Below are positions 1 to 64,000 of a stretch of DNA of 64,000 nucleotides, in pieces. The stretch spans positions 288,001-352,000 of the forward strand of contig JAOZFT010000004.1 in NCBI GenBank assembly GCA_027492035.1. Direction: 5' to 3'. Made by a program: the position numbers and the translations under genes. The stretch comes from Thermoproteota archaeon (lineage in GTDB: Archaea; Korarchaeota; JAOZGF01; JAOZFZ01). Positions within the stretch are counted from its first letter, which is position 1. Each line of letters opens with the position of its first letter. The notes below the pieces were generated by a model. The model searched no databases, was not told where the DNA came from, and was given only the letters and a program-made list of their open reading frames with translations.

Positions 1-666
1 AGGTACTTCTTTTGTTACTCTTCCATAAATGATTCTGTTTCCATCAGGCTCAATAAATTCGATAGTTGCGTAGGGGGCAACCATTGCTGTTTGTTTTATA
101 TACTCTATGATTTTGTCTCTAGACCTTTTATAGTTTCCCTCAATCCATAACTCTATGATTGTCCCATGTTTATTTGTATTATTTAATTCAACAGCTTCTT
201 CTAGGTTTCTAGGTTCTGTGACAGGTAAATTGTTTAATATGTCAATCTTTATTTTTAAATCGGTTATGTAATCCTTAGTGATCGAAACAACATGTACTGG
301 CTTCTGAGTTGTTATTTGCCCATACATAACGGCCATTGTTCCTCCCATTCCGAACCTTCCCCTATGCTGTTTCATCATGTACTTTGAAGAATAAAAAACT
401 TTGCCGAAGCTTTCAGGTATGTTTTCTGGTGGAATACCAGGTCCGTTATCTTCAACTACTATCTTGAACATATTCTTCTCTTCTTCTTCCAGTTTCACTT
501 TTATATCAGGTAAATAACCAGCTGTTTCGCAAGCGTCTAAACTGTTTTCCACAAGTTCACGTACTGCAGTATAAAGTGCTCTACCAGGGTTGTCAAAACC
601 ACAGACATCCATGTTTTCATAAAAGAAGTCAGCTGGTGATTTCTCTTTGAAGGTTTCATTACCCAT
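1..666 (-). CDS. top6B: DNA topoisomerase VI subunit B (5' part; runs off the window)
   Basis: Manual translation from ATG 666: MGNETFKEKSPADFFYEN...RALYTAVRELVENSLDACE...VEDNGPGIP...QHRGRFGMG (GHKL ATPase motifs); not in the ORF track. Confidence 0.95.
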   Translation of the reverse strand, partial: MGNETFKEKSPADFFYENMDVCGFDNPGRALYTAVRELVENSLDACETAGYLPDIKVKLEEEEKNMFKIVVEDNGPGIPPENIPESFGKVFYSSKYMMKQHRGRFGMGGTMAVMYGQITTQKPVHVVSITKDYITDLKIKIDILNNLPVTEPRNLEEAVELNNTNKHGTIIELWIEGNYKRSRDKIIEYIKQTAMVAPYATIEFIEPDGNRIIYGRVTKEVP

Positions 667-823
667 TGCACTTTTCCTCTTTAATTTTGATGTTTATGGA
701 AAGAATTTTATTTTTTTTAAAATGTTTTAAAAGAATACTGATAAAGTAGTTATTCGTTCAAATTTAAATTATTTCCTTGCGATCGTCCTTTCTTGTTTCG
801 ACAATTTTTTTAGGTGAGAAGAA

Positions 824-1420
824 ATGCATTTTCTCCTAATAACCTTTTTCGCTGGTTTGTTTTCATTCATAACAGGTTATTATCTTTACCGTAAACTCAA
901 AATCCCCTTCACTAGCTTCATTTTTTCTCTCCTTCTTTTCGCATATTTAACCACCACTTCAGAAAACTTCTTCATTTCTATACCTTTCAACTACGTAGTT
1001 GATTTCGCTATGAACCTAGACACTTTCGTAAGGGGAAAATACTATGTAGCAGTTACATCTATTTTCCTGCATTTTAACTTTTTCCATTTATTCTTCAACT
1101 GTTTCGCTTTGTATCTGTTTGGAAAGTTTTACGAGGAAGTTTATGGTGTAAAGAAAGCATTCATTGTTTTCTTTCTTTCAGGAGTTATCTCAAATTTAGC
1201 ATACTCTGTTGCATTGCCTAAAGTTTACAGCTTAGGTGCTTCAGCCGCTATCCTTGGAATGTTCGGTGGTGTACTTTCCTATAAGCTCCAACATAAAACC
1301 AGTTTACTTCCAGACTTAGTAGTTGCCATTTTTTTAGTTTTAGGCGGCGGATTGCCTAACGTAAACATTGTAGCTCACTTAACAGGATTAGTTACTGGTT
1401 TTCTGTTATCTAAAAAATAA
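824..1420 (+). CDS. Rhomboid family intramembrane serine protease
   Basis: FLHFNFFHLFFN, GASAA (catalytic Ser), AHLTG (catalytic His); multiple TM segments. Confidence 0.9.
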   Translation: MHFLLITFFAGLFSFITGYYLYRKLKIPFTSFIFSLLLFAYLTTTSENFFISIPFNYVVDFAMNLDTFVRGKYYVAVTSIFLHFNFFHLFFNCFALYLFGKFYEEVYGVKKAFIVFFLSGVISNLAYSVALPKVYSLGASAAILGMFGGVLSYKLQHKTSLLPDLVVAIFLVLGGGLPNVNIVAHLTGLVTGFLLSKK

Positions 1421-1515
1421 AAAGGAAACACTGTAATGAAATATTCCTGAAAACAGGAACCTCCTTTGCGGAGGAGGAAAAATTATTTAAATTTTTCGAA
1501 AAATTTAAATAAAAA

Positions 1516-2511
1516 ATGGTAAATGATTACTTGATGAGAGAGAAAAGCGAAAAAACAAAAAAGAAACTGGTAATGGAAGAAATTACGAAATGTCCCTATT
1601 GCGGGGCAGATTCCAAGTATTTCTTCACAGACTCTAGGGAAGGAAAAATAATTTGTACAAAATGTGGGACAATAATCAGTGAAAGAATAATTGATAGGGG
1701 ACCTGAGTACCGTGTCTTTGACTCTGAAGATGTTGGGAAAGTAAGAGCTGGACCTCCTATTAGCCCAAGAGCCCTAGATTTAGGAGTAAACACAATAATA
1801 ACAGCAACAGGTGCAGAATACAGTGCAGGAAAAGTAAGGGACACGATTCTATATCACAGATTAAAAAAAATGGACAGCAGAACAAAAATGCATAATTCAC
1901 AAAGAAGGAATTTTGTAAAAGCAACCAGAGTTTTGGATAAAGTCACGCCAATCCTGAACCTGCCAGGTTACGTAAAAAATGAAGCCATAAAAATCTATAA
2001 ATACGTCCTACAGAACGATTTAGTAAAGGGCAGAAGTGTTGTCCCAATGATAGCTGGTGCAGTTTACATAGCCTGCCGCAGACACCAAATTCCACATCCG
2101 CTTAGACAAATAGCTCAAGCCTTCAATATAAAAGAGAAAGAACTTGGAAAAAGTTCAAGGCTTCTGATGAAAAAAGTAGGGATAAAAGTTTTACCTGCAG
2201 ATCCTGTAAGTTACGTACCCCAACTCTGTGCAAAACTTGGCCTACCCCCAAAAATCCAAACACTGGCTATGCAAATAATTGAAGAAGCAAAAAAAAGGAA
2301 CCTAGCCATAGGCAAAGACCCTAAAGGAACATCTGCGGCAGCTGTCTACTTAGCATGCAGGCTCCTAAAAGAACGGCAGACCCAACGGAAACTAGCTGAA
2401 TCAGCCGGTGTAACAGAAGTAACAGTTAGAAATAGGTACAAAAACATGAGAAAGGGGCTCATGGATTTAATAAATAAATATGAGAAAAAGAACAAAACAG
2501 GAGAAACCTGA
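1516..2511 (+). CDS. tfb: Transcription initiation factor IIB (TFB)
   Basis: Zn ribbon CPYC..CTKCG, GPEYRVF B-reader, two cyclin repeats, GVTEVTVRNRY. Confidence 0.97.
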   Translation: MVNDYLMREKSEKTKKKLVMEEITKCPYCGADSKYFFTDSREGKIICTKCGTIISERIIDRGPEYRVFDSEDVGKVRAGPPISPRALDLGVNTIITATGAEYSAGKVRDTILYHRLKKMDSRTKMHNSQRRNFVKATRVLDKVTPILNLPGYVKNEAIKIYKYVLQNDLVKGRSVVPMIAGAVYIACRRHQIPHPLRQIAQAFNIKEKELGKSSRLLMKKVGIKVLPADPVSYVPQLCAKLGLPPKIQTLAMQIIEEAKKRNLAIGKDPKGTSAAAVYLACRLLKERQTQRKLAESAGVTEVTVRNRYKNMRKGLMDLINKYEKKNKTGET

Positions 2512-2605
2512 AGGGTACCAATTCAGCCAGGCCGCATGGAGTTAATAAATTTCTAAAGTTTCTTGGCTGTTTTCTCGTTAAAACTCTTCCCTTTTACGTA
2601 TTGTT

Positions 2606-2908
2606 CTAATCAATTTCTATATTATCTTCGTTGAAGCCAAACTTCACCAGTAACTCAAGAGCCCTTCTCCTATGGTCCCCCTGCAGAATAATGTTCCCAT
2701 TTTTAACAGTTCCTCCGCAAGCAAGTTTACTTTTTAATTTCACAGCTAAATCTTGGACATTGATATCTTTCCCATCAAGTCCCTTTATTACTGTAACCAT
2801 TTTGCCAAATCTTTTCTTTTCAGCTGTAATAGTTATAAGCTGTTCTCCTTTAGCAACTCCCTCAAACAGTTCCTTAGGTAAACCCCACTTCTTCACTATC
2901 TCACTCAT
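2606..2908 (-). CDS. Translation initiation factor aIF-1 (SUI1 family)
   Basis: [31 protein letters not shown]. Confidence 0.95.
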
Positions 2909-3198
2909 AGCCTACTTTTCCACCTGACAAAAGTAAAGCACTGTGCAAACCTTCCTTTATACTCTAACCCTATATCTCATTACCCTTTCACACACTAATA
3001 CATTATAATACCTTATTTAAATTTTTGCCAAAAACCAAAATGAAACAGGCAGCAAAACCAACTAAATTCTTTCCTTAACTTAAAAATTTTCAAAAAACAA
3101 CGGCCACAAAAAACAAAAAAATTAAAAACAAATAAAGATAAAAAAAGTAAACTTAAAACCTAGTAAAGGAAATCTTTTCAACATGGAAGGGTGCTTCT

Positions 3199-3342
3199 AT
3201 GTACATTTGTGAAAGATGCGGAAAAGAAATATCGCGAAAAGAACTAGAAGAAACACCAGGCATCCTAAGATGTCCAGAATGCGGCTTCCATGTCTTCATA
3301 AAGAAAAGGCCGCCGATAACAAAAAAGGTCAAGGCAATATAA
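3199..3342 (+). CDS. rpoP: RNA polymerase subunit P (Rpo12)
   Basis: 47-aa ORF below track cutoff: MYICERCGKEISRKELEETPGILRCPECGFHVFIKKRPPITKKVKAI. Confidence 0.92.
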   Translation: MYICERCGKEISRKELEETPGILRCPECGFHVFIKKRPPITKKVKAI

Positions 3343-3362
3343 AGGGAAAGGCGTAAAAAGTA

Positions 3363-4022
3363 ATGTTCACAGAACAAACACCGGAAAGAACACTAAAAAA
3401 AACAGTAACAAATAATAGGAACCCAGTAAACAAAATAAACAAAACAAAAAATAGCAACCAACCCAAAAAAGAAATAATAGACGCAGCAATAATAATACTT
3501 GTAACATTATTGATAAGTCAGCTGCTCTACCAAGTCCTAGCAATAACCCTAGGCATCCCCTTCCCAATACTCTATGTCTCAAGCCCATCTATGACTCCAA
3601 CCATAAACATAGGAGATCTAGTAATAGCGAAAAACATAAAACCAAGCCAAATAAAAGAAGGGGACATAATAATATTTAAAACACAAAGATCAACAGTCTA
3701 TCCCTACCCCATAATCCATAGAGTAATCAAGAAGGTGACAATAGACAACACCCTCTACCTTTACACAAAGGGGGATAACAACCTAATACAAGACCCATGG
3801 AACCCAATAAGCGAAAAAAGAGGAGACGAGATAATAGGAGAGCCCCTATTCATAATCCCGAAAATAGGATACGCGGCTATGTTCCTGCAATCGCCAATAG
3901 GAAAAGCAATCTCAATCCTATACATAATCCTCAGTTTTATCTACCTAGCGGGAACAGAGAACCTCAAAAAATTTTTAAAACCCAAAAACAAAAACAATAA
4001 AAAAGGAACGAAAGAAACATAA
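3363..4022 (+). CDS. Signal peptidase I (Sec11-type)
   Basis: VSSPSMTPTINIGDL, IIHRV, TKGDNN motifs. Confidence 0.93.
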   Translation: MFTEQTPERTLKKTVTNNRNPVNKINKTKNSNQPKKEIIDAAIIILVTLLISQLLYQVLAITLGIPFPILYVSSPSMTPTINIGDLVIAKNIKPSQIKEGDIIIFKTQRSTVYPYPIIHRVIKKVTIDNTLYLYTKGDNNLIQDPWNPISEKRGDEIIGEPLFIIPKIGYAAMFLQSPIGKAISILYIILSFIYLAGTENLKKFLKPKNKNNKKGTKET

Positions 4023-4056
4023 AGGAAAAGAAAAAATAAAGAAGAGGCCTAAGCAA

Positions 4057-6132
4057 ATGAAAAAAACAACGAAACAACAAAAAAACAAAGAAAAAAACCT
4101 GCCAAGTACTCAATTAACTACTTCAACAAAGATTCTGCTTAAAATAAAAAATATAACACTTACAGAAAAAACAAAGCAAGCAATAACTTACACGCTAGTA
4201 ACCATGGCATTCATACTCTCAATTTACATCCGTCTACAACCAGCCTTAAGATTCGGGCCATATTTAACAGGAGACGACCCAGTTCTACACTATAGGCTAA
4301 CAAAATACGTAGTAGAAACAGGAAAACTGCCAGAAATAGATCCATTAGCCTGGTATCCATGGGGACAACACGTAACGCAGGCATTCCCTATCTTACATTA
4401 CTACCTAGGAGCATACCTCTATAAACTAACTCACCTAATACTTCCAAACCTGGACCTCTATACGTTCACGGTATACGAACCAGCCTACTTCAGCTCGCTA
4501 GCAATACCCCTAACCTACCTGATAACAAAAAAAATATGGAACAGAACAGCAGCAATATTCTCAACATATTTCGCAGCTCTAAACGGAGGATACTTAACAA
4601 GGACAATAGCAGGATTCTACAGACATGAACAATTCGCAATTCCCTTCATACTACTCTCACTCTACTTTACAATAACAGCCACCCAAACAAAAACACTCAA
4701 AAAAACAATCTTATACTCCCTCCTATCAGCCTTAGCAATCTTCACTTCAGCGGGATTATGGAAGGGGTACAGGTACCTACCAACAATATATGCATTAACA
4801 ACCTACCTCCTAATTCTACTGGAAAAAGCAAATCAAAAAAACTTAATAGCATTAACCCTCCCAACCATAGGAGAACTTATAGCAATCCCTATTTATCCAG
4901 AACTAACAGCTCACAAACTCCAAATAGACCATTACTTGGTAATCTCAGCCTTTTTTGCGGCAGCTGCAACACCACATTTCCAGAAACAAAAAACACGCCT
5001 TAAAAAATCCTTGCCGCCAATAATATTAGGAGCAATAATTGTAGCAGCCACCTACACATTGCTACACCCAACACTAGAAGGGAGACTGCAACTAATGCTA
5101 ACCCCGATAAGACAGCCAAAACTAGGAGACGTAAGATACACAGTAGCAGAACACGCCTCAGGAACATACTTCTTAAACTACATAAACTTCGGAGTAATTT
5201 ACATGGTAGCAAGTATAGCCCTGCTCTTATGGAGAAGAAGAAACGTAAACGACTACTTAATACCCTTAACAGTGATAATTTCACTTTATTTCAGCATAAG
5301 CCTAGTAAGAGTAGCGCCGCTCTACGCTGCATTCCTAGCACCAATCACCGGAATACCACTGGCATACGTAATAAACAAACTAAAACAAAAATGGGACACT
5401 ATGTGGTATATCTACCGCCAAACAACCAAGAAAAAGAAAGCGAAAAAAAGGAAGATAAAACCAAACACAAAACTGATAACCCCAACACTCCTGCTAACCT
5501 CATTAATAATACTGACACTACCCTACACAGGCTACCAAGGCTACATAATGGCGCATTCCTACCCACTAGGGTTAGCAACCTACAAAGGAAACCAAAGCGA
5601 ATGGTTCCAAGCATTAGCCTGGATAAAAAGCAACACAACGCCAACAGACATAATAGGTTCATGGTGGGACTATGGTTATTGGTTTGAGACTTATTGTAAC
5701 CGTTCAACTTTAGCTGATGGTGCTACAACTAACAGTAGTCAAATTAAGTTGTTAGCTAGGGCTTTCATGTCTGATGAGGCTTCTGCTTGGCGTTTCTTTA
5801 AAAGGTTCAATGTAAGTTACGTGGTCGTGGATGCTTTCCAGGAAATGGGTATCGGCTCCAAGCATCCCTTCTATGGTTTTGGTACGGGATCTAACTATAA
5901 ATGGACGGCTATGGCTGCAATTTTTGGTGTTTCAGCTAAAGATTACGTTAAATTTCAACAGACGCAGCAAACCGGTTATTTGTTCCTTCCCACAAGTTTG
6001 GCCCTGAATACTACCATTTTTAAGCTTTGTAGTTACCCTGAGTTTGGGAAGCAGTTAGGTATTGAGTTACAGTATTTTGAACTCGTTTATAAGTCTGAAC
6101 CTTATCCCGTGTATGTTTACAGGGTTAAATAG
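4057..6132 (+). CDS. aglB: Oligosaccharyltransferase AglB (STT3 family)
   Basis: GDDP, WYPWG, TVAEH, WWDYG motifs; multi-TM N-terminal part. Confidence 0.95.
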   Translation: MKKTTKQQKNKEKNLPSTQLTTSTKILLKIKNITLTEKTKQAITYTLVTMAFILSIYIRLQPALRFGPYLTGDDPVLHYRLTKYVVETGKLPEIDPLAWYPWGQHVTQAFPILHYYLGAYLYKLTHLILPNLDLYTFTVYEPAYFSSLAIPLTYLITKKIWNRTAAIFSTYFAALNGGYLTRTIAGFYRHEQFAIPFILLSLYFTITATQTKTLKKTILYSLLSALAIFTSAGLWKGYRYLPTIYALTTYLLILLEKANQKNLIALTLPTIGELIAIPIYPELTAHKLQIDHYLVISAFFAAAATPHFQKQKTRLKKSLPPIILGAIIVAATYTLLHPTLEGRLQLMLTPIRQPKLGDVRYTVAEHASGTYFLNYINFGVIYMVASIALLLWRRRNVNDYLIPLTVIISLYFSISLVRVAPLYAAFLAPITGIPLAYVINKLKQKWDTMWYIYRQTTKKKKAKKRKIKPNTKLITPTLLLTSLIILTLPYTGYQGYIMAHSYPLGLATYKGNQSEWFQALAWIKSNTTPTDIIGSWWDYGYWFETYCNRSTLADGATTNSSQIKLLARAFMSDEASAWRFFKRFNVSYVVVDAFQEMGIGSKHPFYGFGTGSNYKWTAMAAIFGVSAKDYVKFQQTQQTGYLFLPTSLALNTTIFKLCSYPEFGKQLGIELQYFELVYKSEPYPVYVYRVK

Positions 6133-6144
6133 TTCTTTCCTTAT

Positions 6145-6167
6145 CCTGGGAATTTCTGGATTCCCAG
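6145..6167 (+). terminator. Hairpin downstream of aglB (possible terminator)
   Basis: CTGGGAAT-ttctgg-ATTCCCAG inverted repeat followed by T-rich sequence. Confidence 0.35.
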
Positions 6168-6605
6168 TAGTTTTGTAGCTTTTATTGAATATTTTCTGGT
6201 ATCCTCTTTCCTTTAGCTTTCTCTTTCGTGTCGATGTCATCCATTTTATTGCTGGGTTTTCTTTTAATTTTTTGGGTTGAATTCTTTTATTCTAGTAGAT
6301 GCATGATACTGGAGAATCTTTCTATTTATTGCTTTTTTGAGTGTTTTCCTCCTCTTGAGTTGTTTGCTTATTTTCCTTTTTTAGCTGTTTTTCCGTTCCT
6401 TTTTCTGTGTTCTTCCAGTTTAGGTAAAGAAAAGAAGTTTTGCCAGGTTACATGGACTCCTCAAGCTTATTCCTTTTAAAGAAACTTGTTGCAGGGTCAA
6501 CAATTAAGAAAGCTGTTGAGGAAGCAATTAAAGAGGTTGGTGTGGACCCTTTTTCAGAATTCAAACCCATTACTATCCTCTGTGGAGAGAAGGCCGGAAA
6601 CTATC

Positions 6606-7301
6606 CTAAACCCTCTTTAACCCCTTTTTTAAACCTTCAACTAAATCCTGTAATGCTTTTTTAGGGTTTTTTGCTTTTACAACTCCTGAAGAAATAAGTA
6701 CTCCCTCTGCACCTAACTTAATTGCTTCCTCCACATCCTCTTGGCTTTTTATCCCTGCCCCGCACACTACATGAATTAACCTATTTACATTTTTAATTAT
6801 TTTCACTGATTTTTTGAGAGTAGCTGGTTTACTTTTTGAAACAGAAGATGGCCCGCTTATTAACTCAGGCGGTTCATAAGCTATTATGTCTGGTTTGAAA
6901 GCTGTTAAGCTTAAACATTCCTCGAGAGTGCCTGCACATACACAGCTTAAAAGCTCCTCTTTCCTACATTCTGAAATCAAAAACCTAATCTCTTTTAGAT
7001 TGAGTGGATGTTCGGAATGATTAATTATTGTCCCTATTGCTCCTGCCTTTTTTGCAGCTAAAACCGTGAAGAAACCTGTGTTTCTACCTGGCTTTACCGG
7101 GTCTATATGTTGAGCTAAAACAGGCAGGTTGACATTTTTTTTTACTCTGTAAATGTCTGATGATTGAACAGCAGCTAATATCTCTACATTCTCGCTTTCA
7201 CGTACATTTTTAATTATTTCTGCAAGTTCAATAGCTTTTTCCCCTGTGGCTTCTGGATATGTTTTAAAGTTTATGATAATGACTGGAAAACTGATTTCCA
7301 A
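6606..7301 (-). CDS. tpiA: Triosephosphate isomerase (archaeal type)
   Basis: IINFKTY, AQHID, INHSEH, AYEPPELI, CGAGI. Confidence 0.96.
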   Translation of the reverse strand: MEISFPVIIINFKTYPEATGEKAIELAEIIKNVRESENVEILAAVQSSDIYRVKKNVNLPVLAQHIDPVKPGRNTGFFTVLAAKKAGAIGTIINHSEHPLNLKEIRFLISECRKEELLSCVCAGTLEECLSLTAFKPDIIAYEPPELISGPSSVSKSKPATLKKSVKIIKNVNRLIHVVCGAGIKSQEDVEEAIKLGAEGVLISSGVVKAKNPKKALQDLVEGLKKGLKRV

Positions 7302-7342
7302 TTTTTCTCCTCCAAATTTTTTGTCTTTTCAGTTGTGTAGGT

Positions 7343-8362
7343 TTAAGTTGTTACATCCTCTTTTAAAATAACAATGTTTGTTCTTCCATATCCCCTCTTC
7401 TCAAGTATGCCCTTCTCCTCCAGTTTAGAAATTATTTTTGAAACAGTTGCTTTTGAAAGACCCATTTTTAATGGAAGTTCTTTTTGCTCTATCTTTCCAC
7501 CCTCCTCCTTTATTATTTCAATCAACTTTTTCTCGTCTTGTGTCAACAAAGTTGTCTTTATTATTTCCCTCCTTCTTCTGAAAAACAGTATAGCTATAAC
7601 CCCTATTGTCAAGGAGGAGGTAATTATTAAGATTTGTGTAAGATAAAGTGGTTGAGGGCTTGGGGAGGGAGTGGCGCTATTTAGTTGCTGGCTTAAGTTA
7701 TAGGTTATCATTATAAGAGGGGACTCCCTAGTTAGGTTTACAAATTTCCAGCTGAACCTTTTCCTTAAACCTATGGATGTATTGATTACAGGTTTCGGGT
7801 TTATGACAGGTAATGGGGGAATAGGTAAAAGGTCTGCTTTCTCAGGTAAAAGCGCGGTTACGTCAACTTCCCCTATTCTGACGTATTTCAAAGCTTTAAA
7901 AATAAAAGTGAAAAACTTATGGTTTTCATTATTGACTTCATGCCTTATGTATGTTCTGCCTTCTGTTTTTTCAGGTGAAGAAAATGTTACAGTTAATAGG
8001 GATGTTTCCCCTTTCTTTAATGTTTTGTTTAAATCTAGTTTAAGAAATGTTTCGTTAATATTCAAGTTTGGGTTAAACACCTCAACCACTGAAACTTTGG
8101 CAGCATCTGAAAAAATATTTCTGGGAGAAATTGCGTAAATGAACAGCGTTGGATTGGTTAAATTATCGGTTTCTGCCCTTATTTTGATTTTCATTTCGAA
8201 ATTCACATTATTTCTTCCTAAGTCAATAAATACTTCAGCTTTTTCGATGCTGTACATTGCTTCATTATTAGGTGGGGCATGTAATGGTTGAAACAGATCC
8301 GGAAGTAAAATAAGTAAAACCGTGGAAAGTAAAATTGTTTCTGCTGCTTTATGATGTTTCAT
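7343..8362 (-). CDS. Membrane-anchored protein with extracellular domain and C-terminal winged HTH
   Basis: Signal peptide, one TM, then LTQDEKKLIEII..GGKIEQKEL..GLSKATVSKIISKLEEKG. Confidence 0.8.
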   Translation of the reverse strand: MKHHKAAETILLSTVLLILLPDLFQPLHAPPNNEAMYSIEKAEVFIDLGRNNVNFEMKIKIRAETDNLTNPTLFIYAISPRNIFSDAAKVSVVEVFNPNLNINETFLKLDLNKTLKKGETSLLTVTFSSPEKTEGRTYIRHEVNNENHKFFTFIFKALKYVRIGEVDVTALLPEKADLLPIPPLPVINPKPVINTSIGLRKRFSWKFVNLTRESPLIMITYNLSQQLNSATPSPSPQPLYLTQILIITSSLTIGVIAILFFRRRREIIKTTLLTQDEKKLIEIIKEEGGKIEQKELPLKMGLSKATVSKIISKLEEKGILEKRGYGRTNIVILKEDVTT

Positions 8363-8423
8363 CCTTTTTTCTTCACCTTTTCAGGGAAGTTAATTTTCTA
8401 TTTAATTTCTTTTTAAAGGAACT

Positions 8424-8996
8424 TTAAAGGAATAAGCCTTCCTCCATAAGTTTCCTTCTAACTTCGTAAATGGCTTTATATATTTCTTCCAATTTCTTTG
8501 TGCCTGTGCATACAAGTTTACCCGTTCGGAAAAGCAAAAACGTGGCTTTAGGTTTTTTTTGTCTATAAATTAAACCTGGGAATTGTTCAGGCTCATAATT
8601 CGCCCCTTCTAGCTTTAAAATAGCTTTTTCTAAATGTATCTGTCTTTTAATGTCTGCTGAAGCCACTATGTTTTCGACTTTAAGTTTTGGCGGGCTTTTA
8701 AGTTTTATCCCTATTTTTCCAAGTTTCTTAATTATCCTTTCTAAGGCGTAATTTGCATCTCTTTCAGATTGAGTGCCTGTGCATACAAGTTTACCTGTTC
8801 CAAAAATTAAGAATGCTGCTTTAGGCTTCTTTAATTTATAAATTAAGCCTGGGAACTTTGAAGGGTTATAGTCAGCCCCCTCAGCTTTTAATTTTTTTGC
8901 GATATATTTTAAATCGAGTTCTGTACCTAAGTCAATTGAACTTACGGTGTTTTGAACTTTCACTTCAATTTCTTCAACAGCCAAATGAATCGCCAC
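8424..8996 (-). CDS. tbp: TATA-box binding protein
   Basis: Two repeats YNPSKFPGLIY / YEPEQFPGLIY, each with FxTGKLVCTG. Confidence 0.97.
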   Translation of the reverse strand: MAIHLAVEEIEVKVQNTVSSIDLGTELDLKYIAKKLKAEGADYNPSKFPGLIYKLKKPKAAFLIFGTGKLVCTGTQSERDANYALERIIKKLGKIGIKLKSPPKLKVENIVASADIKRQIHLEKAILKLEGANYEPEQFPGLIYRQKKPKATFLLFRTGKLVCTGTKKLEEIYKAIYEVRRKLMEEGLFL

Positions 8997-9072
8997 ATCT
9001 TATTCTTGTTCCTCCCTCAAAAAAATGCAGGGATTTTGATAGGTGTTTAAAGTTTATTTCTTTTAGCTCTTT

Positions 9073-9864
9073 TTAAATTTCACTGCAGTTTCTGAAGTAT
9101 GAGCTGAAACTGCTGTAAAACAGATCTTCCTCTCTGCTGATTTTCATTTCCTCACTGAATGTTCCTTCACAAAATTCTACAGGAGCTTCTCTAACTAGAA
9201 CGAAAGGGGTTAGTTCGTTTCTCTCTTTCAAATAAAGTTCAGCTATACAGGCTAAATTGTCAGCCACAGCTCTCCTTGTAAATTTCATTTTCTTCCCATA
9301 CAAATCCTCCTTCCCTCTTTCATCTATAACTGGTTTAAAACCTGAAACGGCAAGTGCAACGCCTATGTTTCCTTTTCTTAAAGGCTGGGTTTTACTGTCA
9401 ACTATCAAAATCCCTACCTTTTTTCTTCCTGTCCTCCTCAAAATTTCTTCTCTGAAGTTTTTAGCCACCATCCAGGGCTTTCTTGGATGTAGCACAGCAT
9501 ATCCTTTAGGAACGTTAGAAAGATCAATCCCAGCATTCGCAATTAAAATTCCATCCTTTAAAGTATAAACCACGCCTTTGATTCCTCCAATTATTTCATC
9601 AGCTTCCCTTAAAATCAATTCAGCCAATGCAGCAGGTATATTGTACTTTTTGGCTAGTCTTTCCCCCTCAACACTTGGTTTAACACTGAATAAACTCTTT
9701 ATTCTTCCTTGGGAGACAGACACCACTTTACTTGTCACCACAATTATATCTCTGTTTCTAATTTCTAAATTGTTTAAATGTAAAGTTTTGAAAAAGAAGG
9801 TGTAAAGGTTTTCTCTGAAATTCATCACATTGCTTTTCAAACCGTAAACTTCCACAATGCGCAC
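9073..9864 (-). CDS. cofE: CofE-like F420-0:glutamate ligase family protein
   Basis: VVTSKVVS, ANAGIDLSN, PLRKG, DLYG motifs. Confidence 0.85.
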   Translation of the reverse strand: MRIVEVYGLKSNVMNFRENLYTFFFKTLHLNNLEIRNRDIIVVTSKVVSVSQGRIKSLFSVKPSVEGERLAKKYNIPAALAELILREADEIIGGIKGVVYTLKDGILIANAGIDLSNVPKGYAVLHPRKPWMVAKNFREEILRRTGRKKVGILIVDSKTQPLRKGNIGVALAVSGFKPVIDERGKEDLYGKKMKFTRRAVADNLACIAELYLKERNELTPFVLVREAPVEFCEGTFSEEMKISREEDLFYSSFSSYFRNCSEI

Positions 9865-9893
9865 CCCGCGTGGATGCTTTAAACCTTTAGAAC

Positions 9894-10031
9894 TTACTTC
9901 TTCCTCTTCTTATTCTCTCCATTACTTGCTTCTTCTCTTTTTAAGGCGTTTATTATTTGATAAGCCGATAAAACTACAGCTATTGCTGCCACCACCGCTT
10001 CCTGAAGTTGATAAAAACTGTATATGTTCAT
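9894..10031 (-). CDS. Small putative membrane protein (45 aa)
   Basis: MNIYSFYQLQEAVVAAIAVVLSAYQIINALKREEASNGENKKRKK; SD-like GGGAGTGA upstream; one hydrophobic stretch and a basic tail. Confidence 0.5.
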   Translation of the reverse strand: MNIYSFYQLQEAVVAAIAVVLSAYQIINALKREEASNGENKKRKK

Positions 10032-10381
10032 TCTTTCACTCCCTCCTCTTTTTTTATGAAAAAGGCATCTTTAAGGAGGAACCCTTTTTTAAATTTTCAA
10101 AAAAGGAAAAATTTTTTAAACCCTTTAAAAATAGGGAAGTTTTTGAAAACTTCAAGTTACCTCTCCTTCCTCACTCGAAAATTTAAACATAAAATTTATT
10201 AACCTTGCAAAAGGGGAGTTTTAAGGGTCATCAACTTTTTGTAACACCGTATAAACCATATGGTTTTTCAGTTTTCAAAGGGAAACTGGAGCCTTTTCCA
10301 TTTAACAATTGAGGGAAAATGGTTTGTTTAAATATTTCAAGGAGCATTTCCGAAACCAAGAAATTAAGTGGAAAAATTTAA

Positions 10382-10864
10382 GTGAAGAAAATGCCTAAAA
10401 TAAAGTACTCACTGACTCAAGTAAATGATGAAGCCACTGCAAAATCAATGGGAAAAGATTTGGACTTGTCTTTGAAAAAAACCCGTGAACTTTGCAAATT
10501 AATTAAGGGAATGCATATTGATAAAGCAAAGAAGACTTTGCGGAACATAATTGAGAAAAGGCAAGCTGTCCCTTTTAAACGTTTCAGATCTGGTGCAGGA
10601 CATAAGAAAAACCTGCAAAAATGGGATTCAGGCAGGTACCCTGCCAAGTCAGCTAAAGAAGTGCTTAAAGTAATTGAGAATGCAGAAGCTAATGCTGAGG
10701 ACAAGGGATTAGAGCTTGAAAAATTATGGGTGAAACATGTGCTTGTTAAAGAAGGCCCAAAACTGGAAAGAGTTTTTTACCGGGCAATGGGGAGGTCAAC
10801 CCCGAAAATCCGGAGACTTGTTCATTTAGAAGTCATCCTTGAAGAACGTGAAGGGAGGGAATAA
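10382..10864 (+). CDS. rpl22: 50S ribosomal protein uL22
   Basis: AVPFKRF, GRYP.K, RAMGR motifs. Confidence 0.96.
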   Translation: MKKMPKIKYSLTQVNDEATAKSMGKDLDLSLKKTRELCKLIKGMHIDKAKKTLRNIIEKRQAVPFKRFRSGAGHKKNLQKWDSGRYPAKSAKEVLKVIENAEANAEDKGLELEKLWVKHVLVKEGPKLERVFYRAMGRSTPKIRRLVHLEVILEEREGRE

Positions 10865-10866
10865 AG

Positions 10867-11613
10867 ATTCCAGAGAAGAAGTCCATACTGACAGATTTCA
10901 TAAAGGATGGGTTAATTCATGCAGACTTAGATGAGTACTTGTCGAAAGAACTTAAAAGGTCGGGTTATCACAGTGTCAATTTAATAAAAACCCCCTTGGG
11001 TACAAGAATACATATTAAAGCTGAGAGACCTGCTTTAGTCATAGGTAGGCATGGTCAAACAATAAAATATTTGACAACTGTTTTCAGGGAGAAATTCATG
11101 CTGGAGAATCCGCAAATAGAGGTTATTCAACTGGATGAACCTTCCCTTTCAGCTAAAATAATGGCGAACAAAATAGCCAGTGCGATAGACAGGGGAATAA
11201 GGTATAGGTCAGCTGTAAATGTTGCGTTTAGGAGAATAATGGCTTCAGGTGCAGTAGGGGCTGAAATACTTATTTCAGGAAAATTAATCAGTAAAAGATC
11301 TAGAAGTGTAAGATTTAGAGAAGGTAAAATGATAAAAAGTGGTTACCCTAAGGAAATTTTTGTGGATGTGGGGAAAGATTTTGCTTTGTTAAAAACAGGG
11401 ATTGTAGGGGTTAAAGTTAAAATTTTGCAGCCTAACTACGTGGGAGCAGACGTTATTTCGATAAAGGAGGATATAGCAGAGAAATTGATGGAAGGAAGGA
11501 GGAAAGAAATAGCTGAAACGCAACAGACCGAGTTAGTTACTGAAGCGGTTGCAGAACCTGAAAACAAGTCTGAAGAAGGAATTGAAGGAGAAAAAACAGG
11601 AGAAGAAAATTAA
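10867..11613 (+). CDS. rps3: 30S ribosomal protein uS3 (start uncertain; ATT 10867 assumed)
   Basis: KH domain RPALVIGRHG; conserved FIKDGLIHADLDEYL lies upstream of the track's TTG at 10939. Confidence 0.93.
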   Translation: MPEKKSILTDFIKDGLIHADLDEYLSKELKRSGYHSVNLIKTPLGTRIHIKAERPALVIGRHGQTIKYLTTVFREKFMLENPQIEVIQLDEPSLSAKIMANKIASAIDRGIRYRSAVNVAFRRIMASGAVGAEILISGKLISKRSRSVRFREGKMIKSGYPKEIFVDVGKDFALLKTGIVGVKVKILQPNYVGADVISIKEDIAEKLMEGRRKEIAETQQTELVTEAVAEPENKSEEGIEGEKTGEEN

Positions 11614-11638
11614 AGCTTGTTTTGGAAGAGGGAATTAA

Positions 11639-11830
11639 ATGAAACTAGCTGAAATTAAAAAACTATCCAAGGAGGAGCGTAAGAAGAAATTGAAACAGCT
11701 AAAAGAAGATCTTTGGAACCTTAGGATTCAACAAAAAGCTGCAGGTACTCTAGAGAATCCCTCCGCAATTAAGACTCTGAAAAGAGACATAGCAAGGTTA
11801 CTAACTCTGTTGAGGGAAGAAGAAAGGTGA
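11639..11830 (+). CDS. rpl29: 50S ribosomal protein uL29
   Basis: LENPSAIKTLKRDIARLLT. Confidence 0.95.
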   Translation: MKLAEIKKLSKEERKKKLKQLKEDLWNLRIQQKAAGTLENPSAIKTLKRDIARLLTLLREEER

Positions 11831-12114
11831 TAACCCAAAAAAACATTTACTACCATGAATTGATAGGTTTAGAGGTTGAAATAACAAATTCAACCAATCC
11901 TTCCTTAATAAAGAGAAAAGGGAAGGTAATTTTTGAAACCAGGAACATGTTGTTTATAAGTGATTCCGCTAAACCATCAAAAGAAATTAAAATCCCGAAA
12001 GCTATTTGTTGCTTTAGGTTTAAGCTGCCTTCCGAAAAGGAGGTTGAAGTGAAGGGGGATCTTTTGGTTGGAAGACCTGAAAAAAGACTTAAATGTAAGA
12101 GAGTGAGGAAATGA
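11827..12114 (+). CDS. rnp1: RNase P protein component 1 (Rpp29/Pop4)
   Basis: HELIGLEV, GKVIFETRNM, LVGRPEKRLK; canonical position in operon. Confidence 0.93.
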   Translation: MITQKNIYYHELIGLEVEITNSTNPSLIKRKGKVIFETRNMLFISDSAKPSKEIKIPKAICCFRFKLPSEKEVEVKGDLLVGRPEKRLKCKRVRK

Positions 12115-12425
12115 GAAAAATTAAAGGTTTCACTCCGCCTAAAGAAGAATGTAAAGACAGAAATTGTCCTTGGCACGGTAATTTAGCGGTGAGGGGGAGA
12201 ACCATCAAGGGAAGAATAGTTAAGTTTAAGGCTGACAAGACAGCCGTTCTTTTAATTGAAAGAATCCGCTACGTTAAAAAATATTTAAGGTATGAAAAAA
12301 GGGAAACCAAGGTTTCAGTCCATGTTCCTCCATGCATCCCCTTAAAAGAGGGGGATAATGTAGTTGTTGCAGAGTGTCGGCCAATCAGTAAAACAAAAAG
12401 TTTTGTTGTGTTGCAGAAAATTTAA
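12111..12425 (+). CDS. rps17: 30S ribosomal protein uS17
   Basis: CPWHG, ECRPISKTKSFVV. Confidence 0.96.
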   Translation: MRKIKGFTPPKEECKDRNCPWHGNLAVRGRTIKGRIVKFKADKTAVLLIERIRYVKKYLRYEKRETKVSVHVPPCIPLKEGDNVVVAECRPISKTKSFVVLQKI

Positions 12426-12451
12426 AAAATCTCGGTAAAGGAGGAAGAGAA

Positions 12452-12880
12452 ATGCCTAGACTAGGGATTAAAAGGAAAAAAGGGGTAGCTTTTAAACCCA
12501 AACTAACTAGAGGATTACCTGTAGGGAGTAAGATAACCTGTGCTGACAATTCAGGGGCTAAAATCCTTCAAATAATTGGAGTTATAGGTTACAAAGGGAA
12601 ACATAACAGGTACCCCTCCGCAAGTATAGGGGATATGGTGTCGGTTACTGTGAAACAGGGGGCCCTGAAATTAAGGAAACAAGTAATGAGGGCAATAATT
12701 ATAAGGCAGAGGATGCCTTTTAAAAGGCCTAACGGTTTACATGTGACATTTGAAGATAATGCAGGAGTTCTTGTGGATAAGGAAGGTAAACCCTTAGCTT
12801 CAGAAATAAGGGGACCTATAGCAAGGGAAGCTGTTGAAAGATGGCCTGAATTATCTAAAATTTCCTCAATAGTGGTTTAG
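12452..12880 (+). CDS. rpl14: 50S ribosomal protein uL14
   Basis: CADNSGAK, FEDNAGV. Confidence 0.97.
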   Translation: MPRLGIKRKKGVAFKPKLTRGLPVGSKITCADNSGAKILQIIGVIGYKGKHNRYPSASIGDMVSVTVKQGALKLRKQVMRAIIIRQRMPFKRPNGLHVTFEDNAGVLVDKEGKPLASEIRGPIAREAVERWPELSKISSIVV

Positions 12881-13272
12881 TGGTGAATAAAGTAATGGGT
12901 ATAACTAAATCTAAGCAGCCGAGGAAGCAAAGGAAGTTTCTTTACAAAGCTAAGTGGCATATAAGGCATAAACTTTTAGCTGCGCCTTTATCTGAAGGCT
13001 TAGCTGATCAACATGGAGTGAAATCTCTTCCTGTGAGAAAAGGAGATACTGTACTTGTTGTTAGGGGAGATTATAAAGGAACGGAAGGGAAGGTAGCCGG
13101 TGTAGACTACAAAAAACTTAGGGTCCATGTCGAAAACGTCAAGAAGAAAAAGGCAGACGGTTCTGAATATTATTTTCCAATCCACCCCTCAAAGGTTGTG
13201 ATTACAAAACTTAATTTAAAAGACGAAAGAAGAAAAGCTATAATTGAAAGGAAAAAGGCTTTAGTAGAGTAG
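12880..13272 (+). CDS. rpl24: 50S ribosomal protein uL24
   Basis: SKQPRKQRK, KOW motif, IHPSKV. Confidence 0.96.
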   Translation: MVNKVMGITKSKQPRKQRKFLYKAKWHIRHKLLAAPLSEGLADQHGVKSLPVRKGDTVLVVRGDYKGTEGKVAGVDYKKLRVHVENVKKKKADGSEYYFPIHPSKVVITKLNLKDERRKAIIERKKALVE

Positions 13273-13281
13273 GCGAAAGAA

Positions 13282-14013
13282 ATGTCAAAGAGTTTAAAAA
13301 GATTTTCAGCTCCTCCTTTGTGGAGGATACCAGTTAAAAAATTTAAGTGGGTGACTAGACCAAGTCCAGGCCCCCACCCAAAAAATTTCTCTATCCCATT
13401 ACTCTTAATTCTCCGTGACGTTTTAAGGATTGTTAACGATTCATCTGAAGCAAGGAAAGTAATAGGTAACAAAGAAGTTTTGGTTGATGGTGTACCACGT
13501 ACAAATTACAAGTTCCCTGTGGGTTTAATGGATGTTTTAGAAATACCTAAACTTGGCTTAATCTACAGAATACTGCCAACCCCTAAAAAAACCCTTGAAC
13601 CCATACCTATTCCTGAAGAAGAGAAAAATTTAAAATTGTGCAGGATAGAAAATAAAAAAATTAACAAAGGCAACAATATCCAATTAAATCTTCACGACGG
13701 CCGAAACGTTTTACTTAAGCCTAACATCACCCTTCTTAAAGAAAAAGTTTATAGAAGGCTTGACAGTTTACTTTTAACTGTTCCTCATCAAACTTTAAAA
13801 GAGCATGTTGAATTTAGTGAAGGTCATTTTGCTTTAGTGGTTAAGGGTAAACATATGGGTGCAGTAGGTGAAATAACTTCTATGGATGAAGGGTTTAAAA
13901 ACGCAACTGTAACTTTAAACACAGAAAAGGGAGAAATAAAAACAAGAAAAGATTTCGTTATGGTTATAGGGGAAAAAAAGCCTCTTTTAGCCTTTAATTT
14001 AACTAAGGAGTAA
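13282..14013 (+). CDS. rps4e: 30S ribosomal protein eS4
   Basis: PSPGPH, FPVGLMDV, QLNLHDGRN. Confidence 0.96.
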   Translation: MSKSLKRFSAPPLWRIPVKKFKWVTRPSPGPHPKNFSIPLLLILRDVLRIVNDSSEARKVIGNKEVLVDGVPRTNYKFPVGLMDVLEIPKLGLIYRILPTPKKTLEPIPIPEEEKNLKLCRIENKKINKGNNIQLNLHDGRNVLLKPNITLLKEKVYRRLDSLLLTVPHQTLKEHVEFSEGHFALVVKGKHMGAVGEITSMDEGFKNATVTLNTEKGEIKTRKDFVMVIGEKKPLLAFNLTKE

Positions 14014-14022
14014 TGACCCTAA

Positions 14023-14553
14023 ATGATAGCTGAAAACCCTATGAGGAAGGTAAGGATAGAAAAAGTTGTTATTCACTCTTGTGTGGGTAAATCAGGTGAA
14101 GCTTTGGAGAAGGCAAGTAAAATAATAGAAAAAATTTCTGGACAGAAACCTGCAATCAAAAAAGCAAAGAAAACCATCAGGGACTTTGGGATTCATAAAA
14201 GAGAACCAATAAGTGTTATGGTTACTTTAAGAGGAAGAAAAGCTGAAGAAGTTTTTGACAAGGTTTTGAAAGCTGTAGATAATAAAGTAAAAATTTCTTC
14301 ACTAGATAATCAAGGAAATTTAGCGTTTGGTATAGAGGAGCACATTGACATTCCTGAAATGAAATACGACCCCGATTTAGGTGTGATAGGGCTTGATGTA
14401 ATCGCCTGTCTAGAAAGGCCAGGTTATAGAGTTAAAAGAAGGAGAAGGGAAAAGAGAAAAATACCTAAAAAACATAGAATAACACGTGAAGAAGCAATTA
14501 ATTTCTTTAACGAAAGATTTGGTGTTGAATTTATTCAGTCTGTTGCCCCTTAA
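14023..14553 (+). CDS. rpl5: 50S ribosomal protein uL5
   Basis: NPMRKVRIEKVV, FGIEEHID, YDPDLG. Confidence 0.97.
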   Translation: MIAENPMRKVRIEKVVIHSCVGKSGEALEKASKIIEKISGQKPAIKKAKKTIRDFGIHKREPISVMVTLRGRKAEEVFDKVLKAVDNKVKISSLDNQGNLAFGIEEHIDIPEMKYDPDLGVIGLDVIACLERPGYRVKRRRREKRKIPKKHRITREEAINFFNERFGVEFIQSVAP

Positions 14554-14572
14554 CTTCTGTGAAAGGTGAACG

Positions 14573-14740
14573 GTGTTGAGTGAATCGAATAATAAACAAA
14601 TAAACGTGGAGGGGAAGGTTCGGAGATGTAGAAGATGCGGGAGAGTTGGACGTGGTTTAATAACAAAATATGGGTTAAACCTGTGTAGACAATGTTTCAG
14701 GGAAATTGCTCCTAAACTAGGCTGGAAAAAATACGAATAA
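14573..14740 (+). CDS. rps14: 30S ribosomal protein uS14 (Zn-binding)
   Basis: Manual translation ..[39 protein letters not shown]; below track cutoff. Confidence 0.95.
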
Positions 14741-14751
14741 GAACAGGTGTT

Positions 14752-15156
14752 GTGAGGAGAAGAGAGTTGGTTTCAGATATTTTATCGAATGCTTTAATAA
14801 ACATATACAACCACGAAGCCATTGGGAGGGAGAACTGCTTAATTTACCCTGCTTCAAAACTTTTAAAGGAAGTGTTAAGGGTAATGCAAAGGCATGGCTA
14901 CATTGGTGAATTCGTTTATATTGATGATGGACGTGGAGGAAAGTTTAAAGTGTCTCTTCTTGGACGAATAAATAAATGCATGGCTATAAGGCCGAGATTT
15001 TATGTAAAAGTGAAAGATTTGGTTGAATGGGAACAAAAATATTTACCTGCAAATGACATGGGTATATTAATATTAACGACACCTAAAGGGGTCATGACCT
15101 CTAAGGAAGCTAAAAAGAAGGGGGTAGGTGGTCTTCTGTTAGCCTTTATTTACTAG
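14752..15156 (+). CDS. rps8: 30S ribosomal protein uS8
   Basis: DDGRGG, LTTPKGVM, GGLLLAFIY. Confidence 0.97.
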   Translation: MRRRELVSDILSNALINIYNHEAIGRENCLIYPASKLLKEVLRVMQRHGYIGEFVYIDDGRGGKFKVSLLGRINKCMAIRPRFYVKVKDLVEWEQKYLPANDMGILILTTPKGVMTSKEAKKKGVGGLLLAFIY

Positions 15157-15173
15157 AGATAAGGTGAACAATC

Positions 15174-15719
15174 ATGCCTTTAACATACCTAATTGAGGAG
15201 AAGATACCCGTCCCTGAAGGAATTAATGTCACGATTAAACCAGGAGAAATACATGTTAAGGGACCTAGAGGGAAATTATTCAGGGAATATGATGAAAGAA
15301 AAATTTCCGTTAAGAAAATAAATAACGAAGTGGTTTTGAGAGTTATTTTCCCTGGTAAAAGAAGGAAGGCGTACCTCTATACAATTAAAAGCCACATAAA
15401 TAACATGTTTACTGGGGTTACTAAAGGGTTCAGGTATAGATTGCGGGTTGTCCAAACACATTTCCCTATAGAAGTTGCTGTTGAGGGGAGGAAGGTTTTA
15501 ATAAAAAACTTTATAGGTGAGAAGAAGCCTCGTGAAGCGGAAATCGTGGGTGATGTAAAGGTAACTGTAAACGGTAAAGATGTGGTAGTGGAGGGAATAA
15601 ATAAAGAAGATGTTGGACAAACAGCTGCAAACATCCAATTGGCAACTAAAATAAAGGATAAGGATGTTAGAAAATTCATTGACGGAGTCTACGTCTACAA
15701 AAAAGAGGTAATTAAATGA
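15174..15719 (+). CDS. rpl6: 50S ribosomal protein uL6
   Basis: HFPI, NFIGEK, KDVRKFIDGVY. Confidence 0.97.
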   Translation: MPLTYLIEEKIPVPEGINVTIKPGEIHVKGPRGKLFREYDERKISVKKINNEVVLRVIFPGKRRKAYLYTIKSHINNMFTGVTKGFRYRLRVVQTHFPIEVAVEGRKVLIKNFIGEKKPREAEIVGDVKVTVNGKDVVVEGINKEDVGQTAANIQLATKIKDKDVRKFIDGVYVYKKEVIK

Positions 15720-16120
15720 AAACTGTGAAGGAGCTTCAATTTTTAATAAAGAAAATTAAAAAGAGAAAGCCTAAGTTTGTTAGGGTCGACAGTTGGCGTT
15801 ACAAAAAACTTAATCCCCGCTGGAGAAAGCCAAGGGGTACTGACAGTAAAGTAAGGAGGAGATTTAGTGGGAGAACTCCTCTTCCAGACCCTGGTTACCG
15901 GACAGCTAAAAGAATTAGAGGGCTTCACCCTTCAGGCTACAAGCCTGTTTTGGTTTCAAACATGAGAGATTTGGAGCGAATAAATAAAGATTTTGAAGCT
16001 GCAATCCTTTCAAGGACCCTAAGTAAGAGAAAAAAAGTAGAAATCCAAAATGAAGCATTACAAAGAGGAATAAAGGTACTTAACCCTGTAAAATCAACTA
16101 TGGAAGAAGGAGAGTTATAA
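15716..16120 (+). CDS. rpl32e: 50S ribosomal protein eL32
   Basis: WRKPRGTDSK, RGLHPSG. Confidence 0.96.
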   Translation: MKTVKELQFLIKKIKKRKPKFVRVDSWRYKKLNPRWRKPRGTDSKVRRRFSGRTPLPDPGYRTAKRIRGLHPSGYKPVLVSNMRDLERINKDFEAAILSRTLSKRKKVEIQNEALQRGIKVLNPVKSTMEEGEL

Positions 16121-16569
16121 TGAGCAATTTAAAAATACAGAAAAGATTAGCTTCACAGATTTTAAAAGTTGGAACCGGTAGGGTTTGGATCAACCCAGAA
16201 AAAACAGGTTTGGTGGAGACAGCTATAACTAGGGAATCTGTTGCAAAGTTGATAAGTGAAGGAGTGATTAAGAAAAGGAAAGTGAAAGGGACAAGTAGAG
16301 CAAGAGCTAGAATCCGTCATTTCAAAAGAAAGAAAAGGTCAAGGACCCCTGGCAACAAGAAAGGGTCAAAATATTCTATAGTTTCTAGAAAAAGAAGATG
16401 GGTCATGAAAACAAGAGCCCTAAGAAAATTTATTAAGGAATTAAAGGGAAGGAGGAAGATCTCTAATGAAGTTTACCGGAAACTTTACAGAATGATAAGT
16501 GGGGGGTACTTTACATCCAGAACTCATGTTAAGTTCTACTTGACAAGGCACGGTTTGTGGAGGAGATAA
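16120..16569 (+). CDS. rpl19e: 50S ribosomal protein eL19
   Basis: QKRLASQILKVG..RVWINP. Confidence 0.96.
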   Translation: MSNLKIQKRLASQILKVGTGRVWINPEKTGLVETAITRESVAKLISEGVIKKRKVKGTSRARARIRHFKRKKRSRTPGNKKGSKYSIVSRKRRWVMKTRALRKFIKELKGRRKISNEVYRKLYRMISGGYFTSRTHVKFYLTRHGLWRR

Positions 16570-16570
16570 G

Positions 16571-17164
16571 GTGGGGAAGAAAAGAATTTATAAAGTTCCC
16601 TTTAAAAGGAAAAGGGAGGGAAAAACAAATTACTATAAACGTTTGACCCTGCTTAAGTCTAAAAAATTACTTGTAGTTCTAAGGGGATCTTTGAAACATT
16701 TCAGGGTTCAATTCGTGGAACCGAAAATAGAAGGAGACAAAACAATAGTCTCCGCTTGGTCTCAGCAACTTATTAAAAAGTATGGGTGGAAAGCTCCTAC
16801 AGGGAACGTCCCTGCAGCTTACTTAACAGGTTATTTATGCGGGAAAAAAGCCACAAAGTTAGGGATAAATTTTGCAGTTCCATATTTCGGGCTTCACAGA
16901 TCCACTAAAGGAAACAGGTTATTCTCCGCCATTAAAGGATTAATAGATGCAGGTGTTACTGTTCCATGTGAAGAAAAAATGCTACCTGAAGAAGAAAGGG
17001 TGAAAGGTGAACATGTGGCAAGTTACGCCCAGGAAATACTGGAGGAAAACGAAGCCCTGTACTACAAAAGGTTTTCGGGTTATTTATCGAAAGGGTTAAA
17101 ACCTGAGGACTTACCTAACCATTTTGAGGTTGTTAAAAAAAGGATTGAAAGTGATTTCTCGTGA
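16571..17164 (+). CDS. rpl18: 50S ribosomal protein uL18
   Basis: RKREGKTNYYKR, NVPAAYLTG. Confidence 0.96.
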   Translation: MGKKRIYKVPFKRKREGKTNYYKRLTLLKSKKLLVVLRGSLKHFRVQFVEPKIEGDKTIVSAWSQQLIKKYGWKAPTGNVPAAYLTGYLCGKKATKLGINFAVPYFGLHRSTKGNRLFSAIKGLIDAGVTVPCEEKMLPEEERVKGEHVASYAQEILEENEALYYKRFSGYLSKGLKPEDLPNHFEVVKKRIESDFS

Positions 17165-17787
17165 GTGAGCAAGAGTGGTATCCAAAAACTAAGTTAGGAA
17201 GGATGGTGTTTAATGGAGAGATAACTTCAATAGATGACATTTTCAAGTTAAACAAAAAAATTAAAGAGCCTGAGATAGTTGATTTCCTTCTACCAAACCT
17301 TGAAAGTGAAGTAGCTGATATAACCCTCGTCCAGAGACAAACAGATGCAGGTGAAGTTAGTAGATTCAGAGTAGTTGTTGTAGTAGGTAACAGAAGTGGA
17401 TATATTGGTGTAGGTAAAGGAGTTGCTAGAGAGATACCTACAGCCATTAAAAAGGCAACTCAAAACGCTAAGTTAAACCTTCAACTGGTAATTAGAGGGT
17501 GTGGGAGCTGGGCGTGTGGATGCGGTGGACAGCTTCATAGTTTACCCTTCACAGTTGAAGGTGCAAGCGGGTCTGTACGTGTAAAAATAATTCCAGCCCC
17601 TAGAGGTGTGGGTTTAGTTACCGGTGAAAAAGCTAAAACTGTTTTAAAGCTTGCCGGTATTTCAGATGCTTGGGTGAAAACTAAGGGGAACACTAGAACA
17701 ACTTTAAACTTTGTCGTAGCCACTTATAAAGCATTAACACAAACAACCAAGGTGATTACTAAGGAGGATTGGAGGATAAAATTATGA
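17161..17787 (+). CDS. rps5: 30S ribosomal protein uS5
   Basis: WYPKTKLG, RGCGSW, PAPRGVGL. Confidence 0.97.
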   Translation: MSEQEWYPKTKLGRMVFNGEITSIDDIFKLNKKIKEPEIVDFLLPNLESEVADITLVQRQTDAGEVSRFRVVVVVGNRSGYIGVGKGVAREIPTAIKKATQNAKLNLQLVIRGCGSWACGCGGQLHSLPFTVEGASGSVRVKIIPAPRGVGLVTGEKAKTVLKLAGISDAWVKTKGNTRTTLNFVVATYKALTQTTKVITKEDWRIKL

Positions 17788-18269
17788 GCTCTGGAAACGG
17801 GAAGAAGAAACTGGTTGTGGTAAGGGTGAGGGGAAGGGTTGCACCCCGAGAAGTAAATAAAACACTTGAACTTTTGAACATTAAAAAGAAGTTCCGGGCT
17901 ACTTTGGTTGATAACTGTCCCTCTTACCTTGGAATGTTAAACCATGTACGTAATTACATAGCGTGGGGTGAAATTTCCAAGGAAAACTTGGTTACCCTTT
18001 TAAGGAAGAGAGGGAGGCTAATAGGTGACAAGCCTTTAACAGATAAGTATTTAGAAAGGAACACAGACTTTAGCTCAGTAGAGGAGTTAGCTGAAAAAAT
18101 TTATAATTGCGAGTGTTCACTTAAGGATGTAAAAGGTTTGAAGAAATTTTTCAGGTTAAGGCCCCCAAAGAAAGGGTTTAAGGGGTCAATTAAAAAATCT
18201 GTGGAGAACAGGGGTATTCTCGGTTATCACGGTGAAAAAATTAATGAATTGATTGCAAGGATGATTTAG
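17784..18269 (+). CDS. rpl30: 50S ribosomal protein uL30
   Basis: VRVRG, YIAWGE, FRLRPPKKGF. Confidence 0.95.
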   Translation: MSSGNGKKKLVVVRVRGRVAPREVNKTLELLNIKKKFRATLVDNCPSYLGMLNHVRNYIAWGEISKENLVTLLRKRGRLIGDKPLTDKYLERNTDFSSVEELAEKIYNCECSLKDVKGLKKFFRLRPPKKGFKGSIKKSVENRGILGYHGEKINELIARMI

Positions 18270-18280
18270 GAGGTTAAGAA

Positions 18281-18730
18281 ATGACTACAAGGAAAGAGAA
18301 AAGGTCAAGGAAATTCAGAGGATTAAAAACTCATGGTTGGGGAATAAAGAGCCACAGAAAAAGTGGCTATAGGGGGGGTTTCGGTAAAGCAGGGGGTCAT
18401 AAGCATCACTGGACAAAGGTTTTAGTTGAGGAACCCGACTACTTCGGAAAAGGAATGAGAGGGATTAGAAGACCCAAAAAACTAATTAAAGCCCCTAAAA
18501 CCGTGAACTTAGGTTATATAGAGGAAAAGTTAGATGAACTTGTAAGTAGAAAGTTGGTGGAGGAAGAAGGCGGTGTTTTTAAAGTTGACGTTAGGAAGTT
18601 AGGGTTTGAAAAGGTTTTAGGGGAGGGGAACGTGAACCATAAGTTGCATATTTTGGCATTTAAGTTCTCACGTAAAGCTGTTGAGAAAATCGAGGGCAAA
18701 GGAGGCAAGGTAACTGTTTTGGAGGGGTGA
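18281..18730 (+). CDS. rpl15: 50S ribosomal protein uL15
   Basis: RGLKTHGWG, RGGFGKAG, KVLGEG. Confidence 0.96.
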   Translation: MTTRKEKRSRKFRGLKTHGWGIKSHRKSGYRGGFGKAGGHKHHWTKVLVEEPDYFGKGMRGIRRPKKLIKAPKTVNLGYIEEKLDELVSRKLVEEEGGVFKVDVRKLGFEKVLGEGNVNHKLHILAFKFSRKAVEKIEGKGGKVTVLEG

Positions 18731-18733
18731 CTT

Positions 18734-20140
18734 TTGGATTTCTTAGAGGTTTTAGCCAAGATTTCAAAGTATATTCCTGGAGTTAAAAACCCTAAAAGAC
18801 ACGTAACCTTAAATGAAAAAATACTTTGGACAGGAATTGTTGTAGTGATTTATTATGTTTTAACCCAAGTTCCTCTTTACGGAATCCCTAAAGTGACAAC
18901 GGATTACTTGGCACAGTTAAGGTTTATTTTTGCAGGTGCAGCTGGAACTTTACTTGAACTGGGTATAAGTCCCATAGTTACGGCAGGCATAATACTCGAA
19001 CTCTTTGTCGGTTCCAAAATAATTGAATTGGATTTAACTTCTGCTGAGGACAGAGCAAAGTTTACAGCTGCGCAGCGAACCTTCTCGATAATAATGATAA
19101 TTTTTGAAGCCTCAATTTATGTTTTCGGCGGCAGATACGGGAGAGTGGGGGAAGTTATTTCTTTAACCACTGCTTCGCTTTTATTTTTCCAACTTTTCAT
19201 CGGCAGCTACATAACTCTACTTCTGGATGAGTTAACTTCAACTTGGGGAATAGGTAGCGGTATAAGCTTATTTATTGCTGCCGGTGTTGCCCAAACAATT
19301 TTCTGGGAGACATTTTCTCCCCTTAAAGACAAGTACGGAAATTACATTGGAGCCCTTTTTGCGTTGATAGGCAGCGGCGGAGCTGTGTGGTATAGGGAGG
19401 GATACCCCTCCATGGTTGGTTTATTAGCAAGTGTTGTTGTTTTTGTTGTGGTTATTTTTCTTCAAACAGTTCAAGTTGAAATACCCATATCTTATGGTTC
19501 AGTTAAGGGGATGAGGGGGAAATATCCAATCAGTCTACTTTATATTTCAAACATTCCCATAATATTTGCGTCTACACTGTTTGCTGATGTCTATTTAATT
19601 TCTCAAATGCTTTGGAGTAGGTTTTCAACTTCTACCAATGAATTGTTGAGGAGACTTGTTTCCTTAATAGGGACTTATGAAGTTACAGAGACAGGCAGAC
19701 TCTCCATAAAAGGTGGTTTATGCTACTACTTAACGTCGCCTTATGGGCTTCATTCAGCCATGAGCGACCCTTTAAGGTCAATTATTTACACTGTGGTATT
19801 AATTATAGTAAGTGTAATTTTCGGTGTAGTATGGGTTGAACTTTCCGGCATGGATGCAAAATCGATAGCTAAACAATTTGTTTCAAGTGGAATGACAATT
19901 CCAGGTTTCAGGTCAAGCTACAAAGTTTTAGAAAAAGTTTTAAGTCGATACATTTACCCCGTAACAATCATAGGTGCAATATTGGTAGGTGTGATAGCTG
20001 CATTCGCTGACTTTTTCGGTTCCATAGGTAGAGGCATGGGCATTTTATTAGCAACCATGATTTTGTGGCAGTTCTACCAATCACTTGCTAGAGAACAGAT
20101 TCAAGAGGCCCACCCATTAATAAGGAGGTTTATGAAGTAA
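18734..20140 (+). CDS. secY: Protein translocase subunit SecY/Sec61a
   Basis: LELGISPIVTAG, WGIGSGISLFI, YISNIPIIF, IPGFR. Confidence 0.97.
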   Translation: MDFLEVLAKISKYIPGVKNPKRHVTLNEKILWTGIVVVIYYVLTQVPLYGIPKVTTDYLAQLRFIFAGAAGTLLELGISPIVTAGIILELFVGSKIIELDLTSAEDRAKFTAAQRTFSIIMIIFEASIYVFGGRYGRVGEVISLTTASLLFFQLFIGSYITLLLDELTSTWGIGSGISLFIAAGVAQTIFWETFSPLKDKYGNYIGALFALIGSGGAVWYREGYPSMVGLLASVVVFVVVIFLQTVQVEIPISYGSVKGMRGKYPISLLYISNIPIIFASTLFADVYLISQMLWSRFSTSTNELLRRLVSLIGTYEVTETGRLSIKGGLCYYLTSPYGLHSAMSDPLRSIIYTVVLIIVSVIFGVVWVELSGMDAKSIAKQFVSSGMTIPGFRSSYKVLEKVLSRYIYPVTIIGAILVGVIAAFADFFGSIGRGMGILLATMILWQFYQSLAREQIQEAHPLIRRFMK

Positions 20141-20161
20141 TAAGGGGAAAAGGGAGGAAAT

Positions 20162-20704
20162 ATGTTTTTTGAAGGTTTTATTACGGGAATTTTGAAATGG
20201 CTTTACGGCTTAGTTAAGTGGTGGATTGTTCCACCTAGATCAATGGTCTTCACTTTAATATTAGCTCTTATTCTCAACATTGTCTCAGCTTCTTTCCAGA
20301 AACTTTTAGTTGATGTTGATGAACTTAGAAGAAGCCTTAAAAAGGTTAAAGAGTTTAATGAACTTAAAAAGAAAGCCCTGCTAACTAAAGATAAAAAACT
20401 TATGGCTAAAGTTAAGAAAGAGGAGCCTGCGATTTTGAAGATTCAATTAGAGATTTCTAAAAAACAAATGATGCCTACATTTATAATGTTGCCTTTAATA
20501 CTTGTTTTTTGGTGGATTTTCTACCCTTTCTTTACAGCAATGCCTGTGGTTAAACTCCCCTTCTCCGTGCCTTTCTTAAGCTTATTTCATGGAAACCATA
20601 TATTGTCAAATGATTTGTTAGGGTTCCTTGGCTGGTACATAATTGTTTCTTATTCACTTTACCCCTTTGTGCAAAAACTTTTCAGGATCCCTAGTCTAAG
20701 TTAA
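20162..20704 (+). CDS. EMC3/TMCO1 (DUF106) Oxa1-superfamily membrane protein
   Basis: TM, coiled coil, TM pattern, GWYII; conserved position after secY. Confidence 0.85.
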   Translation: MFFEGFITGILKWLYGLVKWWIVPPRSMVFTLILALILNIVSASFQKLLVDVDELRRSLKKVKEFNELKKKALLTKDKKLMAKVKKEEPAILKIQLEISKKQMMPTFIMLPLILVFWWIFYPFFTAMPVVKLPFSVPFLSLFHGNHILSNDLLGFLGWYIIVSYSLYPFVQKLFRIPSLS

Positions 20705-20733
20705 ATTTTTATGTGGGGGAAGAGGTTCCAGCT

Positions 20734-21000
20734 ATGAGGAAGAAATCAGGTAACGTGAAGAGAATACATAGAAAGACACCAGGTAACCGCACCACTTTAA
20801 TTTATAAAAGAAAGAGACATGGCAAGGCAGTTTGTGCAGTTTGCAGCGCTAAATTGCCAGGTGTACCTACTGGACCGAAAAGTTTAATGAGGAATCTTCC
20901 TAAATCTAAAAAAAGGGTTAACAGGAAATATGGAGGATGCTTGTGTTCTAGGTGTATGCGCGTCCAAGTCACAAAGGAAGTGCGAGGAATTCTTTCATGA
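20734..21000 (+). CDS. rpl34e: 50S ribosomal protein eL34
   Basis: RKTPG, CAVC, RKYGGCLCSRC. Confidence 0.94.
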   Translation: MRKKSGNVKRIHRKTPGNRTTLIYKRKRHGKAVCAVCSAKLPGVPTGPKSLMRNLPKSKKRVNRKYGGCLCSRCMRVQVTKEVRGILS

Positions 21001-21542
21001 CTAAACACGTTGTAGCGATTTCAGGTAAAGCGGGAAGTGGCAAAACGACTGTCGCTAAGGAACTAGCTCGAAAACTAAATTTAAGATATGTTTCTGCAGG
21101 TTTATTTTTTAGGAAACTCTGTAAAGAAAGGGGAGTTGATTTCCAGTTTCTTCACAAAGAAGCTGAAAATGATCCTTCAATAGATAAGAAAGTAGATGAT
21201 ATGTTAAGGAAAGAAGCTGAAAAGGGTAATGTGGTTTTAGAAGGCAGATTAGCATGTTGGATGGCTGCAGAAAACGCAACAGTTAAAGTTTATTTGTTCG
21301 CTTCCGAAAAGGAAAGGGTGAAGAGAATAGCGGAGAGAGATAACTTAAGCTACGAAGAAGCTCTTAAACAAATTCTAAAGAGGGAAGAAAGCAACAAAAG
21401 AAGATATCTTAAATACTACAGCCTAGACCCTGATGAAGCATCCATTTGTGACATTTTGATCAACTCTTCAAAGTGGAAGCCTCATCAAATAGTTGAAATT
21501 ATTAAGAAAGCATATTTCTTACGGGAAAAGGAGGTGGAATAA
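20997..21542 (+). CDS. cmk: Cytidylate kinase
   Basis: ISGKAGSGKTT, VSAGLFFR, LEGRLA. Confidence 0.93.
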   Translation: MTKHVVAISGKAGSGKTTVAKELARKLNLRYVSAGLFFRKLCKERGVDFQFLHKEAENDPSIDKKVDDMLRKEAEKGNVVLEGRLACWMAAENATVKVYLFASEKERVKRIAERDNLSYEEALKQILKREESNKRRYLKYYSLDPDEASICDILINSSKWKPHQIVEIIKKAYFLREKEVE

Positions 21543-21814
21543 TGTCTCTTTTTGAAGTAGGCAGGGTTTGTGTTAAAAAAGCTGGGAGAGAAGCTGGGCG
21601 TTTCTGCGTCATTGTGGATTTAATAGATAAAAACTATGTTTTGGTTACGGGGCCAAAGCAATTAACAGGTGTAAGGAGAAGGAGAGTTAACATTGACCAT
21701 TTGGAAATAACTAAACATAAAATCAACATCTCCAAAGGAGCTGATGACGACGAGGTAGTGAAGGCTTTAAATGAATCAACACTGCTTAAAATTTTTCAAG
21801 GAAGGAAGAAATGA
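21542..21814 (+). CDS. rpl14e: 50S ribosomal protein eL14
   Basis: GRVCVKKAGREAG, VLVTGPK. Confidence 0.95.
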   Translation: MSLFEVGRVCVKKAGREAGRFCVIVDLIDKNYVLVTGPKQLTGVRRRRVNIDHLEITKHKINISKGADDDEVVKALNESTLLKIFQGRKK

Positions 21815-22778
21815 ATAAAGGGATGGATGAGTGGCTTACAAAAACAAGATATGAAAAGCCAAATTTGTACAAAGGATGGAGCAGTGAAAAAGATGTACCC
21901 CAATTATTAAATAAAGGAATTGTTCCAGTTGATAAGCCTCCCTCAATGACTTCAACGGCTGTTGTGGAATGGGTTAAATCCCTCTTCCATGTATCTAAGG
22001 CAGGTCATTTAGGAACCCTAGACCCCTACATAAAGGGGAGGGAAATCCTAACGTTACAGGGGTCTTACCTGTAGCCCTCGGTAAAGCCTGTAAAGTTGCT
22101 GATTTATTGCTTAAAACAGAAAAGGAATATGTTGGAGTGATGAAGCTTCATCGAGATATTCCAGAAGAAAATGTACGTAATGTTTTTGAAGTGTTTAAAG
22201 GGGAAATATATCAGGTTCCCCCCTCCAGGGCGGCTGTGAAAAGGAGTTTGCGCGTAAGAAAAATTCATGAACTGAAACTTTTACAGAAAAAGGGTAAATT
22301 CGTTCTGTTTCAGGTGAACTGTCAATCAGGTACTTACGTAAGGAAACTCTGCGTCGATATCGGCAGGGTTTTGAAAGTAAGAGCTAACATGGTTAGTTTA
22401 CGCAGAATAAAAACTGGAACATTTCACGAAGATCAATCCTTCACTTTACCACAAATAACCCTCGCTTATTATTTGTGGAAAACTAGGGGGGTAGAGGAGC
22501 CGATAAGGGAAGTTGTTAAACCACTAGATTCAGTCCTTAACAATTTGTTACCTGCAATATTAATCAAAGACTCTGCAGTCGAACCTGTTAAGAACGGTTT
22601 TCCGTTAATGATCCCAGGAATCATAGCTTTATCCAGTAAGGTTCCGAGAGGAGGCATTGTCTCTATTCAAAAATTAAACGGGGAAATAATTGCAGTTGCA
22701 AAAACGGTTTTATCTTCTGAAGAAATTTACAAGAAGAAAAGGGGGGTTGCAGCGAAACCTATCAAAGTTCTTGTCTAA
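21811..22778 (+). CDS. cbf5: H/ACA pseudouridine synthase Cbf5, two exons (21811-22021 and 22045-22778)
   Basis: Removing 23 nt joins the two track ORFs and restores GHLGTLD-PNVTGVLP..KEYVG; GTYVRKLC and PUA domain in exon 2. Confidence 0.95.
22022..22044 (+). other. BHB intron in cbf5 mRNA (23 nt)
   Basis: Central helix CCCT/AGGG, bulges AG|A and AA|A, inner CCCC/GGGG, outer TTAGGA/TCCTAA. Confidence 0.93.
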
Positions 22779-22858
22779 AAAGAAATTTTAAAAACGTATA
22801 CCTTACCCTTATTTCTTAAAGGGTAAAATGTTTTTGCTGCTTAATTTGTTGAAAGATT

Positions 22859-22962
22859 GCCGGGGTACTCCAGCCAGGTAGGAGGCGGGCCTGGAGAAAT
22901 TTCTTTTAAACAAAAAGCCCGTGGCTCTTGGAGCCTCGTGGGTTCAAATCCCACCCCCGGCG
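22859..22962 (+). tRNA. tRNA-Ser(GGA) with 19-nt anticodon-loop intron (about 22897-22915)
   Basis: GCCGGGG/CCCCGGC acceptor, G73, long variable arm; body identical to tRNA-Ser(GCT) at 59998. Confidence 0.88.
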
Positions 22963-22966
22963 TCTC

Positions 22967-23431
22967 TTATTTTTCCCTTTCTTTCTTAACAGCGAACTCT
23001 GGGAAGAAAAAAACTTCTCTGCCTACTTTCTCAACTTCCTCAAAATCTATGTAACATATCCCCTTACGTGCTAAATTGGTAAGTAGGTCTTTTGCGTCAT
23101 CGATGGGTATTTGCAGCTCTTCAGCAACTGTTGAAACAGTTAATTTTCCATTGTAGGCTTCCGCTAATCTAAGTACTGGACTTTCAAGTCTTAAACTTTT
23201 AGGTTTCCTTGTTCCAAAAAATAGGGTTAGTCCTGCTAAAGCGAAGAAAACAAAACCTGTCAGGATTCGTTGAGGTGCAAAAACAGAGGCAATTATAAAA
23301 AGAATACCTAAGAAGGCAAGTATTGTAGAGGATATGTACAATAACGCCTTAATTACTTGTCTCTGTTTCATTTCTATTTTGCACGCTGCTTGATTTTTAG
23401 GTTTCGGCTTCAAGTTTTTTAATTTCTTCAT
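22967..23431 (-). CDS. Two-TM membrane protein with C-terminal winged helix
   Basis: Two hydrophobic segments, then VLRLAEAYNGKLTVSTVAEELQIPIDDAKDLLTNLARKG. Confidence 0.7.
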   Translation of the reverse strand: MKKLKNLKPKPKNQAACKIEMKQRQVIKALLYISSTILAFLGILFIIASVFAPQRILTGFVFFALAGLTLFFGTRKPKSLRLESPVLRLAEAYNGKLTVSTVAEELQIPIDDAKDLLTNLARKGICYIDFEEVEKVGREVFFFPEFAVKKEREK

Positions 23432-24089
23432 CCACTCTACTTTTTATCCTTTCCTTCTCCAACTCTTTCTCTAATATATCTCTTTCTTCTTCGTCCATGT
23501 AGTTTATGGCCCCCCCTGTAGCTATTAACTCATCTATGGCTGCACTTTTGGCTTTTAAGTCATTTATTTTTTCTTCAGCCCTTCTCACTATTGCACCAGC
23601 GTTAGCGGCGTCGTTCGACAGTCCAGTCAGCGTTTCCTTTATTTCTTTCTGTGCTTCAGCGGTTTCATACTGGGCCTTCAACATCTCCTTTTTTGCAGCA
23701 AAGGAATCAACTTTAGTCCTTAAAGTTTCTCTTAATGTTTTCAGCTTCTCTTCATCTTTTTTCATCGATTCTATTTCTTCATTTAGTTTTCTCAGCTGCT
23801 CTTCCAGAAGTACCTTCCTCTCAATAGCCATCCTCGCTAAGTCTTTTCTCCCAAGTTTCATGGCTTCTTCTGCATTCTCCTCATTTTTCCTGATTTTCTC
23901 TTTTATCCTCTCTCTCCTGAACTCTAACTTTTTTCTGGCAGCAATAGCTGTTGTTAAGCTCATATCTACGTTATGGAGTTGTTGAATCATTTTTTCGTAA
24001 GCGTAGTCAAGTTGTTCACGTGGGTCTTCAAATGAAGAAAGTACTTTATTGATTTTTGAAGCTATAAGTGTTTTAACGCGTTCCAACAT
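23397..24089 (-). CDS. pspA: PspA/IM30 (Vipp1, ESCRT-III superfamily) protein
   Basis: FEDPREQLD, GRKDLARMAIERK, long coiled coil, AIDEL. Confidence 0.9.
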   Translation of the reverse strand: MLERVKTLIASKINKVLSSFEDPREQLDYAYEKMIQQLHNVDMSLTTAIAARKKLEFRRERIKEKIRKNEENAEEAMKLGRKDLARMAIERKVLLEEQLRKLNEEIESMKKDEEKLKTLRETLRTKVDSFAAKKEMLKAQYETAEAQKEIKETLTGLSNDAANAGAIVRRAEEKINDLKAKSAAIDELIATGGAINYMDEEERDILEKELEKERIKSRVDEEIKKLEAET

Positions 24090-24125
24090 TTTTTCTTCAT
24101 CACCTTCAAAAACACTTTAAATTTC

Positions 24126-24521
24126 CTACACCCTCCTTCCTCTTCTCCCTCCAGGTCTCCTTGTGCCGTCGTGAGGTATAGGTGTAACATCTTCTATCGA
24201 CTCAATTATTAACCCACTTCTAGCTAATGCCCTTATAGCCGCCTGTGCACCTGGACCTGGAGTTTTGGATTTATGTCCTCCTTGGGCTCTGACTTTAACA
24301 TGTATTCTTTTAATTCCTTTGTCAAGGGCTTCCTTAGCTGCTGCATAAGCTGTCTTCATGGCTGCAAAGGGGGTTCCTTCTTCACAATCTTTCCTCACAA
24401 ACATTCCTCCACTTTTTCTTGAAATTATTTCTGCACCTGTTAAGTCTGTTATTGTCACTATTGTGTTGTTGTAGCTTGAGTAGATGTGAGCTACTCCCTT
24501 CCTTCTTTTCGATTCTTTCAC
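24126..24521 (-). CDS. rps11: 30S ribosomal protein uS11
   Basis: [30 protein letters not shown]. Confidence 0.97.
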
Positions 24522-24522
24522 G

Positions 24523-25020
24523 TTAACTCACCTTTCTCCCTGAACCTTTTTGAGTAAATGTTATAGTGTCTTCCTCTTCTCTTTTGACGATGTAACTCGG
24601 TTTCTTTATTCTTCTTCCTGCAACTGCAACGTGTCCATGTGTTATTAGTTGTCTTGCTTCATAAATTGTTTTTGCTAACCCTTTCTCAAAAACTATTGTC
24701 TGTAACCGCCTCCTTAGAAAGTCTTCAACTGTTAAGTTAAGTACAGCCTCCAACTTGGCGTTTTCACTAAGTACTTTCTCTCTTTTTAGTTTTTCTAGTA
24801 TCTTCTTCTCTAAAGCTCTATTTTTCTCGTTTGGAGGCATACCTATCAGCTTCCTAGCTATCACTCTGTATCTTCTAAGCACTGCCCTGGCTCTCCATAT
24901 TTCTCTTTTGTTTCTTAAACCATATTTTCCAAGCAGTTCTTGTTCCTGGACCAACCTTATTTTGTCCCAAGGTATCCTAGGCGGCTTATATTTTCTCCTA
25001 ACTCTTTTTATGTCTCCCAT
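24523..25020 (-). CDS. rps4: 30S ribosomal protein uS4
   Basis: [27 protein letters not shown]. Confidence 0.97.
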
Positions 25021-25027
25021 TTCTTTA

Positions 25028-25477
25028 TCACTTCCTTACTTCTCTCCTCTTAACCCCTACTGCTACTCCTTTCCTGCCTGTTGTTTTTGTCCTTTGTCCT
25101 CTCACTTTTAACCCTAAAGCATGTCTTATTCCTCTCCAGTTCTTGACTTTCTTTTGTCTATCTATATCCTCCTTAACTTTCAGTTCCAGGTCCGGCCCCA
25201 CTAAATGTAAATCCTTCCCTGTTTCAAGATCTTTTCTTCTGTTTAAAAGCCATGGGGGGGCAATTGTGGCGTCTATCTTTTTTATGAATTCCTCTATCTT
25301 TTCCACCTCCTTGTCTTTTAACTCCCCTATTTTGCTGTTGCTATCCAGTTTCAGCTTTGAAACTATGTATTGGGCTGTTGCGTAACTTACCCCCTTTATT
25401 TGAGCTAATCCATAAATTAATTTGTAGTTTCCTTGTATATCTGTCCTTGCTATCCTTACAATGTGTTTGAAAGACAT
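25028..25477 (-). CDS. rps13: 30S ribosomal protein uS13
   Basis: PWLLNRRKD, RGIRHALGLKVRGQRT. Confidence 0.97.
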   Translation of the reverse strand: MSFKHIVRIARTDIQGNYKLIYGLAQIKGVSYATAQYIVSKLKLDSNSKIGELKDKEVEKIEEFIKKIDATIAPPWLLNRRKDLETGKDLHLVGPDLELKVKEDIDRQKKVKNWRGIRHALGLKVRGQRTKTTGRKGVAVGVKRREVRK

Positions 25478-25517
25478 TTTATCTCATCCTTTTCCAGGTT
25501 GAAAAAATTGTTTTATT

Positions 25518-26184
25518 TTAATTTATAAATTCTTCCAATTTCTTCTGTCCCTTCTTATTCCTGATTTTTTCTATTGTTTTCCATGTTTTTCTGATGTGTT
25601 TACCGAATGCTTCTCTGTTTTTTAAAGTTTTTTCTAAAAAATTAATTGTTGTTTTATCTGAAGGGTATCCTGAGCCTATCTCACCCATTTCTTCTTTTAT
25701 CTTCTCCATTAGTTCATCCCTGAAAACTTTTGCGATTATTGAAGCTGCTGCAACTACTAAATATTTCTGTTCTGCTTTGTTTTCTGAATGTATCACAACT
25801 TTCCCTTTAATTTCTTTGTTTAAGTATTTACTTATTTTTAAAGTGAATCTTTCTGTTTTTCTGTCAGGTGAATCAACGTAAACTTCATCTGGTTTTGTTT
25901 CGTTGATTATTTCAGCTATTTTTTTGGCTTCGAGCTCATTTAAATTTTTTCTTTTATCTATCTCCTGCGCTGTTACTTTTCTAAATGTGTAGTCACATTT
26001 TTTTATTATTTCTGTGAACAACTCCCTCCTCTTCTTGGCCGTTAATTTTTTGGAATCTTTCACCCCTATTTCCTGCAAAAAATTGATTTGTTTAGCGTTA
26101 ACCTTTACCCCGCAAATTATCATGGGTCCTAAGACAGGTCCTTTAGGCGGTTTATCCTCTACCTGCTTCATCCACTCCTAATAT
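25518..26184 (-). CDS. rnhB: Ribonuclease HII, two exons (about 26184-26159 and 26142-25518)
   Basis: Exon 1 (I)LGVDEAG-R is in a different frame from the track ORF GPVLGPM..VKDSKKL..YVDS..VAAASIIAKV..GSGYPSD; removing 16 nt restores DEAGRGPV; start codon uncertain. Confidence 0.92.
26143..26158 (-). other. Putative BHB intron in rnhB mRNA (16 nt, AGGATAAACCGCCTAA)
   Basis: Central helix AGGU/GCCU, bulges AG|A and AA|A, inner GG/CC hairpin, outer C-G pair; contains in-frame TAA. Confidence 0.82.
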
Positions 26185-26212
26185 TTTTTTTGAGTTTTTT
26201 CCTTCTCTTACT

Positions 26213-27319
26213 TTAAATCACCTTTTTAACATATTCTTCTGCATAATCGACTATTACCCTTTTATAACCCTTAAGTTTACGGTCAAGTTCAGGGTCGCCC
26301 GTATCTACATGGAAGAAAGGAGTTTCAATTACTTTGCTTTTTGTTGCAACTAAAATTATGTTTTTAATCCCCACCTTCTTTATAACTTCAGGGCTTATTT
26401 GCTGGTTTCCTCTTCCGAAAATGAACCCTTGCTTACCCAATGGACTAACCACAATTTTGGCCTTTTTATCGTTTATTATTTTCAACAGCTCCTTTTCGTT
26501 TAGATCTAACCCTATAACTCTCTTCTTGTACATTGCATCCACCCCTAAAAATGTTTTAGGTTGGTTAAGCATTTTTGTTATTGTTGAAACAGTTGATCCA
26601 GGCCCTAAAATATAAACTGAGTCGTTCATGTTGTCTATAACCCATTTAGCTATTGAGATTTTATTTTCTTCGTCGCTGGGAAGCAAAGTCTTGGAATTTT
26701 GTACTCGGCCCTTTACCACAGGCACCTTTAAGTAACCCTTGATTTCAAGAACTAAACGGTCTTCTCGGAAAGCTTGTTCATTTACTTCTACAACCTCCCT
26801 CTCTTCAAACTCAGTTTTTCCATCCAGGAATTCACTGAATATTTTAAAGGCTGAATCAATGTTTAGAGCAAAAACCCCACTGTACATTTTCACTCCTGAA
26901 GGAACCCCTATCACGGGGACTTTTGCATCTACTGTTTCACATAGATCCACAGCGGTTCCATCCCCCCCGAAAAAAATAATTAATTCAACTTTTTCTTTTA
27001 ACATTTGTTCAGCTATTTTTTTTGTGTCTTCTCTGGTTGTTTTTTCTTTCCTTAAACCTAAGGGCTTTATTTCAATATTTACTTTCTTCGCTTCTTCTTC
27101 ACCCATATTTCCAGCTCCTGTTAACAATTCAAACTCTTCCTTTCTGTTTTTTATTTTTTCAAGGAACTTCACTGCTTTACTTGGTGTTACTGGTTTTGCT
27201 CCGAGTTTTAAAGCTTTTTTCAGGGTTTCTTCTCCATCAGTGCCCTTTAACCCAACTCTCCCCCCCATGCCGGCAATCGGGTTCACAATTAACCCCACTT
27301 TCCTTTTCATTTTTTTCAA
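26213..27319 (-). CDS. ATP-NAD kinase family protein
   Basis: NPIAGMGG, GGDGTA, PSGVKMYSGVFA, FGRGNQQ. Confidence 0.88.
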   Translation of the reverse strand: MKKMKRKVGLIVNPIAGMGGRVGLKGTDGEETLKKALKLGAKPVTPSKAVKFLEKIKNRKEEFELLTGAGNMGEEEAKKVNIEIKPLGLRKEKTTREDTKKIAEQMLKEKVELIIFFGGDGTAVDLCETVDAKVPVIGVPSGVKMYSGVFALNIDSAFKIFSEFLDGKTEFEEREVVEVNEQAFREDRLVLEIKGYLKVPVVKGRVQNSKTLLPSDEENKISIAKWVIDNMNDSVYILGPGSTVSTITKMLNQPKTFLGVDAMYKKRVIGLDLNEKELLKIINDKKAKIVVSPLGKQGFIFGRGNQQISPEVIKKVGIKNIILVATKSKVIETPFFHVDTGDPELDRKLKGYKRVIVDYAEEYVKKVI

Positions 27320-27321
27320 CT

Positions 27322-27723
27322 CTACTCTTCAAACCAAAGAGAGGGAGATTGTTCATCTACATCTATACTTACCCACTTCTTTCCACTTTGTAAATCTGTT
27401 TCCACAGTAATCCTTATTATGGCTGATGAGTTGTGTTTAAAGGAGTAAACTTCAAACACTTTTCCTCTTAAAATTTTAAACTCTGGCTTTCCCATGTCAA
27501 GTATTTCTCCTGTGCTCAAAGTCAATTCAATTATTTCCCCCTCTGGACCTACATTGCTCTTTAAGGCCTTTTTGATTGCAGAAATTATTTTTTCGTATTT
27601 TTCCTTTTCATAAACAAGATTTGTGGATGAAATGATTAAGTTTCCTTTCTTTTTTGATTTCAGCTCTATTTCCTCTTTCCTTAATGCTTCCTTAACCTGG
27701 TAAGTAATGGATTCGTGGTGCAT
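27322..27723 (-). CDS. Hypothetical protein
   Basis: 133-aa ORF abutting the NAD-kinase gene, typical codon usage. Confidence 0.7.
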   Translation of the reverse strand: MHHESITYQVKEALRKEEIELKSKKKGNLIISSTNLVYEKEKYEKIISAIKKALKSNVGPEGEIIELTLSTGEILDMGKPEFKILRGKVFEVYSFKHNSSAIIRITVETDLQSGKKWVSIDVDEQSPSLWFEE

Positions 27724-27869
27724 CTGCGGCTTCCTCTCCCTTAAAGGTTTTCTTTGAAAAATTTTTTAGGATGAAATGATTAAGTTTAAAATTAAGGTAA
27801 ACGTTAAATTTTAAAAGGGCTTGCTTTGGAATATATATAGGTTTTCTCTGTGAAGAATAAGCCTCAACT

Positions 27870-27942
27870 AGCCCCGTGGTGTAGCGGTCAAGCATGACGG
27901 ACTTTGGATCCGTCGACCTCGGTTCGAATCCGAGCGGGGCTA
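27870..27942 (+). tRNA. tRNA-Gln(TTG)
   Basis: AGCCCCG/CGGGGCT acceptor, ACGGA-CT TTG GA-TCCGT, TTCGAAT. Confidence 0.95.
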
Positions 27943-27947
27943 TAAAA

Positions 27948-28068
27948 GGGCCCGTGGCTTAGCCTGGCTGGAGCGCTTGCCTTATAACGACGTTTATCGT
28001 CTTTTGAAGGCGGCGTTTTCCTTTCATGAGAAAGCAAGAGGTCGCGGGTTCGAATCCCGCCGGGCCCA
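27948..28068 (+). tRNA. tRNA-Ile(TAT) with 46-nt 37/38 intron (27987-28032)
   Basis: GGGCCCG acceptor and T arm match tRNA-Ile(GAT) at 42206; CTTGC-CT TAT A|..|A-GCAAG; helix CUUA/UGAG plus AA|A bulge. Confidence 0.85.
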
Positions 28069-28163
28069 TATGTTTCTTTACTTTCCTGAGGAATATGTTT
28101 CCAAGGAAAAGTTTAAATATTTCTTTGTGGAATTTAGAAGTAATTTTTGGGTTGTTAACATGC

Positions 28164-28238
28164 AGCGGGGTGGGGAAGTCAGGTTATCCCGCGGGGCTCA
28201 TAACCCCGAGGTCGGTGGTTCAAATCCACCCCCCGCTA
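28164..28238 (+). tRNA. Initiator tRNA-Met(CAT)
   Basis: A1:U72, consecutive G-C pairs in anticodon stem, CT CAT AA. Confidence 0.95.
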
Positions 28239-28269
28239 TGTTTTTACTGTTTTTGAGAAAAGGGTTGGG

Positions 28270-29055
28270 TTGATGCGTAAGCTTAACGGGTTCTTTTTTA
28301 CTTGGTTTTTTAAACCTAAACCTGTCCATCCCATTCTTGTTGAGGGGTTGCCTGGTATAGGTTTGGTTGGTAAAATTTCTGCTGATTACTTAATAAACAC
28401 TTACGATGCTGAAAAATTTTTGGAGATACATTCTCAGCACTTTGTTGAACCTGGATACGTTGATGAGTCTTCAGGAGTAAGTAAATTGCCTGTTAATGAA
28501 CTCTTCCTTTTGAAGGGTGAAAAAATAGGGATTGACAGGGACTTCTTTGTTCTTACAGGCGATTGTCAACCTTCCATAAGGGATACTTATGGACATTTTG
28601 TTTTGTCTTATACTTTAGTTAAGCTCTTAAGTGACTTTTCAGGGGATTTGGTTATAACTTTGGGAGGTTTGCAAACTCAATCAATAACTATTCCTCCTTT
28701 AGTGTATGTAAGCACATCTGACAGTTCAGTTTTCTCTCTTTTCAACTTTAAAAAAGCTAATTGTCTCGTTAGTAACTTCGGCAGAATCTACGGAGCAGCT
28801 GGTTTACTTTTGGCTTTCGCTAAAATTTTCGATTTGAAGGGGGTTTCTCTCTTGGGGACAACTCCTGGGAACTTACCTGATTACTACGCAGCCTACACAG
28901 TCCTTGTTTCATTTTCAAAACTTTTTAATTTGTCCTTGGATTTTTCCACTATTCAAGAGATGACTGAGAAAACCAAAAAAATACTTACTTCTTTCAGGGA
29001 AGAATTTAGGAAAAAGAAGGAGGAAAAGAAACCTAAAGGAACAGGGTACATGTAA
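28270..29055 (+). CDS. PAC2 family (proteasome assembly chaperone-like) protein
   Basis: EGLPGIGLVGKI, GDCQP, ITLGG, GAAGLLL, PD motif. Confidence 0.9.
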   Translation: MMRKLNGFFFTWFFKPKPVHPILVEGLPGIGLVGKISADYLINTYDAEKFLEIHSQHFVEPGYVDESSGVSKLPVNELFLLKGEKIGIDRDFFVLTGDCQPSIRDTYGHFVLSYTLVKLLSDFSGDLVITLGGLQTQSITIPPLVYVSTSDSSVFSLFNFKKANCLVSNFGRIYGAAGLLLAFAKIFDLKGVSLLGTTPGNLPDYYAAYTVLVSFSKLFNLSLDFSTIQEMTEKTKKILTSFREEFRKKKEEKKPKGTGYM

Positions 29056-29093
29056 TTCTTTTAGGGAGGAGGGCTTAACTGAAAAATTTTTGT

Positions 29094-29327
29094 TTAAATG
29101 GAGTGGATGGTTATTAAAGTTTGGGTGCTTCTTATTCCTTCTATGGCCCTAACTCTCTCAACCACGTTTTTAAGGGACCCCTTCTCTTCAGTATTTACTT
29201 CAAGCACTATGTCATACATGCCCGTTACTAAATGGGCTACCTTCACTCCCTCTATTTTCCTGGATTCCTTAAGAATGTAATCTTCCCTTCCAGGTTCAAC
29301 CTCTAAAAGCATGAAAGCCTTATACAT
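29094..29327 (-). CDS. Stand-alone Lrp/AsnC ligand-binding (RAM) domain protein
   Basis: VTGMYDIV, IEGIRSTQTL. Confidence 0.88.
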   Translation of the reverse strand: MYKAFMLLEVEPGREDYILKESRKIEGVKVAHLVTGMYDIVLEVNTEEKGSLKNVVERVRAIEGIRSTQTLITIHSI

Positions 29328-29372
29328 TTTTGTTCTTCTCCCTCCTCCCCTTTTCTGTATCTTCTCTATTTC

Positions 29373-29664
29373 GCCAAGTTGGCTGTAATCCGCCTTCTAT
29401 TTATAGTTGGCATTCAACTGAGCGGATTGTTCCCTTCGCTGCAAGTCCTCATAAGGGCCTCCAATCCTTAGGCTTCAAGCACAGCCGTTTCACTAAATCT
29501 TACGGGGTCTTCTGGAAGTCCACTTCCTTCATCACCACCTCCCGTAAGGTATATCGTTTCTGTGCTGGAGGAGGTTTCTCAACCTGTGCCTTTCGGCACC
29601 TTGAACTTGCAGACGCCGGCGGATTTCTTCAGTGCATAGACCGTAAGCCAACCGCCAACTTGGC
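29373..29664 (-). ncRNA. rnpB: RNase P RNA (type A-like, atypical P4)
   Basis: P1 GCCAAGUUGGC/GCCAACUUGGC, P2 GUUGGC/GCCAAC, P4 AAUCCGCC/GGCGGAUU, P6 CUGCAAGU/ACUUGCAG, P8 and P9 GNRA hairpins, ACAGAAAC and GUGAAACGG, P15 GGAUUG/CAAUCC. Confidence 0.88.
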
Positions 29665-29669
29665 TTCCA

Positions 29670-29703
29670 AGCAAATGCTCCTTTACGCTAGGTTTATGCT
29701 GCT
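29670..29703 (-). other. 3' strand of 23S processing stem (BHB with 32768-32801)
   Basis: AGCAGCAUAAACCUA-GCGU-AAA-GGAGCAUUUGCU pairs with AGCAAAUGCUCC-ACGU-UAA-UAGGUUUAUGCUGCU. Confidence 0.9.
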
Positions 29704-29708
29704 GGTTT

Positions 29709-32762
<3,054 letters not shown>

Positions 32763-32959
32763 TCCCTAGCAGCATAAACCTATTAACGTGGAGCATTTGC
32801 TCGGCATCACAGGTTACTTTCAACCTTCGCCCTTCGCCTTAAAGAAGAGACTCTTTAAGGCTGCATCAAGGAGTAATAACAAAGAATAAACTAAAACAAC
32901 TTTAATACGTGTTGTATAAGGAGAGATAGAATGGAGGTTCTTAGTGCAAAGTGGCTTAT

Positions 32960-34449
<1,490 letters not shown>

Positions 34450-34604
34450 CCGCAAGGCTTTAAAAGAAGCACTAAGAACCTCCATCAGATTTAAACCGCA
34501 TGGTTTAAATCCTCCTTTTCTTGTGTCCATGCGTGGATTAAGTCTTTCATTAATCAGGTTTTCTCCTTCATTTTTCCGACTTTAACGCCACATGGACCGC
34601 CAAG

Positions 34605-34650
34605 CTTATATAAAGCCTTTTGTCATTTAAAAATTTTACTATAAAAGGGT
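34605..34650 (-). promoter_or_regulatory. Candidate BRE/TATA promoter(s) of the rRNA operon
   Basis: Minus strand AAAAGGC-TTTATATA at about 34621-34607 and a second TTTTATAG just upstream. Confidence 0.5.
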
Positions 34651-35044
34651 TTTATTAATTTATTGTGAGTTAAACGAAAAATAAAAAAGCGTTGCTTCTA
34701 TACCTTCGTTTCGTTGAAAACAAGCCCTGTCAGCTTAGTTTGACAATATATCCCTTCCTTTATCAAATCCCCCAGCCTTTTTCTATTTCCAAATTAATTC
34801 CATAGCGTAAGCAGAGATTCCACCTCTAAACTGAAGTGAGGTTTCAAGAAGTTATATAGTAAAACAAATCAACCGTTTTAACCAAATTTTAGCTTAAATA
34901 AATGAACTTTGCAATTTTCTTGTAAGTATGGAAACCAATACTGTAAAAAAGAGGAGAGAAATGGTGAAGGAGTCCAATAACCCAAAAATTCCTTTTATAA
35001 GTGTATACCCCAGGCTTCTCTGAACATTTTAATCGCTTAAAAGT

Positions 35045-35220
35045 AAATTAGCAAAATTTTTTGATATCTTTACTTGCAATCTGTATCCTTAAGTTGTTCT
35101 CAGCTTTTACATCCAAGCAACTACTAAATGCACCTTATACAGGCACTAGTTTCAAGTAAATGAGTTGCAAGGCTATGTTTTAACCATGAGGAGTAACCTC
35201 CTTATTTGCAGCTTTTTCAA
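35045..35220 (-). pseudogene. Tyrosine recombinase/integrase remnant (box II region)
   Basis: KEVTPH-(fs)-LKHSLATHLLETSACIRCI**LLGCKS-(fs)-RTT*GY, matching the HxLRHxxAT..LLGH..TTxxY pattern with stops and frameshifts. Confidence 0.75.
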
Positions 35221-35619
35221 CTGTTTGTTAAATTCCTCCTTTACCGTATTCTCAAAAATAAAACCAGTATCTGTGGATGAATGGAATGCTTACCTTCCCT
35301 CGGGTATGCAGTGATTTATTAAGGATTTAACAGCGTAGCAGTCGCCCTTACGAAACTGTTAAATTTGATAGATAAATATAATACTTGGTAAGTAAAGATG
35401 GAAAGAGAACATATTAAAGGAGGAAAATAATATGATGGCTTAGTTACTCTTCAGTTCTTCACACTTTGTTCTTCAGGTTACTTAAATGGTGGACATACAA
35501 CTTCTCTAAGTTTATAACTGTTCAGGTATTTAACGATCCAATGAACAAAAGTGCTTTAGATATCTCAACCATTACAAAGGCAATCTACACCTCGTTTCGA
35601 TTTTTTCTCGAGTTTTCAG

Positions 35620-35632
35620 GTTCCACTGGAAC
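35620..35632 (-). promoter_or_regulatory. Possible mini-ORB (Orc1/Cdc6 binding box)
   Basis: GTTCCAGTGGAAC on minus strand about 550 nt upstream of cdc6; no G-string, only one good copy. Confidence 0.3.
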
Positions 35633-35855
35633 TCGTCATAACCGCTATTTATTGTCTAGCAAGAAGGTAACAGAACCTACAAAGTATTTTTCAGGGAAGG
35701 TTAAAGAGTTTTAGTTTTAATTTCTGTCCTTTGTTTTCAAACGTGTCATGTGTTATTTTTTAGGTTTATCTTTTTCAAGTCCTCCTGTTTAAAGGAGAGA
35801 AGTAAAATTTTAAAAGGTATATACATTTGTTAGGTAGTAGTTCTTAAAAAAGGTT

Positions 35856-35954
35856 GCCGCCGTAGCTCAGCCGGTAGAGCGAGGGACTTGTAATCCCTTG
35901 GTCGAGGGTTCAAAAACCTGTGTGTTTCCCAGGTTGGGAATCCCTCCGGCGGCT
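35856..35954 (+). tRNA. tRNA-Thr(TGT) with 26-nt T-loop intron (about 35914-35939)
   Basis: GCCGCCG/CGGCGGC, U73, AGGGA-CT TGT AA-TCCCT; hairpin AACCTG/CAGGTT inserted in TTCAA|AT. Confidence 0.9.
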
Positions 35955-35969
35955 GTCCCTATCTCTCCA

Positions 35970-36060
35970 GGGGCCGTGGGGTAGCTAGGTCTAGCCTTCG
36001 AGACTTGGGCTCTCGAGAGTGTTCATCCGAGAAACCCCGGTTCAAATCCGGGCGGCCCCA
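35970..36060 (+). tRNA. tRNA-Pro(TGG) with 16-nt variable-loop intron (36018-36033)
   Basis: GGGGCCG acceptor; CGAGA-CT TGG GC-TCTCG; helix CTCG/CGAG with AG|A and AA|A bulges. Confidence 0.9.
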
Positions 36061-36188
36061 CCTATCTTCTTTTTGTAACTCCTTTGTACTTATTAATGTA
36101 TTACCGCGCTTTCCTATGGATTTTTAAACTCTACAACACCCTTTTTTATTGTCTCCTTGAACCTTGTAACTTTTTAAAGGGGTTTTTG

Positions 36189-37373
36189 ATGTCTCTGGAA
36201 GAAGGTGTAGAGAACGTTTTTGACAGGATTCCTTTGCAATCAAGCATTTTTAAAAGAAGAGAAGTAGTTAGGTTTGACTATGTTCCTTCACAGCTTCCTT
36301 ACAGGGATGCTGAGATAATGAAAATGGCACTTATCCTTTCATCTATTTTTAGAGAAGCTGTTCCCTCAAATATATTTATTTACGGAAAAACTGGGACAGG
36401 CAAAACCGCCGTTTCCATGTTTGTTAAAGATCAGTTGATAAAGAAAGCTAACCAACTTAAAAAACCTGTAATAGTGAATTACATAAATTGTAGGATAAGC
36501 GATACAAGCTATAGAATACTTACTCAGTTGACGCGTTTCTTGGACCCAAAAGTCCCCTTTATAGGTTTACCTTACGATGAAATTTATGAGAGGTTTATTT
36601 CAAAACTTGCTGAACATAACCTTTTCTTTGTTGTTTTTTTGGATGAAATTGATCAGCTGGCTGGGAAAGGGGACGATAAAATACTGTACTCCTTAATCAG
36701 GATAAACTCTGAGCTTTCAAATGGAGGCTTAAGCATAGTTGGAATAACTAATGATTTGAAATTTAAAGAAACTCTTGACCCAAGGATAGTAAGTGCTTTA
36801 AGTGATGAAGAAATCTTTTTTGAACCATATAATGCTGAGCAGCTCCTCCGCATCTTAAAAGACAGGGCTGAGGAAGCTTTCGTGGACGGGGCAATTGATG
36901 ATTCAATTTTACAGGTAATTGCTGCATATGCTGCTAGAGAAGGAGGTGATGCAAGAACTGCCATTGACTTGTTAAGGTTAGCTGGCGAATTAGCTGAAAG
37001 AGAAGGGGATGTTAAAGTCAAAATGAGACACGTTGAAAGGGCAAGAGTGAAAATGAAAGACGATCTGTTCTACAGAGCAATAACAACTCTTTCTCTGCAA
37101 AGTAAACTTGTTCTTTACTCTATAGCTCTGTTAACGAAAATAAATGAAGAAGTAATTACAACAGGGAAAGTTTACTCTACTTACTCCAGAATTTGTGAGA
37201 AAATCAATGTTGACAAGCTCTCCAAAAGAAGAGTTAGTGACATAATCAGGGAACTGGACATGATAGGATTAATTAGTTACAGAATCGGTCATGTGGCGCG
37301 TGGAAGAACAAAGAAAATTCATCTTGAATACAACCACAAAAAGATCTTAGAGCTGCTTAATGAGACAATTTAG
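36189..37373 (+). CDS. cdc6: Orc1/Cdc6 replication initiator
   Basis: YGKTGTGKT, LDEID, PYNAEQL, GDARTAI, C-terminal winged helix. Confidence 0.96.
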   Translation: MSLEEGVENVFDRIPLQSSIFKRREVVRFDYVPSQLPYRDAEIMKMALILSSIFREAVPSNIFIYGKTGTGKTAVSMFVKDQLIKKANQLKKPVIVNYINCRISDTSYRILTQLTRFLDPKVPFIGLPYDEIYERFISKLAEHNLFFVVFLDEIDQLAGKGDDKILYSLIRINSELSNGGLSIVGITNDLKFKETLDPRIVSALSDEEIFFEPYNAEQLLRILKDRAEEAFVDGAIDDSILQVIAAYAAREGGDARTAIDLLRLAGELAEREGDVKVKMRHVERARVKMKDDLFYRAITTLSLQSKLVLYSIALLTKINEEVITTGKVYSTYSRICEKINVDKLSKRRVSDIIRELDMIGLISYRIGHVARGRTKKIHLEYNHKKILELLNETI

Positions 37374-37405
37374 TTTCTCCCTCCCATAAAGAAGTTTATT
37401 TGAAG

Positions 37406-38938
37406 CTACAGGAACCTCTTCCTAAAAATTTGTTGATTACCCATGTTAACTAGTTGCACTATTCCAGGGGTAGGGTTAATGTTCATTTCAGCTTGGTAAA
37501 TTGTTTTACGTTGCCATGTTCCGGAGGCTATACATGTTATCCCATTCACTCTCTTCTCTCCATTTATGTGTAGATGTCCCGTTTGCACAATGTCAGGAGG
37601 GTCCTCTATCAAATGAAAATCAAAACTTTCAGGAGCTAATGGTACATTAGAGCCGTAAAGAGGAGATAAGTGCCGGCTTATTAACATTTCATGAATAGCT
37701 TCCTCCGGCTTATTCCTTTTTCTTCTGGGTAAAACTGTGTTCCAATCCTCCAAACTCTTTCCGTGGTAAATAAGTACTTTATAACCGTCAATTACTACTC
37801 TTGAAGGGTTACCTAAAGAATATATTCGTCTCTCCTCCTTTAAAGGTTCGATGTAGTGGTGAATAATTGATGGTTGAGGTTCAGAAAGCCTAGTAGCGTC
37901 GTGGTTCCCAGGAACAAAAATTATATCCAAGTAATTAGGCACTTTCTTCATATATTTTATGAAAAGGTCATACTGCTTACCTATATCCCTCTCCATTAAT
38001 TCATTTTCTTGCCCAGGGTAAACACCCACTCCATCCACTAAATCCCCAGCAATTATTAAATATTTGATTTTAGAAACAATCCTTTTCTCTTTTTCGTTTC
38101 CCCTTTTCAGATTTAACCATTCTAAAAATTTTTGAAATTCTTTCTGAAGAAACGCTTTGCTTCCTATGTGTAGATCAGAAATAAAGGCCATATAAATTTC
38201 CCTCTCAAAAGTTTTCGGTTTGGTTCTAGGAGGCCCTGGAAAATAAATTACTTCAGCATTCAACACCCCCTTCTTCCATACCCTACCCTTAACCCCTATC
38301 ACTTGGTCAGGTATAATATGTGCTGCCTCAGCCATGTTCTTGTTTACTATGACTTTAATTGAACCAGTTAAATCTTCAAGTTCCAAGATATAGTTCCCTT
38401 TTAGGCTCTTCCTTTTTGAAAAAACCATTCCCACAATGGTTACTTGTTTTCTCTCCTGTGAGCTGTATTTCTGTATGTCTTCTATGTCTTCAACTTCTCT
38501 CCCTTCAATTTTAGACTCAATTATTTTTCTTAACCTAATGTATCTGTTAATAAATAACCGAATAAAATCTGTTATTTTCTCTCCTCGGTTTATGTACCTA
38601 CTTGGGTCAAGCTCAACCTCTATTTTCCCATCCCAATCCTTAGCAGTCTCTTCTTGCAAAAAACCTTCAGGTAAAAATGTTTCAATTTCCTCTCTACCCT
38701 TTTCTTTCCTTTCTTCTCTGTTTTCCTTCTTCAAAAGGTTTAGAATCTTTTCCACCAGTTCTATCTTAACCACTACACCCCTACTCTGCGACTCCTGCAG
38801 TTTTTCTATGAAGAAATCAATTATAGACTTTAGGTTCATTTCGGAAAAATTTTTTAGGAGAGGTAATGCTTCAGAAGGGAGTAAGTACCCTTTTTCAGCA
38901 GTTTTAGCAAGTAATTCCTTGATCTCTTTGTTTTGCAT
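37406..38938 (-). CDS. DNA polymerase D small subunit DP1
   Basis: ISDLHIGS, AGDLVDGVGVYPGQ, PGNHD, RHLSPLYG, GHLH; start moved to ATG 38938 because the track ORF overlaps a tRNA. Confidence 0.95.
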   Translation of the reverse strand: MQNKEIKELLAKTAEKGYLLPSEALPLLKNFSEMNLKSIIDFFIEKLQESQSRGVVVKIELVEKILNLLKKENREERKEKGREEIETFLPEGFLQEETAKDWDGKIEVELDPSRYINRGEKITDFIRLFINRYIRLRKIIESKIEGREVEDIEDIQKYSSQERKQVTIVGMVFSKRKSLKGNYILELEDLTGSIKVIVNKNMAEAAHIIPDQVIGVKGRVWKKGVLNAEVIYFPGPPRTKPKTFEREIYMAFISDLHIGSKAFLQKEFQKFLEWLNLKRGNEKEKRIVSKIKYLIIAGDLVDGVGVYPGQENELMERDIGKQYDLFIKYMKKVPNYLDIIFVPGNHDATRLSEPQPSIIHHYIEPLKEERRIYSLGNPSRVVIDGYKVLIYHGKSLEDWNTVLPRRKRNKPEEAIHEMLISRHLSPLYGSNVPLAPESFDFHLIEDPPDIVQTGHLHINGEKRVNGITCIASGTWQRKTIYQAEMNINPTPGIVQLVNMGNQQIFRKRFL

Positions 38939-38973
38939 TTCTTTTTCCGCTTTCCTCTGTTTAAAAGAGCTTA

Positions 38974-39066
38974 TGCGGGGGGAGGGATTTGAACCCTCGC
39001 AGGACTGAACCACCAGATCTCTAATCCTTGAGTCTGGCGCCTTTAACCTGGCTCGGCAACCCCCGC
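38974..39066 (-). tRNA. tRNA-Leu(CAA) with 8-nt insert in anticodon loop (39019-39026)
   Basis: GCGGGGG acceptor, A73, long variable arm; CCAGA-CT CAA G|GATTAGAG|A-TCTGG. Confidence 0.88.
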
Positions 39067-39068
39067 TT

Positions 39069-39623
39069 TCACTTCAAAATATCTAATAAAGCCACTTTTT
39101 CAATTAAAAATTTTAGGGTTTTATCCTTTAAAGTTTTACCCGAGAAGCCACTTCTTTCTAACTCCCCCTTCTTCACTTTAAACTCATTAAAGATTTCCTT
39201 TAAATCCCCTTTAAACTTTCTTTCAATTTTTGCTCCCTCATTTTCCAGAATCCTCTTGATTGTTTTGTTTTCCTTATTAGATAACGCCTCTTCCTTTGTC
39301 AGAAACACTATTCCAAGTGTTTCATTAAAGATTTTATTCTTCATTTTCGCTTCTTTTATTTGTCTCTCGCCGAATAAGTAACAAATAAACTCTATTTCCA
39401 TGTTTCTAGAAACGTTTGTTCCATCCTTAAAAGCTCTTAAGGTATGTAAAATTGAAGTTTCCACTTGTTTTTGGGACAAAACTATTTTAGGGTTTAAAAA
39501 AACTACTTTGCAATCAGTCCTCTTCTCTATTTCCTCTTTAACTTTAAACATTCTTTTCTCTAATTCTTCTTGTTGTTTTTCTAAGCTGAAAACAATATAT
39601 TCAGGTGCATTAGAGAAGGGTAT
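39069..39623 (-). CDS. cgi121: KEOPS subunit Cgi121 (start ATA 39623 or ATG 39551)
   Basis: HTLRAF..GTNVSRNMEIEFICYLFGERQIKEA, LIEKVALL. Confidence 0.85.
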   Translation of the reverse strand: MPFSNAPEYIVFSLEKQQEELEKRMFKVKEEIEKRTDCKVVFLNPKIVLSQKQVETSILHTLRAFKDGTNVSRNMEIEFICYLFGERQIKEAKMKNKIFNETLGIVFLTKEEALSNKENKTIKRILENEGAKIERKFKGDLKEIFNEFKVKKGELERSGFSGKTLKDKTLKFLIEKVALLDILK

Positions 39624-39653
39624 TCTTACCTCCTCCTTTCAAATATAATTAAA

Positions 39654-39747
39654 CGGGCCCGGCGGGATTTTCATCCATTATAGAATTTTGAACCCGCAAT
39701 CTTCGGCTCCGGAGGCCGAAATGTTGTCCTTTTTACACCACGGGCCC
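39654..39747 (-). tRNA. tRNA-Arg(CCG) with 19-nt T-loop intron (about 39669-39687)
   Basis: GGGCCCG acceptor, TCGGC-CT CCG GA-GCCGA; insert within TTCAA|AT. Confidence 0.88.
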
Positions 39748-39770
39748 ATAGGAAAAAGAGGAAATGGACG

Positions 39771-40448
39771 CTAAGTCACTTCAGTACCTACCTCCTTCTT
39801 CTCTAAAAGAATTTTTAAAATGTTTGTGGGGAAAGAACCGTTACAAATATGCAGCTTTATGGTTGATCTTTCCAGTACTTTTAAGGCTACCGGATCTAGA
39901 AGTTCATAACTTCCCGGTTGGAACTTTAGTTTTTCAAGAAGCAGTTTCAGGTCTTTATAAGTTATCTTACTTATTTTTTCAGCATTTTTCACTCTTCTAG
40001 GATCAGCTGTATAAACTCCATCGACGCTTGTACACTTTACAACGATATCAGCACCTAAAGCTTCCGCTAAAATAGCTGCTACAGCGTCTGTAGATTGTCC
40101 AGGGAACATTCCACCTGCAAAGCATATTTCGAAGCTTTTAAGTGCTAATTTCGCCTCCTCTATACTTTCAATATATTTCGGGTATACGTGATGCTTCAAG
40201 GCTGCTATGAAAACCATTGAATTCAATTTTGCTGCCTCCATACCTATTAAATCACAAAAAAAATTGTTTGCACCCAGTTTTTCAGCCATTTCTATTCTTT
40301 CACGTGCCAAACGTCCTCCACCCACTACAACAGCTATTTTCCATTTCTTTTTAATTAATTCATAAAATACCTCCACGTACCCTCTCAGAATTTCTGAGGC
40401 ATCTCTTTCTGAAAAAATGAAACCTCCAATCTTGACTACAGCTTTCAA
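39771..40448 (-). CDS. pyrH: Uridylate kinase
   Basis: VVKIGG, VVVGGG, PGQSTDAVAA, VDGVYTADP; TTG start after GAGGAGG. Confidence 0.95.
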   Translation of the reverse strand: MKAVVKIGGFIFSERDASEILRGYVEVFYELIKKKWKIAVVVGGGRLARERIEMAEKLGANNFFCDLIGMEAAKLNSMVFIAALKHHVYPKYIESIEEAKLALKSFEICFAGGMFPGQSTDAVAAILAEALGADIVVKCTSVDGVYTADPRRVKNAEKISKITYKDLKLLLEKLKFQPGSYELLDPVALKVLERSTIKLHICNGSFPTNILKILLEKKEVGTEVT

Positions 40449-40600
40449 ATAGGGCCTCCTCTTCAAAACCTTTTTATAAAGGAAGTACTTTTTAATTTCT
40501 TTTTTTCTTATTTCACTATATCTCATAAATTTTTTAAAAGGCACCCTTTAGGGGGAATGTAAAGATTTCCTCCCTGAGAAACTTTATAAGAGGTTTTGCA

Positions 40601-41848
40601 ATGAACAATTCCAAAGCAGAGAATGAGAGGTTGTTCAAGAAAAGAATAAAGGAGCTTTCAAAAATTAAGGGGTGGGGTACTGAATTAATTTCTCTCTATA
40701 TCCCTCCAGAAAAAAATTTAGCTGAAGTAACAAATTACTTAAAAAGGGAGTATAGTCAAGCTAGCAATATAAAGGACAAAATTACAAACAAAAACGTAAG
40801 AGCTTGCATAAAAACGATAATGCAAAGATTGAAAACCATCAATAAACCCCCTAAAAACGGTTTAGCTATATTTTGTGGAGCAATTCCAACTTCCAACTCC
40901 AGGGGAACGGAAAAAATAGAAATTTTTCTTATTGAACCCATAATGCCTATTAAAGCCTTCATTTATAGATGTGGAGGTTCATTTTTCCTTGAACCACTGG
41001 AAAAAATGGTTTTACCTAAAGAAATTTACGGCTTCATCGTCATAGACAGGGAAAAAGCTGTTATAGGATTAATTAAAGATGTTTATGTCCAGTTGCTTGG
41101 CAAATACACGTCAGGTGCTCCAGGGAAGCATAGTAAGGGAGGGCAATCCCAGCAAAGATTCAACAGGTTAAGGGAAAAAATAATTCTTGAATACTTTAGA
41201 AGAGTAGGGGAACATGCCACTTCCTTCTTTAGAGGAACCCCTAACTTGAAAGGGATCATAATAGGAGGACCTGGTTTTGCAAAACAGGACTTTCTTAGAG
41301 CAGATGCCTTACCTTCAGATTTAGAAAATAAAGTGGTTGGATTAATAGATATAGGTTACGGTGGTGAGGAAGGAGTTCGTGAACTGGTTTCAAAAGTTGG
41401 TGAAGTATTATCTGGCCTAGTAATTGTCAAGGAAAAGAAGTTAGTTCAAGATTTCTTCAAAAAAGTTGTTGAAGAACCAAATTTGGTAACTTACGGATTT
41501 AATAACGTGTTTGAGGCGTTGAGGAGAGAAGCAGTTGCCACTTTACTTCTTTCAGAAAATTTAAGCCTGCATAGAGTTAAGCTTACCTGTAGAACCTGTG
41601 GATACATAGATGAAAAAATATTAAATGGGAAAGAAATTAATGAAATCGTTACGAAGGGTGTACCCTGTCCAAAATGCAACAGTCCTCTCTATATAGAAGA
41701 AGAAAAGGACTTATTTGAAGAATTAATTGAAGAAGCTGGTAAACATAACGCTGAAGTGTTTATTGTATCTGCAGAAACAGAAGAAGGGAAACAATTTGCT
41801 TCAGCCTTCAATGGGGTTGGTGCTCTACTTAAATACCCCCTAACCTAA
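40601..41848 (+). CDS. prf1: Peptide chain release factor aRF1
   Basis: TELISLYIP, ASNIK, YRC, GGQS motifs. Confidence 0.97.
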   Translation: MNNSKAENERLFKKRIKELSKIKGWGTELISLYIPPEKNLAEVTNYLKREYSQASNIKDKITNKNVRACIKTIMQRLKTINKPPKNGLAIFCGAIPTSNSRGTEKIEIFLIEPIMPIKAFIYRCGGSFFLEPLEKMVLPKEIYGFIVIDREKAVIGLIKDVYVQLLGKYTSGAPGKHSKGGQSQQRFNRLREKIILEYFRRVGEHATSFFRGTPNLKGIIIGGPGFAKQDFLRADALPSDLENKVVGLIDIGYGGEEGVRELVSKVGEVLSGLVIVKEKKLVQDFFKKVVEEPNLVTYGFNNVFEALRREAVATLLLSENLSLHRVKLTCRTCGYIDEKILNGKEINEIVTKGVPCPKCNSPLYIEEEKDLFEELIEEAGKHNAEVFIVSAETEEGKQFASAFNGVGALLKYPLT

Positions 41849-41969
41849 AAACTCCTTATTGAGTTAAAGTAAGCCTACAAAATCTAGCTGGAAAAAGTAC
41901 AGGAACCGTAAAATTTAACTTTCCACAACAAAACCTCTCGCAACCGAAATACGGTTTTAAGACTCTATG

Positions 41970-42052
41970 TGGACCGGGCGGGATTCGAACCCGCGTTCAC
42001 TGCCTCTTTCTTCTATGCGAAGGCAGCGTGTTTCCACCTGCACCACCGGCCC
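41970..42052 (-). tRNA. tRNA-Ala(CGC) with 10-nt 37/38 intron (42006-42015)
   Basis: G3:U70, CTGCC-TT CGC A|TAGAAGAAAG|A-GGCAG. Confidence 0.88.
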
Positions 42053-42205
42053 AACGAAAACATGCTAAAATAATGAATAACAAATTACGTTTTTAAACTT
42101 TGTCGCAAGGTTTTTAAAGCTAAAGCCTTTAATAAAAGAATGTATCTTCATCCTTATTAGGTACCTTTTACTTGCTACGTCAGTTCTAAAGATTCTTTTT
42201 TTCAT

Positions 42206-42299
<94 letters not shown>

Positions 42300-42462
42300 T
42301 TTTTCATTTTCATTTTTTTCAACGTTTTCAAACTTCTCCTTTACATCTCCATTTTTATATTTTTCTTTCTCTTTTAGAAAGTTCGGGGAAGGCAATAGTT
42401 TACCTTTCGTGATTTTCAGCCTTTCCTTTACAAAGGAGAGAACATGTAGGGAAAATGAAGCC

Positions 42463-43629
42463 ATGAACAGGGAAAACTTTACCGTTTGGTTTGATGTGGT
42501 GAATGCCCCTCATGCTTTACTTTTCTACCCCTTAATAAAGCTATTTTCTGAAACAGGGTTTAAAGTGCTTGTTACTACCAGGGAATATGGTTACTTAACG
42601 GGTTTACTTGATAACCTCGGTTTAGAGTATCACGTATTCTCCTGTCATGGTGGAAAGCAAAGGGGAAGGAAACTAGTTTTAAGTATGGAAAGAACGAGGG
42701 CATTGGGGAACTTCATAAAGAGTTACATGAGGGAAAGCGGTGAAATAAAGGTTTTGGTTTCAAAATCTTCACCGGAAGCAGTAGTCGCCGCTTCTGTTTT
42801 TAAAACCCCAATTGTGACAGCTTACGAGAACGAACATAACAGATACCAGTGTAAATTAACTTTCCCCCTTTCCAACTGTTTAGTTATTCCCTCCGTATTT
42901 CCTGTTGAAAAACTAATGGAGTTCGGGGCTGACGGCTACCAGGAAATCCATAAATTCTATGGAACATTTGAAGTTTCCCATGTGAAGTATTTCACTCCCT
43001 CTACTGAAGTTTTGCAGAGACTTAATCTTTCAGGGAAAGAAAAAATCGTGGTTGTGAGACCTGAACCGTACCAAAGCTCTTACTTCTCCATCGAAAAGAG
43101 GCCTCTCCTCGTTCCTCTTCTGAAAAAAATCCTTCCGATCCTGAAGGAATATGAAGCGGAGGTTTTTGTGTTTCCAAGGTCTCCCTCACAAGCTAAGCAA
43201 GTTAAAAACCTTTTTAAGGAAAGCGTTAAAGTGTTGAACAAACCTGTTGATTCATTAAGCTTAATGAATTATTCCAGTTTATTCTTGGGTGGAGGGGGAA
43301 CGATGACTCGTGAAGCTGCCTTATTAGGGGTCCCCACTCTCTCCTTTTACCCAGGCCCTCTCTTATCTGTGGACAAGTTGTTAATCAATGAAAAATTGGT
43401 ATTTCATTCAACTGAACCGAAGCAAATAATTTCCTTTACAAGAAGAGCTTTAGATGAAGGGAAGAAACGTAAACCTAACTTAGCTAAATTCACGGATCCT
43501 CTACAAATAATTAAAGATAAAATTTTGCAATATCTTTCACTTGGAGGAATTGAAGTAATGTTTGAAAAGAATTTACCTTCGTTTCCTTTTCTTCTCAAAA
43601 AACCTCTTCGTAACGTAATACCAAGTTGA
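42463..43629 (+). CDS. DUF354 family GT-B-like protein
   Basis: VWFDVVNAPH, VTTREY, VVRPEP, GGGGTMTREAALLGVPT. Confidence 0.85.
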   Translation: MNRENFTVWFDVVNAPHALLFYPLIKLFSETGFKVLVTTREYGYLTGLLDNLGLEYHVFSCHGGKQRGRKLVLSMERTRALGNFIKSYMRESGEIKVLVSKSSPEAVVAASVFKTPIVTAYENEHNRYQCKLTFPLSNCLVIPSVFPVEKLMEFGADGYQEIHKFYGTFEVSHVKYFTPSTEVLQRLNLSGKEKIVVVRPEPYQSSYFSIEKRPLLVPLLKKILPILKEYEAEVFVFPRSPSQAKQVKNLFKESVKVLNKPVDSLSLMNYSSLFLGGGGTMTREAALLGVPTLSFYPGPLLSVDKLLINEKLVFHSTEPKQIISFTRRALDEGKKRKPNLAKFTDPLQIIKDKILQYLSLGGIEVMFEKNLPSFPFLLKKPLRNVIPS

Positions 43630-43812
43630 AAGCCAAAGAACAAACACTCCTCCCGCCATTAAAAGTTTAATTAAGCTATAAATTAAGAGAGGAAAGTAAC
43701 CCTTTGCATTACTCCCTAAGGGCACAATATACATATAAAGGAAGTAAACTCCCAAAAGCAAACTCAACCACACATACAACACAATAAAGAAAAGACTTAC
43801 CCAAGCCTTCAA
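43573..43812 (-). CDS. Small two-TM membrane protein
   Basis: 79-aa hydrophobic ORF directly after the GT4 gene. Confidence 0.6.
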   Translation of the reverse strand: MKAWVSLFFIVLYVWLSLLLGVYFLYMYIVPLGSNAKGYFPLLIYSLIKLLMAGGVFVLWLSTWYYVTKRFFEKKRKRR

Positions 43813-43826
43813 TTGTTTTCCCCTTT

Positions 43827-44810
43827 TTAAAGAAAAATAGATAGTACCCCTAAAGCAGAAGAGAACAAAATCAAGGAATCAATTCTTTTCACAATTTGTG
43901 GTTCAAATAAGGGAGTGTCGCTCACCACCAAACTAACAAGAGTCATAGGTATATCCCTATCTTTTGAAACAGAAATTTTGCCTTCATTAGTTAGAAAAGT
44001 AGGCCTTCTAACCTTGCTTTTCTCTTTAAAGCCTGAACTGCTTATTATATAGAAACCGTTCATTATAAAGGGAATGAATGCTATTAAGAACTGGAACTCA
44101 ACTTTATTTATTACGGCTAAACCGGTTAAGATTGCCCCTGTGGCCAATGAACCGGTGTCTCCGCCAAAAATCTTCGACGGAAACCAGTTGTACCTTAGGT
44201 ACACCAATAAAGCCACAATAATTGGTAGAAACAACAAAGAATCTGCAACCCCTCCCAAAATGAGTTTGGAAACCATTAAAGAAAAAAGGATTATTAGCGA
44301 GGCAGATGGCATTAAACCGTTTAAAACATCTAACTGATTAACGGCGTTTGCACCTACACTAAAAATTGGGAGAAGCAGTAGGGGGTAAACAATAAACAGT
44401 CGTGTGTAGCCAATAAAAGGTAATCTTACTCGAGGAACAAAAACAGGTGAGAAAAGTAAGGGTAAGGCGCATAATGTCGCAAGTAAAGGCTTCTCTCTTC
44501 CCCCTAAAACCGATAAATCATCTATTAAACCTATTACTGCAGCAGTGATCGCTACAGCTATTAACGTAAAAGATTTAGGTATTTCCGAAGGGTAAATGGC
44601 GCAAAGGAAAATTAAACCCAGGATGTAACTAATGATAAGTGGAACCCCCCCTACTTCAGCTACCTCAGGCTTACCTGTTTTATGCACATCTAAACCTACG
44701 ATTTTCCTTCTTTTAACTCTTTCAATATACCTTTGAAACAGTTTGTTAGAGAGAAAGAACTGTAAAATTAAGAGAAAACAGAAAAATAAAACATGTAGAA
44801 TTTCCAGCAT
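43827..44810 (-). CDS. MraY/GPT-family polyprenyl-phosphate HexNAc-1-P transferase (AglH-like)
   Basis: DVHK..VAEVGG, GLIDD, NAVNQLDVLNG, FGGDTG. Confidence 0.9.
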   Translation of the reverse strand: MLEILHVLFFCFLLILQFFLSNKLFQRYIERVKRRKIVGLDVHKTGKPEVAEVGGVPLIISYILGLIFLCAIYPSEIPKSFTLIAVAITAAVIGLIDDLSVLGGREKPLLATLCALPLLFSPVFVPRVRLPFIGYTRLFIVYPLLLLPIFSVGANAVNQLDVLNGLMPSASLIILFSLMVSKLILGGVADSLLFLPIIVALLVYLRYNWFPSKIFGGDTGSLATGAILTGLAVINKVEFQFLIAFIPFIMNGFYIISSSGFKEKSKVRRPTFLTNEGKISVSKDRDIPMTLVSLVVSDTPLFEPQIVKRIDSLILFSSALGVLSIFL

Positions 44811-44966
44811 AAAAAGGAACCCCCACCATCTTCCTTTTTTAAAAAGCGATTAATCTTTAAAAATTTTAAAAACTTTGTATTCAAAGGAATCCCTTGCTGA
44901 AATTTTTCAGCTTCTTTGGTTCCTAAATAATTTAAATAAAGGTTTGAAAAGGAACAGCTGACACTT

Positions 44967-45974
44967 ATGTCTCTACTGAATTTGGTTTTGATTCCTGAAG
45001 AAGTCTTCTATGTTTTAATAAATGTCCTCCTTTTCCTTTGTTCCTTCATTGCCTCCTTTCTTTTATCTATTTATTTGTCACGGAAGATTAAGAAATTCGG
45101 CTTTTTAAAACCGGATCTACATAAAAAAGGAAAACCTTTGATTCCTACTTTAGGCGGCCTTTCCCCTCTCCTATCTTTCCTCTTAACAAGTATTCTTTAC
45201 ATTAATTTATTCAAGTTAAAGCCTTCTAAACTTATTGCTGCAGTGTTTCCTGCATTTTTTGGTTTAACAGGTCTCTATGACGACTTCACCTCACTGAACA
45301 AATACGAAAAAGTATTGCTTGGTTTTTTAGCCACTGCAATCTTGTTGACGTTTCAGATACTCAGAAACTCTAAAGTTCCTTTACAGAGCCTTATTCTCCC
45401 TTTCATTTTCACTTGTTTAAGCGGCAGCTTCATAGTCAATGCAACTAACACCTTAGCCGGTTTTAACGGTTTAGAAGCAGGTTTATCGCTGATAGTTTCC
45501 TTGTATCTACTCCTCCTTTCTCTCATGAACAACAAACCAATTTTTTTGGTAGTTATTTTCATGGGGTGTTTACTAGGTTTCTTTCTCCTTAACTTTTACC
45601 CAGCTAAAATTTTTCCCGGAAACGTAGGCACCTTCTTTTTCGGGGGCTTCATTGTAACCTATGCAGTAACCACTAACGAAGTAATTTACGTTTTACCTTT
45701 GTTTATCCCTCATTTAATGGATTTCTTCCTGAAACTAAAAGTTAAACTTGAAAGCAAAACAGGGTCTCCTGCAAAAATAAGTGAGAAAGGGAAGCTGCAG
45801 CCTCCAAGTTACCCTTCCTTACTAGGCTTCCTTATTTCTAAAACGCAACCCACTGAAAAGGAACTTGTGGCTTTCACCCTTTTCCTGGAAGCATTGATTG
45901 CTTCTGCGTTGTTACTAATTTTTAAAACAGTGCCTTTACCTTCCTTCCTGCAGCTTCTTTTCTTATCCCCTTAG
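44967..45974 (+). CDS. Second MraY/GPT-family transferase
   Basis: DLHK..IPTLGG, GLYDD, NATNTLAGFNGLE, FPGNVG. Confidence 0.9.
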   Translation: MSLLNLVLIPEEVFYVLINVLLFLCSFIASFLLSIYLSRKIKKFGFLKPDLHKKGKPLIPTLGGLSPLLSFLLTSILYINLFKLKPSKLIAAVFPAFFGLTGLYDDFTSLNKYEKVLLGFLATAILLTFQILRNSKVPLQSLILPFIFTCLSGSFIVNATNTLAGFNGLEAGLSLIVSLYLLLLSLMNNKPIFLVVIFMGCLLGFFLLNFYPAKIFPGNVGTFFFGGFIVTYAVTTNEVIYVLPLFIPHLMDFFLKLKVKLESKTGSPAKISEKGKLQPPSYPSLLGFLISKTQPTEKELVAFTLFLEALIASALLLIFKTVPLPSFLQLLFLSP

Positions 45975-46078
45975 AACGGTAACTATTTAAGAAAAGAGAA
46001 ACCTTTAAAAACCATTGACGAAACTTAATATCCTAACCTTTAAGACTTAAAAATGTGTTTTGTTATCTTTTCCTGTAT

Positions 46079-46211
46079 GCCGGGGTGGCTCAGGCGGTTA
46101 GTTTTTAAAAGAAACTAAAGCGCCAGACTCATAAACCTAGACGGAAAAAGTCGAGACATCTGGAGGTCGCGGGTTCGAACGGTCAGCTGCCTGAAAAACC
46201 CGCCCCCGGCA
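46079..46211 (+). tRNA. Elongator tRNA-Met(CAT) with three introns (46102-46118, 46134-46157, about 46179-46196)
   Basis: GCCGGGG/CCCCGGC, CCAGA-CT CAT A|..|A-TCTGG; extra sequence in D arm, anticodon loop and T loop. Confidence 0.85.
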
Positions 46212-46292
46212 CTTTTACTTCTTTACTTTCTGTTCGTTCCTTTTCTTTAAGCCTAAGCCTTAGCTTTTATCATAGGTTTTGGGAAGTTAATA

Positions 46293-46390
46293 AGCCCTGG
46301 GAGGGATTCGAACCCTCGGCCTGCTGCTTTCTAGTTCGTTACGAGGATCGGCTTCTTGAATCAGCCGCTCTACCGCTAAGCTACCAGGGC
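46293..46390 (-). tRNA. tRNA-Thr(CGT) with two introns (30/31: 46347-46361; 37/38: 46329-46339)
   Basis: GCCCTGG/CCAGGGC, U73; splicing gives GCTGC-CT CGT AA-GCAGC; first intron has helix CGGC/GCCG. Confidence 0.87.
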
Positions 46391-46391
46391 T

Positions 46392-46595
46392 TTATTTCCA
46401 AATTTTTTCGTTAAAAAGTTTTAATAAATCCTTTTCATCCTGTTTCTCAATGAATAAAAGAATTTTTCTTTTTTCCTTTTCAAAACTAACTTTTGGAGGA
46501 ATAGGGTTTATTGTCTCACTTTTACACTCTTTACATTCCTTTTCCTCTAAATAATACCTCCCACATCTTGGGCATTTTGTTAAAAAATTACGCAC
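46392..46595 (-). CDS. nop10: H/ACA RNP protein Nop10
   Basis: KCPRCGRYYL..CKEC..PIPPKVS; follows aIF2a. Confidence 0.85.
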   Translation of the reverse strand: MRNFLTKCPRCGRYYLEEKECKECKSETINPIPPKVSFEKEKRKILLFIEKQDEKDLLKLFNEKIWK

Positions 46596-47397
46596 CCTTC
46601 CTAGCCTCCTTCCTTTCTAAAACTTTAATTATCAACTTATTCTCTTTGCCGTATTTAATAATTGAATTTATAATTTTCTTCATTCTTTCTTCAGCTTTCT
46701 TGAAATCGCTTGTTGTTACAGAAATTCTGTACCTAGGTGACCCCACGTTAGTTATCTCTATCTTAGCTTCATCCACTGAATTCTCCTCTTTTGCAGCAAT
46801 TAACGTTTGTTTAATCCTTTCAACCCCATTCGGAGCTATACTAACAAGTTCAACGTAATTTGTTAGGTTAACCACGGGAGACTCAATATTTGCTTCAGCA
46901 ACCCGAATCAATTCTTCCTTTAAGTCTCTCTCCAGCTTCATTTTATCTAAGAAACTAGTTCCTTCAAAAACTATGTTTTCAAAACCTGCTAAAACGTCTC
47001 CGAATTCTCTTTCAAATGGGTTTCCAATTTTCCTATAAACCTCTTCCAAGGATTTGTTTGTTTTCCTAGCTACTAATTGAAGGAGATACTTCCCCTTCCT
47101 CCTTCTTTTCCATTCTTGCAGGGTTTTTTTTGTTTCTTCTTCTCTAACAGCTTTTAATGAGAGATCAATTAACCCTTTACTTGGATTTACTCTAATTACT
47201 CTTGCTACAACCCTCTGTTTCTCTTTTATAAAATGTTTTATGTCTTTGACCCATACACTTGAAACTTCGGTCCTAGGTATGAAGCCCTCCTTCTCATACT
47301 CTGAAATATCTATGTAGGCACCGTATTCATCGATTTTTTTTATTTCCCCAACAACCAGTTCTCCTCTTCTAGGGTACATTTTACTTTTGTCCAACAT
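46588..47397 (-). CDS. eif2a: Translation initiation factor 2 subunit alpha
   Basis: S1 domain GELVVG..YGAY, IDLSLK, GSPRYRI. Confidence 0.95.
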   Translation of the reverse strand: MLDKSKMYPRRGELVVGEIKKIDEYGAYIDISEYEKEGFIPRTEVSSVWVKDIKHFIKEKQRVVARVIRVNPSKGLIDLSLKAVREEETKKTLQEWKRRRKGKYLLQLVARKTNKSLEEVYRKIGNPFEREFGDVLAGFENIVFEGTSFLDKMKLERDLKEELIRVAEANIESPVVNLTNYVELVSIAPNGVERIKQTLIAAKEENSVDEAKIEITNVGSPRYRISVTTSDFKKAEERMKKIINSIIKYGKENKLIIKVLERKEARKGA

Positions 47398-47413
47398 GAA
47401 TTTTCTCCTTTTT

Positions 47414-47602
47414 TCACCCCATCACTTGAAGGACTCTTCCATAAATTTTAGCTTTACCTCCTCCTGGCTTCACTAATAAAGTGTTACAGATTCTACACTC
47501 CACTTTCATTTTTGAGTGATTGTAAACTATTTGTTCAGCGCCGCATTTTGGACATTTTACAAGTAAAAATTTACTTCTGGGCTTAAGTATGATTTCCTTC
47601 AT
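47414..47602 (-). CDS. rps27e: 30S ribosomal protein eS27
   Basis: PRSKFLLVKCPKCG..CRIC..PGGGKA. Confidence 0.95.
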   Translation of the reverse strand: MKEIILKPRSKFLLVKCPKCGAEQIVYNHSKMKVECRICNTLLVKPGGGKAKIYGRVLQVMG

Positions 47603-47874
47603 TTCTCCACCTCTATCTTTTTCAGCCTAACCCCTTTCCTAACCATCGTGTATCCACAATCTTTACATGTTAACATTAACACTTGTTTCTTTGTGGTTTT
47701 TACAGTTCTTTGTTTTCCTCTAGGGCTTCCACCATATCCTTTTAATAGTTTTTCGTGTTGTCTCTGTCCCCAAGATAATGCTCTACTTTTCCCCTTCTTA
47801 TAGATCTTTATAGTGTGTTCTGTATGTGTTTTACATTTAGGGCAATAAACACGTAGAGTTTTAGGCACCTTCAT
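47599..47874 (-). CDS. rpl44e: 50S ribosomal protein eL42 (L44e)
   Basis: YCPKCKTHTEH, KGYGG, KTTKK, CKDCG. Confidence 0.95.
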   Translation of the reverse strand: MKVPKTLRVYCPKCKTHTEHTIKIYKKGKSRALSWGQRQHEKLLKGYGGSPRGKQRTVKTTKKQVLMLTCKDCGYTMVRKGVRLKKIEVEK

Positions 47875-47887
47875 TTCTCTATCCCCT

Positions 47888-48394
47888 TTAAATGTTTACT
47901 ATTTCAGCTTTTCTTTTGGAAACTAAAGGTTTTATGTTTCCGTATTTTGTGTAAACTAAATCTCCCCCTTTAAACGGACCATAAATTTTTAAATCTACAG
48001 GACCTATAAAGGAAGCAGTTTCTTCAAGTATTTTCACGGTAACTTTATCTTCTCCTTTAAATTTTTCTTTTTCTATCCTTCCTTTGAAAATTCTTTCTTC
48101 AATACTTTGCAAAATTTCTTTCTCTTCCTTAACTAAAGAACTCCATTCCTCATTTAACCCCTTTTTAAGTCTTGTGATAAGTAAAGCCAGAACTAAATCA
48201 TGACATATTCCTTTTATTTCTTCAAACATTTTTTTTTCCAGTACCTCTTCAGTTTTCTCAATTTCTTCATTCAACTTCTTAATTTTATTCCTTACTAATT
48301 CATAAAATTCTTCTTTTAAGGGTTGTAAATCAACGCTACTTAACTCTTTTTTCAGCTGTTCATAAATTTCCTCTAAACTAATTTCTTGGCTCAC
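47888..48394 (-). CDS. GINS subunit (Gins15/51-like)
   Basis: LQPLKEEFY, RLKK, C-terminal FIGPVDLKIYGPF B-domain; conserved context after priS. Confidence 0.85.
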   Translation of the reverse strand: MSQEISLEEIYEQLKKELSSVDLQPLKEEFYELVRNKIKKLNEEIEKTEEVLEKKMFEEIKGICHDLVLALLITRLKKGLNEEWSSLVKEEKEILQSIEERIFKGRIEKEKFKGEDKVTVKILEETASFIGPVDLKIYGPFKGGDLVYTKYGNIKPLVSKRKAEIVNI

Positions 48395-49613
48395 TAAGCT
48401 TAGCCTCCCCTTTCAAAATAAACAACACAGCTGTTGAAAGAGGAACCTCTACTTCTTCAAACTTGTAAGGGCCTATTTTTTCCCCTTTCAAATCAATTTC
48501 AGGTATAATTCCAGTTTTAATTTTTACTGATTCATCTGTTTCCAGAACCGCTTCTTTCAGGGGGTTAAACATGTCTAGATCCTCAATTTGGACAGTTTTT
48601 ACTTGGAAACCTGTCTTTCCATGTAAAGTGTTGGGTATTCTTATCAGTTTTTTCAAGTCAAGTGCCACTGTTTCGTCTATGCTGCATCTGTTTTTCCTTA
48701 ACAAGCTTTCCACTATCTTCCCTATTTCTTTCTTGGTTAATTTAAATGATTCATTTGACCAGATGGCAGGTTTCTCTTGCAAATTGTTTTTAATCAGTGA
48801 CGATTTTTCCCTCATTTCCTCAATTTTCCTCTTACTTATTTCCAATTCAGTTAATTTTTCTTTCCTTGAAAGTAGTTCGGAGTAACTTCTTGCTATAATC
48901 CCTTTCCAGCCTGGGTCAAACACGCCGGGTCCATATACTACCTCTCCTCTCTTTCTAAACCATAAATCATATTTCCAACCTACCCCTTTCAAGTAATCAA
49001 GTATTTCTCTTCTTTCTTTCTGCTTAAGTTTGTAGAAGCTTTTCTTCTTCAAATGAATGTGGTATCCTCTCTGACCTGAAAAATTAACCAGTAAATCCTT
49101 TTCATTTAAGCCAAAATCTTCCATTAAGAAATTAAATAACACTTTCTCAGCTTCTTTCTTTGCTTCCCTTAAGTTTTTTGTGTTGGGCCAAAAAACAAGG
49201 GAAGTTGAATATGATCCGCAGGAGCTGCATTTCTCCTTTCTGCCGAATCCACTCTCTCCACATTTGTTGCATTTCCAGGTGAAAGAGAAGGCATCTTTAG
49301 GGATACTTAAATGGTCTGCATCAATGTCAAAGACTATCTCTGCACCAATCCACCCCTTTTTCTCCATTTCTCTTTCAGCTGGATTTTTAAAGAAAGCAGA
49401 AGAGTAATGTGAATTTATCGGTGTATTCCATTCAAGAAATTCAGTTAGTTCCTTCAAGGAATTAAAGGATATGTGCCTGTACATTCCCGGCTTTTGATAA
49501 AAAGTGAAACCGAACTCTCTCCTCTCAATTTCATCCGGATACTTTATTAATTTCTTATTCTTCTTGAAGTATTCATGAAAAAATTTCTTAATTAATTTTT
49601 TCTCTCCATTCAT
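48378..49613 (-). CDS. priS: DNA primase small subunit
   Basis: RREFGF, EIVFDIDADH, FSGQRGYH, LIRIPNTLHGKTG. Confidence 0.96.
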   Translation of the reverse strand: MNGEKKLIKKFFHEYFKKNKKLIKYPDEIERREFGFTFYQKPGMYRHISFNSLKELTEFLEWNTPINSHYSSAFFKNPAEREMEKKGWIGAEIVFDIDADHLSIPKDAFSFTWKCNKCGESGFGRKEKCSSCGSYSTSLVFWPNTKNLREAKKEAEKVLFNFLMEDFGLNEKDLLVNFSGQRGYHIHLKKKSFYKLKQKERREILDYLKGVGWKYDLWFRKRGEVVYGPGVFDPGWKGIIARSYSELLSRKEKLTELEISKRKIEEMREKSSLIKNNLQEKPAIWSNESFKLTKKEIGKIVESLLRKNRCSIDETVALDLKKLIRIPNTLHGKTGFQVKTVQIEDLDMFNPLKEAVLETDESVKIKTGIIPEIDLKGEKIGPYKFEEVEVPLSTAVLFILKGEAKLSEPRN

Positions 49614-49688
49614 TCCTGTTCTTTTTCTCTTTTACTTTCCATTACCTTCCCATATCCCCGCATACCTACTTCTCTTTAGTTTGTAGTT

Positions 49689-50699
49689 TTACTTATACTG
49701 CAAAGGGTGTTTTACGTTCTTGCAGGATTCATCTTTTCTACAGATTCCGTAAGCCTTTAGTGTTTCACAGCTCGGAGGTGAATACTTCGTTTTTGACCCC
49801 TTTAATCCACTCAAATGTTCAACTTGGTACCTAGTTTTTTCTTCGCTGAAGTCTGGTAATTCAGAGAAAACTTTAACTGTTTCCTCTATGTCGTATCCTC
49901 TGTTCAAGAGGAAAGTAGCTATGACAAGCCTTTCTACATGGGACAGATCAAACCCTTTCTTTGCTTTTTCTAGCAACTCCTGTATACAAGGCGGTAGAGA
50001 CTTATCTCTCTTAATGAAATGCTTCGCTCCTTTCAAAAACTTTTCACGAGCGATTTTTTCTTTCAGTTCCGAGACCAGGGTTTCAAGTTCCTTTGGAACT
50101 TCAACGTTTCTCTCCCCTTCAATTATTTTAACTTTGTAGGCTTCACTTATCAACCTTATAAGCTCCCTTTTATTTAATTCAACAAACCCTTTCATTAAGT
50201 TCCTGTTAATAAGTTTCCAAGAGGTATCCCTGAATTTTTTGCTATATGCCAAATATTTTTCCATTGGCACATAATACTTCTTGGCAATGAATTTTTCTCC
50301 CCAATTTGTTTCTTGATCCCTTAAAACAGGTAAATTAAAAGTTTCGTTCGCCATTTTAAGAACTATTTCCTCTCTTTCATTCATCAATTTCAAAAAAAGC
50401 CTTTTCGATTCCGCCACAGCAAACTTTAGAAGGAGGTTTTCGTCATTAACTTTGTAAATCACAGCTAAAACTAAGGGATAACTCAAAAAATCAAGGTAAT
50501 TCTTTTCTTCTTCCCGGAAGTAAGCTCTTCCTCCATGAAGTACACTAAATATTTTCTCCCTTACCTTCCCAATTATTTCGGGGTAGTTAAGCAAAACTTC
50601 TTTTAAGGTTTTATTTTCATTTCTTAAAATTGCTTTTGCTTCTTTTGTGAAGGGATATTTCAACAAAAGCTCTGAAGTAACCTCCAATTTTGAAGTCAC
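49689..50699 (-). CDS. priL: DNA primase large subunit
   Basis: KYPF, WKLINR, PPCI, TRYQVEH, YSPPSCET (Fe-S cysteines). Confidence 0.95.
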   Translation of the reverse strand: MTSKLEVTSELLLKYPFTKEAKAILRNENKTLKEVLLNYPEIIGKVREKIFSVLHGGRAYFREEEKNYLDFLSYPLVLAVIYKVNDENLLLKFAVAESKRLFLKLMNEREEIVLKMANETFNLPVLRDQETNWGEKFIAKKYYVPMEKYLAYSKKFRDTSWKLINRNLMKGFVELNKRELIRLISEAYKVKIIEGERNVEVPKELETLVSELKEKIAREKFLKGAKHFIKRDKSLPPCIQELLEKAKKGFDLSHVERLVIATFLLNRGYDIEETVKVFSELPDFSEEKTRYQVEHLSGLKGSKTKYSPPSCETLKAYGICRKDESCKNVKHPLQYK

Positions 50700-50713
50700 T
50701 TTTCCTGTTTCCT

Positions 50714-51463
50714 TTACCCAATAAACGGGGCTAGATAGTATGTTAATTTTCCTCCTCCAGGGATTGTGAAATCAAGTTTTAAAGGCACATTGTTTCCAAG
50801 GTACATGTCTACAGTATCTGAAATTTTTGATGTTTTAGCTGCTATATCCTTCAATTTATCAAGTTTGTATTTAGAAGAAGCTTCGTTTTGGACATCAATA
50901 TCTAGCAGCCCCCCTTGTTCGCTATCAATTTTAGTTATTACTTCACCTGATTCACTTGCCCCCTTGGCTATAACCGTATTATCTTTTAAAGTAAAAATTA
51001 TCTCTGAAGAAACTATTTCTGCATCCAGAATCGTGTTGAGAAAAACTTTTGACAAAATTTTTGCTTTAGCTTCATATGGTGCAGTCGGGATTTTTTCAAA
51101 GTAGAATTCTTCCTCTAAAGGCCTAAACCTAAAAATTCTTTCTGAAACACCTTGGATAATAACTTCAACCATAGATAACTCTGTGTTATATCTGAGCGTT
51201 ACGGTATCGCTTGAACTTGTCCTTTTTAACCTTGTCCGTAACTCATTTAAATCTACTGTTACAAGGTACTCCTTTTCACATTCAAATTTAGCGAAGAAGT
51301 CTCTCGGAAGCATCAAATCAACAAGAGCAACTTTAGCTAAATCTACAGCTCTTGTTGAAATTCCTTCTTGGTTAACCTTCAGACTAACTTCTTCCACAAC
51401 AGCTTCTATACTTTCCAAAATACCTTTGAAAAGACCTATATCCTCTATCATAAAACTAAACAT
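50714..51463 (-). CDS. pcn: PCNA sliding clamp
   Basis: RAVDLAKVALVD, PLKLDF, YYLAP. Confidence 0.95.
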   Translation of the reverse strand: MFSFMIEDIGLFKGILESIEAVVEEVSLKVNQEGISTRAVDLAKVALVDLMLPRDFFAKFECEKEYLVTVDLNELRTRLKRTSSSDTVTLRYNTELSMVEVIIQGVSERIFRFRPLEEEFYFEKIPTAPYEAKAKILSKVFLNTILDAEIVSSEIIFTLKDNTVIAKGASESGEVITKIDSEQGGLLDIDVQNEASSKYKLDKLKDIAAKTSKISDTVDMYLGNNVPLKLDFTIPGGGKLTYYLAPFIG

Positions 51464-51815
51464 TTACTTCTCTCTCCATTCTTCTCCAAAAAGTTTTTTC
51501 ATACTTTAAAACAGTTTCATATATTTCTAACATGAAACCATTTAAATTTTTCACCAATTCAGCCTCTATTTCAAACTTTTCTTCCCCCACTTTTTTCAAA
51601 AACCCTATAACTAAAACCACTCTCCCCTCCCCTATTTCACCACCCTCTTTTCTTTCCCTCTCTTTACACTCAACTTTGACACAAGCTCCGTTGCTGTAAA
51701 CAAGTAAATAGCCATGTTCCACTTCCTTAATTCTCCCGATCAACAAAATCCTCTCCTTTTTCTTGACCTCTTCCCGGTTTAAAATAAACTCTGTTGCTCC
51801 TTTTGGAAAGCACAT
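51456..51815 (-). CDS. Single OB-fold protein (RPA14/RPA3-like)
   Basis: ILLIGRI..GRVVLVIG..IEAELVKNLNGFMLEIYE: OB fold plus C-terminal helix. Confidence 0.6.
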   Translation of the reverse strand: MCFPKGATEFILNREEVKKKERILLIGRIKEVEHGYLLVYSNGACVKVECKERERKEGGEIGEGRVVLVIGFLKKVGEEKFEIEAELVKNLNGFMLEIYETVLKYEKTFWRRMEREVNV

Positions 51816-52036
51816 TTGCTAAACCCTTCAAACAAATTCTAAACTAAGGTATTTTTATTTCTATTTTTGAAAATCAGAGGTTTAACCTCCTGATTTTACA
51901 GAATGAAAAGTAAAGGAAAAATTCAAGGAGGTAATTGGAAAAGTAAATTTTTTAAATAAATATCTTCAAAGGTAAGAAGTAGAGTTAAAGGGAAATTAAA
52001 AAAATTCTGTGGAGAAACAGAAAAACGTTGTAAAAT

Positions 52037-52169
52037 GGTGGGGTTAACGGCCATAGAAGCTAAGGAAACACCTGATCCCATTCCGAACTCAGAAGTTAAG
52101 CTTAGCTTCGTTTACTTCGGTACTGCGCTCCGAGAGGGCGTGGGAAAAAGTAAAGCTGTTAACCCCACC
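52037..52169 (+). rRNA. rrf: 5S rRNA (span includes extended terminal helix)
   Basis: GGCCATAG..ACACCTGATCCCATTCCGAACTCAGAAGTTAAG; GGTGGGGTTAAC/GTTAACCCCACC closing stem. Confidence 0.95.
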
Positions 52170-52225
52170 TTTTCCCCTCCTGCTTCCTTCCAAGAAAGGC
52201 TGGTGGCTCAATGTTTCAATTAAAT

Positions 52226-53308
52226 ATGGATCAAAACTTCATTTATACAATGATATTCATAATTTTCATGATAATCATGACATTTTATGGCCAGAAAATT
52301 CAGTTACTTATCTGGATAGGTGAGATAGAGAAACAGCTTAGGAAACTTCAGAAACTATCTGAAGAAAGCAAGGAAAAACTTGCTGAGGCGCTTTCTAAAT
52401 ACGGAAGAACAAAAAAGGATTTACTGAAAGACATAGAAAAGTTCACAAAATTTTTCATAATCTCCCCCGTGGACTTAGACCCTGCAGGGGTGCTTAAAAG
52501 ACTTGAACATTTACTGGATGTAAGTAAAACTAAAATGGAGGAATATGTCCATATATTAGCCCCGAAAGCAGATGAAGTCCACAGTGACAATTATGAGAAC
52601 ATGTTCGAAGCATGTGCTGCATTGGATTACATCTACAGAATTGTTAGGCATTACCTAATTCTTGGCAAAAAAACCCAAAGCACAATAGTTATAATGCAAA
52701 TCCATATGCAACTTCCACAAATAATGGAAATAGCTAACTCCTACTTTAAAGCTTTAGATTCATTCTCTAAAGGGTTGCCTATAGGGGATGGGATAGGTCC
52801 CTTAGTGGCTTTCCACTTGGCACGTGGATACCCCTACAGAGAAATAGTTGAGGATACAGTAGTTTATGACGCTGCATTTAAGGATAGAAAGCTGTTTGTA
52901 ATTAAGGCTAAAGGTCCAGGGGGGAATGTTGGTAAGCCTGGAGAAGCAGTGAAAAAATTAATTAATGAATTTAAGAAAAAGATAAGTAGAGTTGTTATAA
53001 TTGATGCTGCAGCTAAACTGGAAGGCGAAACAACAGGAGAAATAGCTGAAGGGGTAGGAGCAGCTATAGGGGACCCAGGCCCTGAAAAATACAAAATAGA
53101 GGAATCAATTCGTAAATACAATATACCAATCGACGCTTTAATAATTAAACAGTCTCTCCCTGACGCCATCACAACCATGAAGAAAGAAATAGCTGAAACA
53201 GCTAAAAAGGTCGTTGACAAAGTGAAAGACATAATTCTCTCCAGAACAAAGGAAGGAAATATAGTACTTGTGATAGGGGTAGGTAACACAATCGGAATTG
53301 GGCAATGA
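52226..53308 (+). CDS. DUF1512 family protein
   Basis: PVDLDPAG, PIGDGIGP, IDAAAKLEGE, GVGNTIGIGQ. Confidence 0.88.
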   Translation: MDQNFIYTMIFIIFMIIMTFYGQKIQLLIWIGEIEKQLRKLQKLSEESKEKLAEALSKYGRTKKDLLKDIEKFTKFFIISPVDLDPAGVLKRLEHLLDVSKTKMEEYVHILAPKADEVHSDNYENMFEACAALDYIYRIVRHYLILGKKTQSTIVIMQIHMQLPQIMEIANSYFKALDSFSKGLPIGDGIGPLVAFHLARGYPYREIVEDTVVYDAAFKDRKLFVIKAKGPGGNVGKPGEAVKKLINEFKKKISRVVIIDAAAKLEGETTGEIAEGVGAAIGDPGPEKYKIEESIRKYNIPIDALIIKQSLPDAITTMKKEIAETAKKVVDKVKDIILSRTKEGNIVLVIGVGNTIGIGQ

Positions 53309-53330
53309 ACCCTTTTTAAAGCGCAAATAG

Positions 53331-53711
53331 GTGGTTGAAATTTCTAAACAAAAACAAAAAATTATGAATTCATTGTTTATAATGTTAATTCTAATCTTTA
53401 TTTTACTTCTCCTCATTCCCTTCCCTAAATTAGGGAATTTAGAGACCGGTCAGTTACAGTCCTTCCTTCTCCTATCAATTATGCTTCTTTTTTCATTTCT
53501 CTTTGTTTACCAAACCATGAATCCATTCAGGAGGAATAAAGAGAAAGAAAAAACAGTTTCCACCTTAAAATGCGTAAATTGCAAATACACTGAACAAACA
53601 GAGTTTGTTGAGGGGCAATACATAGGTGAAATCGTTAAAAAGTGCCCTAAATGCGGAGGCGACGTCATGGTTCAACTGATTTATGTCGAAACAGGAGAGA
53701 AAAAAAGGTAA
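53331..53711 (+). CDS. Membrane protein with C-terminal Zn ribbon
   Basis: Two TMs, CVNC..F.EGQY..CPKCG. Confidence 0.75.
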   Translation: MVEISKQKQKIMNSLFIMLILIFILLLLIPFPKLGNLETGQLQSFLLLSIMLLFSFLFVYQTMNPFRRNKEKEKTVSTLKCVNCKYTEQTEFVEGQYIGEIVKKCPKCGGDVMVQLIYVETGEKKR

Positions 53712-53721
53712 CATAATTTCT

Positions 53722-54612
53722 TTAAATAAATCTTACACAGCCTTGTTTAGTAACCATTATTGTTGTTTCCCTTTGAGCCACCACCCCCTTCCCGGCTTCA
53801 ACTAACACACCATATCTCTCAACAGCCCCCCTTTTAACAAGGTCCTTCAACACTAAATCAAGGAGCTGAGGCTCAAACTCTTTCTCTAACCAACGGAGAG
53901 CAAAAGGTAAAAAATTGTAACTTGAACGTATATAGTTCAAAACTTTTTCCTCCAATTTACTCCTTGGTTCCATCTTCTTCACCAATCTAAAAATTAAATA
54001 TTTACGAGTTTCTTTCACATATCCTTTACCCACAGTGGCGAAGGGCTCAATCGCATAAACCTCGTTTTCCTTTAATCGGTGAGAAAAAAAGGTTTTAACA
54101 TTAGGTATACTTTTTCCGCCATGAAGAGAGTATCTTTTCAGTAAATGGCCGCTCAAGTTCTGAACAGGCTTAAACCCTTTACTCTTAATTGTTTCTTCAA
54201 TCACCTCCCCAATTTTTCCACTCCGAACTTTAGCCTTAACCGTATCAACAGCTTTTTCAAGAGCTAAAGATGCAGCTTCGACAAGTTCCTTTAAATTGGA
54301 GTTAAAATTAAAGGTCCATGCTGAATCAATTATGTATCCATTAACGTGGGCTCCAATGTCTACTTTCACCACATCCCTTGGTTTAATAACGGTTTCGTCA
54401 TTTAGTGAGGGGGAATAATGGGCAGCGACTTCGTTTATTGAAATATTTACTGGAAAAGCAGGTTTCCCCCCTTCCTCAATGATCTTCTGTTCAATTCTTT
54501 CTGCAATGTCCAAAATCCTTGTGTTAGGCTTAATGTTTCTTTTTTCTTCTTCCAGAGAAACCTTAATTATCCTCGCAGCTTCTTTGTAATACCTTATCTT
54601 TTCAAGCATCAC
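53722..54612 (-). CDS. map: Methionine aminopeptidase type II
   Basis: AFPVNIS, AAHY, KVDIGAHVNGYIIDSA, LSGH, AIEPF. Confidence 0.96.
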   Translation of the reverse strand: MMLEKIRYYKEAARIIKVSLEEEKRNIKPNTRILDIAERIEQKIIEEGGKPAFPVNISINEVAAHYSPSLNDETVIKPRDVVKVDIGAHVNGYIIDSAWTFNFNSNLKELVEAASLALEKAVDTVKAKVRSGKIGEVIEETIKSKGFKPVQNLSGHLLKRYSLHGGKSIPNVKTFFSHRLKENEVYAIEPFATVGKGYVKETRKYLIFRLVKKMEPRSKLEEKVLNYIRSSYNFLPFALRWLEKEFEPQLLDLVLKDLVKRGAVERYGVLVEAGKGVVAQRETTIMVTKQGCVRFI

Positions 54613-54850
54613 TTCCTCACCGGCTCCAAGGAATACTAAAAAAAGTTTTTTAAGGAGGAGAAACTAAAAATTTATTAAATAGAATTCATTTTCTCCCTAA
54701 TAAAAGGAGTTTTTAAAAAGTTTGGAATCATGTAAAAACGTTTGGAAATTCTTTAAAATGTTTTGGAAGGAGCAGAAATTTCTCTCCTTTACTAACTTTT
54801 CCAACTTTCCGTTTAAGTTGTTTTTACAGTGAACAGGATAGTGGCGTGCG

Positions 54851-55342
54851 TTGAAAAAAACTAAAAACGAAGAAATTGAGGAGTTGCTTGAGTTCCTTCA
54901 GGAACTAAGGGAAGAAATAGTTGGGAAACAAGTTGTAATGGTAGTGGAAGGTAAAAAGGATAAGTTGTCTTTTGAAGAGATAGGGTTTAAAGGAACCTAT
55001 CTATTAACAAACGGCTCCTTCCACCGAACCAATTACCTCATGGAAAAGTACATAGAGAAGGGGTTCTCTTTCCTCATCCTTTCAGACTTTGATGAAGAGG
55101 GGGAGAAAATAAAAGAGGAAGTGATCAATTACATTGATTCCAGAGCTGAAGTAAGATTAGACCTGAGAAGAAAACTTAAGAAAGTAATTTTAAACGCAAA
55201 GGCTCCCTGTACAATAGAGTCCCTCTCCAACTGGTTAATTAAAAGAAGGGTTGGTGGAAGAAGCGAAGGAGGTAAAGGAACAAATAAAGGTGATGTTTAT
55301 GAACGAGTCATTTTCTACGGTGAAGTATGTAGCCAAATTTAA
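54851..55342 (+). CDS. Small TOPRIM-domain protein
   Basis: VVEGKKD, LSDFDEEG. Confidence 0.85.
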   Translation: MKKTKNEEIEELLEFLQELREEIVGKQVVMVVEGKKDKLSFEEIGFKGTYLLTNGSFHRTNYLMEKYIEKGFSFLILSDFDEEGEKIKEEVINYIDSRAEVRLDLRRKLKKVILNAKAPCTIESLSNWLIKRRVGGRSEGGKGTNKGDVYERVIFYGEVCSQI

Positions 55343-56489
55343 CCTTAACGTTAACGGTGTAGTTGAAAAACCAGACGTTGTAGGAGCTATTTTTGGACAG
55401 CTTGAAGGGTTCCTAGGTAGGGAATTAGACTTAAGAGAGCTTCAAAGAACAGGAAGAATAGGCAGAATCGATGTTTTCCTACAGTCGAAAGGAGGAAAAA
55501 CGAAAGGAACAATAGTTATACCCTCAAGTCTGGGAAAAACAGAAACAGCTATAATTGCAGCTGCAGTTGAAATGGTGGACAAAATAGGTCCATGTCTGGC
55601 TCAAATAAAACTTGAAGAAATAGTGGATGTGAGGCAAGAAAAGAAGAACCTAATCAAAAAAAGAGCAATAGAAATTCTTGAACAATGGGAGAAAAAGGAA
55701 AAGGTGAAAATTGAAAATTTACTTCAAGAAATAGAGGACTCAATAAGGACACGTGAAATAATTTCTTATGGACCTGAAAAACTCCCTGCAGGACCAGACA
55801 TAGAAAACTCGAACGAAATAATAGTGGTTGAAGGAAGAGCAGACGTAATAAACCTTCTTAAACACGGGATAAGGAACACTGTAGCAGTGGAAGGAACAAG
55901 TATACCGAAAACGGTTCAAGAAATCACTAAGAGGAAGAGAACAACTGCTTTTCTCGATGGAGATAGAGGAGGAGAACTTATACTGAAAGAACTTCTTCAA
56001 GTGGCAAGTGTAGACTACGTAGCTTTCGCTCCTCCAGGAAAAATGGTTGAAGAATTATCAGAGAAAGAAATAATTTCATGTTTGAAAAACAGGATCCCAA
56101 TTGACCAGTACCTAAAACAAAAGGGGAAGACTCAGCTTAAAGCCTTAACAGAGAAACGTTTTAAAGGAGGCAAACCTACACATTTAAATAAATTAATAGA
56201 GAAGACAGTGGGAACCTTTAAACTCTTCTGTTTAAATAAAAACTTCCACATTTTAAAAGAAATCCCTATAGAACCTGATGAAATAGAGAAAGCTGTAAAT
56301 GAAACAAAACCAGCAGCAATATTTATCGACGGAATAATTACCCAAAGATTAGTTAATTTAGCGGCGCAAAACAGTGTAAAACTTGTTGCAGGGGTCAAGA
56401 AAGGGGACTTAACAAAAATCCCCTACCCCCTAAAAATATACACCTTTGATGAAATAGTGTCAAGAAATTTAGACCTAAAACTTGAGTGA
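55299..56489 (+). CDS. dnaG: Archaeal DnaG (exosome-associated)
   Basis: GVVEKPDVVGAIFGQ, VVEGRADV, DGDRGG. Confidence 0.96.
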   Translation: MNESFSTVKYVAKFNLNVNGVVEKPDVVGAIFGQLEGFLGRELDLRELQRTGRIGRIDVFLQSKGGKTKGTIVIPSSLGKTETAIIAAAVEMVDKIGPCLAQIKLEEIVDVRQEKKNLIKKRAIEILEQWEKKEKVKIENLLQEIEDSIRTREIISYGPEKLPAGPDIENSNEIIVVEGRADVINLLKHGIRNTVAVEGTSIPKTVQEITKRKRTTAFLDGDRGGELILKELLQVASVDYVAFAPPGKMVEELSEKEIISCLKNRIPIDQYLKQKGKTQLKALTEKRFKGGKPTHLNKLIEKTVGTFKLFCLNKNFHILKEIPIEPDEIEKAVNETKPAAIFIDGIITQRLVNLAAQNSVKLVAGVKKGDLTKIPYPLKIYTFDEIVSRNLDLKLE

Positions 56490-56513
56490 CAACCAAAAAA
56501 ATGAAGTAAGCCA

Positions 56514-57596
56514 GTGTCCCACTTGAAAATAATCAGCTTCGACGAAAAAGGGGGAGAAGTCACACTTAAACCTGAAACTTTAGAAGATTTTTTTCACTTG
56601 TATTTCATAATAGAGAAAGAGGACTTAGTAAGAGCTGAAACAAAAAGGAAAATTTCCCTAAACAAGGAAATTCAAAGGAAACCACAAACAAAAATAGTAT
56701 CCACAACTTTGTCGGTGAAAGTAGAAACAGTGGAATACCACGAATACATGAAAAGTTTAAGAATTAAAGGAAGGGTTGTTGAGGACCCGCAAAACCTGGG
56801 AATCAAGGGAGCCTACCACACTTTAAACCTTAAACTACATAAACCCTTAACGCTGAAAAAGAAGAAATGGTTCAATTACCAAATTGAAAGACTTAGGAAA
56901 GCTGAAAAAGAAACATTGGAGCAACCAATAATTATTTCAGTTGCTGACATGGACCAGTGCAACATAGGAATCCTAACAGGGAAAGGAATAAACCGGGTTT
57001 CAACAATTTATTCCCATCTTTCTCACAACAAAATGAACAAAGAAAGAGTAAGTGAAAAAAGGAAATACTTTTCAGAAATAAAGAAGGAAATAATGAAATT
57101 AATAAGTTCACATGACACTGAAAAAGTAGTAGTAGCTGGCCCCGGATTCGTTAAAGAGGAGTTAGCCTTCTACCTCAAAAAAGAAATCAAGGAAGTAAAG
57201 GTTTGGGTTTACTCAACAACCTCAGCAACCACTGCAGCCTTCCAAGAAATCCTTAAATCAAACTATTTACAAAAAATATTTAAAGAAATGAAAGTTTTTG
57301 AAGAAAACAAAGAAGTTCAGGAATTCCTGAAAGAACTGGTTAAAAGGGAAAAGAAAGTAACTTACGGGTTAAAACAAGTTAAAGAGGCAGCAAACCTGGG
57401 GGCAGTCAAGAAAATCCTTGTTTCAGAAACAATGTTTAGGAAGGGGGGGTTTGACTTCAGAGAAGAAATCGAAACATTAATTGAAAAAGTTGAGAAGAAA
57501 GGAGGTAAAGTTGTGATTATTAGTGAGGGACATGAAGCCTCAAACTACCTTAAAAGCCTGGGAGGAATAGCTGCTTTTCTCAGGTTTCCCGTCTAA
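56514..57596 (+). CDS. pelA: Pelota/Dom34 ribosome rescue factor
   Basis: PETLED, GAYHTL, AGPGF, LGGIAAFLRF. Confidence 0.95.
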   Translation: MSHLKIISFDEKGGEVTLKPETLEDFFHLYFIIEKEDLVRAETKRKISLNKEIQRKPQTKIVSTTLSVKVETVEYHEYMKSLRIKGRVVEDPQNLGIKGAYHTLNLKLHKPLTLKKKKWFNYQIERLRKAEKETLEQPIIISVADMDQCNIGILTGKGINRVSTIYSHLSHNKMNKERVSEKRKYFSEIKKEIMKLISSHDTEKVVVAGPGFVKEELAFYLKKEIKEVKVWVYSTTSATTAAFQEILKSNYLQKIFKEMKVFEENKEVQEFLKELVKREKKVTYGLKQVKEAANLGAVKKILVSETMFRKGGFDFREEIETLIEKVEKKGGKVVIISEGHEASNYLKSLGGIAAFLRFPV

Positions 57597-57602
57597 AATT
57601 CC

Positions 57603-58616
57603 CTAGAGAGGCTCAGCTAAGTAAATTCCATCCTTATTAGTTAAAACCCTAACCCTTATTTTCTCCCCTACCTCTGCTTCACAATTAACCACACTTACAA
57701 CCCTACCTTTCCCGACAGCTATTACTTCCCCTCTAACCCAGCCAGGCCCTACAACTTCCACACTAACTTTTTCAAACCTTTTGAAAACAATAGGGACCCT
57801 CCATTTAGTTTTATGTATCCCAAAATCCTCTCTTCTCAAAACAAGTTTAGCCCCATATTTTTTTTCAAGAGTTCTTAAAACACGATAAAACTTAAACCAG
57901 CTCCAGGGTTTAACACCTTTAACTTTCCTCCCTAACTTATAAACCTCATACTTCTGAATACCTAACCCTGGCCACTTCTTTCCAGCCCCAACCTTTAAAG
58001 CATACTCTATTACCCTTTCTATTTCTGGATCATTTAATCCAGGAACCCAAACTGGTGCAATCAATAAATCAATTCCACTTTTAACTACTTCTTCAGCTAA
58101 ATCAAGAACTTTTCTTAAGTTGTAAACCTTGCTCCCCACCATCTTCTTGGCTAAATCCTCATTTAAGGAATCAATTGAAAGGTTCAGCCTGGACAAGCCA
58201 CTTTTATCTAGTTCCTCTACCTCGTCAACTTTAATTAATGTTCCACGGGTCTGGGCTGAAATAACCTTTACACCATCTATTCTGCTTATGTCCTTGATAA
58301 GTTTCTTTATTTCAGAGTAAAGAAATGGTTCTCCTGCACCGTCAATATGAACCTCTACATCCTCAACTCCTTTACACTTAACTACTTCCTCCACACCCTG
58401 AACCAAATACTCCCTATCAACCTCATAAATAGTTTGTCTAGTTTTTGAGAAGGGGCCTTCATCCACTGAACAAAATACACAGTTAAAAACACATCCAGAT
58501 CTAGGCCTCACTTGAATAAGGTTAGTTCCCCTATCTATTACACCAAAAGCTATTGCCCCATACAGAGGCACTCCATCTTCTTCCCTCACTCTGAAAAAGA
58601 ACCTTTTCTCCTTCAT
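57603..58616 (-). CDS. Radical SAM protein with C-terminal TRAM-like domain
   Basis: DRGTNLIQVRP..CVFNCVFC, GEP. Confidence 0.9.
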   Translation of the reverse strand: MKEKRFFFRVREEDGVPLYGAIAFGVIDRGTNLIQVRPRSGCVFNCVFCSVDEGPFSKTRQTIYEVDREYLVQGVEEVVKCKGVEDVEVHIDGAGEPFLYSEIKKLIKDISRIDGVKVISAQTRGTLIKVDEVEELDKSGLSRLNLSIDSLNEDLAKKMVGSKVYNLRKVLDLAEEVVKSGIDLLIAPVWVPGLNDPEIERVIEYALKVGAGKKWPGLGIQKYEVYKLGRKVKGVKPWSWFKFYRVLRTLEKKYGAKLVLRREDFGIHKTKWRVPIVFKRFEKVSVEVVGPGWVRGEVIAVGKGRVVSVVNCEAEVGEKIRVRVLTNKDGIYLAEPL

Positions 58617-58812
58617 CCCTCACCTTACCAACAAAACTTTCTACAAAGAAGGAAAAAAATGAAACAATTCCTTTCTGCAACACTAAACTTCCTTAAAAAT
58701 TAAAAATAAACATAAAATTGAAAAATCATTTTTTTCTAAAATGTTAAAGAACTTCAAAAACTCTTTTTACGAACAGGTATTTTAACCTTTTCAAACGGTT
58801 GGCTGCAGAGAA

Positions 58813-59625
58813 ATGATGTGTTCAATCTGCAAAAGAAGAAAAGCTGAAACAAAAATAAAATATTCAAACCTTCACTTATGTCCAGTTTGTTTCCGAAAAC
58901 TTATCGAGAAAAGAGCTAGGGAAACAATCAATAAATCAGAAAAACTGGAAAGAACAGACAAAATAAAACTGCTTCTACACCCAACAAAAAAGGCGCAAGC
59001 CCTACTCCGCTTAATCACTCCAATAGAGAAAAGATACTATAGGCAGTTTCCTCAACAAAAAATAGGGCAGAAAATAAAAGTGGATTTCATTTTCTTCACC
59101 AACCTAAGAAAAACAGATGGTCTTACCCAGAAAAAGATTTTTAATGAAGTGAAAAATTTTTGTTTAAGTGAAGGGTTAGAAATAAATTTACATTACAAAA
59201 AGAAACCAGTAAACCGGAAGAGTTTAAGGAAAAAGGTTATGGAGGTAAGTGAAGAAATAACTAGGGGCCCTAAAGAAAAACTGATGCTTCCCATAAACTT
59301 AGACGATGTAATTACAGACTTCCTATACTCTGCCTTTACCAACTCGGAAGAACCCTTTAAAACAACACTTGAAACATTAAAAATGGAAAAAATCATTCAT
59401 CCCATGTTGAAGATACCGGATGAAGAAATAGAGCAATACCTAAAAACACTCAACATAGAAACAGGGAAAGAATTAGAAACAGACAAGTTAACACAGAAAA
59501 TAAAGGACATAATAAATTATTTAGAGAAAGAAAAACCCGGAACAAAATTTTTAACCCTGAAAACACTGCAAGAAACATTTCTAAACCAGGAAAAGGGAAG
59601 AAACAAGGGAAGTAACAAAGATTAA
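58813..59625 (+). CDS. Degenerate TtuA/Ctu1-like protein lacking the PP-loop
   Basis: N-terminal CSIC..LCPVCF finger, NLDD, IHPMLKIPDEEI, LEKEKPGTK; SGGKDS and central CxxC absent. Confidence 0.7.
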   Translation: MMCSICKRRKAETKIKYSNLHLCPVCFRKLIEKRARETINKSEKLERTDKIKLLLHPTKKAQALLRLITPIEKRYYRQFPQQKIGQKIKVDFIFFTNLRKTDGLTQKKIFNEVKNFCLSEGLEINLHYKKKPVNRKSLRKKVMEVSEEITRGPKEKLMLPINLDDVITDFLYSAFTNSEEPFKTTLETLKMEKIIHPMLKIPDEEIEQYLKTLNIETGKELETDKLTQKIKDIINYLEKEKPGTKFLTLKTLQETFLNQEKGRNKGSNKD

Positions 59626-59670
59626 ATGGAAAAAATTTATAAAAAGGGGAAGGAATGAATAGAAAAGGGT

Positions 59671-59993
59671 GGAGAGACAGGGGATAGGTAGGGGGCTCGG
59701 GGTCCCCTGAACCGTAAACCCTCGAAACGACGGGCCGAATGCTGCTGCGGTGAATCCTTCGCCTGTACAAAGCATCAGCTTAGGAGAAATGAAAACAGTC
59801 ACCCTTGGGGGCAGCGGAGCTAACCCAGTTTCCGGAGGGAAACAAAAGGGTTAGTTGAGCTGAGGGGAAAAAGCCAGGCCTGGAAAGGAGCAACTTAAAC
59901 CCTCTAACGCTGCCGCTCAAGGGAGAGGCTGCAGATCTCCAAGTTGATGCCGAGTGCAGCTGAAGGTTTTGCTGCAGTAGAATCCCCTGCTCC
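59671..59993 (+). ncRNA. ffs: SRP (7S) RNA
   Basis: Helix 8 CCAGGCCTGGAAAGGAGCAA, helix 6 GGAG loop, Alu domain, terminal CAGGGGAT/ATCCCCTG. Confidence 0.93.
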
Positions 59994-59997
59994 AAAA

Positions 59998-60082
59998 GCC
60001 GGGGTACTCCAGCCAGGTAGGAGGCGGGCCTGCTAAGCCCGTGGCTCTTGGAGCCTCGTGGGTTCAAATCCCACCCCCGGCG
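59998..60082 (+). tRNA. tRNA-Ser(GCT)
   Basis: CGGGC-CT GCT AA-GCCCG, long variable arm, G73. Confidence 0.95.
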
Positions 60083-60194
60083 TAAACTGCTTCTTAAAAC
60101 CTAAACAATATGCATGTTCTATGAGACTTAACATTTCCTATTCTCTCCCCCTTTCTTTCTTCTGGTTTCGTTAGAATGTTTTCGGGAACATAAC

Positions 60195-60470
60195 TTGGCT
60201 TTTGAAGTTCATTTATGGAAGCCCCATCTGTAAAGTCTTCCATTCATCCTTTTCAAGTATCTAATTTCCCTTCTAATTTTTTTTGAGATTTTCCAACATT
60301 ATTATAGAACCTAGTTTCAAAGCTTCTTTAACACAAAAGCCACAACCTTACGGTAAATATACAAAATCCTATTTGTTTCCCTTCCACCATGCCTTAGACA
60401 GCAAATTTTTCCTCTTCTTTCCAACTTTAATTTCCCATTCCTTAATCCACTTCCAAAGTGTTCTATCAAT
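60195..60470 (-). pseudogene. tnpB: TnpB (IS200/IS605 family) fragment
   Basis: Frameshifted pieces HGGRETNRILYIYRKV / VKEALKLGSIIMLENLKK / IRREIRYLKRMNGRLYRWGFHK*, resembling the RuvC-II region. Confidence 0.72.
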
Positions 60471-61013
60471 TGTTTCTCAAAATCAGACATAATACACATA
60501 AAGAGATAAACAATCTTATAAACTTAGTTATTTCAACATTCCAAAACTGCTGACTTACCCTGAAAAGACTGTTCTTAAAGGCAAAACCTTTCCTCCCCTA
60601 AAAAATGAAAAATTAACCTCTTTAAAGTTCCCTTTTTTCCTTTTGCTTTTCCTTTCGCAATTCATTAACTGACTTACCATGTTTCGTCAAAAAACTAATA
60701 ATGAGCCTTTAAAACACAAAACCCCAGAAAGCCTCCACTTACTAAAAAAACATTTATTTTTCGCCGATTTAAACAATCCAAGTTTCTAAGGAACCAATCC
60801 ACTTTAATCAGTAATTCTTTCTCCTTAAAAAACATTAAGAAACATTAACAAACGACAAACTACTCCTTACCAAAAATATTACACAAAAAGAAATAATCGT
60901 TAAAAACAAAAAACAACAGCATAATTTAAAAAAGGAAAAGGGAAAAACTACAGTCAACTTTCCAAGGCCATAAATTTGGCTTTGGAAAGCCACTAAACAA
61001 AAAAGGTGGAAAC

Positions 61014-63662
61014 ATGAACAAAAAATTATTAGTTTTGATAAGTGCAGTAGTGTTGATGGTTTCAATTGCACCAGCAGCATTTGCACAGCCACCAATAAGT
61101 GAATTCCCGGCACCCTTCATCAAAAACGGTTCAATAGACTGGAACAACGACGGAGTACCTGACATCTCCATAATAATTGGGGAAGGAGGAGACGCAGCAG
61201 ACGTGATAGGAGCTTCAATGATAGCTGCAAAAATAGGAACCAACATGTATTGGTCAGCAGCAGACATAACACTCCATAAAGAAGCATTCGGAACAGCTGA
61301 ACCATTTAAAATAATAAATGGAACAGCAAACTTAACAGTTTACACTTGGGTAACCAACTCACCAATTGCTGACAAAACAGCAGACCGTGACTGGTTAGTT
61401 GCAGTAACGGGAGTAACAGGAGTACCTACCTCCGCTTGGTACAGCTACGCAGAGTTTGAGAAAGCAAGTTTTGGAGACCAGATTCAGTCACATACCTACC
61501 CTGACACAGACGCTGCAGATTGGGATGGCTCAGCAACCTTAACCAAACACATAATAGTGGATCAATACTACAGCCCAGGCGCCCAGGGCAGGCCAGCATT
61601 TATAGAGGTTAAGTGGTGCTACACTGAATACTCAACTGACAGCGTAGGATTACCTGACTACGCAATTTGGTGGTACCCTCCACGTAACCTTACAGTTACA
61701 AGTGAAATGACAGGGCAAAGCTACAAAGTACCAGGTGTCAATAGTACAAACAAGTCAGGAAGGTTCATGCTAAGAATATGGGGTGGTTACAAGTTAAATG
61801 AACCCATAAGTATACCTTTCCTCGGTTCAGGCTACACTTTAACCTTTACAAGCATAGACAATTTCGGGAACACAACACTAAATAGGACAGAGTGGCCTGA
61901 CCCATTCCTAGCAACAGAAATGAATAGATGGTTTGAACTGCCCCAAACAGGCGTAGGCAGAGTAACTTTCTGGTTAGAGAAAAACAGCGTAATTCTTGCA
62001 GCCTCCTCAATAGACCTCTTCAACTTCACCGTAATGCCCGTAATAGGCGGATTATACTCTGGCACAAGTATACATAACTTCTGGATACCTGTTAACAACA
62101 CTGAAAACATGTCGTGGATAGACCCTGACACAGGATTAAGGATGAGTCTAATAGTTGAAATAAAGGGTGTATTCCCAGATTATATGGGGGTGTGGGCTAA
62201 CATAACTTCGTGGCCACTGGAGAAACATTTCATCACTTACGACGTTGCAGGCACAGAAATGATAGTGGTTAACAGATCCTTCACCTCAAGTGACCTCCGT
62301 GTTCCAGTAAATTCATTCCTCGATGTACCTTACACAGCCCCCACTGCTGCAGATTTACCTAGCGGGTTTGACACATACGGTGAAAACCTTTCATGGGTAA
62401 GTTCAGCTAACTTCTCATGGTACGTTGTTCCTCAAGATGTATTCTATGGTGCAAAAGAGGTGCAAGTGTTTGTAAGTTACCCTGACAATGCAACAGTGGA
62501 GAGAACATTTATAACTGAACCTTTCACCACAACCACTAGTGTAACTGCAACCTATGGAGGAGTTTCTCTCCAAACCTATTGGGGTGCAATAGTGCCCATT
62601 ACTGCTAATGTACCTTACTATTATGTGTGGCAACTAGATACTTACTGGAGTAACCACGAAGGCACTACGTACTTCTTCGGTGACCTCCACGACCTAGGTT
62701 TACCAAACCCTGAAATAGAGGATGTTGCTACTTTCTGGCTTGTACGCAACATTTCACTCTACAAACATGGCTGGGCTAAATATGTTGACATAGAAACTAC
62801 AATGTGGAAGATTTTCCTGAATGACAGCAGCCTCAAGACTGAAAACCACTACTATGCAGATGCTGCTCAAACAGTTGAAGACGTTGTTGGTTCAGGTAAA
62901 AGAGTGGTTGACTTTGCAGCCTACCTAATAGACCTTGAAGGAATAAATGTTTCAGGTGTCTATGCAGGGTACTTCGACAGGTTCACACCCGGCCCAGCTG
63001 GTGAATACACAGGAACAGTGGACTTAAGACCCAACGGAACAGATGTTACACCCCCAAGTGAACAAGACTCAACCTTTAACGGAGAAGACGTGTTCAGCAT
63101 ATTCCACAGGTTCATATACCTAGCAACTGAAGACGCAGCAGCCGACGCAGTTGAATCAACCTACCTGATACTTGTAGGTGGGCCACTAGTTAACAAATAT
63201 GTTAAACAGTTAAATGACTCAGGACTACTGCCAATTTCATTCCTAGGAAATGACAGATTAGTTGACTGGACAAACAAAGTCTGGACACTTGAAGATGCAT
63301 TAGCAACATTCCCTGCAGCTGAAGGATACCCTGTTGAATACGTGCCACACATAACAAGCGGCCTAGGAGTAGTTGAATACGCAACAAGCAACCCGTGGAA
63401 CTCAGACTCAACAGTTCCAGTGCTGGTGGTTGCTGGAACAGACAGGTACGGAACAATGTCTGCATCACTGGCGTTAAGTGACCCAACAAAAATAATAAGA
63501 TTAACAGCAGCCAACTGGTACAATGCAGGACGCAGCGGAAACCCCAACGCAGTGATAGTGGTAGGTATAATACCACAGGTAGGAGTAGCTGCAGCTGCAC
63601 CAGCAAACATAGTCTTCGTTAAAGTTGCAGGAGCTGGAGGAAGCCTTACACTAGGGCCATAA
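61014..63662 (+). CDS. S-layer glycoprotein
   Basis: Signal peptide, IIIGEGGDAADVIGASMIA N-domain, LILVGGPLVN and VVAGTDRYGT C-domain, many N-x-S/T sequons. Confidence 0.88.
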   Translation: MNKKLLVLISAVVLMVSIAPAAFAQPPISEFPAPFIKNGSIDWNNDGVPDISIIIGEGGDAADVIGASMIAAKIGTNMYWSAADITLHKEAFGTAEPFKIINGTANLTVYTWVTNSPIADKTADRDWLVAVTGVTGVPTSAWYSYAEFEKASFGDQIQSHTYPDTDAADWDGSATLTKHIIVDQYYSPGAQGRPAFIEVKWCYTEYSTDSVGLPDYAIWWYPPRNLTVTSEMTGQSYKVPGVNSTNKSGRFMLRIWGGYKLNEPISIPFLGSGYTLTFTSIDNFGNTTLNRTEWPDPFLATEMNRWFELPQTGVGRVTFWLEKNSVILAASSIDLFNFTVMPVIGGLYSGTSIHNFWIPVNNTENMSWIDPDTGLRMSLIVEIKGVFPDYMGVWANITSWPLEKHFITYDVAGTEMIVVNRSFTSSDLRVPVNSFLDVPYTAPTAADLPSGFDTYGENLSWVSSANFSWYVVPQDVFYGAKEVQVFVSYPDNATVERTFITEPFTTTTSVTATYGGVSLQTYWGAIVPITANVPYYYVWQLDTYWSNHEGTTYFFGDLHDLGLPNPEIEDVATFWLVRNISLYKHGWAKYVDIETTMWKIFLNDSSLKTENHYYADAAQTVEDVVGSGKRVVDFAAYLIDLEGINVSGVYAGYFDRFTPGPAGEYTGTVDLRPNGTDVTPPSEQDSTFNGEDVFSIFHRFIYLATEDAAADAVESTYLILVGGPLVNKYVKQLNDSGLLPISFLGNDRLVDWTNKVWTLEDALATFPAAEGYPVEYVPHITSGLGVVEYATSNPWNSDSTVPVLVVAGTDRYGTMSASLALSDPTKIIRLTAANWYNAGRSGNPNAVIVVGIIPQVGVAAAAPANIVFVKVAGAGGSLTLGP

Positions 63663-63690
63663 AACCCCCCTTTTTTCTTTTTTTCTTTTC
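63661..63690 (+). terminator. Oligo-T terminator after the S-layer gene
   Basis: CCCCCCTTTTTTCTTTTTTTCTTTT directly after the stop codon. Confidence 0.65.
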
Positions 63691-64000
63691 CCAATCTCGT
63701 CTAATTCTAACTTAGGAAAGATTCCCTTACATATTCGTTACATCTATGTTTCCGTAAAGAATTTCCCTGTTTAAACAATTTACAGATCAACCTTTATGTC
63801 TCCCTCTGTTAGTTTTATGCCTCCTATTTCTTTTCGTTTTCTGACGAAAACATTTTATTTTTTTAAACACCTAACTTTTAAAAAGGTTCCTTTTAAGGGG
63901 GAGAAGGGAAAGGTTTTAAATTAGCCTTTCTCCAAATTTTTTTTAAAGGGTTTCTTTAAAAGTTTCTTTGAACCTCTAAAACCCTTACATAGAGGTTTCT

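Follow-up and report, generated by a model that had tools for sequence, protein, structure and literature searches.

The window analyzed here, a 64,000-nt stretch of a Thermoproteota genome (G000), carries on its minus strand an rnhB gene with an interrupted reading frame. A sequence-only reading had proposed that this gene is split inside its catalytic DEAGRGP motif by an insert of 16 nt, and positions 26130-26185 of the minus strand read exactly as claimed. The parts of the locus are listed here with a second insert, found in the cbf5 gene of the same window (^ marks the position of an insert or the junction at it):

26159..26184, minus strand: rnhB exon 1; ends in GGU AG, codes for (I)LGV-DEAG and supplies bases 1-2 of an Arg codon
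26143..26158, minus strand: putative BHB intron of rnhB, 16 nt; base 3 of the 5' bulge, the inner hairpin GG-AUAAA-CC, GCCU, and bases 1-2 of the 3' bulge
26161..26164, minus strand: 5' strand of the central 4-bp helix, AGGU, in the exon; pairs with intron GCCU at 26148-26145
26158..26160, minus strand: 5' bulge AGA; predicted cut at 26159/26158
26142..26144, minus strand: 3' bulge AAA; predicted cut at 26143/26142, with base 26142 completing the Arg codon AG^A
25518..26142, minus strand: rnhB exon 2; third base of the Arg codon, GPVLGPM..., and the stop; covers Pfam RNase_HII positions 8-198
22022..22044, plus strand: BHB insert of cbf5, 23 nt, in the codon (G^AU) for the catalytic Asp of GTLD^P; helix CCCU/AGGG, bulges AGA and AAA

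In the frame of exon 1, the minus strand codes for ...KKILGVDEAGRG and then reaches a stop. This stop, a TAA, lies within the 16 nt at 26158..26143, which also cause a +1 frame shift, and the downstream frame continues as GPVLGPMIICG... up to the stop at 25518. When the 16 nt are deleted in silico, the product reads ...ILGVDEAGRGPVLGPM..., and DEAGRGPV is regenerated in one frame, as had been proposed. The open reading frame listed for the locus (25518..26171) is uninterrupted and codes for 217 aa. Its ATG overlaps the Asp-Glu codons, and it crosses the insert in the frame of exon 2, reading MKQVEDKPPKGPV.... Its match to the Pfam family RNase_HII (PF01351; 1.6e-43) begins only at profile position 8, and it therefore lacks the catalytic Asp and Glu, in line with the earlier claim that the TAA and the frame shift remove these residues from the listed frame. 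The N-terminal D-E of a full RNase HII is present in exon 1, as D-E-A-G-R, and is in frame with exon 2 only after removal of the 16 nt. The later conserved Asp residues, D90 and D142 of exon 2, have a catalytic role and do not vary between G000 and G001; the latter is from another genus and is the one other genome in the family.

The archaeal BHB motif (hBHBh') has two 3-nt bulges and a 4-bp helix and is cut after the second base of each bulge. This core is present at the rnhB insert. All four pairs of the AGGU/GCCU helix form, one of them as G.U, and the bulges AGA and AAA have 3 nt each and share their sequence and layout with those of cbf5, a correspondence already noted in the sequence-only reading. 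The inner helix has only 2 bp (GG/CC). On the side of the 3' bulge, the outer helix has a single contiguous C-G pair. The exon-exon pairs beyond it are interrupted and mostly dictated by the D-E-A and G-P-V codons, and the helix is weakened by GAA in place of GAG. The pairing and bulges are present as originally drawn, but in G000 energy minimization does not select the BHB, which scores −0.6 kcal/mol versus −10.4 for an alternative helix between exons 1 and 2, and thermodynamic folding of the G000 motif gave z-scores (−0.6 to −1.2) that are not significant. Among 400,000 random 16-mers in one fixed register, 2,387 (0.6%) have all four central pairs and at least 2 inner pairs. The insert has five registers that restore the frame, and the motif in G000 alone is therefore only weakly above chance. 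The comparative data raise it far above chance.

A match to RNase_HII was compared across 61 related genomes. It is full length, from position 1-2, in 49 others, and only in G000 and G001 does it begin at position 8. G001 has a 23-nt insert of different sequence in the same Arg codon, with the same AGA and AAA bulges and an inner hairpin of 6 bp, and its exon 1 begins with ATG (MGIDEAGR). The first pair of the central helix changes from A-U in G000 to G-C in G001, and one of the four central pairs in G001 is a G.A mismatch. Exon-2 proteins of the two genomes are 51% identical. All differences between their D-E-A-G-R codons fall at synonymous positions despite this divergence, which indicates that exon 1 is under purifying selection. 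In both genomes cbf5 and rnhB share one contig, and the locus is thus syntenic.

The rnhB insert is widespread in Asgard archaea and is not special to this lineage. A recognizable rnhB junction was found in 181 of 191 loci examined, 142 of which are intact and 39 interrupted. The interrupted loci carry inserts of 30 nt (n = 36), 31 nt (n = 1), 16 nt (G000), and 23 nt (G001), all at AG^A. Inserts from Asgard and metagenome sequences (29-31 nt) occupy the same position and have the same bulges as G000. The DNA pattern of the interrupted junction occurs in 43 of 301 evenly sampled genomes of the Asgard phylum, and a reversed control pattern occurs in none. A metagenome scan with a single-protein query gave 363 pattern matches, none of which were confirmed; the metagenome loci used here come from a second scan with an alignment of two proteins as the query. 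Interrupted genes rank low by RNase_HII profile match in Asgard, and the DNA pattern was therefore used in place of a count of internal stops, which covered the best 150 of 367 matches.

Patterns of substitution across these loci follow the BHB register. Alignment of rnhB from relatives, proposed earlier as a way to find variable inserts with a covarying BHB, yielded inserts of 16, 23, and 30-31 nt with compensatory changes. In 36 sequences (31 distinct), 91.9% of cells are paired in register, compared to 27-39% when the register is slid, and both sides have changed in eight pairs, a number reached by none of 500 shuffles. With all length classes included (34 distinct), 96.0% are paired versus 35-53% slid. 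The central 4-bp helix and the inner hairpin covary. The central helix is paired in 94.9-95.2% of cells across inserts (94.9% in the 34 distinct), with both-side changes in two of its four pairs, and the inner helix, of 2 bp in G000, has 6 bp in G001 and reaches 9 bp in Asgard inserts. The outer helix is 96% paired across inserts with both-side changes in no pair, and is partly forced by the codons. At its free synonymous sites, bases are compatible with pairing in 89-97% of interrupted genes versus 55-61% in 76 intact genes, a comparison confounded by relatedness.

The inserts also share a coding logic. All 39 contain a stop in the exon-1 frame, and an in silico cut at the canonical BHB positions restores DEAG[R/K]G[P/S]V in every one of them. 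No more than two registers restore the frame in 33 of the 39, and in one locus (L070) only the canonical register yields Arg, the others giving Ser.

Components of a tRNA splicing system were identified in G000. There is one EndA (C9:442896-444032, 378 aa) with the domain order N-C-N-C, and the best matches of its catalytic half are alpha subunits from crenarchaea (2CV8, 3.9e-35; 3P1Z_B, 5.3e-34). An RtcB ligase is present (5.5e-174), and rough calls made with ARAGORN place introns in 24 of 36 tRNA genes. A search of the genome for a second rnhB found none, only the one rnhB and a 55-aa fragment on contig C21, and rnhB is kept in 58 of the 61 related genomes.

Taken together, these data make it very probable that the 16 nt at 26158..26143 are a near-minimal BHB intron within the rnhB coding sequence, spliced by EndA and RtcB. 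In the rnhB pre-mRNA, AGGU in the exon (Ala-Gly codons) would pair with GCCU in the intron, flanked by the AGA and AAA bulges. EndA would cut each bulge after its second base and RtcB would ligate the exons, re-creating the Arg codon AG^A and DEAGRGPV in one frame. Since the join rebuilds the catalytic motif in one frame, active RNase HII would come from spliced mRNA only. Translation of an unspliced message would yield a short peptide that terminates within the intron or, from an incidental ATG, a protein that lacks the catalytic Asp and Glu. We infer cleavage, ligation, and the exact cut sites in this pre-mRNA from the motif and the restored frame. The proposal that a BHB intron makes RNase HII dependent on the tRNA splicing machinery is supported by the inserts at the same codon, their covariation, the purifying selection on exon 1, the restored motif in 39 of 39 loci, the EndA and RtcB encoded in G000, and the single rnhB.

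The start of exon 1 is unusual in G000. The exon has no ATG, GTG, or TTG at least 3 codons before the Asp, which is unique among the complete loci of the 39; a TGA lies 16 codons upstream in the exon-1 frame, with no ATG after it. A canonical start occurs 3-25 codons upstream in the exon-1 frame in 37 of the 39 interrupted loci, and the region upstream of DEAGR contains a conserved N-terminal extension common to Asgard rnhB genes. The candidates in G000 are a GTG directly before the Asp (26175-26173) and an ATA four codons before it (26184-26182). Without an ordinary start, exon 1 would have to begin at the GTG adjoining the Asp or at a non-canonical AUA.

This start is also the first of several features that would fit a G000 rnhB that is decaying or has changed in function, with the insert an unspliceable remnant and either nothing made or a protein beginning MKQVEDKPPKGPV.... 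The others are the 2-bp inner helix, with a BHB energy near zero and a competing fold, the weaker outer helix caused by GAA instead of GAG, and the uninterrupted 217-aa frame. However, exon 1 is undamaged (ILGVDEAGR), its DEAGR codons differ from those of G001 synonymously only, and all four central pairs are intact. The read-through frame is not conserved: in G001 it contains a TGA and lacks a start codon. Loss of function would also leave G000 with no other rnhB, while nearly all of its relatives keep one, and cbf5, presumably an indispensable gene, has introns in this class that are equally small (2-3 inner pairs). We consider decay improbable.

Programmed translational bypassing is still less probable. 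A ribosome would take off at the GGA before the TAA and land on a GGA 16 nt further on, giving DEAGRG-PV without splicing. G000 by itself fits this well, with identical GGA codons, a stop directly after the take-off codon, and a small hairpin next, but just three of the 39 loci (L055, L102, and G000) have a matching codon pair at the spacing that a hop would need, and there is no match in G001 and the 30-nt class. Nor would bypassing account for the exact 3-4-3 geometry or for the way exon bases covary with the 3' end of the insert. In G000, GGA is repeated because the inner helix, like exon 2, begins with GG.

A split gene, in which a DEAGR peptide and a C-terminal protein started inside the insert assemble without splicing, can be discounted almost entirely. 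In 23 of the 39 loci an in-frame ATG, GTG, or TTG follows the last stop and precedes the Gly of GPV, and many Asgard inserts read ...YMLK^GPV. No such start exists in the other 16, nine of which have their next ATG 71-79 codons downstream; G001 has no start before the Met of GPM, and the ATG, where present, falls in columns constrained by pairing. An assembly or sequencing artefact has a negligible probability, for although G000 is a metagenome-assembled genome of 42 contigs, inserts at the same codon occur in independent assemblies from many projects, with differing sequence and length and with compensatory changes. A transposon footprint, suggested by an AGGA...AGGA target-site duplication in G000, was rejected, since the repeat shortens to 3 nt in G001 and most Asgard inserts keep a single nucleotide of it.

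The putative BHB intron in rnhB has a counterpart in cbf5 throughout the class. G001 and G002, the third genome of the class, each have a 15-nt insert in cbf5 at the same position as in G000, with a covarying helix, so that cbf5 inserts span 15-23 nt in all three genomes. Three of the five introns of the class (rnhB and cbf5) have only 2-3 inner pairs. The sequence-only reading had further supposed that other apparently frameshifted genes in the genome may be spliced, and the scans of G000 did not bear it out. A scan of the whole G000 genome with AGA/ANA bulges and an ORF filter flagged only cbf5 and rnhB of 189 structural matches, and the same scan with seven control bulge definitions flagged 0-6 of 100-281. 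A scan that allowed any bulge was uninformative (343 of 3,336 sites flagged, mostly fusions of neighboring genes). Candidates in G000 with stronger hairpins (e.g., C8:19988) failed a stricter filter.

Phylogenetic trees were used to examine the origin of the rnhB insert. A quick, free rnhB tree places G000 and G001 outside the Asgard clade (98 SH-aLRT). A tree in which G000, G001, and the Asgard sequences are held together has a likelihood higher by 18.4 lnL (AU p = 0.68), the group to be held having been named after the tree was seen. A single origin of the insert is therefore neither shown nor rejected. Nine intact rnhB genes are nested in the Asgard rnhB clade, and elsewhere in the tree a Thermococcus rnhB groups with a genome labelled as related to G000 only at the level of the domain. 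By SecY, G000 is 46-49% identical to genomes labelled as its own phylum, 48% to a MAG labelled Thermococci, 43% to an Odinarchaeota MAG, and 36% to a Promethearchaeota MAG.

We tentatively suggest that the rnhB and cbf5 introns may belong to a class of mini BHB introns, either ancient or spreading horizontally, in catalytic-motif codons of conserved housekeeping genes, in which the exon supplies half of the recognition helix and which persists in at least two to three deep archaeal lineages with different endonucleases. The lineages named for it are the three-genome class (fused beta-alpha EndA), the Asgard archaea ((alpha-beta)2), and the carrier of locus L073. If this suggestion is correct, mRNA splicing by the tRNA machinery would be a general step in archaeal gene expression, under-annotated so far, and would extend to the closest prokaryotic relatives of eukaryotes, and the output of a genome-maintenance nuclease would be coupled to EndA/RtcB activity.

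Several consequences follow for rnhB itself. A second coding-region target would make mRNA splicing by the tRNA machinery more than a one-gene curiosity, and the target is conserved at one codon, both in a deep class of uncultured archaea and in roughly one in seven of the sampled Asgard genomes. Gene callers will give rnhB at such loci as N-terminally truncated, catalytically dead, or a pseudogene, and RNase HII may wrongly seem missing or inactive. Introns of 15-31 nt with natural compensatory variants also form a set of substrates for determining the minimum size of a BHB and how fused beta-alpha and (alpha-beta)2 enzymes recognize it outside tRNA. They raise the question of why both known targets are interrupted inside catalytic motifs.

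Two papers give cbf5 as the only archaeal coding sequence documented with a BHB intron (PMC7714728, PMC10485636), which agrees with the sequence-only reading; the HVO_1309 intron described there lies in a 5' UTR. A search of the open-access PMC and bioRxiv literature for an intron in rnhB or RNase HII found none. On the present sequence evidence, rnhB is most likely a second archaeal gene, after cbf5, with an intron in its coding sequence.

Among the closest known systems is the intron that Crenarchaeota such as Aeropyrum and Sulfolobus carry in the cbf5 pre-mRNA (Yokobori et al. 2009, PMC2738675; Yoshinari 2006, via PMC10485636). Like it, the putative rnhB intron is of the BHB type, interrupts the catalytic motif that is most strongly conserved, and is small, within the sizes known for tRNA introns. 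Both have been lost in some lineages, the rnhB insert in the nine intact genes of the Asgard clade and the cbf5 intron in Desulfurococcales. Removal of the cbf5 intron by the tRNA splicing endonuclease and ligase has been shown experimentally, whereas splicing of rnhB is predicted from sequence. The rnhB intron differs in its host gene, in its hosts (the three-genome class and Asgard archaea, outside Desulfurococcales and Sulfolobales), and in its length of 16 nt in G000. Its core is strictly 3-4-3, whereas the cbf5 motif is described as often relaxed.

A 46-nt intron in the 5' UTR of HVO_1309 in Haloferax volcanii was seen as a circular RNA and cleaved in vitro (Schwarz et al. 2020, PMC7714728). 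Like rnhB, HVO_1309 has an mRNA with a BHB that is a substrate of EndA (predicted for rnhB); unlike rnhB, no reading frame is interrupted. Archaeal tRNA introns share the BHB core. They range from 11 to 175 nt (PMC2738675), and the 16 nt of rnhB fall within this range. Unlike in tRNA, the rnhB intron sits in an mRNA, and one strand of its central helix and its outer helix are made of codons and constrained by the protein.

Comparable solutions are known outside archaea. In the eukaryotic XBP1/HAC1 system, a short non-spliceosomal mRNA intron is removed by the endonuclease IRE1 and an RtcB-type ligase, and the resulting frame change, which is regulated by stress, decides the protein made. The role of RtcB in XBP-1 splicing is mentioned in PMC8718801. 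XBP1/HAC1 and the predicted rnhB splicing are alike in the short intron, the RtcB-type ligase, and the frame change, and differ in the endonuclease and the RNA motif. Phage T4 gene 60 has a short untranslated gap inside its coding sequence that is bypassed in translation. The gap in G000 resembles it in that GGA stands on both sides and the first copy is followed by a stop. Unlike in gene 60, this codon match is absent from 36 of the 39 rnhB loci, and what is conserved is the RNA pairing across the insert.

The 16-nt insert in rnhB, the RNase HII gene, is very probably a bulge-helix-bulge (BHB) mRNA intron removed by the tRNA splicing endonuclease (EndA) and the ligase RtcB. The intergenic region behind the NAD-kinase gene leads into the frame of exon 1, the part of rnhB before the insert, which reads ...KKILGVDEAGRG on the minus strand and then TAA. 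The +1 frame resumes 16 bases after the exon-1 frame ends, as GPVLGPMIICG..., and continues for 207 codons to a stop at 25518. Candidate starts for exon 1 are the GTG immediately preceding the Asp codon and an ATA located four codons upstream of Asp. An A/T-rich TTTAAA box (window 26200-26216, minus strand) overlaps the NAD-kinase stop ~27–30 nt before these candidates and, by eye, would fit a promoter of rnhB's own with a very short leader.

26213..27319, minus strand: NAD-kinase gene
25518..26171, minus strand: 217-aa ORF called by the ORF finder; its ATG overlaps the Asp-Glu codons and it spans the insert
C21:121601-121777 (L002:1486-1653), minus strand: 55-aa ORF on another stretch of the source genome (G000), with a weak RNase_HII C-terminal match (positions 140-198, 23 bits)

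The 217-aa ORF matches the Pfam RNase_HII profile (1.6e-43) from position 8 only and thus lacks the catalytic Asp and Glu. In silico removal of 26158..26143 yields ILGVDEAGRGPVLGPM, and the sequence-only reading of this insert, made on the minus strand, was exact to the base. An intact second rnhB, which that reading held would speak against splicing, was looked for in G000; there is one copy plus the 55-aa fragment, which has no Pfam hit when scanned alone. Family f3 relatives have a ~240-aa RNase_HII paralogue covering profile positions 1-150.

Searched with Pfam, 58 of 61 related genomes gave an RNase_HII match. The match starts at position 8 in G000 and G001 alone, and these two make up the family; 49 others have a full-length match from position 1-2, and seven have partial or paralogous matches only. 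The class comprises three genomes, and no rnhB was found in the third, G002 (71% complete). In G001, the same Arg codon holds an insert of 23 nt, different in sequence and with the same AGA and AAA bulges. Its inner hairpin has 6 bp and its central helix forms three of four pairs (the fourth is G.A), the first of which differs from that in G000 by a double change (A-U to G-C). Exon 1 begins at ATG in G001 (MGIDEAGR), where a TGA shuts the counterpart of the G000 read-through frame. The proteins encoded by exon 2, after the insert, are 51% identical between the two genomes, and the D-E-A-G-R codons vary solely at third positions.

Metagenome and species-representative contigs were searched with a two-protein alignment, yielding 160 loci. 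With relatives included, 191 loci were examined, and the D-E-A-G ... G-P-V junction was recognisable in 181: 142 are uninterrupted, and inserts of 30 nt (36 loci), 31 nt (one), 23 nt (G001), and 16 nt (G000) account for the rest. The insert lies at AG|A in every interrupted locus (39/39). Variable inserts with a covarying BHB had been proposed as a check, and the relatives provide them, with 23–31 nt at the same codon. Among 72 named genome rows yielding a protein, the insert is present in Promethearchaeota (11/18), Odinarchaeota (2/2), Hodarchaeota (1/1), and unlabelled archaea (2/6), and absent from Helarchaeota (0/1), Hermodarchaeota (0/1), and other phyla (0/43). Of 301 Asgard-phylum genomes drawn evenly, 43 contain a DNA pattern for the interrupted junction (inserts of 29–31 nt), a lower bound because the pattern is strict; its reversed control gave no matches in the same 301. 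The 31-nt insert, in the same codon, is on a metagenome contig (L073:405-471), in a gene that is placed next to a 0.8-Mb genome of another family. Its BHB-like form is the minimum-energy fold, and it may represent a third lineage with an rnhB intron. Exon 1 of the Asgard interrupted genes (L037-L151) has a common ~20-residue N-terminal extension (MMKKNSLNSSK...) ahead of the usual RNase HII start.

In G000, exon bases AGGU (26164-26161), directly before the bulge, pair with GCCU (26148-26145). The 3-nt bulges, AGA (26160-26158) and AAA (26144-26142), are on opposite strands, and the inner hairpin is GG/CC around a 5-nt loop. Archaeal tRNA BHB motifs have this same orientation, in which one helix strand and its bulge precede the inner hairpin and the other strand and bulge follow it. 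Cleavage of BHB motifs falls behind the second base of each bulge and would here give ...GGU AG|A GGA CCU. This geometry alone is weak evidence, since the BHB fold has -0.6 kcal/mol versus -10.4 for a competing exon 1-exon 2 helix, no fold z-score of the region is significant, and random 16-mers satisfy the same pairing rule at 0.6% per register, with five frame-restoring registers in G000. The helix that dominates the G000 fold is unable to form in G001.

Pairing was tested in the 30-nt class, whose 36 sequences (31 distinct) align without gaps. In register, the named BHB reaches 91.9% pairing, versus 27–39% with the 3' partners slid by 1–3 columns. Both-side changes occur in eight BHB pairs, a result reached by none of 500 shuffles, and two of the eight belong to the helix between exon and intron, where one position shows U.G, U-A, C-G, and G-C. 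When G000, G001, and the 31-nt carrier were included, making 34 distinct rows, pairing in the central and outer helices was 96.0%, versus 35–53% when slid. RNAalifold identified an exon-exon outer helix formed from the Asp-Glu-Ala and Gly-Pro-Val codons, which has no both-side changes and which the protein sequence largely dictates. At the three synonymous sites left free in this helix, pairing is compatible in 89–97% of interrupted genes, versus 55–61% of 76 intact and 71–86% of seven Asgard-labelled intact genes, a suggestive preference for outer-helix pairing that is confounded by relatedness.

Read in the exon-1 frame, each of the 39 inserts brings in a stop. Cutting where the BHB predicts regains the motif at every locus, and 33 loci have at most two registers that do so. 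At one locus (L070), the canonical register alone yields Arg, not Ser. A canonical start lies 3–25 codons upstream in the exon-1 frame at 37 of 39 loci, which, together with the conserved Asgard extension, indicates that exon 1 is translated in that frame. G000 is the sole complete locus with no ATG, GTG, or TTG at least three codons before Asp; it also has the shortest inner helix, and its outer helix is weakened by a GAA codon. These features would suit a copy that is decaying or spliced no more, which we regard as very improbable. Separate production of the exon-2 protein from an internal start, as in a split gene, fares poorly: such a start is present at 23 of 39 loci but missing from 16, in nine of which the next ATG is 71–79 codons off. 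Ribosome bypassing of the insert without splicing also fares poorly, as take-off and landing codons are the same in only three of 39. Assembly artefact is ruled out by recurrence of the inserts in independent assemblies. As a whole, the interrupted rnhB family reads convincingly as BHB introns on this comparative evidence.

The splicing machinery is encoded in G000: RtcB is present, and EndA is listed here together with example tRNA genes.

C9:442896-444032 (L003:649-1785): EndA, one 378-aa chain made of two N-plus-C units
Window 22858-22964: tRNA gene, ARAGORN intron mode
Window 27948-28068: tRNA gene, ARAGORN intron mode
Window 35970-36062: tRNA gene, ARAGORN intron mode
Window 41969-42052: tRNA gene, ARAGORN intron mode

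The C-terminal unit of EndA matches crenarchaeal catalytic alpha subunits at 3.9e-35 to 6.3e-27, versus 2.4e-15 and weaker for euryarchaeal two-unit enzymes. The N-terminal unit resembles beta subunits, and the protein therefore looks like a fused beta-alpha enzyme. When EndA is aligned with the S. tokodaii alpha subunit, its segment GHPIGIRKPKS falls in the presumed region of the Crenarchaea-specific loop. ARAGORN in intron mode reported introns of 6–54 nt in 24 of 36 tRNA genes, several at non-canonical positions; the program is not BHB-aware, and these calls are rough and unreliable, as are some anticodon assignments. Default mode overlooked, for instance, the tRNA at 22858-22964, which is like the tRNA-Ser at 59998 plus an insert. 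Asgard archaea are reported to have (alpha-beta)2 EndA enzymes carrying the L1 loop, and Korarchaea a fusion specific to their lineage (PMC5829648).

A second gene, cbf5, carries an insert in each of the three class genomes, placed within the codon for its catalytic Asp (GTLD|P).

Window 22022-22044, plus strand: cbf5 insert of G000, 23 nt
L197, near locus position 1536-1600: cbf5 insert of G001, 15 nt
L198, near locus position 1536-1600: cbf5 insert of G002, 15 nt

The AGA bulge has AAA or AUA as its counterpart, the 4-bp helix covaries (CCCU/AGGG, CCUU/GAGG, CCUU/AAGG), and inner helices have 2–5 bp. This lineage thus keeps near-minimal BHB inserts in another conserved gene as well. Both genes share a contig in G000 and in G001, indicating that the locus was inherited. 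The sequence-only reading had also proposed further spliced genes. A scan of G000 with the same bulge style and an ORF criterion returned exactly cbf5 and rnhB; control definitions gave 0–6 matches, so the proposal gains no support either way. An unrestricted BHB scan was swamped by matches.

SecY of G000 is 76% identical to that of G001, 63% to G002, and 46–49% to genomes that GTDB labels 'same phylum'. For one MAG each of Odinarchaeota and Promethearchaeota, identity is 43% and 36%; by these values, G000 does not resemble the Asgard archaea. A quick likelihood tree recovered an Asgard rnhB clade (98 SH-aLRT) of 34 interrupted and nine intact rows, the latter implying losses of the insert. 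G000, G001, and the 31-nt carrier fell outside this clade. Constraining G000 and G001 to join it gave a higher likelihood (AU p = 0.68). The distribution of the insert may reflect common descent, transfer of a gene already interrupted, or repeated gain at a predisposed site.

No description linking RNase HII to an intron or BHB was found in the open-access full texts of PMC and bioRxiv, and a term search for mRNA, RNase H, and cbf5 in a 2026 preprint on Asgard tRNA introns gave no match. The documented coding-region BHB intron is that of cbf5 in Desulfurococcales and Sulfolobales (PMC2738675), and a 46-nt BHB intron lies in the 5' UTR of Haloferax HVO_1309 (PMC7714728). A 2023 review gives these as two cases, with more expected (PMC10485636). 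The class of G000 lies outside the crenarchaeal orders in which cbf5 introns are documented. BHB splicing is already known as a mechanism and rnhB is a new target, for which splicing of the insert itself is predicted. The rnhB case extends BHB mRNA introns to further lineages, and its introns fall toward the lower limit of known BHB intron sizes.

What the first reader, a model, noticed from the sequence alone, without database searches (positions are those of the whole stretch)
29373..29664. RNase P RNA whose P4 helix lacks the conserved bulged uridine
Seen: CR-I reads GAAGAAAUCCGCC rather than GAGGAAAGUCCnnn and pairs with GGCGGAUU as an uninterrupted 8-bp helix. P3 is minimal and no GGU is evident next to P15, while P1, P2, P5-P12 and P15 are well paired. 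Established: the bulged U (E. coli U69) binds catalytic Mg2+ and is conserved in RNase P and MRP RNAs. Inference: this is either a variant active site or a repurposed or non-catalytic paralog, with another rnpB or a protein-only HARP elsewhere. Rpp29 is still encoded at 11827.
Basis: partly seen in the sequence, partly recalled or inferred. Interest (0 to 1): 0.75.

Follow-up and report, generated by a model that had tools for sequence, protein, structure and literature searches.

The report
RNase P RNA without bulged uridine
This archaeon's only RNase P RNA, like those of its two closest relatives, lacks the spare nucleotide that normally makes the "universal" metal-binding bulged uridine of the catalytic helix P4, so it is a natural test of how essential that uridine is.

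Summary
Rfam places a full-length archaeal RNase P RNA at 29374-29663 on the minus strand (151.8 bits). Its CR-I is one nucleotide short, so P4 is an uninterrupted 8-bp helix (AAUCCGCC/GGCGGAUU).

It is not an assembly error. The only two other genomes of the order have the same one-nucleotide-short CR-I. The pair at the critical position reads U-A, C-G and C·A in the three genomes.

All 26 other RNase P RNAs of the phylum have the normal length.

No second rnpB, type-T RNA or HARP was found. All four RNase P proteins are encoded. Of 81 predicted pairs, 26 show compensatory changes.

My reading is therefore a working, sole RNase P with a remodelled active-site helix.

A survey of 129 archaeal RNase P RNAs found a second, unrelated class with a bulge-less P4 (10 of 10 members, 80 of 80 cells paired). 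It also found a few RNAs with a bulged A or C.

The "universal" uridine therefore has natural exceptions. I found none described in the papers searched. Activity is untested.

The parts
29374..29663 (-). RNase P RNA gene (archaeal type A), 290 nt
   Evidence: cmscan RF00373, 151.8 bits, E 5.7e-43, model 1-288 of 288. It is the only real match in the genome.
29618..29630 (-). CR-I, GAAGAAAUCCGCC (RNA 34-46). It is one nucleotide shorter than the family consensus GAGGAAAgUCCcCC.
   Evidence: A deletion column in the cmscan alignment. The spacer between [AG]GAA and the CC core is 2 nt here, against 3 nt in 27 of the 30 sequences compared.
29618..29625 (-). P4 5' strand, AAUCCGCC (RNA 39-46). U41 (window 29623) is the only candidate for the conserved uridine, and it faces A275.
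29387..29394 (-). P4 3' strand, GGCGGAUU (RNA 270-277). A275 (window 29389) pairs with U41.
   Evidence: The length equals the consensus.
29395..29400 (-). CR-V start, AUAGAA instead of the usual ACAGAA
   Evidence: Shared with G001 only.
29630..29643 (-). Short P3 hairpin (about 4 pairs)
29424..29467 (-). P15/P16 arm whose 3' loop side has no GGU
29664..29695 (-). 32-nt spacer between 23S rRNA and the RNase P RNA. It carries the 3' strand of the 23S processing stem, which ends 3 nt before the RNase P RNA.
   Evidence: Complementarity to the stretch just upstream of 23S, read from the sequences printed.
29696..34449 (-). 16S (32961-34449) and 23S (29696-32778) rRNA genes, upstream of and in the same direction as the RNase P RNA
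   Evidence: cmscan RF01959 and RF02540
11827..12096 (+). Rpp29 (RNase P protein subunit) gene
   Evidence: Pfam PF01868, E 9.1e-23. Genome search.
27870..28068 (+). Two tRNA genes 5 nt apart (27870-27942 and 27948-28068). The 5' end of the second must be cut out of a longer transcript.
   Evidence: cmscan; sequence read

Best explanation
This is the genuine and only RNase P RNA of the organism. It is the catalytic subunit of a normal archaeal holoenzyme with Rpp29, Rpp21, Pop5 and Rpp30.

In its order, CR-I has lost one nucleotide between the conserved AA and the CC of P4. By E. coli numbering, which I recall rather than tested, the lost nucleotide is position 68. The 3' strand kept its length. 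The pyrimidine that is normally bulged (U69) now faces position 358 and closes the gap. P4 therefore becomes an uninterrupted 8-bp helix: U-A here, C-G in the sister genus, C opposite A in the third genome.

Shown: the deletion, its presence in all three genomes of the lineage, the pairing, the lack of any alternative RNase P, and structural covariation elsewhere in the RNA.

Inferred: the enzyme still cleaves pre-tRNA. The catalytic Mg2+ (M1) would be held mainly by the backbone phosphates of P4 and the substrate, helped by the protein cofactors. This would be as in engineered uridine-deletion or U-to-C mutants, which keep roughly a tenth of wild-type activity in the holoenzyme.

The gene sits directly behind 23S rRNA. 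It is probably released from the rRNA operon transcript.
For: Identity and lineage:
- cmscan gives a full-length RF00373 match with a single deletion in CR-I.
- The same one-column deletion is in G001 and G002, the only other genomes of the order.
- The spacer is 2 nt in 3 of 3 of these. It is 3 nt in 26 of 26 other phylum members and in one metagenome relative.

Pairing of P4:
- In the continuous register 23 of 24 cells pair. Two pairs change on both sides, including the focal one (U-A, C-G, C·A).
- RNAalifold finds the same 8-bp helix de novo.
- Co-folding gives 8 contiguous pairs for G000 (-13.2) and G001 (-13.1).

The RNA is under selection:
- 26 of 81 predicted pairs show a compensatory change among the three genomes.

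No other RNase P was found:
- Whole-genome RF00373 gives one real match.
- RF02357 matches 0 of 3 genomes.
- PIN_5 (HARP) gives nothing above the cut-off in 3 of 3 genomes.

Protein subunits:
- All four are in G000.
- Across the order: Pop5 3 of 3, Rpp30 3 of 3, Rpp21 3 of 3, Rpp29 2 of 3.

Need for the enzyme:
- Two tRNA genes lie 5 nt apart.

Viability of the design:
- An unrelated class has a bulge-less P4 in 10 of 10 RNase P RNAs. There, 80 of 80 cells pair, against 64 of 80 in the bulged register.

Literature (passages read in PMC3488217):
- The U52C holoenzyme is about 13-fold down.
- An archaeal holoenzyme lacking the uridine is 13-fold down.
- The authors call the uridine 'critical but not essential'.
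Against: - No activity, expression or read data exist for this RNA. No sequencing run was listed.
- With only three sequences the P4 covariation is not significant. 94 of 500 shuffles reach the observed score.
- G002 has C opposite A at the focal position, so pairing there is not universal in the lineage. Its isolated strands fold to the 5-bp core only.
- A register that keeps a bulged pyrimidine still pairs 21 of 24 cells, at the cost of an A·A or A·G apposition.
- Reviews state that the uridine swings into the active site on substrate binding (PMC10966300, PMC8450104, passages). A weak U-A pair could therefore open in the same way.
- G000 is 93% complete and G002 only 71%. A second gene on unassembled DNA is not excluded.
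- Rpp29 was not found in G002.
Confidence: 0.7

Rival explanations
1. Cryptic bulge. The active enzyme still has an unstacked pyrimidine at the catalytic site.

One route is that the U-A (or C-G, C·A) pair opens when substrate binds. The other is that P4 adopts the register in which the pyrimidine is bulged and the neighbouring A faces A or G. Chemistry would then be canonical, and only the resting-state drawing would differ.
For: - The bulged-pyrimidine register pairs 21 of 24 cells.
- G002 has C opposite A, which is not a standard pair.
- In G000 the focal pair is flanked on its 5'-strand side by two A-U pairs, a weak stretch.
- Published structures describe the conserved uridine rotating into the active site only on substrate binding (PMC10966300 and PMC8450104, passages).
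- In the second bulge-less class the U-A pair is invariant in 10 of 10, as expected if the U itself is still needed.
Against: - In this register the pair next to the bulge is never standard: 0 of 3.
- G001 has C-G and G002 has C at the position. The O4 ligand is therefore gone in 2 of 3 genomes whatever the register.
- The U-A to C-G double change looks like selection for pairing.
- The continuous register pairs more cells, 23 of 24.
Confidence: 0.2
2. A decayed or repurposed RNA. It no longer catalyses tRNA 5' maturation, which is done by another enzyme not seen here: a second rnpB, a HARP, or an unknown protein.
For: - The bulged uridine is described as universal and as a direct ligand of the catalytic metal (PMC3488217, PMC4919922, PMC10966300, passages).
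- There are further departures from consensus: GAAGAA for GAGGAA, AUAGAA for ACAGAA, no GGU in L15, and a short P3.
- The genomes are incomplete (93%, 94%, 71%).
Against: - No second RNase P RNA was found.
- No HARP was found.
- All four protein subunits have open frames.
- 26 of 81 pairs show compensatory changes.
- CR-II, CR-III and CR-IV match the consensus.
- The state is kept across two families.
Confidence: 0.06
3. A sequencing or assembly error dropped one base from CR-I.
For: Reads could not be inspected. This is a draft genome of 42 contigs.
Against: - The same one-nucleotide shortening is present in two other independently assembled genomes. These differ from the window at many other positions of the RNA.
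- The 3' strand carries the matching A, or G in G001.
- The site is not a homopolymer indel relative to the consensus.
Confidence: 0.02

Closest known systems
Archaeal type A RNase P RNA (Rfam RF00373)
   Same: Full-length match. P1-P5, P7-P12 and P15/16 are present. CR-II to CR-V are recognisable. There is a P4 pseudoknot of 8 pairs. The same four protein partners are encoded.
   Different: CR-I is one nucleotide short, so P4 has no bulged nucleotide. CR-I reads GAAGAA and CR-V reads AUAGAA. L15 has no GGU. P3 is short.
Engineered uridine mutants of RNase P RNA: T. maritima U52C, and deletion of the conserved uridine in an archaeal holoenzyme. Summarised in PMC3488217, where I read passages. 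Its reference 50, Chen et al. 2011, is not held.
   Same: The bulged uridine or its O4 is missing. The papers report about 13-fold lower holoenzyme activity, so such an enzyme can still work.
   Different: Those mutants are laboratory constructs with an unchanged 3' strand. Here the loss is natural, fixed in a lineage, and matched by a complementary base on the 3' strand.
Bulge-less P4 of the class of G095 (G051, G095, G116, G151-G153, G156-G159), found here
   Same: An uninterrupted 8-bp P4 with the conserved U in a U-A pair. Pop5 is encoded in 12 of 13 genomes.
   Different: The U pairs with the fifth rather than the sixth nucleotide of the 3' strand. CR-I keeps its length up to the U, and the shortening lies further 3'. 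The U-A pair is invariant there, whereas it varies in the window's lineage.
HARP, the protein-only RNase P (PIN_5, Pfam PF08745; PMC9945441 and PMC6380272, passages)
   Same: It would be the obvious back-up enzyme if the RNA were inactive.
   Different: It was not found in G000, G001 or G002.
Type T (Pyrobaculum-like) reduced RNase P RNA, Rfam RF02357
   Same: Another archaeal departure from the standard RNase P RNA.
   Different: No match in 0 of 3 genomes. Type T loses most of the specificity domain. Here the whole architecture is kept and only the P4 bulge is lost.

Membership tests
Archaeal RNase P RNA (RF00373) | Covariance-model score above the curated gathering score over the full model | tested here: met
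   151.8 bits against 84, model 1-288 of 288.
Archaeal RNase P RNA (RF00373) | P4 pseudoknot between CR-I and CR-V | tested here: met
   8 contiguous pairs. Also found de novo by RNAalifold.
Archaeal RNase P RNA (RF00373) | One extra (bulged) uridine in the 5' strand of P4 | tested here: not met
   CR-I is one nucleotide short in G000, G001 and G002. The alternative bulged register needs a purine-purine apposition in 3 of 3.
Archaeal RNase P RNA (RF00373) | Conserved regions CR-II, CR-III and CR-IV | tested here: met
   ACAGAAACGA, GUGAAACGG and AGUUGAAUGCC align to upper-case consensus columns.
Archaeal RNase P RNA (RF00373) | Helices maintained by compensatory changes among relatives | tested here: met
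   26 of 81 predicted pairs have a both-sided change among three genomes.
Archaeal RNase P holoenzyme | Genes for Rpp29, Rpp21, Pop5 and Rpp30 | tested here: met
   All four are above the Pfam cut-off, with open frames, in G000.
Archaeal RNase P holoenzyme | [quoted passage not shown] | not testable with these tools
   Needs reconstitution. Only the need for such an activity is shown (tRNA genes 5 nt apart).
HARP (PIN_5) as an alternative RNase P | A protein of about 200 aa matching PF08745 above the cut-off | tested here: not met
   Best hits are 10 bits (G000), 16.9 bits (G001, an ATP synthase E subunit) and none (G002).
Type T RNase P RNA (RF02357) | A match to the model | tested here: not met
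   0 of 3 genomes at E <= 1.

The most novel reading that the evidence does not exclude
RNase P ribozymes that work without the 'universal' bulged uridine exist in nature, and have arisen at least twice in Archaea by two different collapses of the P4 bulge.

In the window's lineage the base is even a cytosine in two of three genomes. The nucleobase O4 ligand of the catalytic Mg2+ would then be truly dispensable. The metal would be held by phosphates alone, or with help from the Pop5-Rpp30 proteins.
Probability: 0.4. Interest if true: 0.8.

Novelty: new variant of a known kind. Interest (0 to 1): 0.66.

Why it matters
The bulged uridine of P4 is presented as invariant in all RNA-based RNase P and MRP enzymes. 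Every current mechanistic model treats it as an inner-sphere ligand of the catalytic metal (PMC3488217, PMC4919922, PMC10966300, passages read).

Natural enzymes that lack the bulge give a ready-made test of that model. In two genomes they also lack the uridine. They would show how much of the chemistry rests on the base and how much on backbone phosphates and proteins.

They also show that covariance models and 'universal core' lists drawn from cultured organisms miss real variation in uncultured archaea.

Tried and rejected
**Reads.** The look-up of sequencing runs on 29250-29700 listed no run. No RNA holder was listed either.

**More members of the lineage.**
- A 33-nt lineage-specific pattern found nothing in metagenome contigs.
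- A looser gapped pattern found 4 loci. Only L040 holds an RNase P RNA (190.7 bits), and it has a standard bulged-U P4.
- The genome-contig scan returned only the two known relatives. Their records are titled 'MAG: Thermoproteota archaeon'.

**HARP.** The weak PIN_5 hit in G001 is an ATP synthase E subunit. The partial PIN_5 hits in the class of G095 (10 of 13 genomes, 6 above the cut-off) cover only model positions about 155-193. The one I read is a 144-aa PIN_6 protein with a Cys-rich tail. From recall it looks Nob1-like, not HARP. The other nine hits were not read.

**GGU and CCA.** I rejected the missing GGU as a point of interest (see the first-reader verdict).

**Papers.**
- Searches found only statements that the uridine is universal. 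They found none describing a natural RNase P RNA without it. Subscription papers and all supplements were out of reach and may hold such alignments.
- PMC1369505 and PMC3143260 are not held.

**Limits of the parser.** The classifier is my own heuristic. 16 of the same-domain hits score below the gathering score and may be mis-parsed. Two of them (G115, G062) I count as unclear.

**Dropped rows.** The truncated hit of G049 was not fetched. L040 and the seven extra genomes of the class of G095 are kept out of the 129-sequence tally.

Full report
**What is there.** cmscan of the window finds one archaeal RNase P RNA (RF00373) at 29663..29374 on the minus strand. It spans the full model, scores 151.8 bits against a gathering score of 84, and has E 5.7e-43. 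It lies 32 nt downstream of the 23S rRNA gene (29696-32778) and of the 16S gene (32961-34449), all in the same direction.

The alignment shows CR-I as GAAGAAA-UCCGCC against the consensus GAGGAAAgUCCcCC, a one-column deletion. CR-V and the P4 3' strand (AUAGAAGGCGGAUUAC) have the consensus length.

RNA 39-46 (AAUCCGCC, window 29618-29625) is exactly complementary to RNA 270-277 (GGCGGAUU, 29387-29394). The remarks on the short P3, on L15 lacking GGU, and on the Rpp29 gene at 11827-12096 are also correct.

**It is not an error.** The genome (G000: 1.87 Mb, 42 contigs, 93% complete) has one relative in its family (G001) and one more in its order (G002). No other genome held is labelled as the same class.

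cmscan shows the same single deletion in both relatives: GAAGAAAC-CCGUC in G001 and GAGGAAAC-CCGUC in G002. I counted the nucleotides between the [AG]GAA of CR-I and the CC core of P4. The count is 2 in these three genomes. It is 3 in the 26 other RNase P RNAs of the phylum and in one metagenome relative (30 sequences examined).

The three RNAs differ at many other positions, so they are independent observations.

**The pairing.** At the focal position the three genomes read U-A (G000), C-G (G001) and C opposite A (G002).

| P4 register tested | G000's order (3 sequences) | Class of G095 (10 sequences) |
|---|---|---|
| Continuous 8-bp helix | 23 of 24 cells pair | 80 of 80 cells pair |
| One pyrimidine kept bulged | 21 of 24 cells pair | 64 of 80 cells pair |
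| Best slid register | 50% or less | 68.8% or less |

- In the continuous register of G000's order, two pairs change on both sides, the focal one included. With three sequences this is not significant: 94 of 500 shuffles reach the score.
- In the bulged register of G000's order, the pair next to the bulge is A·A, A·G and A·A, never standard.
- Co-folding the isolated strands gives 8 contiguous pairs for G000 and G001, but only the 5-bp core for G002.
- RNAalifold on the three full sequences predicts the continuous P4 unprompted.

**Is it a working gene?** Among the three genomes, 26 of 81 predicted pairs carry a compensatory change. CR-II, CR-III and CR-IV match the consensus.

A whole-genome RF00373 search at E <= 10 finds only this copy plus a 7.4-bit chance hit. 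The same search rings in bacterial control genomes, so a bacterial-type RNA should also have been seen. RF02357 (type T) matches 0 of 3 genomes.

PIN_5 (PF08745) is the family to which HARP belongs (PMC6380272 and PMC9945441, passages). It gives nothing above the cut-off in G000, G001 or G002. The 16.9-bit hit in G001 is an ATP synthase E subunit.

Rpp29, Rpp21, Pop5 and Rpp30 are all encoded with open frames in G000. Across the order:
- Pop5 is found in 3 of 3 genomes.
- Rpp30 is found in 3 of 3; the G002 copy is cut by a contig end.
- Rpp21 is found in 3 of 3.
- Rpp29 is found in 2 of 3; it was not found in G002, which is 71% complete.

The window holds two tRNA genes 5 nt apart, so an endonuclease must make the 5' end of the second.

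**How unusual is it?** Asking for 150 relatives reached 108 genomes outside the phylum. I fetched 100 of the 101 matches there; the truncated G049 hit was left out. I classified them together with the 29 of the phylum, using an anchor-locked test of my own.

| P4 class, 129 sequences from 128 genomes | Count |
|---|---|
| Bulged-U P4, fully paired | 91 |
| Bulged-U P4 with one mismatch | 26 |
| No bulge (G000, G001, G002; G095, G116, G051) | 6 |
| Bulged A (G067, G103) | 2 |
| Bulged C (G124, G106) | 2 |
| Could not be parsed (G115, G062) | 2 |

cmscan alignments agree for the nine I checked.

G095, G116 and G051 belong to one class of small genomes (0.6-1.0 Mb). In that class, 10 of 13 genomes at least 70% complete have an RNase P RNA, and all 10 have the continuous P4. 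Three of its pairs change on both sides, and 0 of 500 shuffles reach the covariation score. Here the U pairs with an invariant A one position nearer the ACAGAA than in G000. The two lineages therefore closed the bulge in different ways. Pop5 is encoded in 12 of 13 of those genomes.

**Mechanism.** Published work describes the bulged uridine as universal. Its O4 is described as an inner-sphere ligand of catalytic metal M1, together with the phosphates of the two preceding nucleotides (PMC3488217, PMC4919922, PMC10966300; passages read).

The same literature reports that U52C lowers holoenzyme activity about 13-fold. Deleting the uridine in an archaeal holoenzyme also costs about 13-fold. The authors call the base 'critical but not essential' (PMC3488217, passages; the primary paper PMC3143260 is not held). 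Pop5-Rpp30 raises the cleavage rate (PMC6565675, passage).

My reading, which is inference, is that these lineages run the usual two-metal chemistry. M1 would be held by backbone oxygens and by the substrate, and the proteins would make up part of the loss.

The main rival is a cryptic bulge: the U-A pair, flanked on its 5'-strand side by two A-U pairs, opens when substrate binds. This would resemble the rotation of the uridine seen in yeast RNase P (PMC10966300 and PMC8450104, passages). That rival cannot restore the O4 ligand in G001 and G002, where the base is C.

**Comparison and novelty.** This is an archaeal type A RNase P RNA in every tested respect except one defining feature, the P4 bulge. 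I file it as a new variant of a known kind.

Six literature searches turned up no description of a natural RNase P RNA lacking the bulged uridine. Subscription papers and supplements were not searchable, so this is not proof of absence.

**Limits.**
- There are no reads, no expression data and no activity data.
- The lineage has only three genomes.
- The genomes are drafts.
- E. coli position numbers are recalled, not taken from a call.
- The survey classifier is a heuristic.

Noticed in passing
window 29664-29695 and 32779-32830 (minus strand): The stretch just upstream of 23S (CCGAGCAAAUGCUCC...UUUAUGCUGCU) is complementary to the 23S 3' end plus the spacer (AGCAGCAUAAA...GGAGCAUUUGCUUGG). 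The 23S processing stem therefore ends 3 nt before the RNase P RNA 5' end. rnpB looks like the last gene of a 16S-23S-rnpB operon. I saw no obvious promoter box in the 32-nt spacer, by eye only.
   Followed up: partly
L003, L013, L022, L024, L027 against L005: The RNase P RNA lies 30-137 nt downstream of 23S rRNA in 5 of 6 loci checked across the phylum (families f1, f2, f3, f4, f5). It does not in L005 (genus g4).
   Followed up: partly
L152-L161 (G095, G151, G116, G159, G157, G152, G153, G158, G156, G051): A second, unrelated class of small-genome archaea has a bulge-less P4 in 10 of 10 RNase P RNAs. The helix is AAAUCNNN/NNNGAUUU, with an invariant U-A pair and three covarying pairs.
   Followed up: yes
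L060 (G067), L062 (G103), L085 (G124), L109 (G106): RNase P RNAs of normal CR-I length whose bulged nucleotide is A (GAGGAAACACCG; two genomes from two families) or C (GAGGAAAUCCCACC, and a weak hit in G106).
   Followed up: partly
22 of 23 family-f3 RNase P RNAs (e.g. L047 = G005), and L101 (G094): CR-I has normal length. The strands GGUCCGCC/GGCGGACU can also form a continuous 8-bp helix with the U paired to A. The standard register has a G·A mismatch beside the bulged U. Co-folding prefers the continuous form.
   Followed up: partly
L146 / L162 / L165 (G051 contig C34, 5.6 kb): G051 has a second, weaker RNase P RNA match (62 bits, below the gathering score) with a standard bulged-U P4. It also has two Pop5 matches. 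This could be a paralog or contamination of the bin.
   Followed up: no
window 29395-29400 and 29625-29630: G000 and G001 read AUAGAA for the near-invariant ACAGAA of CR-V, and GAAGAA for GAGGAA of CR-I. G002 keeps the usual letters.
   Followed up: no
window 27870-28238: Three tRNA genes, none with an encoded CCA. The second (27948-28068) spans 121 nt, so it has a long intron, and it starts 5 nt after the first.
   Followed up: partly
window 35863-35921 and 42229-42291: Two weak partial tRNA matches (31 bits, model positions 8-63) that ARAGORN does not call.
   Followed up: no
window 52043-52164 and 59676-60082: 5S rRNA is unlinked to the rRNA operon. SRP RNA (59676-59991) is followed 6 nt later by tRNA-Ser (59998-60082).
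   Followed up: no
L163 (G153), 467-901 +: A 144-aa PIN_6 protein with a C-terminal Cys-rich tail accounts for the partial PIN_5 matches in the class of G095. From recall it looks like archaeal Nob1.
   Followed up: partly
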